From: Stramenopiles sp. TOSAG23-6
Lineage: Eukaryota
Direction: 5' to 3'
Length of the DNA: 34,634 nucleotides
NCBI GenBank assembly: GCA_900128565.1
Contig: LT635951.1
Span: forward strand, 1 to 34,634
In this document: one piece after another, positions 1 through 34,634 of the stretch
How positions within the stretch are numbered: the stretch's first letter is position 1
How the letters are laid out: each line of letters begins with the position of its first letter
Translations under genes and position numbers: made by a program
Notes under the pieces: generated by a model
Databases searched by the model: none
Told to the model about the DNA's origin: nothing
Seen by the model: only the letters and a program-made list of their open reading frames with translations

Positions 1-12603: not shown

Positions 12604-13212
12604 TTACCAGGGATTGTAATCGTCATCGATATCATAAGCAAGAGCTTCTACCTGAGCTACTGGTAGTTCCATATTTTTATTGGTCGCTTTTGATTTAGTT
12701 TTCATGGGTCCTGGTTTTCCATTAGATAGATACAACACATCTAAAAGTAAAACACCAATTTCAATAATTGTAACAAAAATAAGCATGACAATCCCAGAAC
12801 CAGGCTTGATAGATGCTTCTTTATGTAATATAGATTTAATAGAAGATACGTTATCAAACCAGTTTGCCCACGCAATTAAACTGAAGAGAGCGCTTCCAAA
12901 TAGTGACAGTCTCCAATAAGCAAATAATTCACTGAAAATTTTTCCAGCTGGTAAGAAAAGGAGAAGTACCAAAGTTAGTATTAACACCAAGAATGACAAA
13001 ATCGTAAAAGCGAGATAAGTTCTTCCATAATCATGAGAAAGTTCTCCAATTTTGTTCCAAGTCAAAGATGATTCAAGGCGGCCAAGCTTGACATTCCCAA
13101 GTGTTCCGTTGCACAAGGAAGCGAAGTGTAAGACAAACACACCAAGAAGAATGATATTACAAATCAAGTTTTCTCGAAAATTTCGGAATGGATCTTTACA
13201 ATTGATCATCAT
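12604..13212 (-). CDS. hypothetical four-pass membrane protein (claudin/tetraspan-like topology), 202 aa
   Basis: ATG-initiated ORF with four hydrophobic segments and a charged C-terminal tail. No family recognised with certainty. Confidence 0.7.
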   Translation of the reverse strand: MMINCKDPFRNFRENLICNIILLGVFVLHFASLCNGTLGNVKLGRLESSLTWNKIGELSHDYGRTYLAFTILSFLVLILTLVLLLFLPAGKIFSELFAYWRLSLFGSALFSLIAWANWFDNVSSIKSILHKEASIKPGSGIVMLIFVTIIEIGVLLLDVLYLSNGKPGPMKTKSKATNKNMELPVAQVEALAYDIDDDYNPW

Positions 13213-13348
13213 TATTAGAGAAGAAAGTGTATAGCTGGACTGTTCAAGTTTCGAACAACTTGTTTCACAATATTACAAACAAACACTACCTATACTGTAG
13301 TACATTACAAGTTTGCGCTGAATTCAAAATTTTTTAACGAGAGTACGG

Positions 13349-13358
13349 GTACCGGGTA
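13349..13358 (-). promoter_or_regulatory. TACCCGGTAC candidate promoter element (copy 2)
   Basis: GTACCGGGTA on the plus strand, between divergent ATGs at 13212 (-) and 13436 (+). Confidence 0.55.
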
Positions 13359-13435
13359 TCATTGAAATTCAAAAAAAATTGTATTCAAACAATGATTTCG
13401 ATTCTAATCTCAAATCAAAAAAGATCTTTTACAGT

Positions 13436-15692
13436 ATGGAACGATGGAATGAAAAGTGGGACAATTTACAGACTAGTTCGGACGAAGACGAACGAAGTAG
13501 CGCAGATGTAAGCAAAAATTCATTTGATAGAAAAAAGAGAGATGTTGTTTCCAGAGATAGTGTAAAGTCGTACGAACCCAGATTGAATTCGTTTGACTTG
13601 ATGAGACAAGCTATTGTTGGTGACGCTCACTCGGAAGCGCAATTGCGCACGCTAGGAAACAAATCTTTTAAAGATGGTGCAACGGCTAAAGCCGAAGGCT
13701 ATTATTCACAGGCGATTGAAAAAGCTTTGAAAAGAAGGGAAAAAAAAGTGTCTGAAAAACCAAAAATTCCTTTAGTGATGCCGTCCAACCTGGAAAGCGT
13801 AAATCCAGAGACTAGAGCTGCACTGGAGTCACTCGAAGAAGAGTTAATTGAAATAGAAAAATCTAAACTAGACCCAAACGAAACAATTCAGAAATTGTAT
13901 AATAATAGATCTATCGTACGTTATAAATTAGGAAAATTTGCAAAGTCTGTTAGGGATGCTCGAGCTGCGTCAAATATTCAAAAAGACTGGGTAAAAGCAT
14001 ATTGGAGAGAGGCGTTGGCTAGCTCTGCACTTGAACGTTATGATGATGCCATCAAAGCTTATAAAAAAGCTCTTAAATATGATCCTGGTAGTATTCGTTT
14101 AAAGAAAGAGCTTGAGTCTACTATATTTAAAAAATTCCGTAAAAGTACAAAGAAAAGTAAACAAATTAGTAGACAAAATTTGAAAGTTTTACGTCATAAT
14201 TCAACAGAAAAAGTTATCAATAAAAAGAGTCATAATAAAAATACTGACGAAACAAATGATATTAATGAAATAACAGATAATACGAATAAAATTCGTAAGA
14301 AAGCTCGTGACGAAGCAGCTAACGTATTGCTCGAAGCAATTAACGAAAAAGCAAGTGAGGAGGAAGCAGATAAAAAAGCTGCTAAAGATCTCGAAATACG
14401 CCAATCTCTTCTTTTACAAAAGATAGCAAGAGAAAAGCAAGATTCAAGTAACATGAAAAATGATGCAAGCATATCCGGATTACGGAAAGGTTTTTTGAAT
14501 CGATTGGACTCTGCTCAAAATGGTCAAAATTGTGAAAAAGTAGATACCTATAAGAATAGTAAAAAAAAATTGTTAGGTACGAAATGTCCTACGAAAAAAA
14601 AAAGTGAAAACAAACCAGTAAAAATGTTACTGCACCCACAAATACCAGTATCGAAAAATACAATAGAATTATTAGATATTATATCTGCTTTGGCATGGGC
14701 ACCCAAGGGAGGTACAAATATTGCCGGTGCTGCCGCTGCTTTATGCCATCAAGTAGTCCGCAAGGAAAAAGTATGTTTTCATGATTTCAATTTTGAATTT
14801 ATTTATCTTCATTGAAAATTTCGTACCTAACAAAAAAAAATACAAAAAAAAAATATTTTTTACAATACAACGTGGAAAGCAGTTTTTTCTTTATTTAGCA
14901 TATGATCACGGTAATCAAGTTGTTAAACCTGAAGAGTATGATTTAACTGCAAAATCTCCACGTGCAAGCCAAGTCTTATTTTGTCGTGTTTTATCAATGT
15001 ATGATGGAAATGCTGTAAATACAGCAGCATTATTAGCTTTGCATTCATTGTTATATCATTCAGTAGAAAAAAATACGAAAAAAGTAAACATGCCGGTTCG
15101 ACTTCTGCATCGTGGTAAAGAAGTAGTTGACTATGGGCTTTGTTGTGGTTATCTGAAAGGTATTGAACAACTTGTTCTTGTTTCTTCTTGGGAGGGAATC
15201 CCTGAATCTAAATGGGAAATGGAGAAACAAAATCTTGAACAACACGAGTGGATTTATTTCCGTCTCAATTCAGGACAAATTTATTTTTTAGATTTTTCAG
15301 CTGAACAGTTTGGTGAAACTCCTCTTTTGATTCCCCATGCGAAGAATGTTGATGATTTTGTACATTGCATTTCATCCGCAAATAAATTTGCACCAGCAGG
15401 CGCACCTGCTAATATTTCAGTGCCTATTTTGTTTTGTAAAGCGGAAGCTGCAAAAGTTAGGTATGAAATTGAGAGAAATATTGATAAAACAGCCATAGCA
15501 ATGAGAGTAAGAATAGCTGAAAATGCGAGCGAAGATTCGCTACAAATTAAAGTAGAAAAAAATATGAATCTTGAGGAAGAAGTGAAACTTGCAAGGAAGA
15601 TGTCTGCAGTGCATATTATTAAGTTATTTTTACAGTCATTTAAGCCAAAATTGATTCAATCCTTTCCATATATTCATAAAAGCATTAATTAG
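13436..15692 (+). CDS. TPR-repeat protein with an uncharacterised C-terminal domain; join(13436-14770,14871-15692), about 718 aa
   Basis: Co-chaperone-type TPRs (LRTLGNKSFKDG...AEGYYSQAI; LYNNRSIVRYKLG; WVKAYWREALASSALERYDDAIKAYKKALKYDP) and N-terminal KWDNLQTSSDED. The two ORFs join in frame after removing element copy 3. Confidence 0.85.
14525..14630 (-). mobile_element. degenerate antisense copy of the intron element inside the TPR coding exon
   Basis: Reverse complement: GTAACATTTTT...TTTTTTCGTAGGACATTTCGTACCTAACAATTTTTTTTT...TTTTTCACAAT, which matches the family core. The plus-strand ORF reads through it. Ends are approximate. Confidence 0.75.
14771..14870 (+). other. non-canonical intron / introner-like element, copy 3 (100 nt, GT...AA)
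   Basis: aaa|GTATGT...GAAAATTTCGTACCTAAC...TACAATAC-AA|cgt. The frame change matches. In-frame AGs at 14879 and 14882 are possible alternative acceptors. Confidence 0.78.
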
Positions 15693-15780
15693 TTGTTCAT
15701 AAAAACATTAATTAGTTATTTTTTAACGATATTCATTTATTTAAAACAAAAGTGTGTACAACATTGTCGACATATTGTAA

Positions 15781-16347
15781 CTAAAGCCACCATGGTGCTG
15801 GCGGAAGAATAAACCAAGGTGTTCGCATATAGTCAATCAACACTTCTTCACCAGGTTGGAGCGACTTTATTGTATATATCGAGAAACCATTAGATGTAAG
15901 TGAACCCACAAGAATACTATTTGCAACTCGTTTATGATTGATTTTCCGACCCAAGTCAGTCATCACAGGATTTGAATATAGGTACCAAGGTTCAAGAAGT
16001 AAAGAGTTAGTTGTTGATAATGATACTGCCTCAAAGAGACAAACACCTGCATCTGAGAAATCAGTCACAAAAACACCATTTCCATGAATATTACTTGGTG
16101 CAACTTTCAGTCCAGAAATGTCACGACAACTTGGATAGACTGGTGTGCTACACTGCCAATAAAAATGCTTTGTAATAGCCAAAAACATAAATAATCGTGA
16201 TACCCACACANTAATTGCACAAAAAAACATTGATATCGACAATACAAAAGACGACTTCTTTATGTGCAAATAAGACGCTATAGTATCATGAGATAAATAG
16301 TAGAAAACATGGGATAGTGCAATAGCCCAGCACAATAGAATCATCAT
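15781..16347 (-). CDS. small SET-domain protein with a hydrophobic N-terminus
   Basis: GLKVAPSNIHGNGVFV...GRKINHKRVANS...IKSLQPGEEVLIDY are SET motifs. The first ATG is at 16347; the true start is uncertain. Confidence 0.8.
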   Translation of the reverse strand: MMILLCWAIALSHVFYYLSHDTIASYLHIKKSSFVLSISMFFCAIXVWVSRLFMFLAITKHFYWQCSTPVYPSCRDISGLKVAPSNIHGNGVFVTDFSDAGVCLFEAVSLSTTNSLLLEPWYLYSNPVMTDLGRKINHKRVANSILVGSLTSNGFSIYTIKSLQPGEEVLIDYMRTPWFILPPAPWWL

Positions 16348-16937
16348 TATTCTAGCTCGGCATTTTGGTGAGTTTCTCAGTTGGTATATTAAGTCACTCA
16401 AAAGTTAGCTCTCGCGAAATTGTATTGACGGAAAGTGCGCGGAGAGAATGTTCTTAAAGCTATAATACTAATTCATATGAATGTGGATTCGCTGTGGATG
16501 GATTCTTTGTTTATGAGTGACTTAGAGTGAGTGATTTTCGATTTCGATTTTGATCAAGTCAAGATGAAGAGAGATCCGTTACGATGACTCGGCCAGCCCA
16601 GCGCCAGGTAGTGTCAAAAATTTAGGAACATCATCATGATTCATGAATCATGACTGTTGTTGTTGTTTTAAATATCAGTTAGTTCATAAAAAATATAGGT
16701 AGTATATCTAAACGCTGTCATAGAGAAACATATTTTAACTTCATTAAAACCAATTGTCATTTCATCAAAGACAAGTAATTTCTGCTTTAATTTGTGGATA
16801 CTTTTAGTTTTCTTTCTTCACACGAGATAGTATCAAACATCACTCATTCGTCGCTGACTTTTAACTTGGATAGTATATTTCACTAAGTGGTTGTTTTCCC
16901 ACATCAACTTGCCACAGGACTAAAAATATAATCTAGT

Positions 16938-18484
16938 ATGCAACTTGTTTATATAGTATGTGTATTTTATGCTACTGTCTCTACGATACAAACAGTTCAT
17001 GCGATGAGATGGGTTTTAAAAAAGTCATTAAAGTTAAAGTGTGAAAGAGTGGGAATCCAAGGTGACAACAATTTTCGAAGTTGTTCAGCTTGTGCTAAAA
17101 ATTATGGATGCGGTTGGTGTGAAGTGGGTACAATATTTAATGGCAATCCTCTTGGTTCAAGTAAAATTTTTCCTAATAAGCATCAGTGTATTTCTCTAAA
17201 AGATGAATGTATCGGAACTCTATTTCACCGGGGACTCTGTCATGAACCACGAAAAATAAGACGTGAAAAGTGGTTGGAAGTAAGTGAAACCAACCGTCGA
17301 ATCAACGGAGATGAAAAGTATCGCAACTACTTGGATGTATGGGAAATTGAAAAGATAAGTGAAGCACAAATATCACGAGATACATCACGTTCAGGTGTTA
17401 AAGGTAACCAAATAATCAATTTAGGAAATGTTTTGAAAGCATATGCTGTATATGATAAAGAAGTCAAATATCAACAAGGAATGTATGCTTTCATCATTTT
17501 TAAAATTTAAAATTTTAATTTGTTTTTCATCGAAAATTTCATACCTAATTAATTTCAAACTTTAAGACATATGTTTTCACAATATATGTATGTTTTATTT
17601 TTTTTCAATTTCGATTGTTTTTTCGTACGAAATTTTGTACCTAACAATTTTTTTTTTGAAATATTTTTCACAATATATGAATCTAATAGCAGGAATGTTT
17701 TTGAAACTGAATATGAATGAAGAAGAAGCATTTTGGATGCTTGTGTCTGTGATGCAAAATGATAAGTATTATCTTAAAAATTTGTTTCTCAATGACCCTA
17801 AAAAAATGACACACAGATTGTATATTTTTATCATCAATTCCGAATTTATTTTTTTTCGAACTCAAAAGGTTTCGCATCTAACATTTGTTTTCTAAAAATA
17901 TTTTTCCACAATATTTAAATGATATAAATAAAATGTTAAATTTTGTCAGGAGAGAATTTTTACATAATTTTATTGATCCTGTACATCATGAAACGTTGGA
18001 AAAAAATCATGACGAGTTAATGTACGTTTTCACCATTAATTTCAAATTTATTTGTTTTACTAAGAAAATTTCGTACCTAACGATGTTTTTACTAAAAAAC
18101 AAAAATATTTTTTCACAAAACATGATGTTGGAACAGTCTAGATGTATCCAATGGATGGAAAGTGTATTTATTGTATCTTTTAGAACATATTTATTACATC
18201 ATATATGGGATTTTCTACTCACTGATGATGAGAATACTATGGAGCATAACTTATTGCTAGTTATTGGATCCTTCTATCATCTCGCCCTGAAGCATTCCTT
18301 TGAAAAATTTCATAATATAACACCTGACCAAGTTGAACAGGTAATGTCCACTTGGATACCTAATCAAGTTACTTTGGAACAACTGAATGAAGCTTTGTAT
18401 GAAAGAAAATCAACGTATATACAAGTTACAGAAACTAATATTATTGCAGAAGCTGAAACAAAGTCTGACATTGAGAGATATTGA
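16938..18484 (+). CDS. TBC-domain Rab GTPase-activating protein with an N-terminal signal-like peptide and Cys-rich PSI-like module; join(16938-17482,17679-17819,17917-18021,18124-18484), about 383 aa
   Basis: ISRDTSR (IxxDxxR), NVLKAYAVYDKEVKYQQG|MNLIAGMFL, EEEAFWML, QWMESVF, HIWDFLL; CSACAKNYGCGWC. Exon lengths sum to a multiple of three after removing four elements. Confidence 0.88.
17483..17587 (+). other. non-canonical intron / introner-like element, copy 4 (105 nt, GT...AT)
   Basis: ggaat|GTATGC...GAAAATTTCATACCTAAT...CACAATAT-AT|, followed immediately by copy 5. Confidence 0.85.
17588..17678 (+). other. non-canonical intron / introner-like element, copy 5 (91 nt, GT...AT)
   Basis: at|GTATGT...CGTACGAAATTTTGTACCTAAC...CACAATAT-AT|gaat. 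Removing copies 4 and 5 rebuilds the ATG of YQQGMN. Confidence 0.88.
17820..17916 (+). other. non-canonical intron / introner-like element, copy 6 (97 nt, GT...TT)
   Basis: agatt|GTATAT...GGTTTCGCATCTAAC...CCACAATAT-TT|aaat gives HRLNDINKML in frame. An in-frame AG at 17949 would delete 11 residues of a TBC helix. Confidence 0.8.
18022..18123 (+). other. non-canonical intron / introner-like element, copy 7 (102 nt, GT...AT)
   Basis: ttaat|GTACGT...GAAAATTTCGTACCTAAC...CACAAAAC-AT|gatg. Length is 3n with no in-frame stop. Confidence 0.8.
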
Positions 18485-18782
18485 ACTTTTAAGCAACATA
18501 ATCAATAATTTATATGAGCTGCTCCTTTGGTATATGTTCCGTTGGAGTTTTAATAATACTTACAAAAATTAAATTGCTATATGCCATCGCCAGATAGATT
18601 CACTAACTGTTCACAGTCATAGCGAAACTTTTGAGTTCTAACGCTTAAATAAGTTCAAAATTTACATGAAAATAAAATATGTCGATATCCAGATATTTTT
18701 TTATCTTCTCTTTATTAGATACATCAAGCGATACCATGATGGATCCTTTACTCTACATTTTTTTCGTTCAATAAAATACCTC

Positions 18783-19262
18783 TTAATAACCGTCTCCACT
18801 TGAATAGCCACCGCCTCCACCATAATAGCCACCGCCCCCACTTGAACCACCATAATAGCCACCGCCTCCACTTGAACCACCGTAATAGCCACCGCCTCCA
18901 TTTGAACCACCGTAATAGCCACCGCCTCCACTAGAACCACTGTAATAGCCACCGCCTCCACTTGAACCACCATAATAGCCACCGCCTCCACTTGAATCTC
19001 CGTTGTAGCCACCATTTCCACTTGAACTATGACCCTTGCTCCCACTTGATCCATTGTTTCCAATAGAACCTCCGGAGCCTTTACTTTTCCCGCAGTTTGA
19101 TGATGAATTCCAATGAGGAACCTTACCGGCGTTCATATTTCTCGCCGCAGCACTTTGAGCTCGAGCAGCAAAAGATCCTTTCTCAATTCTACCGTTTCGA
19201 GCATATTCGTTTGACATTACGCGACGTGCAGCTTCTCCGTCAAATAGATGTGGTTTAGGCAT
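18783..19262 (-). CDS. SMP (seed-maturation/LEA-like) motif protein with a Gly/Tyr/Ser-rich tail
   Basis: AARRVMSNEYARNGRIEKGSFAARAQSAAARN resembles the SMP repeat. ATG at 19262; the C-terminus is built of GGYYGGSSGG repeats. Confidence 0.8.
   Translation of the reverse strand: MPKPHLFDGEAARRVMSNEYARNGRIEKGSFAARAQSAAARNMNAGKVPHWNSSSNCGKSKGSGGSIGNNGSSGSKGHSSSGNGGYNGDSSGGGGYYGGSSGGGGYYSGSSGGGGYYGGSNGGGGYYGGSSGGGGYYGGSSGGGGYYGGGGGYSSGDGY
18817..19027 (-). repeat. coding tandem repeat, about 7 x 30 nt (GGYYGGSSGG)
   Basis: The unit CCACCATAATAGCCACCGCCTCCACTTGAA recurs every 30 nt with few substitutions. Confidence 0.95.
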
Positions 19263-19568
19263 AATGGCAAATATTACAGGCACAGTTCTAGTAATTGCTA
19301 TTGTATAGCTTTATATGATGGGTCTAATAAGAGGGCACCCCACGATACCACGGTCCACAGGCACCAATCAAATTACTATTAGTGGTTTTATTAAACTTTT
19401 ATAATATTATTAAAATATTATGACAGTATCCGCTGCGCGCTGAATATATTTATTTATGGGGAACCGTTTTTCGTGTTATTCCAGTTATATAATTCAAGAG
19501 TATGATGATGAGAATAATTCTTGAAGTGGTCATTACTAAAATACAATTACAAATATTTGTATCAATAT

Positions 19569-21592
19569 TTAATTTTTAATAACATCATTCATGTTTCCTT
19601 TTACTAACGATTGAAAATCATCTACTCGTTTATTACTACCTATTAAAATTCGATTTGTCTCGGTATTTGATACATTTATATTCGTATCGTATGGCGAGAG
19701 TGAAATACTCTGAGGCCAAGAAGTAGACAGCATATATTTAACAATTTCAAATTGTATAGATTCTTGGGATTCTCCCCGAAAGGAGGCATTTGACAAATTT
19801 GAAATTACATCTGCACCAAATATCGTCCGTAACAAATCTCTATCTGAATTATATAATTTTTCCAAACTAATGTCAGAGAATGTAACATCTATACCAATAT
19901 TTACTGCAATCATACCCCATGGTTGAATTGTACTACGAGCAATTTCAAATATATTTTTATGTTTACATGGAAATTTTACATCATTTGTACCTAAAAAATA
20001 AATTGGCCACGAATCTTGGCTAAATACATCTATTAATACGGCATCAAATTTTTCTTGGGTACCATTCGCTATTCTTTTTGATGCTTTTCTTAGATATGAT
20101 AATCCATCATCATGTAATACATCTAACCCTTTTCCTTTGACTTCAAAGCAATGCTGTGCAGCCTCAATGACGGCCAGATTATGTATTTTGGAAAAATATT
20201 TCAAAATTTTTTTGTTAGGTACAGAATTTCGTACGAAAAAAAAAATCGAAATTAAAAGAAAATAAAACATTCATGCTCTACACAAGTAATATGTGCATTT
20301 GGATAATGACGTTGCAAAAATAAAGCAATTTGTCCACCTCCGATACCAAGTAATAAGAAACGCGGCGATTCACATTCATTTGATTCAAAATGAAAAGGTA
20401 AAAGAGATACCATCGTTTTCTGATACCAATTTTCTAATTTCGATCCTTTTGGATTTCGTGTATCCCATTCACTTTCACAAAAGTTGCCTTCAATGGGTGA
20501 TAAGTCAGGATTTATAGAACGGATTTTATTTGATGGTTGCTTTTGTTCTTTACGTTGAAGAGTTTCACCCCAATTCCAAACACCAAACTGAAGAACTCGA
20601 TAGTAATCACATTGTAAAACAATAACTGCTTCATTTTCTTTTGGTAATTTGTAGGTACAGTTTCCTGTATTTATTTTACCACTTGAGTAGCTAAATTGTC
20701 TATTTTTTCCAATATTAAAATATAGTATAGAAAAACCAGGAGATTTGAAATTCACTACATTTGAAAGTTGTCGCAAGGTTTCAAATTCTGCTGTGTCATA
20801 ATACCAACTTGGAATACAAATATTTTCTATACCATTTTCTATACCATTTTGTATACCATTTTCTATTCCATTTTGTATACTATTTTGTATACCATTTTCT
20901 ATACCATTTTCTATACAACCAACTTTAGTAGATTCAAATTGATCAGTTGTTGTAGATTCCACAGGAATACTCCCATATTTACCGAGTACTCGTAATGTCT
21001 CAAGTACATGATATTTTTCATACATAAAGATATCCTCTTTACTTCGCTCGTTTTGAATTAATAGTAATAAAGCTAAAACCGTATTACTTCCAACTACCTC
21101 AACCCCGGCTACAACGCCGCAAGAAAACACCAAATGATATATAGCAATAGCAGCATAAATACGAATGCAACAAGCTTCGATCATCGATATCTCAACTATA
21201 TTGGGTTGTAATTGACCGAAAGAATCAATACCAGTAGATAGAAGTACAGCCAGATGTCGCGCTGCACCAAGTTGCAAAGTTCTCTGTCCAACACTTCGAT
21301 ATGTCGCATCAACTGTAACAGTTTGAGGCACAAGTCTAAAATCGTGCTTGTGAGAAAGAACACCATTGAATGCAAAACACAAATTTCGCAAAGCTGTTAT
21401 TAAAAGCGTGGGATCACAAATCGAAAGTTGAGTGCACGCATAAGAAGCTGTACTCACACGAAACTGTGTGGTCTCGGTAATTTTCTTCCATGACTTACAC
21501 ACGCAACGTAACACTCGTGCAAGTTCCTCAGGACAAATCATACCAGGAAGCATGGTGAGAATCACTAGTGGGGTAGTTCTTTCCTTTGCCAT
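19569..21592 (-). CDS. F-box-like N-terminus fused to a class I SAM-dependent (spermidine-synthase/METTL13-like) methyltransferase domain; join(21592-20273,20180-19569), about 643 aa
   Basis: RFLLLGIGGGQIALFLQRHYPNAHITCVEH|NLAVIEAAQHCF...VLHDDGLSYL...KFDAVLIDVF...GMIAVN; N-terminal PEELARVLRCVCKSWKKI. Confidence 0.85.
20181..20272 (-). other. non-canonical intron / introner-like element, copy 8 (92 nt, GA...AT)
   Basis: Minus strand: gagcat|GAATGT...CGTACGAAATTCTGTACCTAAC...TCCAAAATAC-AT|aatctg. The frame change matches and the orientation follows the host gene. Confidence 0.85.
20822..20916 (-). repeat. coding tandem repeat, about 8 x 12 nt (IENG/IQNG)
   Basis: ATTTTCTATACC / ATTTTGTATACC units on the plus strand. 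Confidence 0.92.
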
Positions 21593-22001
21593 ATTTGGTA
21601 GAGACCCTTGTGATTTTCACGGAAATGCAACAATATTTATTCCCACATGAATTCGCATAATCGATATTATAGAAAGGACTGTAGCAAATAAGTAGTCTTA
21701 TGCAAGCGAGGGCGAGACTGGGACTAGACTACCTTTTTTTTTTGCTAAAAATACTTTTTTTCGTGTGGTCCGGTCAAACGCAAACCCAAACGAACATTTG
21801 ATTTTGAAAGGTCAACAACAACATCAAACAAACAACAAACCAAACACTTGAACACTTGAACTACTTCAATTTTTCAAATTGAATAGTACTATTAATCATA
21901 CGTTCCTTAGGTAGTCTTTCTTTTTAATAGCACGAATCAGCATTTCACAGAAACGAGCAATTGCTGCTTCATTTTGCAACTGCTCTTCAAAAGATTGTGA
22001 A

Positions 22002-23116
22002 ATGCCAAACTTTGAACTTGATGATGCAGATATGTTTGCTCGTTGGTTACTTGAACAAGGCATGCATTTAACAGCCCTTGAATTGCATCAGGAGTTACTA
22101 CTTAACCACCAAGCAAGTATACCTGTGCTCGAGTCGTTCATGCGCGGAGATGTTTTGGGTGATCATTTAAGCAAAGAGGTAAGAGCTGCATCAATAGATA
22201 GTATGATATTATCCACAAATACGAGTCCCTTTGAGCACGGCGGTATAATGGATATAATCCAGACTCGCGATGATAAAATAGCGTTGTTGGAATATGAATT
22301 GAGGTGTTCGCGGGAAGACCTCTCAGCCATGCGAGGTCGTGTTCGCGCGTTTTCTGAAGCAGCTTTAGATGGCACAGAATCATATATTAATAATAGAAAG
22401 GATAATACGGTACAACAATCCACAAATTACAAAAATCCATTTAGCAAAAGTCAAATTTCTAATAAAGTTTCTTCAGACTCGAAAAATCCTTTTTCTTCAC
22501 ACAACTCAAGTCAGTCTTCTGGTCAACATAGTGCTGATAATAAAGACATGACAAGACAAGAACGTAATATTCTTAATTGTATTGTTAAAAGGTACCTCGA
22601 GAACTCAGGCTATAAATTATCGTGTCTCACTTTTAGTGAAGAAGTAAATGATCAAGATTTAGATGATTTAGAGTCTTTAGGACTTTCAAGTGGAAATCGA
22701 GCTGATCTTGTGTCTTTATATAGAGGCAGAATAGACCCAATAAGAGATGCTTTATCTCTTCAAGTAGATCTCAACAGAGAAAGAAGATTATCCGCAAAAT
22801 TAAAAGCGTCATCGACTGCAGCCATCAACGAAGCAGAAGAATCTCGAGAATTTCATGCTAAACTTAGTAAAAAATTCCAAGTTATATTAGACGAAACCTC
22901 TCAGCACAAAGAAAAAATAGCGGAAATGACTAAACAGAATGAAAATTTGAAGGAAATGATCTCTTCATTACGGGATGAGTTAGATTTGGCACGTGTATGT
23001 TTTATAATGAATTTCTAATTTAATTGTTTTTTCATACGAAATTTCGTACCTAACGATTTTTTTTGAAATATTTTTTCACAATACATGTCTTCCTCTTGAA
23101 ATTTATAAAGACTTGA
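22002..23116 (+). CDS. RELCH: RELCH/KIAA1468-like protein, LisH/coiled-coil N-terminal part only; 3' structure uncertain
   Basis: ARWLLEQGMHLTALELHQELL, DDKIALLEYELR and ERNILNCIVKRYLENSGYKLSCLTFSEEVNDQDLD match the RELCH N-terminus. Removing copy 9 by the family rule gives a stop after 9 codons; no HEAT-repeat region follows. Confidence 0.7.
22995..23086 (+). other. non-canonical intron / introner-like element, copy 9 (92 nt, flanks GT/AT mismatched)
   Basis: cgt|GTATGT...CATACGAAATTTCGTACCTAAC...CACAATAC-AT|gtc. The only copy whose flanking dinucleotides differ. Confidence 0.85.
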
Positions 23117-23451
23117 CCTTGCCCTCAACTTGGTTAAAATGGTATCAGTTATGCACGAAATCTGAAAAGGTGACTATATTGGATATGATATGGCGTGAGT
23201 GTACTGCCGAAGAGCACAATTTCATCATTGTTGATCTCCAGGCATTTTTTAGTGTAACAGGGTCTACAAAAAAATCAGTTGTTCAAAGGAAAAACATGAA
23301 ATTGAAAAATCCAAAAGTTCTTTCAAAAAAAGAAGTTATCGTGCCATGCAGCAACCCTAACCCTAATCCAAAAGTTCTTTCAAAAAAAGAAGTTATCGTG
23401 CCATGCAGCAACCCTAAGGAGAAATCTAATAAAATTAACTCAAATAGATGA
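23086..23451 (+). CDS. orphan open frame, probably the 3' exon of a gene
   Basis: The frame is open from the element end (CLPLEIYKDLTLPSTWLKWYQ...) for about 120 codons with no nearby ATG. It is out of phase with RELCH under the family rule. Confidence 0.45.
   Translation, partial: CLPLEIYKDLTLPSTWLKWYQLCTKSEKVTILDMIWRECTAEEHNFIIVDLQAFFSVTGSTKKSVVQRKNMKLKNPKVLSKKEVIVPCSNPNPNPKVLSKKEVIVPCSNPKEKSNKINSNR
23308..23417 (+). repeat. 53-nt direct duplication (period 57)
   Basis: AATCCAAAAGTTCTTTCAAAAAAAGAAGTTATCGTGCCATGCAGCAACCCTAA at 23308 and 23365. Confidence 0.92.
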
Positions 23452-23661
23452 TTGGAAGGGTTACAAAGAAATTTTAATTTGAGTTTTAATTTGAGTTTTG
23501 TGTAAGTTGAATAATTTTATAACAGTTTTCAACATAAAAACAAAGAAAATATTCCTGATAATTTTGTGTTGAAGCTCTCAAACGAAACAGATGATGCTGT
23601 AGTCTGTAATAGCGGAACTTCAAATAAATTTATAGTAAAGTAGCTATATATAGTATTGTTT

Positions 23662-24270
23662 CTATTGTACCACACAATTTTCTGACATGGCAGTGACAAG
23701 TGAATGACAACCATCACTAAATATTTTCTCCTGCTTTTCTTCATGTTTTTTGCATGGAACACTTTCTACACTCAAAATATTGCCAGTGCTGTTTTTGATT
23801 CTTTGATTTTTATTACAAAGGATATTTTCCCCAGCCTCGCGAGTTGAGTTATTCATATTATTGTTTGAAAATACAAGTTGTGTAGTTGAACTGTCTATAG
23901 TAGTTTGCCAGCGATGAAGCAGTTCTAATTCTTGGGACTTTGGTGAAAGTGAAGCAAGTGATATAGGAGAAGCCAAACGCTCACGTTTACGTACTCGGTG
24001 AATTAGTCGCTCAAGTCGGGTTTTGCGTCTTATTTCTGCTTCTTCATCAAAAGTGGAATTTTCTACTTGTTCAAAAAGTTCCGTCTCACTAGATGCACAA
24101 TAATCAAAATCTTCTATCTCTCTATCAGAATATGTAGGTCTATCAATATCATGTTTCGGAGTTCCTCCAGCTATCACTCCCTGATTCTCATCTAAATCAG
24201 GCAATGTTTTCGTAATTGTTGGAACAATATGTGGAACCTGAATATTCCCTGAAACTTCTCGAAGTGCCAT
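23662..24270 (-). CDS. hypothetical protein, about 202 aa, with a C-terminal CaaX motif
   Basis: ATG at 24270 in AAAATG context (MALREVSGN...); ends in CVVQ-stop. Confidence 0.7.
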   Translation of the reverse strand: MALREVSGNIQVPHIVPTITKTLPDLDENQGVIAGGTPKHDIDRPTYSDREIEDFDYCASSETELFEQVENSTFDEEAEIRRKTRLERLIHRVRKRERLASPISLASLSPKSQELELLHRWQTTIDSSTTQLVFSNNNMNNSTREAGENILCNKNQRIKNSTGNILSVESVPCKKHEEKQEKIFSDGCHSLVTAMSENCVVQ

Positions 24271-24351
24271 TTTGATTGAGAAGTCAAATATAATAATATT
24301 ATTACGCAGGAATAGACTAGAAGAAATAAAAAAATTTGATGTGTGGTGCGG

Positions 24352-24361
24352 TACCCGGTAC
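24352..24361 (+). promoter_or_regulatory. TACCCGGTAC candidate promoter element (copy 3)
   Basis: Exact 10-mer between divergent ATGs at 24270 (-) and 24518 (+). Confidence 0.55.
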
Positions 24362-24517
24362 TGTACTTTAAAAAAAAAAATCAATCTGAAATCGCGCGGA
24401 TGATGGACACTTGACTTGATGATGATATTTTATCCAATATAATATAATATTGTAGAGAGAAGAAGAAGAAGAAGAAAGAGCTAAAAAAAGCAACCAATAA
24501 TAAGTGCTTCCTTTAAA

Positions 24518-26428
24518 ATGAGCATAGCTGAAATTGACCCTCCTATAGATTGTTGTTTCATATTTGATAGAAGCCTTTCTCCTGAAGGAGAAAATGCAAG
24601 CATTTTGGAACAGTCTGCTCAGCTTTTGTTTTATACTCCCAAAGAGACACCTTTGAAGGACAAGTTAGGGCGAGTGAACCTTGCTGCAGGTTTTATAGAT
24701 TTCCATCGAACTTTTGCCGACTCTTCTGCTTGTATTCACACGGTGGAAACGTCAAATCTTTGTTGGGGCTTTTTAAAATCTGAGCCTGGTGTCTGGCTTG
24801 TAATGGTTTTACAAAAAACTTATTTTNTTAGTATCAGTCAATTTAGTAAAAACTCTGGAAGACTTTCTTATCGTTCAGACAAAACTGCGGATAATTCTTT
24901 AAAATCATTCATTGGAGGGTTAGGAATATCAGTGGCGAAATCTAGTGAAAGCCACAGTAAAAAAAAATCGCTTAGGACTAGTTCTGCCAACAGTCGTCGT
25001 GGGGCTGTTCTTGCCAAATCTGATGATGCAACAGAAACCAGATTTTCTCCTCGAATTCTCAGTGCAGTTTTGAAAAGTTTATATTCACGTTACACCCTTC
25101 TCCATGGAAGTATAACATCAGCCGTTCATGTTCCAAATATATTAAATAGTCAAGTAATTGCTCTGCAACGTTTACGGAAAATCGTTCGGAAAGCTAAAGA
25201 AGCAAAAAGTGCAGTTCTATTAGCAACTGCGACGAAAACGGAACAGCGAACCAAGCAAATTGAAAACTTACCATCTAAGATTAAGGAATTAGAAATAGCC
25301 GAAATGGCATCACCTCTAATACCACTTCGAAGTAGTTTATTTTCTTCATTTTGTTCAAGTATCAATGATTTAGTCTTCCCATTGCATTTTGTGCATGGGC
25401 TTTCAACATGCAAATACTTTTCACTGAACAGAGTGACATATTTAGCATCACAATATCTCATTTATCAAATGAAAACAACATTTACAAGTATAAAACACTA
25501 CGCATTCTTGTATGACCTCCATTTAGTACATAATGACGTACCTGATGTGTTTTTTGGTACTGAAACTGACAGTGAAACGTATAATACTATGAATATTTTA
25601 TATCATTATTTACACTCTCCATATTTAAAAAATTTAATACACCATGCCCAACAAATGTCATTACCGTTTCTATTAAATTCTAATGGACTTATTTACTCAC
25701 ATCCGGTGTTCCATCGTGAGCTATGTTCACCCAGTAAAATACCAAAGTATACGGAACTTGGTAATTTATTGATTTATCAGGAATCTCGCATAACTATAGT
25801 ACTTATTGTTGATAAGATGATTGATTTTAAAGTAAATAATAGAAATAGTGTTGACTTTTGTAACCAAATTACAAATTTCCTTAGAAAAGATACGAAGCAG
25901 CTAAATTCTATGATTGTTGATGAATTAGATAGACAAAGTCATCAACATTCTGCTCCATTTTCATCATTTATATCAGCAAATTCAGCCAATGCTTCTTTAG
26001 CTCATCATGGATTTCAGTCTCCTGAACTTGTTTCATTGATGCCACACCCAAAGAAAGACATAACAAAAAAGCCAGCTTACATATACTTTAGTGGTAGCAA
26101 TTGTGCTATTAAGATGGTCGGGTTTTCAACTCCGAAAAGTAGAAAAATAGATAATGGCAAATTAGTAACAATATCAATGAAGGATTTAAATTTAGGTATA
26201 AAGCAGTGGCAGTTTGAAGGGTTTGATGCAATATTTAATGGAATAAGTGAAGATTTAGTAGGAACCTATATAAAGATTGAAGGTACAGGTTGGATTATTT
26301 TTCGAATGTGTGGTAGACGTTTGTTATATACAGTTTTTGGTAAAGATAGTAAAACCGAGTCTCTTTATAATGCCGAAAAACAACTAATTAATTTATGCCA
26401 GAATTGTTTTTTGAATATATTCTTGTAA
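24518..26428 (+). CDS. CCZ1: vacuolar fusion protein CCZ1 (longin-domain subunit of the Mon1-Ccz1 Rab7 GEF)
   Basis: LLFYTPKETPLKDKLGRVNLAAGFIDFHRTF, SEPGVWLVMV, and C-terminal GWIIFRMCGRRLLYTVF...LCQNCFLNIFL. Intronless. Confidence 0.85.
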   Translation: MSIAEIDPPIDCCFIFDRSLSPEGENASILEQSAQLLFYTPKETPLKDKLGRVNLAAGFIDFHRTFADSSACIHTVETSNLCWGFLKSEPGVWLVMVLQKTYFXSISQFSKNSGRLSYRSDKTADNSLKSFIGGLGISVAKSSESHSKKKSLRTSSANSRRGAVLAKSDDATETRFSPRILSAVLKSLYSRYTLLHGSITSAVHVPNILNSQVIALQRLRKIVRKAKEAKSAVLLATATKTEQRTKQIENLPSKIKELEIAEMASPLIPLRSSLFSSFCSSINDLVFPLHFVHGLSTCKYFSLNRVTYLASQYLIYQMKTTFTSIKHYAFLYDLHLVHNDVPDVFFGTETDSETYNTMNILYHYLHSPYLKNLIHHAQQMSLPFLLNSNGLIYSHPVFHRELCSPSKIPKYTELGNLLIYQESRITIVLIVDKMIDFKVNNRNSVDFCNQITNFLRKDTKQLNSMIVDELDRQSHQHSAPFSSFISANSANASLAHHGFQSPELVSLMPHPKKDITKKPAYIYFSGSNCAIKMVGFSTPKSRKIDNGKLVTISMKDLNLGIKQWQFEGFDAIFNGISEDLVGTYIKIEGTGWIIFRMCGRRLLYTVFGKDSKTESLYNAEKQLINLCQNCFLNIFL

Positions 26429-26630
26429 TAATATAAAAAAGTGAATGCTTGTATTGTAGGTTTAAAATTTAACAATCAAAAGTTGTATATCATTAGAGAT
26501 TTTGAAGTAAATATATTTATTTCCATTGTGCAATTTTTATTTTCTATGTAAGAAACATTATCTGTACGTCTAATTAATAGTATAATTAAAAATATTATCA
26601 TGTCCTAAATTTCAATATTCATCATGAAGT

Positions 26631-27896
26631 TTACAGTTCATTTTCTTCATTCCAGTATGCTTCAGCTTCTTCATATATTTTGTTGACCATAGCTAGGCGT
26701 GTTGAATGCCCAGAAGTTGATTTAGACGGATCATGTAGCAAAAGTAATTGATTGTACCGTTCTTTTCGCGCTGCGGCATCTTCGGGCCATTCTTCAATCA
26801 GTGTTGTAGTCTCTATCGAGTCCCAATCACTAGCCATCACATCCGTTGATTTAAGTTTGATTTGAATTCCACTCTTTGCCATGTCTTTAAGCTCTTCTCC
26901 AGCAGATTTACCAATCATTGCAGTAAATATTGTGACTTCATCTTCGAGTATATCCCCACCAGCCATTGTAACAAGAACATCACTGTTATTCACTACTAAT
27001 ACCCCAATTGCTCCAGCAGCTTCCGCGTATTCAGATTTTTTTGTAAACGAACAACCTCCTCGCCAAATTAGAGCAACCTTACCTTTCAAGTCACTCGAGT
27101 TCGTCAACTCTTCACAACCATTCATTGGTTCAGAACGAACAAGTTCGACCGCATGTGTAGGATAGTTTGGAATAGGTCCACCAAATTCAGCTCGGAGATA
27201 TTCGAAACTGGAATTTTCTGCTGTTGTGAGGAGACCTCCGTCAGCAGAGAGCATTTCAACACCATCATAGTGGACTTTTTCATCTATGTTATGTTTATCA
27301 TTGTATTGCTGACTACATGGACCTGTCAGATATGTTCCTTCTTTAGACCACTTTTTAGCAACGACTGCGCCTAAGACAATTGTTTCTCTGGATAAAATTT
27401 TCTTTAGCGCCGAGCCTGCGGATTGTCGTATGGCCGTAACGGGAATTGTAATTTCCGGTTCATGTTCCTCAGTGACATTCATAAATGCTGCCGGTAAACG
27501 AGGAATAGCTTGATCGCTATTTATAAGTATCATACCAACAGCGCCGGCGGATTGTGCATAAAAAGCTTTGTCTGCAAAAGAACACTTCCCACGGTCTACA
27601 AGAAGGATCGCACCTGAGGCAACAGCAGGGTCTGGCTTTTCACAACAATTAACTGGCTCAGACATTCGAATTGGTTCGTACTTACAATGTAATGATGAAC
27701 CGAATAACGCCTTAACAAATTCATATGAACTTCCTCCACCAAGAAGCTCTATTGATCCCCATGCTTCACTGCGGTCCTTATTAGCAAGTGTACTAATACG
27801 TACAGCCGGGGTCTCTGCTTGTTCATTATCTTCAGCGGAAACAACCATATTTCGTCGCACAATAACAATTGCTAATAAATAGCTCAACTTTAACAT
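26631..27896 (-). CDS. secretory-pathway protein with two protease-associated (PA) domains
   Basis: N-terminal signal-like peptide; ILLVDRGKCSFADKAFYAQSAGAVGMILIN and VALIWRGGCSFTKKSEYAEAAGAIGVLVVN; KDEL-like C-terminus ENEL. Confidence 0.9.
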   Translation of the reverse strand: MLKLSYLLAIVIVRRNMVVSAEDNEQAETPAVRISTLANKDRSEAWGSIELLGGGSSYEFVKALFGSSLHCKYEPIRMSEPVNCCEKPDPAVASGAILLVDRGKCSFADKAFYAQSAGAVGMILINSDQAIPRLPAAFMNVTEEHEPEITIPVTAIRQSAGSALKKILSRETIVLGAVVAKKWSKEGTYLTGPCSQQYNDKHNIDEKVHYDGVEMLSADGGLLTTAENSSFEYLRAEFGGPIPNYPTHAVELVRSEPMNGCEELTNSSDLKGKVALIWRGGCSFTKKSEYAEAAGAIGVLVVNNSDVLVTMAGGDILEDEVTIFTAMIGKSAGEELKDMAKSGIQIKLKSTDVMASDWDSIETTTLIEEWPEDAAARKERYNQLLLLHDPSKSTSGHSTRLAMVNKIYEEAEAYWNEENEL

Positions 27897-28413
27897 TTTC
27901 TAGCAAGCCTTGTATATATTTATTAATTCTCTGTTGGGACTTTCAAGAAAAAGTAATTGGAGAAAATGAAATCTCTCTCAGAGTATCTTCTTCTATATTT
28001 ATCGAGGAAAAAAAACGTATCCTCTGGATTCCTCTCTCTCGAATTTCGAAATCTTCGATGGCGATAAGCAGGTTTGTAATTTTCACTGTCAAATTTGAAT
28101 TTTTTCGAAAAGCAAATTTGAAAATTCATTTCCAGATTCCCAAATTTTGTTACAGAATTTTGTACCAATCGGCAATAATTCAAATCATTCAAATCTGGCC
28201 ATAAAGCCAATTCTTTCAATTCAAACAAAAAAGAAAGTGAAGAGAGAATTTCTTCAAAACGACATTCATAATTTCGTTCTTTCAGATTTGTCCAACAAAT
28301 TTTCGCATTTGAAGCATTAGAAACTCAAATAGACAACAAAGTATCACTGTCGTTGATCCAGGTGGTTGAATTTGTTGTTTTTTGTGTTTGCATAACGATA
28401 GCTAATACTCAAT

Positions 28414-30168
28414 ATGTCTTCTGAAGTTCAAACTCCAATCTGCTCGAATACTTCTTGTCTCCACCAGTTGGTACTTCGAGATAACAATTCAAAAGTTGAA
28501 CCAAAGATCATTCATCTTCATAGTAGTGGGAAAAGTTCATTTAAAGTAAGTTATTGTTTTCATACAAATAATCATTTTTCTCCTTCATTCTTGTTTATCT
28601 TAAACTTTTTTTTATCTTCATTTGTTGTTACTTCGATTACACTTCGTTTCTGTACCTATTTTTTCAGATAATTTGTGTAACTTAACGAAGCAAGTAATTT
28701 TAAAAAAATTCATTCAATACAGCTTGGAAGGAGTCGGTCTTCAGCTGATGTTGTCTTTAGTTCTAAAGGAGGTCCCCTAATGATTTCTAGAGTTCACGCA
28801 ATACTTTCTCGGTCTAAAGCATCTGAAAAGATTTCCGAGAATAATACTTTAATTGGCAATAGTATCAACAGTTTAAATAGTAAATCATCACTGGAAGTTT
28901 CTAAGAGTACTGTATGGTGGAAGATTGAAGATAATAATAGTAGAAATGGTATGTTTGTCAACTCTATTAAGTTAGCTGAGGCGACTCTGTCTCATGGAGA
29001 CATAGTGACTTTTGGTGGGGGAGGCACTCTCCCTTACGGTACCCATAAAAACAACATTGAATCTGATTATCAGTATGTATTTTTAAAAGTTTGCTCTAAT
29101 CAAGATGAAGATAATATATCAACAAACGAATATAAGGAAAAGAATAGCAAGAAAAATATGTTTCAAAGAAATTCTTTCCCGACAACGGGCTCTTCAAGTC
29201 GTCGGAAGCGGCCACTTACTGAAAAGATTGATCTTTCCTCGAAGCGTCCTAGACTTGATACATCATGCATTGTTTCAAATACGATGAATATACATAAAAA
29301 ACATGAAATACCAATAACGAAGGAAGGTGATAACGCGATAGCTACAGGGATTTGCGGGGATGGAGTCTCACTAAATTCACAGAAAAATGTTGATTTATCA
29401 ACTAAAAGCACTGCATTAGTTCCTTTTTCTTCTGTGCTTCCCCAAGGTACTGTCAAAGTTAATTGTTTGCAAGAAGAATTGACGTGCCCGATATGTTTGG
29501 ATTATTTACTTCAAGCTCACACCCTAGGATGTGGTCATTCACTATGTATGCTTTCAAAATTGAATTTCAAATTTTTCAAATTTATTTATTTTCGTACCAA
29601 ATTTTGTACCTAACATTATTTTTTGGAAATATTTTTCCACAATATATGTGCTCCGTGTATTGTAAAAACGCTTGAAAACAAACGAGCTTGTCCTTGTTGT
29701 CGTGCACCAACAACCAAGCCACCTATACGTTCACGTGTTCTAGATAATGCAATTAACAAATTATTGAAACAAGAAGGATGCGAGTCAAAATATTCTGAGT
29801 ACCTACACCGATTAAAAAAATGGGAAAAAGATATCAGTTTGAGAAAAGCCCAAGCAAAACAATTGAAAAGAGTTATATGTAACGCAAAGCGAGAAGGAAA
29901 GCATTTCCTCTGTATCACTGATAAATGGACAAGTAATGAACAACAAGTTTTTCAAAAAGGTGTTGCTCTTTATCATGGTGTTGCTCGAGTTGTATACTGC
30001 AACACCACAAGTTTGACAGCAGAGTATATAGAAAGTGCTTCAAAAGAAGAATTAAAGCTCGCTAGTTTAAATGTCGGTGTGGTAAATAAGAAATCAGTAT
30101 CAACCTTAGATGCATCAACAATGCGATCATTGTTACACATGTTCAGATTATATGGTGGCCGTGAATAA
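28414..30168 (+). CDS. FHA + C3HC4 RING E3 ubiquitin ligase (RNF8/CHFR-like); join(28414-28545,28723-29545,29648-30168), about 491 aa
   Basis: FHA FK|LGRS...PLMISRVHA...IEDNNSRNGMFVN...LSHGDIVTFG; RING CPICLDYLLQAHTLGCGHSL|CAPC...CPCCR is complete only after removing copy 10. Confidence 0.92.
28546..28722 (+). other. canonical GT-AG spliceosomal intron (177 nt)
   Basis: aaa|GTAAGT...TAACTTAAC...TTCAATACAG|ctt. The in-frame join restores the FHA LGR motif. Confidence 0.85.
29546..29647 (+). other. non-canonical intron / introner-like element, copy 10 (102 nt, GT...AT)
   Basis: ctat|GTATGC...CGTACCAAATTTTGTACCTAAC...CCACAATAT-AT|gtgct. It has an in-frame stop, and the first downstream AG (29686) would delete two RING cysteines. 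Confidence 0.9.
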
Positions 30169-30307
30169 TAGTTGTTCTCTATGTGTAAAAGCTCGGGACA
30201 TTTTTATTGAGGCACTATTGACGATTTCAGTATTGAGTTTATAGTGAAAGAATAAAAATTGTATTTTACTTATTCCCACTCAGAACTAAACTTTTATTTA
30301 TTTATTA

Positions 30308-30730
30308 TTATAAGCCCTTTCTCTGTAGAAGAGCAGGTGATGTTGGTGGAGAGTCCTGCATTGCAGTACTGTGTAAGTTTCTTCCTGCGACTGCAGCAGC
30401 TGTTGGGGGATTTCGCAAAGAGTTGCCATTTTGGGTATTCGTGGTCCAATTCTGGTGGAATACCTCAACTGGTACACTATGTGTATCAACCCGTGAAAAT
30501 TGAGTTGGTTTATCATATATTTCGCTTGACGGGGCGCGTTTGCGTCTTGTTACATCAGTTTCTGGTGCATAAAAGTTTGGTTGTGACGGAGGATTCCAAG
30601 ACTGCTGACCTCCCCACACTTGCGTTGTATTACCCTGTGCAGCCGCTCTTCTGGCTGCAACAGCATCCATGTGTACTTGAAGTTTCCAGGCTTGCTCTGC
30701 AAGTGAAGTATGGCTTTTACCTGGATTCAT
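30308..30730 (-). CDS. hypothetical low-complexity protein, about 140 aa
   Basis: GC-richer island with an ATG-initiated ORF (MNPGKSHTSLAEQAWKLQ...). No recognisable domain. Confidence 0.55.
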   Translation of the reverse strand: MNPGKSHTSLAEQAWKLQVHMDAVAARRAAAQGNTTQVWGGQQSWNPPSQPNFYAPETDVTRRKRAPSSEIYDKPTQFSRVDTHSVPVEVFHQNWTTNTQNGNSLRNPPTAAAVAGRNLHSTAMQDSPPTSPALLQRKGL

Positions 30731-31253
30731 TGAACAACTATTCAATGAAATTTCACCGTGGATACTATTAGATTGTAGAGAGAGAAAGAAGAATAATTTA
30801 TAATCTTTGCTCTCTCTCTCTCTGTCCTGTTCCTGTGCTTAAATTTTTTTTTTGGTCTTTTTTTTTGGTCTTTTTTTTTGGGTTTTTGGTATTACAATTT
30901 GCGTTTACAGCCATAGATTACACATATTATTTTCTTTATACTAGCTAGGTCTAGACACTAAAAATTCAAAATTGTCCCAACCATGATGACTAGAACTTTT
31001 TATTTAACTATTAAAGTACGTGTAGTAATATATATAGAAAAACCGCGTAATATGAATTTATTGAAGAAAATTTTGCCTAATTCATCAAAAATGTAACTTC
31101 TACTTGATTGGATTCACTTACTACTAAAAAATCTATGACTATTCAATTTACTGATAAATATAAACCAAAATGTTAAACTTATTATCTTAGCACTATGTGT
31201 ATATATTGTACTCGAGATTCAAAAATGACACTAAAAAATTTCAGCCGTTGNCT

Positions 31254-31700
31254 TCAAGTTCTCAATACAGATTGTCCATTCTGTGACGCCGGAATACTCT
31301 TCACATAATCATCTAGTAATCTCGCAAAACGACTGGAAGTCACCTCACCGCCAGCATATAGTGGATTTTTTGCGACATTCTCTACATATATTTTACCATA
31401 AATATACTGAAGATTTGACTGCATATTTACATTTTCATTGCTAGAGTTTAGCACAAAGCGAAGTCCTGAAGGGGTGTGTAATAAATGCATTGTGTATTTA
31501 CTTGTACGAAGTGTGCGCATACCAGTTAGAGGTGGCACAGGCGCAATTTTTTCCACAAAATTTTTGAACGAAAATAGTAGACCATAAAGCATTTTTTTAT
31601 CCTGCTCAGGCTCATCACGAAACGCAAACTTGGGTCGATTCCATTCTTTGTAATAAAGACAATCTCCAAGTCGGTTAAAGATATAGAAATTGTACAGCAT
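31254..31700 (-). CDS. TRAPPC1: TRAPP complex subunit 1 (Bet5, sybindin family)
   Basis: MLYNFYIFNRLGDCLYYKEWNR...KMLYGLLFSFKNFVEKI...TSKYTMHLLHTPSGLRFVLNS...IYVENVAKNPL. Confidence 0.93.
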   Translation of the reverse strand: MLYNFYIFNRLGDCLYYKEWNRPKFAFRDEPEQDKKMLYGLLFSFKNFVEKIAPVPPLTGMRTLRTSKYTMHLLHTPSGLRFVLNSSNENVNMQSNLQYIYGKIYVENVAKNPLYAGGEVTSSRFARLLDDYVKSIPASQNGQSVLRT

Positions 31701-32127
31701 ACTTGAGCGCTGTATCCAAGCAATTTTATGACTTACACTAATTTGTAATGCTATTGATTATCATAGGCTCTATGATTATTACTAACAAGCTAGCTATTAA
31801 AAGTAGATAGGTTACCAGGTCGAAGCTACAGTGTGTGTATTAATAGTATTCACTTCAACTTCTTCAGGTAGGCTTCAGGTAGTACGTTTTATGATTGTCA
31901 AAATATTCATGACAAATCGCGATCGATCTGAAGTCAAGGATTTCGTGTCGTGTGTTTAATTTATGGACAGGTTTGCGCGCCGCTGGTGTCCTTTCTTCAC
32001 TTGTCAAAAAATCTGCCCAACGGCTACTTTTCAAGGAAACGGAAGTCAAAGTGATAGGTGGTCGTTACAGAACACCAACGGCAACTTGTTTTTATACTTG
32101 TTTTTATACATAAAAACAAGATTTACG

Positions 32128-34584
32128 ATGCAGAAATTTCTTTTTCTTTTGATATCATTGCTTAGTACTCCAACCAGTCTCGGGTGCTACGTAAACAAGG
32201 AATCGGGTCTTCTTTGTTCTCATAATGGATATTGCGACAGACAGGTCTGTAAATGCTGGGAAGGTTACGAAGGTCCAGCATGCGAGTATCGAACGTGCCC
32301 AAAAGGGAAAGCCTGGTCTGATTATGCAATTGGTCCTGATAATGCTCACAATCTTTCCGTCTGCTCGGGCAGGGGCACCTGTGACACAAACACAGGACAG
32401 TGTATATGCCTTCCTAATTTTGAAGGTGTAGCGTGTGACAAACTTAGGTGCCCTGGTGCGCCTTTGTGTGGTGGACACGGTAGATGTCTATCGCAAGAAG
32501 ATAACTCTCTTAATATATATGGTATGCAGTATTCGCACTGGGATAAAGATATGATTTTTGGTTGTGTCTGTGATGAAGGTTGGTTCGGTTCTGACTGTTT
32601 ACTTCGTATATGCCCTACAGGTGATGACAAAATGACAACTGGACAAGTCAATGAAAAGCAGTTAATCAAGTGTGATGGTGATATGGACCCAAGCGCAGAG
32701 ACGTATTTTTATGTTGGGTTCATGGGTGAGTGGACTCGAAAAATATATTTTAAAGATACAAAGGATGAATTTACCAAAAAATTGGAAGAGCTCAAAACAA
32801 TTGGCTCAGTTGGAGTTGTGTTCAAGAATACAGAAATGAACCAAATCTGTTCACATGATGACCCTAATGGATTTGGAGCATCTCAAGAAGCACAAATTGC
32901 CGAAATCGAGTTCACCGAACAGTATGGAGATCTACCGCCCCTTCGAGTTATAGTGCCAGAAGGTGGTCCTATAGTTGAAGTTGCGTGTGATACACAAAAC
33001 GAGTGGAGCCAATGTACAAGCACGACACTTGATATTAAGGGGCAAAGTGGTAATACTCAGACATCTTCGGCTGTAATGGGAACAAAGGAGGAATCTCAAT
33101 GTGCAGGACGCGGAACATGTGATTATACAACTGGAATTTGTACGTGTTTTTATCCCTTTATATCTTCCGGTACTCGAGGTGATTGTGGCGATACACAAAC
33201 AGGTATATCACCTTATGATTGTCCAGGAGAGACGCGATGTTCAGGACATGGACAATGTAGTGATTCACCCCAGTATGTATGTACTTGTCAAAATGGTTGG
33301 ACTAGTGCGTCTTGTCACGAGCGTACATGTCCTCAGGGACCGGCTTGGTTTGGTGCACCGGAAGGAGTCGATAATTCACACAGACAAATGGAGTGTTCTA
33401 ATAGAGGAATTTGTGACATAACTACAGGAACGTGCTCATGTTTCGATGGCTTTGAAGGAGATGCATGCCAAACTATGGCTTGTGCGGTCAGTGAAGACAA
33501 TTCCGAACTTGGTATGTGTAGTGGTCATGGTACCTGTCTAACAATGAAAGATGTAGCAAAATTTTCAGACAACAATGGTGACTTAATTGAAAATGCTTCA
33601 TATGGTTTAGTGCCAAATAATGAAAGTACTTGGGACTTTGATCAAATCAAACATTGTCATTGTGACGCTGGTTACACTGGCATTGGTTGTGCCGATCGTG
33701 AATGTCCAAGAACAGATGACATTAATACCCTTGGAGAAAATGAAGTACAAAAAATTACATGTGGAACGCAAAGCAGCAGAGGCTGCTTCAGCGAAGAATC
33801 AGGTAAACGTCTTGGCAGTTCCGATCTTGTGGTGGGTAGTGCCATAAACACATCATCCCTGGCGACATCAACCGATGATCTGTACGATACCCTTCATGAA
33901 GCCTTGCATGAATGCCACAGTAATTCCAGTTGCACGGGTGTATTGAAAGCCCGGAATGGTGTTTATCAAAATTCAAGTTGGACGGAGAACCCAAGGGTTA
34001 ATGGTGTATATGAATATAAATATGGCTTACGAACAAATCCTCCAAGTGAAACAAACACTTTGATAGATTCGGCAGGCCAAACTTCATATGTGTTGGAGGA
34101 CTGTAAATTTAAACTTACTTTTCGGCAGCAAAGTACACCCTTTTTCACTAAAACTAGCACAGCTCAAAATGTCATAGATGAGTTTAACAAACTATCAACA
34201 GTTGTTACAGACGGTGTCAAAATTTCAGTTCATACAACCAACGATAAATTATGCCCCGAAGAAGCTATCAGCAGTTTTAGTCTGACATTTGAACGCGATT
34301 ATGGTGACTTGCCTGATGTAAAGTTTGAAGGTTCCAAATTTGGATGGGTATCAATTAGAGACTCGAATTTTGTTAATTCAACAAGTGTACTTGTCGAAGA
34401 GACTACTAAAGGAACCAAGGAAAATGTTATTTGTGGTAACCATGGCCTTTGCGATTACACCACTGGCGAGTGTGATTGCGCTGTTGGTTATGCCGCATCA
34501 GATGGTGCTGGGAAAAAAGGTAATATTCGTGACTGTGGATATCGACTCCCAACAGTAGGTGGAGGTGGTGGCGAAGGTGAATAA
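32128..34584 (+). CDS. secreted EGF/tenascin-like Cys-rich protein, tubular mastigoneme (Sig1/Ocm1-like) family, about 818 aa
   Basis: Signal peptide MQKFLFLLISLLSTPTSLG; two copies of the module RTCPxGxAW...CSxRGxCDxxTGxCxC..FEGxAC...GHGxC...WD...CxCDxG..GxxC..RxCP..DD, typical of stramenopile flagellar hair proteins. Confidence 0.85.
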   Translation: MQKFLFLLISLLSTPTSLGCYVNKESGLLCSHNGYCDRQVCKCWEGYEGPACEYRTCPKGKAWSDYAIGPDNAHNLSVCSGRGTCDTNTGQCICLPNFEGVACDKLRCPGAPLCGGHGRCLSQEDNSLNIYGMQYSHWDKDMIFGCVCDEGWFGSDCLLRICPTGDDKMTTGQVNEKQLIKCDGDMDPSAETYFYVGFMGEWTRKIYFKDTKDEFTKKLEELKTIGSVGVVFKNTEMNQICSHDDPNGFGASQEAQIAEIEFTEQYGDLPPLRVIVPEGGPIVEVACDTQNEWSQCTSTTLDIKGQSGNTQTSSAVMGTKEESQCAGRGTCDYTTGICTCFYPFISSGTRGDCGDTQTGISPYDCPGETRCSGHGQCSDSPQYVCTCQNGWTSASCHERTCPQGPAWFGAPEGVDNSHRQMECSNRGICDITTGTCSCFDGFEGDACQTMACAVSEDNSELGMCSGHGTCLTMKDVAKFSDNNGDLIENASYGLVPNNESTWDFDQIKHCHCDAGYTGIGCADRECPRTDDINTLGENEVQKITCGTQSSRGCFSEESGKRLGSSDLVVGSAINTSSLATSTDDLYDTLHEALHECHSNSSCTGVLKARNGVYQNSSWTENPRVNGVYEYKYGLRTNPPSETNTLIDSAGQTSYVLEDCKFKLTFRQQSTPFFTKTSTAQNVIDEFNKLSTVVTDGVKISVHTTNDKLCPEEAISSFSLTFERDYGDLPDVKFEGSKFGWVSIRDSNFVNSTSVLVEETTKGTKENVICGNHGLCDYTTGECDCAVGYAASDGAGKKGNIRDCGYRLPTVGGGGGEGE

Positions 34585-34634
34585 TATGGAAAAATATCTC
34601 GTAGGTAGAATGATAAATAATATATAACTTATCT

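Follow-up and report, generated by a model that had tools for sequence, protein, structure and literature searches.

Known introns related to mobile elements

It is not yet settled how introns originate or how the spliceosome handles newly gained ones. In Micromonas pusilla and Aureococcus anophagefferens, short non-autonomous elements known as introners are present in very many copies and form introns in unrelated genes (PMC11282704). As described there, these introners are bordered by a short duplication, they supply splice signals, and the message is restored when they are excised. The elements that we describe here seem to behave in the same way. However, the duplication is 3 nt in Micromonas and longer in others, versus a putative 2 nt here; the introners of Micromonas and Aureococcus have clear terminal inverted repeats, versus just 4 nt here; and their borders are GT-AG or GC-AG, where the duplication provides the AG, while our elements have no AG at the 3' end (PMC11282704).

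GT-AG borders, either brought by the element or co-opted, are usual among known introners. A few lineages (Amoebophrya, Fritillaria, and euglenozoans) tolerate odd borders, usually with hairpins that pair the ends of the intron. The marine protist Amoebophrya (A25 and A120) has repeated introns with non-GT-AG borders and a proposed transposon origin (PMC7789003). In Amoebophrya, the direct repeats extend across the borders between exon and intron, which means that RNA does not reveal the exact position of the cut (PMC7789003). Those repeats are 3-5 nt long and are accompanied by an end-joining hairpin of 8-20 nt inverted repeats, whereas our elements have a 2-nt repeat and no hairpin. Also, that account reports no conserved 5' motif and no detection of U1, while our elements have a conserved GTATGT and a CTAAC branch motif (PMC7789003).

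The tunicate Fritillaria borealis has MITE-derived introns with non-AG 3' ends (AG-AC or AG-AT; Henriet et al. 2019, via PMC11282704). The duplicated target (exonic TAC in that animal) helps to form the 3' border, as may be the case here, and the 3' ends are A-C or A-T, as in the core of our element (ATAC or ATAT). The differences are that the 5' border in Fritillaria is AG instead of GT and that the duplication is 3 nt instead of 2 (PMC11282704). Finally, in euglenids and marine diplonemids, the nonconventional introns are suspected to derive from MITEs and have odd borders with short direct repeats where they meet the exons, but they are described as having a stable stem between their ends and as lacking a U1-complementary 5' end or a pyrimidine tract (PMC11282704, PMC12621601, PMC6221363). 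Our elements have GTATGT, a T-rich tract, and no stem.

Introners with a border duplication and odd ends are an established kind in other organisms (PMC7789003, PMC11282704). What would be new here is an intron with textbook 5' and branch sites that ends in whichever two target bases were duplicated. In the main texts that we searched, we found no introner with a 2-bp target duplication and nothing on non-canonical introns in MAST-4 single-cell genomes; intron borders are not a topic in the main text of a study that covers single-cell genomes from uncultured stramenopiles. A literature search with the branch-motif string returned only unrelated primer lists.

A repeated element in six genes

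We searched the window (the whole 34,634-nt stretch of DNA that we analysed) with nhmmer and found ten full copies of a single element of about 91-105 nt, in six unrelated genes, along with one relic (Table 1). The genes are read with the standard genetic code. Pairwise identity among the ten full copies is 63-84% (mean 72%), and the consensus layout is GTAYG...TTYGTACCTAAC...TTTTYCACAATAY+NN. All ten are in sense orientation to their host gene. The sole antisense copy is the relic, which is degenerate: nhmmer matched 14530-14602 to positions 35-96 of the model (E = 3e-7), and it sits within the open reading frame of the TPR gene, where it is read through in frame.

Table 1. Copies of the element in the window and the dinucleotides at their borders.
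Copy	Position	Strand	Length (nt)	Host gene	Phase	Upstream dinucleotide	Terminal dinucleotide	Remarks
c1	2994..3087	+	94	tRNase Z-like (1542-4656)	0	AT (2992-3)	AT (3086-7)	nhmmer E = 9e-21; frame restored
c2	3182..3286	+	105	tRNase Z-like	1	AT (3180-1)	AT (3285-6)	nhmmer E = 4e-16; 5' end GTACGT; branch motif TACCTTAC
c3	14771..14870	+	100	TPR (13379-15692)	0	AA (14769-70)	AA (14869-70)	
c4	17483..17587	+	105	RabGAP-TBC (16938-18484)	2	AT (17481-2)	AT (17586-7)	terminal AT doubles as upstream AT of c5
c5	17588..17678	+	91	RabGAP-TBC		AT (17586-7)	AT (17677-8)	directly tandem to c4
c6	17820..17916	+	97	RabGAP-TBC	2	TT (17818-9)	TT (17915-6)	5' end GTATAT; branch motif ATCTAAC
c7	18022..18123	+	102	RabGAP-TBC	2	AT (18020-1)	AT (18122-3)	nhmmer E = 1e-19; core end AAAC
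c8	22995..23088	+		gene at 22002-23451		GT (22993-4)		homology ends ...CACAATAC+AT at 23086
c9	29546..29647	+	102	FHA/RING (28780-30168)	1	AT (29544-5)	AT (29646-7)	
c10	20181..20272	-	92	minus-strand gene (19569-21592)	0	AT	AT	nhmmer E = 3e-16; 5' end GAATGT
relic	14525..14630	-		antisense to TPR gene		CA	TG	degenerate; ends not definable

Removing the core of the element and one copy of the dinucleotide keeps the frame open in all nine copies other than c8, and the lengths of 91-105 nt cover all three classes modulo 3. The original prediction was that the frames need the loss of the core and of exactly one dinucleotide, which is correct for 9 of the 10 copies; the frame of c8 demands the removal of 94, 91, or 88 nt. 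As predicted, the three possible cut registers yield identical mRNA.

Protein profiles agree with these joints. The RabGAP-TBC profile stops at position 92 before c4 and restarts at position 94 after c5, and the codon that is split across the joint, AT|G, accounts for the position in between. Similarly, the RING profiles stop at about position 19-21, at the end of the exon before c9, where a RING cysteine is encoded by the split codon T|GT. For the exon of 46 residues that separates c5 from c6, the protein database gave no candidate of 55-177 aa and no spliced protein.

Putative splice signals without a 3' AG

Across the copies, the 5' ends are of the GTATGT, GTATGC, or GTACGT type. A branch motif, CTAAC, lies within TTYGTACCTAAC, at a tight distance from the end of the element (34-43 nt), and the 3' part has a T-rich tract and the conserved block TTTTYCACAATAY. 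AG is absent at all three equivalent 3' borders in all ten copies. If the first AG after the branch is taken as the 3' site instead, then the frame is broken in 4 of the 10 copies. Canonical GT-AG introns are ruled out by the frames and by the TBC profile. U12-type introns start with RTATCCTT, and their branch site is placed 10-26 nt before the 3' end; neither the 5' motifs nor the placement of the branch A here fits that type.

The ends of the element had been described as a core of GTAY...ATAY that forms a short, imperfect inverted repeat. The core has this form at both ends in 8 of the 10 copies (c10 starts with GAAT and c7 ends with AAAC). The inverted repeat is indeed short and imperfect, but it is only 4 nt (GTAT/ATAC) and is missing in some copies, and the other inverted repeats that we detected in the copies are internal or are runs of A/T. 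Pairing of the two ends in RNA had been suggested as well. RNAalifold predicted 0 pairs for the 10 copies, with no conserved pairing of the ends, no end-joining hairpin, and no consensus fold.

A two-base repeat at the borders

The last two bases of the element are identical to the last two bases of the upstream exon in 9 of the 10 copies (AT in seven, AA in one, and TT in one). When we permuted the terminal dinucleotides of the ten copies relative to the upstream ones, nine or more matches were rare (P = 0.011, or P = 0.014 without c5, as its upstream AT is common to c4 and c5). The entire signal is carried by the two non-AT copies, c3 (AA) and c6 (TT); AA and TT each account for about 0.11-0.12 of the dinucleotides in the window. 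The match exceeds chance, with modest support from a small sample. Because AT is its own reverse complement, only AA and TT can distinguish a direct repeat from an inverted one, and both are direct; neither is inverted.

The original prediction was that the two flanks co-vary. We confirmed the positions of the AA pair at c3 and the TT pair at c6 by re-reading the sequence, and the seven AT pairs are also as described, but the prediction did not mention that c8 has GT upstream and AT after the core, so the rule is followed by nine copies instead of ten. The simplest account of the two-base repeat is that it is the footprint of insertion, a 2-bp target-site duplication. This would explain the AA/AA and TT/TT pairs as well as the restoration of the frames, although c8 does not follow the simple rule.

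The upstream dinucleotide is AT in 7 of the 10 copies, versus a background of 0.095, and the other upstream dinucleotides (AA, TT, and GT) are each one base away from AT, so the choice of target looks like a relaxed preference for AT. The earlier suggestion that almost any site could accept an intron was overstated. DNA transposons with 2-bp target duplications are known: Tc1/mariner elements duplicate TA, and there are others among the Repbase classes. Like these transposons, our element seems to prefer a palindromic dinucleotide; it differs in that the dinucleotide is AT and not TA, the preference is relaxed, and there are no long terminal inverted repeats.

For c8, a cut of 94 nt (to 23088) gives GT...GT, where the second GT follows the core and AT, and a reading frame of about 130 codons is open. 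With a cut of 92 nt, the frame closes after about 10 codons. Exon 1 of this gene has just one relative in the protein database (P0001, 99% identical), and its open reading frame also runs into the intron, so there is no orthologue to settle the border.

A proposed mechanism of intron gain

We propose, with a probability of roughly 60%, that the element is an introner, in other words a mobile element that is non-autonomous and turns into a spliceosomal intron, with an AT-preferring 2-bp duplication, its own 5' and branch sites, and a 3' end without AG. A short mobile DNA element would land in the sense strand of a gene and then behave as a spliceosomal intron. The element would supply a 5' splice site (similar to GTATGT), the branch site, the T-rich tract, and the conserved 3' block. 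Upon insertion, two target bases, preferably AT, would become duplicated, and the spliceosome would take out the core and one copy of the dinucleotide, which would restore the pre-insertion message exactly. Since the 5' end is a near-perfect GTATGT, the cut register is most likely GT...NN. (With this cut, the intron would end in the duplicated target bases, which are AT, AA, TT, or perhaps GT, and not in AG.) If so, the 3' site would be chosen by where it lies with respect to the conserved block or the branch instead of by a fixed dinucleotide.

More broadly, nearly all of the introns of this uncultured marine protist might be copies of this one mobile element, with the core and two bases removed whatever those bases are. 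The 3' site would be found either at a measured distance from an intronic block or through a match to the end of the 5' exon, and insertion would be scarless, with no proto-splice site beyond a weak preference for AT. We put forward this extension tentatively and consider it somewhat doubtful.

If the proposal is confirmed, then the thousands of near-identical substrates in this protist make it a clean natural system for studying how a 3' site is chosen without AG, and a 2-bp duplication suffices for scarless intron gain. Gene finders that require AG would mis-annotate most of the interrupted genes of this protist. Similarly, surveys of introners that discard unfamiliar splice sites (PMC12130899) would miss this family.

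Alternative explanations for the repeat

Another explanation, which we consider unlikely, is that nothing was duplicated. The terminal AT would be part of the element or a 3' signal, the AT in the exon would be a preference for the target or for the 5' exon, and the AA/AA and TT/TT pairs would be coincidental. For example, a Helitron-like element might insert between A and T, or an intron might reverse-splice into AT|G sites, and a Helitron-type introner that inserts without a duplication is on record (PMC12130899). In the alignment, 8 of the 10 copies, c8 among them, have AT as their last two bases, and 7 of the 10 have AT upstream. Also, in DNA contigs from an independent seawater metagenome (X3), those from other copies match through AT(G). 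The points at which they lose their match (17586, 20181, and 23087) are at the edge of the NN or one base beyond it, which we count in favour of the introner. But without a duplication, c3 and c6 would each require two coincident changes, which is what the permutation test finds to be improbable. The evidence from c8 cuts both ways, as it retains AT after its core despite the GT upstream, but the absence of a duplication predicts that 92 nt are removed, which closes the frame that is open in the 94-nt register. As for the mechanism, Helitrons end in 5'-TC and 3'-CTRR, and by our reading of the sequence, the ends of the element are unlike these.

Alternatively, the splicing machinery might choose, past the CACAATAY block, a dinucleotide identical to the last two bases of the 5' exon, and the identity, whatever its origin, might be kept by selection. 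We consider this improbable. The dinucleotides agree at 19 of 20 sites even though the copies are only 63-84% identical, but the decay that would be expected without constraint amounts to few sites here, and the excess is not significant. In the 94-nt reading of c8, the border falls after the first GT past the core, which matches the GT of the exon, but that reading was picked post hoc from three in-frame options. No spliceosomal contact is known to compare the last bases of the intron to those of the upstream exon.

A 2-bp crossover core had been suggested as well, which would mean site-specific recombination of the kind carried out by serine recombinases. A circular element that carries the dinucleotide would integrate into a target with the same one, which would yield a 2-bp direct repeat and the predominance of a single dinucleotide (AT). 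However, the dinucleotide would be passed on from the donor, so AA, TT, and GT are not accounted for, and the sites number in the thousands, are dispersed, and have no target motif of greater length in common, which is ill-suited to site-specific integration. The window contains no recombinase gene (and no transposase gene). Overall, this seems very improbable.

DNA and RNA sequencing runs

We also made a comparison with two sets of DNA contigs: those of X1, which is a run of single-cell size, and those of X3. An X1 contig (covering 9800-17605) and an X3 contig (covering 14356-15910) pass through c3. A 20-kb stretch was matched by 8720 contigs from X1 and by 6848 from X3, mostly on the bins that hold the element, and the summed depth of those bins is 100 to 10,000 times that of other bins. 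In both DNA sources, the element is hugely repeated and is kept in the DNA.

In ciliates, internal eliminated sequences have a short direct repeat on either side, of which one copy is retained. The idea that our elements are likewise excised from DNA, and not spliced from RNA, is the least probable of the alternatives: it fits with having no RNA junction among the 15 joints listed, but DNA excision does not require the sense orientation of all ten full copies, the copies contain 5' splice-site and branch-site motifs, the genes use the standard code, and c3 is kept in bulk DNA contigs from both X1 and X3, with no precise removal among the joints listed.

Scans for further copies found chance matches. 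In metagenome contigs, a 16-nt motif gave at least 117 loci, all due to chance, and one weak match to a regular expression is not an element. A two-block pattern gave 0 viral contigs and 6 contigs from bacterial or archaeal MAGs, again all due to chance. Pairs of dinucleotides that are taken from translated read-through open reading frames would be ambiguous, and assemblies break at young copies.

Among the 15 joints listed, no RNA contig skips an element, but this does not count against splicing. In the two metatranscriptome runs, we found short contigs from exons or intergenic regions along with contigs that bear the element (939 and 993). The element-bearing contigs could stem from RNA before splicing, from introns after excision, or from carried-over DNA. 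One contig from an RNA run has a 2-nt deletion inside c3, at 14787.

Copies of the element and their borders

We collected copies with a motif scan, manual inspection, a MAFFT alignment, and an nhmmer search that used a profile built from these copies. The remaining nhmmer matches in the window (E > 0.04) are noise or self-palindrome. The ten full copies are 63–84% identical to each other (mean 72%) and share four conserved blocks: GTAYGYTTT at the 5' end, a AATTTCGAA-like block, TTYGTACCTAAC, and GAAATATTTTTYCACAATAY at the 3' end. They lie in six host genes (tRNase Z-like, TPR, RabGAP-TBC with four copies, FHA/RING, a gene with no Pfam match across the junction, and a minus-strand gene).

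Copies of the element in the window, with the last two exon bases before the core and the two bases after it
Copy	Position	Strand	Upstream/terminal bases	Remark
c1	2994-3087	+	AT/AT	
c2	3182-3286	+	AT/AT	
c3	14771-14870	+	AA/AA	
c4	17483-17587	+	AT/AT	
c5	17588-17678	+	AT/AT	
c6	17820-17916	+	TT/TT	
c7	18022-18123	+	AT/AT	
c8	22995-23086/88	+	GT/AT	
c9	29546-29647	+	AT/AT	
c10	20181-20272	-	AT/AT	
Degenerate antisense relic	~14525-14630	-		nhmmer 14530-14602, E = 3e-7

In 9 of the 10 copies, the two bases after the core match the two exon bases before GTAYG. The original prediction described this as a 2-bp direct repeat, and its coordinates for the border dinucleotides are correct. The repeat is real in this window, but the prediction did not mention the exception, c8, and the statistics are modest: if terminal dinucleotides are shuffled against upstream ones, nine matches have p = 0.011 (p = 0.014 without c5). 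The signal rests wholly on c3 and c6. Because AT is self-complementary, only these two copies discriminate a direct repeat from an inverted one, and both are direct. The idea that almost any site could accept the element was overstated. AT is found upstream of 7 of the 10 copies, versus a frequency of 0.095 in the window, and the other upstream dinucleotides (AA, TT, and GT) are each one base away from AT, so the choice of site is biased, not free.

Contigs from an independent seawater metagenome (X3) also bear on the borders. The number of contigs that cease to match is 23 before 17586, 26 before 20181, and 30 after 23087, so the unit that is shared with other copies ends at the edge of the two border bases or one base past it. 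These edges fit AT, often followed by G, as the common flank.

Two copies, c4 and c5, are directly in tandem (17483-17678), head to tail and without an exon between them. The middle AT is common to both, which gives two cores among three ATs. Their loss needs either two successive removals or one event that spans both, from the 5' site of c4 to the 3' site of c5. A Logan contig from X1 (a DNA run of single-cell size) extends only 18 nt past the c4/c5 junction, and the tandem arrangement therefore rests mainly on the window's own assembly.

The antisense relic lies within the TPR gene's open reading frame, which continues in frame through it and encodes a lysine-rich linker there (...KKLLGTKCPTKKKSENKP...). 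It is possibly an unspliceable insertion that turned into coding sequence.

Evidence on the proposed removal as introns

If the core and one border dinucleotide are removed, long reading frames are joined in all 9 copies other than c8. The element lengths (91–105 nt) include all three classes modulo 3, and the introns are in phases 0, 1, and 2. In the RabGAP-TBC gene, the last full codon ahead of c4 is position 92 of the Pfam profile, and the first full codon past c5 is position 94, which fixes the amount removed there to the base. The position skipped corresponds to the codon AT|G, which c4 and c5 split. At c9, RING profiles stop at about position 19–21, at the exon's end, and the split codon T|GT is the next zinc-binding cysteine if the RING has the spacing that we assume. 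All ten full copies are sense to the host gene.

The branch A of CTAAC is 34–43 nt before the element's end, and AG is absent from all three equivalent 3' borders in all ten copies. Ordinary introns that end at the first AG after the branch would break the frame in 4 of the 10 copies and, at c5, would also conflict with the TBC profile. The main interest of this family is that, as judged from the sequence, its 3' border appears to be independent of AG.

Excision from DNA is unlikely because DNA contigs from both X1 (9800-17605) and X3 (14356-15910) span c3, the copies are only in the sense orientation, the motifs are splice-like, and the genetic code is standard.

The two RNA runs (939 and 993 contigs aligned) include many contigs that bear the element. 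They could represent RNA that is still unspliced, introns after excision, or DNA carried over. Where RNA-run contigs match unique sequence, they are short and do not cross any element. Precise removal of an element was not found among the 15 joints listed, with 359 further rows outside the listing, and one RNA-run contig has a 2-nt deletion within c3. Contig depth is unfit for ranking the parts of a gene. A protein database search for a spliced product around the small c5–c6 exon gave no match.

We saw no other interrupted pairs of reading frames in the window, save for a break at a G12 run (5590-5601; C12 on the coding strand) that looks like a homopolymer error. The run separates frames of 2171 amino acids (IQ, WW, B-box, and EF-hand) and 262 amino acids (EF-hand and UBA) on the minus strand, which are probably one gene with an error in homopolymer length.

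The exceptional copy

By homology, c8 ends with ...CACAATAC AT at 23086. Removing 92 nt leaves a frame that closes after about 10 codons, while removing 94, 91, or 88 nt leaves a frame of about 130 codons open. The 94-nt reading is GT[core+AT]GT: a direct 2-bp repeat, here of another dinucleotide, that flanks an element with an extra AT. This fits the duplication idea, though the reading was picked post hoc. The window also contains at least one homopolymer frameshift, so an indel in the assembly is another possibility. For the first exon, the one relative in the database is an ORF from the same species (P0001, 99%), so orthologues cannot decide the matter. The 3' part of this host gene has an exact 57-bp tandem duplication (23308-23417), which repeats a 19-residue peptide.

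Origin of the repeat and choice of cut site

A staggered 2-bp cut at the target, followed by fill-in, would yield a core with the same two bases on each side. This is the most economical explanation, with one event for each of c3 and c6, and target duplication is the best supported reading, with a probability of roughly 0.6. Alternatively, the element might carry the AT itself and insert between A and T, as a Helitron would, or by reverse splicing, but then c3 and c6 would each require a coincidence of two changes. The original prediction also proposed a 2-bp crossover core of a serine recombinase, which is unlikely, as the insertion would take the donor's dinucleotide and variants are not predicted.

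The ends form an inverted repeat of just GTAT/ATAC, and in c2, c7, and c10 even this is imperfect. RNAalifold found no conserved pairs across the copies, and thus no hairpin that would join the ends. The copies that look younger have an imperfect 18-nt palindrome (TTTTTTCGTACGAAATTT / AAATTTTGTACCTAACAA, 78%; 3020-3055 and 17618-17647), which is degenerate in other copies. In some copies it spans the branch motif, with its center just upstream of that motif, and it may be a feature of the mobile element at the DNA level. Domains of transposases or recombinases were not found within the window.

For removal from RNA, the cut registers GT...NN, NGT...N, and NN...AY cannot be distinguished from the sequence or the mRNA. 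We favor GT...NN: nine of the 10 copies start with a near-perfect GTATGT (c10 has GA), and 5' splice sites are generally recognized by such a motif. With this register, the 3' terminal dinucleotide is variable, and the 3' site would be set by its position relative to the branch or to CACAATAY, the conserved 3' block of the core. A 3' site set by position would make c8 a +2 exception. The 5' end of c10 (20267-20272, minus strand) is GAATGT instead of GTATGT, which could mean that GA is tolerated as a 5' site or that the intron is disabled.

Abundance and known systems

The element family is very abundant: 8720 contigs from X1 and 6848 from X3 match a 20-kb stretch, and summed depth is 10^2 to 10^5 in bins with elements, versus about 4–50 in most element-free bins (maximum about 170). 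Summed contig depth is not a copy number, so we state the abundance only as very high.

Published reports describe related systems. In Micromonas and Aureococcus, introners bordered by target duplications are established (review, PMC11282704). Amoebophrya has non-canonical introners with direct repeats of 3–5 nt over the borders and inverted repeats of 8–20 nt (PMC7789003). According to the same review, Fritillaria has MITE-derived AG-AC and AG-AT introns, with the 3' site from a duplicated TAC (PMC11282704). In euglenids and marine diplonemids, nonconventional introns carry repeats at their junctions and stems that pair their ends (PMC11282704, PMC12621601, PMC6221363). The family in this window shares the principle, but unlike those systems it has a 2-nt duplication, keeps canonical 5' and branch signals, and lacks both end pairing and AG. 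Large introner surveys check or drop families with unfamiliar splice sites (PMC12130899). Our literature search, supplements aside, found neither the combination of introner, 2-bp, and TSD nor a paper on introns of this type in uncultured stramenopiles with single-cell genomes.

Genomic context

The window is gene-dense, AT-rich (GC 0.29–0.44 per kb), and eukaryotic. Its two strands together have about 17 open reading frames. Near-identical DNA is found in two small runs from a single coded organism, in seawater metagenomes, and, as small shares, in two seawater metatranscriptomes. At the left edge is the start of an 18S rRNA gene, its 5' 564 nt (1-564, minus strand), and a protein-coding gene begins only about 1 kb upstream of it (gap 565-1541), so this rDNA copy abuts ordinary genes. 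The host gene of c10 has a 12-nt coding repeat (NGIE/NGIQ units, 20810-20938), and a 30-nt repeat in a small minus-strand gene (18787-19056) encodes a Gly/Tyr/Ser-rich tail (GGGGYYGGSS units).

Follow-up and report, generated by a model that had tools for sequence, protein, structure and literature searches.

Exon 1 of a TPR gene in Stramenopiles sp. TOSAG23-6 contains a lysine-rich stretch whose opposite strand resembles a short intron found repeatedly nearby. Did a mobile intron enter this gene backwards, and has it since been kept as protein-coding sequence? The answer bears on how such introns spread, as DNA transposition predicts entry in either direction, whereas spliceosomal spread predicts sense copies only. 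We examined this in a window comprising the whole stretch of DNA analyzed (34,634 nt; contig LT635951.1, positions 1–34,634).

Sense copies of the intron family

The window holds 10 intact copies of an intron family, each approximately 90 to 105 nt long and all (10/10) in the sense orientation relative to the host gene:

c1, 2994..3087, plus strand: sense copy; fits the family profile, frame opens on removal
c2, 3182..3286, plus strand: sense copy; fits the family profile, frame opens on removal
c3, 14771..14870, plus strand: sense intron of the TPR gene; GT start and AA end, a further AA preceding the GT
c4, 17483..17587, plus strand: sense copy; abuts c5 directly
c5, 17588..17678, plus strand: sense copy (copy 5 of the first-pass annotation); nearest to the relic described below, 73% identity
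c6, 17820..17916, plus strand: sense copy; TT end, TT before the GT
c7, 18022..18123, plus strand: sense copy; fits the family profile, frame opens on removal
c8, 20181..20272, minus strand: sense within a minus-strand gene; GA start in the GT..AT register
c9, 22995..23086, plus strand: sense copy; the sole one with unequal 2-nt flanks (GT versus AT)
c10, 29546..29647, plus strand: sense copy; interrupts a RING-finger-like Cys/His pattern

Pairwise identity among these copies ranges from 61 to 84%. The window has 10 occurrences of the 11-mer GTACCTAACAA with at most one mismatch, compared to an expectation of 0.73, and none of 100 shuffles reached that count. The family shares a GTAYGY start, the box GTACCTAAC, and a terminal TTTTYCACAATAY followed by the duplicated target. 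The 3' end follows the target, being usually AT and otherwise AA or TT, but not AG. In 9 of the 10 intact copies, the final 2 nt repeat the dinucleotide ahead of the GT (AA/AA at c3 and TT/TT at c6 among them), which points to the target-site duplication expected of introners. Likewise as expected of introners, many similar copies lie as predicted introns in unrelated genes. Exact removal of each copy produces a long open frame on the same strand, with just 27 nt open downstream for c9 and with joint removal needed for c4 and c5. Inverted termini are short (GTAT...ATAC, approximately 4 nt). The predicted fold of c5 has paired ends (z = -2.59; 3 of 200 shuffles as good), whereas that of c3 lacks them (z = 0.33).

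Removal of c3 can be gauged from protein and RNA. Across its junction (slash), the two available orthologues read KER/RGREF and KERRGGRDL versus KEK/RGKQF in the window, which suggests that c3 is removed at its own exact end while two AGs that lie in frame, 9 and 12 nt further on, are ignored. We also aligned four polyA metatranscriptome runs (X6, X7, X10, and X11) over 13000–18700. Gene-specific RNA contigs cover 13408–13542, 13610–13875, 14869–15042, and 15446–15662. The match that begins at 14869, preceded in its contig by 11 letters outside the listed alignment, is consistent with exact removal of c3. Among the RNA contig joints listed, none crosses any family copy cleanly. Programmed elimination of the ciliate type (IES) would excise elements from DNA in either orientation, leaving expressed DNA and RNA free of them. 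Family cores are abundant in these libraries, with a summed depth of 589 (X10) and 16415 (X11) in the bin 17584–17774, although carry-over of DNA may contribute to these values.

A diverged antisense copy in the TPR gene

The segment in question, which we call the relic, lies in the first of two TPR gene exons:

TPR gene exon 1, 13436..14770, plus strand: from Met39 of the window protein P0001 (MERWNEKWDNL...) to ...VVRKEK; holds the relic; TPR_2 match, E = 2.7e-9
TPR gene exon 2, 14871..15692, plus strand: conserved C-terminal domain; 46% identity to the orthologue P0002 over 266 aa, E = 7e-80
Relic, full inferred extent, 14525..14630, minus strand: 106 nt, from end-to-end alignment to the 10 copies and from translation
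Profile-supported part of the relic, 14530..14602, minus strand: model positions 32–94 of 98
Exact GTACCTAACAA, the branch-like family box, 14570..14580, minus strand: antisense to the mRNA

The minus strand of the relic reads ...TTTTTTTTTCGTAGGACATTTCGTACCTAACAATTTTTTTTT...TTTTTCACAATTTTG. Using nhmmer, we found that a profile of the 10 intact copies, with the relic left out, matched the minus strand, and not the plus strand, at 14602..14530 (23.8 bits, E = 1.2e-6). Top scores after dinucleotide shuffling were 13.9 bits for the whole window (n = 40) and 7.3 bits for local shuffles of 14400–14750 (n = 1000). When true copies were reverse complemented, they scored no more than 7.4 bits against the profile; the palindromic core is thus insufficient to account for the match. 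Furthermore, 42 nt of the relic form an arm with 90% complementarity to c5 (17615–17656). The relic ends 140 nt before c3, the copy to which it has the lowest identity (55%). The profile match places the relic in the family, and the sequence comparisons together confirm the minus strand of 14525–14630 as a diverged antisense copy. The first-pass annotation had described the minus strand as nearly the core of copy 5, had placed it antisense in a plus-strand exon about 140 nt ahead of copy 3, had read it as a lysine-rich stretch in the plus-strand frame, and had asked for a score against the family profile; each of these statements was borne out, and the score lies above all 1040 shuffles.

The likeness to the family is concentrated in the middle of the relic. 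Identity to the family majority is 32/35 in the middle third, 21/32 in the 3' third, and 12/23 in the 5' third (14603–14630), which leaves the 5' boundary at 14630 uncertain. Both ends are degenerate: the start is GTAACA (GTAYGY in the family), and the end is ...AATTTTG / CACAATTTTG (CACAATAY plus 2 nt in the family). The flanks are unequal, with CA before the element and TG at its end, and lack the duplication seen in intact copies. In addition, MAFFT can pair KKKSENKPVK of the window protein with KRKQENKKEEVK of an orthologue. Given the unequal flanks, the weak 5' third, and this alignment, 14603–14630 may be ancestral coding sequence that predates a truncated insert. The relic may thus be a truncated or a decayed copy.

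Evidence for antisense copies comes from this one locus (n = 1). The next-best off-family match, at 19936–20005 on the plus strand within a minus-strand exon, scored 8.2 bits (E = 0.09), which is within the range of shuffled sequence (maximum of 13.9), so it was not counted as a second relic.

On the plus strand, the relic is 54% A and translates as ...NCEKVDTYKNSKKKLLGTKCPTKKKSENKPVKMLL... within the open frame 13322–14815. Positions 14526–14630 make up 105 nt, or 35 in-frame codons of the TPR gene; the other two frames contain three and five stops. Codon for codon, the peptide it encodes agrees with the one antisense frame of c5 that is open (SKKKLLGTKFRTKKQSK versus SKKKLLGTKCPTKKKSE). The surrounding linker (P0001 residues 271–447) is itself of low complexity, with 66% of residues being K, E, N, S, D, Q, T, or R. 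We scanned the plus strand of 14440–14700 and found no GTAYGY, CTAAC, CTAA, or TTAAC and no pyrimidine tract.

When the intact copies were read backwards, 4 of 30 copy-by-frame combinations were open and 4 of 10 copies were a multiple of three long; both properties coincided in about 1 of 30 cases (c7 alone). With so few open antisense frames and so few copies of suitable length, an open, in-frame antisense copy is the expected residue of a survival filter. The first-pass annotation had proposed that an antisense copy must preserve the reading frame to survive; these counts make that plausible.

Origin of the relic and competing explanations

If the relic was inserted, related proteins should lack it. 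Whole-library HMMER returned 4390 matches at E ≤ 0.001. Among the 150 that were listed, almost every one covers the TPR region only, and P0002 was the single match among those listed that was checked and confirmed as an orthologue. Word-index searches yielded P0002 and P0152 as the only orthologues (1 of 429, 2 of 2093, and 2 of 5102 candidates). Default MAFFT of the three proteins misplaced the GFL anchor, so we relied on anchored pairwise alignments. Between the GFLxR and L(L/T)DI anchors there are 60 residues in the window protein, 33 in P0002, and 30 in P0152. In other words, both orthologues have 27 to 30 fewer residues in exactly this interval, as the first-pass annotation had anticipated. 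The anchored global alignment against P0152 opens a single gap of 28 residues that spans the relic together with the 8 residues preceding it, and that against P0002 has gaps of 13 residues (mostly within the relic) and 14 residues (mostly after it). Because P0002 and P0152 are closer to each other in the C-terminal domain (63% identity) than either is to the window protein (44 to 46%), they count as one outgroup, and a deletion in their lineage instead of an insertion in the window gene would formally fit the same comparison.

We think it probable that a DNA introner inserted antisense into the exon and was retained as coding sequence. The family would be a non-autonomous DNA element of approximately 100 bp (an "introner") with a 2-bp target duplication, mostly AT, that inserted many times into genes of Stramenopiles sp. 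TOSAG23-6. Sense copies would be removed exactly from the pre-mRNA, with no need for an AG end, through their own signals (GTAYGY, GTACCTAAC, and TTTTYCACAATAY plus the duplicated target). One copy would have landed reversed in TPR exon 1, where it would stay in the message because none of the family splice signals lies on the TPR mRNA strand. Its survival could be attributed to its position in a linker, rich in Lys, Glu, Asn, and Ser, that joins the TPR part to the C-terminal domain, to a length divisible by three, and to a usually open antisense frame. The A-runs of the relic would be read as lysine, and the relic would now encode about 27 to 35 extra residues (...KNSKKKLLGTKCPTKKK...). Within this scenario we infer that an insertion took place and which way it ran, that mRNA and protein keep the segment, and that the family transposes as DNA; strand-specific removal would rest on the absent splice signals on the mRNA strand and the open frame.

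The orientation of the relic and its apparent retention as lysine-rich residues without splice signals suggest that the element spreads as DNA. Taken together, the profile match, the coding context, the shorter orthologues, and the duplicated flanks support a DNA-level insertion the "wrong" way round, accommodated by a linker of low complexity. The first-pass annotation had argued for a DNA-level mechanism, which the duplicated 2-nt flanks (9/10) also favor; its broader claim, that the element as a rule inserts in both orientations, reaches beyond the single relic.

An unlikely alternative is that the segment derives from the family yet lies outside the mature message, removed by unrecognized plus-strand splicing or by orientation-blind excision of DNA. 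Loss of 105 nt would keep the frame, leaving it open for 1204 nt upstream and 182 nt downstream. The resulting linker of 25 residues would be near the orthologues' 30 and 33, and since 25 is as near to these values as 60 is, linker length proves no retention. The RNA pieces listed include no contig with the segment retained. For 14525–14630, none of the 20 pieces listed (812 further pieces exist) bridges the relic with unique flanks, and the one listed piece over it (14561–14603) contains family core only, with 4 differing letters, and thus probably came from another locus. But a family 5' site, a branch box, and a pyrimidine tract are all absent from the plus strand, the ends of the relic are degenerate, and without selection only about 1 in 30 copy-by-frame readings of antisense copies would combine an open frame with a suitable length.

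It is very unlikely that the relic began as a sense intron at this site and was later flipped in place, or came from another copy through gene conversion or template switching, instead of by fresh antisense insertion. Another copy (c3) is only 140 nt away, and the family has inverted termini, which pair in the predicted c5 fold. However, these termini span only some 4 nt, the neighboring c3 is the copy least similar to the relic, and the orthologues give no sign of an intron position at this site.

We assign slightly less weight still to spread by reverse splicing and reverse transcription, with the relic arising via an antisense TPR transcript. The uniform sense orientation of the intact copies is what this predicts, and one antisense copy alone does not exclude reverse splicing into an antisense transcript. 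Reverse splicing yields no duplicated flanks, however, whereas those of the family covary with the target (AA/AA, TT/TT; 9/10), and no minus-strand gene is present at the relic locus.

There is very little chance that the relic is a working sense intron of an overlapping minus-strand gene or noncoding RNA. The GTACCTAACAA box is exact and TTTTTCACAAT is kept on the minus strand, but after removal that strand is open for just 118 and 140 nt, the 5' end is GTAACA instead of GTAYGY, and the conserved coding strand is the plus strand. Rfam over 14000–18300 gave no match, and folding on either strand (z = -0.17 and -0.41) was no better than in shuffles. The first-pass annotation had named an antisense gene, with this segment as its sense intron, among the findings that would overturn its reading; neither a long minus-strand frame nor an Rfam match appeared. 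Finally, chance resemblance between an A-rich, lysine-coding stretch and a T-rich repeat is scarcely credible, despite the high composition bias (18.7 bits) and palindromic family core, given the E value, the shuffle results, the c5-complementary arm, and the low scores of reverse-complemented copies.

A retained relic could have acquired a function. Sixteen nucleotides of it, UUGUUAGGUACGAAAU (14570–14585), show full complementarity to the c3 branch-box region (14818–14833), and a predicted fold of 14515–14880 pairs the two (-72.3 kcal/mol, z = -3.2; 1 of 100 shuffles as good). From this complementarity and predicted pairing, the relic could hide the branch and 3' boxes of c3. That it serves as a built-in antisense regulator tuning non-AG splicing, in addition to supplying a lysine-rich peptide, strikes us as highly improbable. 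If true, the regulator would have arisen from two opposite insertions of one element. The peptide itself has the look of a putative nuclear-localization signal. Pfam matched no families in TPR exon 2.

Relation to known introners and copies beyond the window

Mobile elements can add residues to proteins by exonization, as when antisense Alu sequences or fragments of plant MITEs occur within coding exons. Classically, an intronic element becomes a new exon through cryptic splice sites. The relic has in common with such cases a mobile-element copy that is predicted to add residues to the mature coding sequence, but it seems to have landed straight in an exon and been read through. Introner insertions would then be a source of protein sequence as well as of introns.

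A family that starts with GT and ends with AT, AA, or TT bears on how intron 3' ends are chosen and on how introns spread, and the relic is a natural control for this system. Given the short inverted ends and the duplicated target, a reversed copy of family type would likewise begin with GT and end with AT (those of the relic are lost), so terminal letters would be insufficient, and recognition must then rest on strand-specific internal boxes.

Introners are transposon-derived intron families known from Micromonas, Aureococcus, and many aquatic eukaryotes (10.1101/2022.06.06.494994; PMC11282704). They share with the present family many look-alike short introns across unrelated genes, short duplicated target flanks that provide one splice end, and exact removal that leaves the mRNA unchanged, which here the orthologues suggest for c3. 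Unlike them, this family usually ends in AT (or AA or TT, depending on the target) rather than AG, and the relic is in the nonsplicing orientation within coding sequence and is not an intron. The introner literature searched gave no account of a nonsplicing-orientation copy kept in coding sequence.

Some introner-like classes of Polarella glacialis make introns in either orientation (10.1101/2020.10.14.339549). Others resemble this family in having a single productive orientation, with one splice site within the element and the second supplied by the target duplication (10.1101/2020.10.14.339549). The either-orientation classes differ from ours, in which all 10 intact copies are sense and the relic has no splice signals on the mRNA strand. 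The tunicate Fritillaria borealis has noncanonical transposon-derived introns with AG-AC and AG-AT termini, as summarized in a review (PMC11282704). Those introns are likewise MITE-like and removed despite non-AG ends, whereas here the termini are GT-AT with a normal-looking GTAYGY 5' site.

Beyond the window, a metagenome scan with an 18-nt degenerate core, a pattern poorly suited to the purpose, returned at least 116 loci. A stricter two-box pattern found no loci in viral_contigs and one in genome_contigs, inside a bacterial MAG. Apart from two, the metagenome loci listed look like chance matches (e.g., those in gut metagenomes). One of the two, L025, is a weak partial match (17.6 bits, E = 6.7e-4). 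The other, L083, lies on an independent metagenome contig and is the single full family copy among the loci listed (35.9 bits); it has AT/AT flanks, and a long frame opens on the same strand upon its removal.

A GT..AT intron family in sense orientation

The window is eukaryotic and gene-dense and uses the standard code, with long frames on both strands, one of 2,174 codons. The 11-mer GTACCTAACAA (at most one mismatch) occurs 10 times in the window versus 0.73 expected, a count that none of 100 shuffles reached. From the repeats and their flanks, we bounded 10 intact copies (c1 to c10; 91 to 105 nt) of an introner-like GT..AT family. These can be aligned end to end, with pairwise identities of 61 to 84% (median, 72%).

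Intact copies of the intron family and their antisense relative
2994-3087: c1, intact copy
3182-3286: c2, intact copy
14525-14630, minus strand: the relic, an antisense copy in exon 1 of the plus-strand TPR gene
14771-14870: c3, intact copy in the plus-strand TPR gene
17483-17587: c4, intact copy
17588-17678: c5, intact copy
17820-17916: c6, intact copy
18022-18123: c7, intact copy
20181-20272, minus strand: c8, intact copy
22995-23086: c9, intact copy
29546-29647: c10, intact copy

When a copy is excised exactly, a long frame opens on the strand of the element itself but not on its complement, so all 10 are sense to their host genes. Removal joins open stretches of 1,449 and 819 nt at c3, 1,344 and 609 nt at c8, and 865 and 518 nt at c10; at the tandem pair c4 and c5, the frame is open (551 and 214 nt) only with both removed, and at c9 only 27 nt is open downstream. 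The two bases before the GT equal the last two of the intron in 9 of the 10 copies; the pair is AT in seven of these, AA in c3, and TT in c6, and only c9 departs (GT before, AT at the end). Such covariation of the intron end with the upstream exon is predicted by a 2-bp target duplication and would not result from a fixed acceptor motif. The acceptor dinucleotide follows the duplicated target and is not a fixed AT.

Individual copies showed further features. Copies c4 and c5 (17483-17678) are directly adjacent, without an intervening exon (...CACAATATAT|GTATGT...). Read as GT..AT, c8 starts with GAATGT in place of GTATGT, and its removal still joins the two frames; a 2-nt shift gives an alternative AT..AC register. 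Copy c10 interrupts a RING-finger-like Cys/His pattern (...LGCGHSL | CAPC...CPCC) that, as we read the flanks, would be kept only by exact GT..AT removal, while splicing to the next AG would cost a Cys pair.

Homology of the relic to the family

We built a profile from the 10 intact copies, with the candidate left out. Against the window, it returned 10 matches at 38 to 58 bits, which were the intact copies, followed by 14602..14530 on the minus strand (model positions 32 to 94 of 98; 23.8 bits, E = 1.2e-6), below which scores fell to 8.2 bits. The best of 40 dinucleotide shuffles of the whole window reached 13.9 bits and the best of 1,000 local shuffles (14400-14750) 7.3 bits. The profile score and both controls rule out chance resemblance and bear out the first-pass annotation, which had read this segment as a minus-strand family copy; judged by its sequence, the relic almost certainly descends from the intron family. 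The family core GTACGAAATTTCGTAC is palindromic, and reverse complements of true copies scored at most 7.4 bits, so orientation is set by the flanking CCTAACAA, the T-run, and TTTTTCACAA.

In the family alignment, the relic runs from GTAACA (14630) to CACAATTTTG (14525). Agreement with the family majority is weakest in its 5' third (12 of 23 positions), highest in the central third (32 of 35), and intermediate in the 3' third (21 of 32); its 5' boundary is soft. Identity to single copies is 55 to 73% (median, 65%; nearest, c5), so its divergence from them slightly exceeds that among the copies themselves.

The relic as probable coding sequence

The host frame (13322-14815; protein start at Met39, 13436) encodes a TPR protein (P0001; TPR_2 match, E = 2.7e-9). 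A whole-library HMMER search gave 4,390 matches at E ≤ 0.001, and nearly all of the best 150 cover the TPR region alone. The top match, P0002 (702 aa), is a full-length orthologue, with 33% identity to the window across the N-terminal 239 residues, 53% across IELLDIISALAWAPKGG...VVRKEK, and 46% over 266 residues of the next window frame (E = 7e-80). Word-index searches identified 1 of 429, 2 of 2,093, and 2 of 5,102 candidates as orthologues, adding only P0152 (774 aa). Because P0002 and P0152 are 63% identical in their C-terminal part, they amount to roughly one outgroup, and the polarity of the insertion rests on homology to the element.

Two motifs that flank the relic-encoded stretch are conserved in all three proteins and serve as anchors: GFLxR on its N-terminal side and L(L/T)DI(I/V) on its C-terminal side. 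Counted from the G of GFLxR up to the second anchor, the interval is 60 residues long in the window, 33 in P0002, and 30 in P0152. We ran anchored global alignments at three gap settings. With P0152, a single gap of 28 residues opened, taking in the 8 residues that precede the relic and the first 20 of the relic itself; with P0002, there were two gaps, one of 13 residues mostly inside the relic and one of 14 residues mostly beyond it. As the proposed insertion implied, the orthologues are thus shorter here, with gaps over the relic-encoded stretch. Default MAFFT paired KKKSENKPVK with KRKQENKKEEVK of P0152, so 14603-14630 (about 28 nt) could be old coding sequence and the insert 5'-truncated.

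The segment 14526-14630 (105 nt) supplies 35 open codons in the gene's frame, while the other two frames contain three and five stops. Read backwards, the 10 intact copies are open in 4 of 30 copy-by-frame readings, 4 of the 10 have a length that is a multiple of three, and c7 alone combines both properties. Since an unselected backwards copy is rarely open and in frame, the relic has the appearance of a copy that survived a translatability filter. It uses the same frame as the open backwards reading of c5, with nearly the same peptide (NSKKKLLGTKCPTKKKSENKPVK in the relic, YIVKNISKKKLLGTKFRTKKQSKLKKNKTY in c5). The surrounding region (P0001 residues 271 to 447) is 66% K, E, N, S, D, Q, T, or R, a K/E/N/S-type linker of the kind in which insertion is easily tolerated. 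Taking the whole chain together, an antisense copy that has been exonised is the best explanation and a probable one.

The weakest step of this chain is that the segment stays in the message. Orthologue length cannot show it, because 60 residues with the segment and 25 without it bracket the observed 30 to 33; among the 20 contig pieces listed from four RNA runs (which gave 812 further pieces), none bridged the relic. Yet removal of the relic from the message seems unlikely: the mRNA strand is 54% A across the relic, and in 14440-14700 it contains no GTAYGY, CTAAC, CTAA, or TTAAC. Family cores at 17584-17774 are very abundant in contigs of two polyA metatranscriptome runs (summed depth, 589 in X10 and 16,415 in X11), so the elements, or DNA carrying them, are plentiful in those libraries.

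Where the window has VVRKEK|RGKQFFLYL around c3, the two orthologues have VVKKER|RGREFRLFL and VVRKERRGGRDLLLFL, which places the intron at exactly 14771-14870, GT to AA. Splicing at this AA would skip two AG acceptors that are in frame, 9 and 12 nt downstream; the AG at 14898 would not keep the frame. A 185-nt contig from a polyA RNA library matches 14869-15042 with no difference, and its first 11 letters lie elsewhere. A match from 14869 fits a spliced message, because exon 1 also ends in AA, and is no more than a hint of c3 splicing.

Within a single pre-mRNA, the relic and c3 have opposite orientations and are separated by 140 nt. A 16-nt segment of the relic (14570-14585) is perfectly complementary to the c3 branch-box region (14818-14833), and the two copies are paired with each other in the fold predicted for 14515-14880 (-72.3 kcal/mol; z = -3.2; equaled by 1 of 100 shuffles). 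Such pairing could influence c3 splicing.

Orientation and copies elsewhere

In the window, the profile at E < 0.01 detected 10 genic copies in sense orientation, a single antisense copy, which is exonic, and none in intergenic DNA, where few would be expected because the window is almost wholly genic. A further candidate, at 19936-20005 (plus strand; antisense in an exon of a minus-strand methyltransferase-like gene), was rejected (8.2 bits, E = 0.09, within shuffle range). The earlier proposal that the element inserts in both orientations agrees with one antisense copy and with the duplicated flanks; as a general rule, it does not follow from a single copy. In situ inversion of a former sense copy is an improbable source of the relic's orientation. 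We regard reverse splicing via an antisense transcript as very improbable, and the family's duplicated flanks argue against it. A minus-strand gene with the relic as its intron can practically be dismissed, given that removal opens just 118 and 140 nt on that strand, the 5' end there is GTAACA, 14000-18300 has no Rfam match, and neither strand of the region folds better than shuffles.

A metagenome scan recovered at least 116 loci; among the matches listed, L083 was the only full family copy (AT before the GT, AT at the end, in sense orientation within a frame open for 250 and 140 nt), and L025 was a weak partial match. A search for the family pattern found no loci in viral_contigs and one in genome_contigs, in a bacterial MAG.

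A 2016 Nature paper reportedly describes the mechanism in Micromonas and Aureococcus. The relic is a useful side-proof for the intron family and in itself no new system. Published work describes transposon-derived intron families in which target duplications supply one splice end (10.1101/2022.06.06.494994; 10.1101/2020.10.14.339549; PMC11282704), introner classes that form introns in one orientation and others in both (10.1101/2020.10.14.339549), and non-AG intron families in Fritillaria and Amoebophrya (preprints and a review, including PMC11282704). In the openly readable full-text literature on introners, we found neither a wrong-orientation introner kept as coding sequence nor a GT-AT family.

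Other features of the window lie outside the family copies. The 2,174-codon frame (5572-12096, minus strand) lacks a copy and is rich in basic, Trp/Arg-rich repeats; its translation also has paired Cys/His stretches and a DxDxDG-type stretch. At 18787-19056, minus-strand frames contain at least seven 30-nt units in tandem, which probably specify a repeat protein rich in Gly, Tyr, and Ser. A 12-nt tandem array at 20810-20938 (minus-strand translation, NGIENGIQNSIQNGIENGIQNGIENGIEN) belongs to the same gene as c8, and an exact 53-nt direct duplication with 57-nt spacing occupies 23308-23417, shortly past c9.

Follow-up and report, generated by a model that had tools for sequence, protein, structure and literature searches.

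Introners are the best-supported source of new introns, and the ordinary spliceosome needs AG at the intron 3' end. Splice sites that abut without an exon between them are known from two other settings, namely ratchet points, which subdivide one long intron and read YAG/GTRAGT, and stwintrons, in which an inner intron interrupts a splice signal of the outer intron. The introners of Micromonas pusilla, Aureococcus anophagefferens, and dinoflagellates are summarized as transposon-derived spliceosomal introns (PMC11282704; bioRxiv 10.1101/2020.10.14.339549), while in Fritillaria borealis a U2-type spliceosome is reported to remove non-AG introns, the odd 3' ends being read by divergent U2AF paralogs (PMC13326754; PMC11282704). 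The lineages tolerating non-AG ends are few (Fritillaria and Amoebophrya), and it is there that the limits of spliceosome specificity are studied. The locus described here lies in a window of 34,634 nt, the whole stretch of DNA that was analysed, and carries two intron-like elements end to end inside a single codon. These are probably independent insertions of one high-copy intron-generating mobile element (“introner”) of an uncultured marine protist with a compact genome. Our reading is that the elements are transposon-like introners removed by RNA-level splicing with an AG-independent 3' site.

The two elements, copies 4 and 5, jointly split the ATG (Met) codon of YQQGMN, the Rab-GAP catalytic motif, in a TBC/RabGAP gene, the layout being CAA GGA AT / GTATGC...CACAATAT AT / GTATGT...CACAATAT AT / G AAT CTA. 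Copy 4 (17483..17587, + strand, 105 nt) comprises the 5' site GTATGC (17483-88), the branch-like motif TACCTAAT (17542-49), the 3' box CACAATAT (17578-85), and a terminal AT (17586-87). Copy 5 (17588..17678, + strand, 91 nt) likewise comprises GTATGT (17588-93), a palindrome GTACGAAATTTTGTAC (17625-40), the branch-like motif TACCTAAC (17638-45), the 3' box CACAATAT (17669-76), and a terminal AT (17677-78). At 17587/17588 the 3' end of copy 4 abuts the 5' site of copy 5 (...CACAATATAT/GTATGT), which leaves an exon of zero length. The initial annotation had described two complete, diverged copies back to back within this Met codon, each having its own branch-like motif and 3' end, with AT occurring three times at the site. 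This description is confirmed: the motifs are in place, AT is read at 17481-2, 17586-7, and 17677-8, and a profile built from eight other window copies plus a copy on the metagenome contig L002, with copies 4 and 5 excluded, matches both over model positions 1-92 (E 7.9e-5 for copy 4 and 7.9e-11 for copy 5). The pair does not have the form of a stwintron, since each copy is matched over its full length by the family profile and the two stand next to each other.

Exon 1 of the host gene (16938..17482, + strand) closes on the AT of the Met codon; it encodes a hydrophobic N-terminus, a PSI-like Cys-rich part (a weak PSI match), the arginine-finger motif IxxDxxR (ISRDTSR), and YQQG. Exon 2 (17679..17819, + strand) opens with the G of the same codon and continues with NLIAGMF.... 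The Pfam profile PF00566 aligns over positions 23-92 up to the G of YQQG in exon 1 and over 94-133 from the N in exon 2 (17680-17817), and the step from 92 to 94 at the junction implies that exactly one residue is split. Removal of 196 nt yields ...YQQGMNLIAGMF, as removal of 194, 195, 197, or 198 nt does not, and once all four elements of the gene are taken out, a 383-aa open frame with a stop results. The other two elements are copy c6 (17820..17916, + strand), which is TT-flanked and ends in ...CACAATAT TT (nhmmer E 4.6e-13), and copy c7 (18022..18123, + strand), which is AT-flanked with a 3' box CACAAAAC followed by AT (nhmmer E 3.3e-17). Only a 97-nt removal keeps the frame at c6 (189 aa), and only a 102-nt removal does so at c7 (120 aa to the stop). 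Among proteins of near length, no homologue of exon 1 was found at E <= 1e-5, and against representative proteins there were only three matches, all of the Cys-rich-repeat type, with no orthologue found.

Both copies are removed exactly from poly(A) RNA and retained in DNA. In the oligo-dT RNA-seq run X8, positions 3-35 of record 26 (151 nt) lie on 17448-17480 and positions 36-151 on 17677-17792, such that 17480 is joined to 17677 and exactly 196 nt are skipped (17481..17676, + strand, with the cut as the aligner placed it; cuts up to 3 nt rightward are equivalent, ATG being repeated). This is the single RNA contig for the joint, with a depth of 2 and 33 nt on its left side. A strain with DNA lacking both elements could in principle yield the same RNA contig. 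The unique interior of copy 4 (17494-17547) has a depth of 6.7 in the seawater DNA run X3, compared with 6.4 in its flanks, and a depth of 0 in the poly(A) run X8, where c6 has a depth of 0 as well. Record 15 of X3 (513 nt) covers 17650-18162 with 0 differences, running from the tail of copy 5 through exon 2, c6, and exon 3 to c7, which places the 3' part of copy 5 contiguous with exon 2 in an independent DNA run. Precise removal is thus documented by an RNA contig for copies 4 and 5 and by frame evidence only for seven further copies, c8 excepted.

The pair belongs to an abundant repeat family. In the window, nhmmer recovers 11 copies in seven genes at E <= 4.6e-7, the next match having an E of 0.23, and one further copy is that of L002. 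Relative to the host gene, ten of the window copies run sense and one antisense (P 0.006); the 11 sense copies referred to below are these ten together with the L002 copy. Matches to the element number 3949 contigs in the seawater DNA run X3 and 640 contigs in the RNA run X6, and summed X3 depth on 17602-17655 is 199,707 versus about 5-6 on exons. Many sequence-similar introns at unrelated gene positions are what defines introners, and this is what was found here. The branch box TTYSKWMSTAAC was counted 7 times where 0.38 would be expected (0/100 shuffles reach 7) and the composite pattern 5 times where 0 would be, whereas the 10-mer TTCACAATAT by itself does not exceed chance significantly (14 matches, 6.9 expected; 2/100 shuffles reach 14). 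Among the metagenome contigs, the composite pattern marks two loci, of which L002 is a true copy. The other, L001, looked on inspection like a coincidental hit, in that the contig is unrelated, has an ordinary intron, and lacks the GTATG 5' part. An intron on L002 itself (GTACGT...CACAG, at about 409-535) does not belong to the family either. Neither the composite pattern nor a 19-mer from the core had any match in the genome-contig or the viral-contig collection.

In nine of the ten sense window copies, the host frame stays open only if the element plus two bases is removed. In a tRNase Z gene of the ELAC2 type, whose product reaches up to 50% identity to an EukProt entry, a 94-nt removal keeps the frame at the AT-flanked copy c1 (2994..3087, + strand), and a 105-nt removal gives a 456-aa continuation at c2 (3182..3286, + strand), likewise AT-flanked and eight codons upstream of FLGTGSA; the alignment of tRNase Z to P0014 is ungapped across the c2 junction. 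Copy c3 (14771..14870, + strand), in a TPR gene, is AA-flanked, ends in ...TACAATAC AA, and allows a 273-aa continuation after a 100-nt removal. The AT-flanked c10 (20181..20272, - strand), in a - strand gene, opens with GAATG instead of GTATG and gives a 203-aa continuation when 92 nt are removed. The AT-flanked c9 (29546..29647, + strand) splits the RING finger of an FHA-RING gene, and its 102-nt removal yields CGHSLCAPC with the RING spacing C-x-H-x2-C-x2-C restored and a 173-aa continuation. The exception is c8 (22995..23086, + strand), with GT before and AT after, where the frame needs 91 or 94 nt removed and not 92. The frame test does not discriminate for the L002 copy. The sole antisense copy (14526..14629, - strand, nhmmer E 4.6e-7) lies within the + strand ORF 13379-14815, which reads through it in frame with no stop and is continuous. 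The standard genetic code gives ORFs of up to 2171 aa. For TRAPPC4, identity is up to 67% and 64% with metagenome proteins and 40% with Phaeothamnion; a stramenopile host would be no more than a guess.

Several observations bear on how the two copies came to lie together. Copies 4 and 5 are 71% identical, within a family background of 64-84%, and copy 5 has its nearest relatives in other genes (c8, 84%; c10, 82%), whereas the best identity of copy 4 to any other copy is 72%. Copy 4 is regarded as the older and more diverged of the two and copy 5 as the younger. Since copy 5 is closer to c8 and c10 than to copy 4, two separate insertions are a better fit than a local duplication. It had been proposed beforehand that the second element inserted at the AT left by the first and that the family prefers AT targets; the identities agree with the former proposal, and the latter is upheld by the flanks, AT preceding GT in 8 of the 11 sense copies (chance ~8e-7 at f(AT)=0.095).

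Based upon these features, a history of the site and its removal can be proposed. The element carries GTAYG as its 5' site, TACCTAAC as a branch box that overlaps a short palindrome, a T-rich stretch, and the 3' box CACAAWAY, and it would insert preferentially into AT, leaving the dinucleotide on both sides. The intron to be removed would then be made up of the element and one copy of the flank, GT...CACAAWAY-NN, with two target-derived bases at its end, usually AT and never AG. Presumably, copy 4 came first, into the AT of the Met codon, and copy 5 later, at the AT 3' of copy 4. Because an insertion that duplicates AT leaves AT on each side, a second insertion at the same place is to be expected. 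Splicing would proceed by intron definition, with each copy of ~100 nt treated as its own intron and the two removed in either order, as excision of either copy would recreate a single-element intron with AT/GTATG... on the left and ...CACAATATAT/G on the right. No exon would be needed between the two, and all routes would give the same mRNA. We infer that this two-step route is the most likely one, at slightly better than an even chance.

A possible but distinctly less probable course is that the pair leaves as a single 196-nt intron. Copy 4 would then contribute the 5' site and copy 5 the branch box and 3' end, and the inner 3' end and 5' site would be passed over. The only RNA form seen among the joints listed does lack both copies at once, and no branch point, lariat, or one-copy form came up among them, but contigs cannot show intermediates, so their absence among these joints is uninformative. 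Copy 4 has a degenerate branch box (CTAAT) and the family's weakest profile score, which could favour the signals of copy 5; against this, copy 5 presents a perfect GTATGT at the joint, copy 4 has kept its full 3' box, and 196 nt is about double the 91-105 nt of family introns.

A further question concerns the origin of the flanking bases and hence the mode of spread. The terminal two bases repeat those before GT in 10 of the 11 sense copies (AT in eight, AA and TT in one each), and for the two non-AT matches, c3 and c6, the joint chance is about 0.013. These AA and TT copies speak for target-site duplication, in a set of 12 copies that is too small to separate duplication firmly from a preference for sites after AT; c8, in which the flank repeat is absent, does not fit. 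It is unlikely, though conceivable, that the family spread instead through RNA, with excised introns reverse-spliced into transcripts and the products reverse-transcribed and recombined; the flanking AT would then reflect a site preference and a part of the intron, and no duplication. All 11 window copies lie within genes and ten are sense, the terminal inverted repeats are minimal, the element is little more than splice signals, and c8 has ...CACAATACAT with no matching AT before it, as if the AT were element-borne. Nevertheless, the window is almost all genes, which makes a genic location uninformative, one antisense copy sits within a coding exon, and c3 and c6 are both preceded by and end in the same non-AT dinucleotide. 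DNA transposition would seem the better account of the spread. We know of no transposase for the element, and the window and contig searches found no autonomous element of the family.

With respect to splice signals, the elements have in common GTAYG at the 5' site, CTAAC as a branch-like box, and CACAAWAY as a 3' box, after which two more bases follow. The 5' end is GT in 10 of the 11 sense copies and GA in one, and the branch box is CTAAC in nine, with CTTAC and CTAAT in the other two. In the seven copies measured, this box lies 32-42 nt from the 3' end; the corresponding distance is 36 nt in an ordinary GT-AG intron of the FHA-RING gene (28546..28722, + strand, GTAAGT...ACTTAAC...36 nt...CAATACAG), which gives no nhmmer match and is not of the family, and downstream of which the exon beginning at 28723 aligns to the FHA profile from position 3 onward. 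Not one of the 11 sense copies has an AG 3' terminus, and they fall outside the canonical GT/GC...AG definition, while a non-canonical subclass of introners fits. Terminal inverted repeats are at most 4-6 nt (ATGTAT...ATACAT), plus an internal palindrome. RNA folds of 10 copies gave z from +1.17 to -2.59 with no shared structure beyond a short central hairpin, and only copy 5 pairs its ends, which sets the family apart from the non-conventional introns of euglenids and Amoebophrya, defined by a stable helix between intron ends.

It is also improbable that the cuts lie 2 nt leftward (/AT GTATG...CACAATAC/), which would make these AT-AC or AT-AT introns handled by a U12-type or AT-AC-tolerant spliceosome. 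U12-type introns have the consensus RTATCCTT at the 5' end and TCCTTAAC at a branch site near the 3' end, the distance between branch and 3' end being about 10-26 nt, and their 3' ends are flexible. In this register, 5 of the 11 sense copies would read AT...AC (c1, c7, c8, c10, and L002), and, as with U12-type introns, conservation is strong over a long 5' motif and branch box. The motifs themselves differ, though: the 5' motif is GTATGYTTT in place of RTATCCTT, TACCTAAC as branch box sits 32-42 nt before the 3' end, GTATG suits a U2-type 5' site cut before the G, and c3 and c6 would have to begin with AA and TT. Spliceosomal removal in the register GT...AT, and not AT...AY, appears to be the better description.

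Far less probable still is that the tandem is an assembly artefact in which two single-copy haplotypes were merged. The probable source runs are small (16-18 million letters), and the X3 matches listed include no independent DNA contig over the joint at 17587/17588. However, X3 depth over the interior of copy 4 is full relative to the exon, and not half, and the tail of copy 5 is contiguous with exon 2 in the same run. Moreover, alleles of 71% identity get merged as alternatives and not head to tail with an intact shared AT, and such a merger would still require two independent insertions at the same AT. Least credible of all is that the elements are germline-limited DNA cut from a somatic genome, since, although they are short and AT-rich and have a 2-nt direct repeat of which one copy stays, like the pointers of ciliate internal eliminated sequences, DNA excision should be blind to the orientation that 10 of 11 window copies share, the elements share splice-like signals with ordinary introns of the genome, X3 DNA holds them at exon depth while the joined form comes from a poly(A) RNA library, and the standard genetic code gives the long ORFs noted above (up to 2171 aa).

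If removal is indeed by splicing of this kind, a broader proposal may be entertained, which we hold tentatively and at somewhat less than an even chance. The 3' site of thousands of introns may be set by position, two bases past CACAAUAY and ~35-40 nt after the branch, whatever those bases are (AT, AA, or TT), the bases themselves being the duplicated target of a mobile element. Were this true, any insertion would be spliceable at once, and each insertion would rebuild its own target, allowing introns to stack head to tail with zero-length exons, even in a catalytic codon. AG-independent splicing would also have its third case, an independent and far more regular one that keeps a canonical 5' site and branch box and is thus well suited to asking how a U2-type spliceosome dispenses with the terminal G. 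The family keeps a textbook 5' site and branch box and alters only the 3' terminus, with ordinary GT-AG introns in the same genes, so that the 3' site question is cleanly isolated. The tandem pair is, in addition, a natural test of the elements as autonomous intron units that need no exon between two introns. It also provides direct evidence of a usable target being restored by insertion. Two insertions are tolerated in one catalytic codon, which implies very efficient and accurate removal.

When compared with described systems, the family resembles the introners of M. pusilla, A. anophagefferens, and dinoflagellates as these are summarized in the literature, in that there are many near-identical short introns at unrelated positions with a strong sense bias in a marine host, and in that one splice site is element-borne while the other end derives, here probably, from a short target duplication. 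Those introners are described as ending in AG, supplied by the target duplication or the element, in contrast to 0 of the 11 sense copies here. The flank repeat also differs, being 2 nt here versus 3 nt in M. pusilla and 4-8 nt in dinoflagellates, and unlike in those introners, as summarized, terminal inverted repeats are minimal and a central palindrome overlaps the branch box. The introners of Amoebophrya A25/A120 (PMC7789003) are similar in being repeated non-GT-AG introns with border-overlapping direct repeats that render the exact cut ambiguous. Their elements are described as having inverted repeats of 8-20 nt that pair the intron ends and direct repeats of 3-5 nt, with no clear terminal signature in the account consulted (PMC7789003), whereas the present family has a canonical 5' site and branch box and weak predicted folds. 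The introns of Fritillaria borealis are transposon-derived, as the present ones probably are, with non-AG 3' ends, AG-AC and AG-AT in that species (PMC13326754; PMC11282704), but there the 5' end departs from the canonical form as well and GT-AG introns make up <10%, while here only the last base or two deviate; the present host, unlike Fritillaria, is a protist with a compact genome. As to tandem arrangements, a literature search returned papers on stwintrons and recursive splicing and no report of tandem introners, and “tandem” and “nested” are absent from the main text of the introner papers examined, although supplements could hold cases of either kind; in a paper on single-cell genomes of uncultured stramenopiles, introns come up in the methods alone. 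The pair shares with Drosophila ratchet points and fungal stwintrons a 3' end that abuts a 5' site, such that stepwise removal needs no exon between. Unlike either of these, it consists of two complete autonomous mobile introns side by side, neither of which interrupts the other's signal.

The tandem pair lies within the TBC/RabGAP gene, where copy 4 (17483-17587, 105 nt) abuts copy 5 (17588-17678, 91 nt) in the arrangement CAA GGA AT / GTATGC...CACAATAT AT / GTATGT...CACAATAT AT / G AAT CTA, with AT occurring three times (17481-2, 17586-7 and 17677-8). With copies 4 and 5 left out of its construction, a profile still matches each of them over model positions 1-92 (copy 4, E 7.9e-5; copy 5, E 7.9e-11), so that both are complete members of the family. 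The initial annotation had described two complete elements back to back, a threefold AT and a split Met codon in the YQQGMN motif, all of which can be read directly from the sequence or its alignment to Pfam PF00566 (RabGAP-TBC): exon 1 covers profile positions 23-92 up to the G of YQQG, exon 2 covers positions 94-133 from the N onward, and exactly one position, the Met, is absent between them. Removal of 196 nt yields ...YQQGMNLIAGMF, whereas removal of 194, 195, 197 or 198 nt leads to early stops, and removal of all four elements of the gene leaves an open frame of 383 aa followed by a stop. The protein also carries ISRDTSR, which fits IxxDxxR, and thus has both catalytic fingers of TBC domains, IxxDxxR and YQQ. 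The part encoded by 16938-17480 (+) opens with a hydrophobic segment and a PSI-like region rich in Cys (Pfam PSI, E 0.003), an unusual partner of a RabGAP domain, and protein searches found no orthologue of the TBC protein.

The family to which the pair belongs is very large. A profile built from the nine + strand copies recovers 11 copies in the window at E <= 4.6e-7, the next match having an E of 0.23. These are c1 (2994-3087) and c2 (3182-3286) in the tRNase Z gene; c3 (14771-14870) in the TPR gene, which also holds an antisense copy (14629-14526, -); copies 4 and 5 together with c6 (17820-17916) and c7 (18022-18123) in the TBC gene; c8 (about 22995-23086, +); c9 (29546-29647) in the FHA-RING gene; and c10 (20272-20181, -) in a - strand gene. 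The window contains the branch box pattern 7 times against 0.38 expected, a count reached by 0 of 100 shuffles, and the composite family pattern 5 times against 0 expected; the 10-mer TTCACAATAT alone is not significant (14 matches against 6.9 expected, with 14 reached by 2 of 100 shuffles). When sequencing runs were mapped to 16900-18500 at >= 90% likeness, 3949 contigs of the seawater DNA run X3 and 640 of the RNA run X6 matched, nearly all on the element core, and the summed X3 depth over 17602-17655 was 199,707, a kind of sum to which related organisms may contribute. Consensus agreement of the loose ends drops to 0.39-0.6 past the element ends, as expected of dispersed copies; at the 3' side they read ...CACAATACATG and then diverge.

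Inspection of 11 sense copies, including one on the metagenome contig L002, reveals a constant order: 5' end, T-rich stretch, short palindrome, branch box, A/T spacer, ATATTTTTT, 3' box and two further bases. The 5' end is GTATG in seven copies, GTACG in two, and GTATA and GAATG in one each. The last of these is c10, which begins with GA, yet removal of its 92 nt restores a 203-aa frame. The branch box contains CTAAC in 9/11 copies (CTTAC or CTAAT in the rest) and lies 32-42 nt from the 3' end in seven family copies. The 3' box is CACAATAY in eight copies, with the variants TACAATAC, CACAAAAC and CAAAATAC, and none of the 11 ends in AG. The palindrome, GTACGAAATTTCGTAC in the best-kept copies and continuing into TACCTAAC, is preserved in the copies that have diverged least and has decayed in older ones, a pattern suggestive of a function in mobility, not splicing. 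RNA folding revealed no end-pairing helix common to the copies (z from +1.17 to -2.59), the ends being paired in copy 5 only. On L002, which is related to the window, short inverted telomere-like motifs (CCCTAA / TTAGGG) lie in the intergenic sequence at 2270-2340, near the family copy.

How the pair arose can be judged from its sequence, which argues for two insertions and not a duplication. Copies 4 and 5 are 71% identical, a value inside the 64-84% range of the family. The closest relatives of copy 5 are c8 (84%) and c10 (82%), whereas copy 4 reaches at most 72% to any copy, which makes copy 4 the older resident and copy 5 the later arrival, in keeping with the proposal that a second element inserted at the AT left by the first. 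In 10/11 sense copies, the dinucleotide preceding GT recurs directly after the 3' box, as AT in eight, AA in c3 and TT in c6. AT in at least 8 of 11 has a chance of ~8e-7 at an AT frequency of 0.095, and the two non-AT matches a joint chance of ~0.013, as a 2-bp target-site duplication with the proposed AT preference would give. Such a duplication would also account for the three ATs, the middle one being shared. The window contains 3286 AT sites, and if all were equally likely, 11 insertions would coincide somewhere with a probability of ~0.017; a narrower target would raise this value. At a density of about one copy per 3 kb, as in the window, the whole genome is expected to hold some tandem pairs by chance, and the tandem thus follows naturally from the family and is no special device.

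At the other copies, host reading frames are kept only by removing the element plus 2 nt, a rule obeyed by 9 of the 10 window copies in sense orientation. This corresponds to 94 nt for c1, 105 for c2, 100 for c3, 97 for c6, 102 for c7, 92 for c10 and 102 for c9, where the RING spacing CGHSLCAPC is restored. The c2 junction falls in an ungapped part of the alignment with the closest ELAC2 (P0014), 8 residues upstream of FLGTGSA. The exception is c8, since the 120-aa frame downstream requires 91 or 94 nt to be removed, not 92. This copy is preceded by GT instead of AT, and possibly the upstream GT is used (GTGTATG), the AT is carried by the element, or the assembly is in error. AGs are present inside the 3' parts of c2 and copy 4, and the first AG 3' of copy 5 is 13 nt into exon 2; their use would break the frame and the conserved NLIAG stretch.

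The window as a whole comes from a compact eukaryotic genome (GC ~35%; long, tightly packed ORFs), and its recognisable products include an ELAC2-type tRNase Z, a 2171-aa protein with IQ, WW, B-box and EF-hand domains, the TPR, TBC/RabGAP and SET proteins, CCZ1-like, PA-domain and FHA-RING proteins, TRAPPC4 and an EGF-repeat protein. At 1-564 (-), roughly 1 kb away from the tRNase Z gene, the window contains the 5'-terminal ~565 nt of a eukaryotic 18S rRNA gene (Rfam RF01960, 534 bits), truncated by the window edge, which could place the organism by comparison with an rRNA database. Several repeats are also present. Seven 30-nt tandem units at 18787-19056 (-) lie within the overlapping minus-strand ORFs 18701-19063 and 18783-19283 and look Gly/Tyr/Ser-rich by eye; the longer ORF has no Pfam match. 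About eight units of a 12-nt repeat (ATTTTCTATACC, + strand) occupy 20810-20938 within the - strand ORF 20252-21592, and an exact 53-nt direct repeat with 57 nt spacing (23308-23417, +) doubles a ~19-aa peptide in the ORF 3' of c8.

Sequencing runs allow the pair to be followed in both DNA and RNA. X3 and the RNA runs X6, X8 and X14 were mapped to the region; of fifteen runs listed, two small ones may be the source, three seawater DNA runs from another study have word shares of 0.77, 0.53 and 0.34, and three RNA runs small shares. In the oligo-dT run X8, record 26 (151 nt, depth 2) places its positions 3-35 on 17448-17480 and 36-151 on 17677-17792, joined without intervening letters, with exactly 196 nt skipped and one difference overall; among the records listed, this joint is seen in a single contig with 33 nt on its left side. 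X8 depth is 0 over the unique interior of copy 4 (17494-17547) and over c6, and 1-2 over exons 1 and 2. In X3, depth over 17494-17547 is 6.7, against 6.4 in the adjoining exon contig, and record 15 (513 nt) matches 17650-18162 without a single difference, through the tail of copy 5, exon 2, c6, exon 3 and c7; none of the X3 pieces listed crosses 17587/17588. A T>C difference at 17396 is common to X3 and X8. With the elements at exon depth in X3 and the joined form in X8, DNA from an independent population retains the elements, which are both missing from poly(A) RNA.

Removal of the elements by DNA excision is at odds with these features, and RNA splicing most probably removes them, as indicated by their sense bias and intron-like signals. 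Of the 11 copies in the window, ten have the sense orientation relative to the host gene (P 0.006). The antisense copy is an in-frame read-through, free of stops, within the ORF 13379-14815, forming a Lys-rich stretch of ~34 aa; it appears to be an insertion surviving as coding sequence, the kind that could persist were removal confined to one orientation. Judged by sequence, the family signals resemble those of ordinary introns of this genome, such as the non-family GT-AG intron GTAAGT...ACTTAAC...36 nt...CAATACAG in the FHA-RING gene (28546-28722, +), the 3' exon of which matches the FHA profile from position 3. A non-family intron on contig L002 reads GTACGT...TACCTAAT...TTCACAG. The family end, ...CACAATAYAT, deviates from ...CAATACAG essentially in the last base. 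Both intron kinds thus occur in one transcript in the FHA-RING gene, which also holds c9. With GTATG being a standard 5' site of the U2 type, a GT...NN cut register is favored; the cut could instead follow NNGT...AY, which would make 5/11 copies AT-AC. For the tandem, we lean toward two splicing events, given that 196 nt is twice the family length and the inner signals are intact, although the data are compatible with one event as well. Each copy has a 5' site, a branch box and a 3' box to itself and is of family-typical length. Excision of copy 4 would leave AT/GTATGT of copy 5, and excision of copy 5 would leave ...CACAATATAT/GAAT, both normal single-element contexts. Either order of two intron-defined events would produce the same mRNA, as would a single event that uses the outermost 5' site and 3' end. 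Contigs do not reveal ends, strands or rare forms. The tandem pair is a neat natural experiment, its observation confirmed and its interpretation supported in the main lines.

By analogy, the family appears to behave like introners, the transposon-derived spliceosomal introns. According to excerpts of the respective papers, M. pusilla IE1 brings along a 5' site and acquires its 3' AG through a 3-nt duplication (PMC11282704), and dinoflagellate elements recruit splice sites from 3-8-nt duplications (bioRxiv 10.1101/2020.10.14.339549). Ends other than AG occur in two further lineages: Amoebophrya, whose elements have 3-5-nt direct repeats and 8-20-nt inverted repeats and lack a clear terminal signature (PMC7789003), and Fritillaria borealis, which has AG-AC and AG-AT introns with divergent U2AF paralogs (PMC13326754). 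The main texts of the introner papers searched do not use the words "tandem" or "nested", and searches for tandem, nested or recursively spliced introners returned only stwintron and recursive-splicing papers. Large surveys, as described in part of one report, manually check families with unfamiliar splice sites and drop those without transcript support (PMC12130899), so that a family of this type could escape notice where the genome is unannotated. The family itself outweighs the pair: its introns are very abundant, carry canonical 5' and branch signals and are removed although they lack a terminal AG. Three features set them apart from known introners and non-AG lineages: a 3' end devoid of AG next to a canonical 5' site and branch box, a repeat of just 2 nt, and a near absence of terminal inverted repeats. 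Unlike the Amoebophrya and euglenid elements, they show no shared end-pairing helix.
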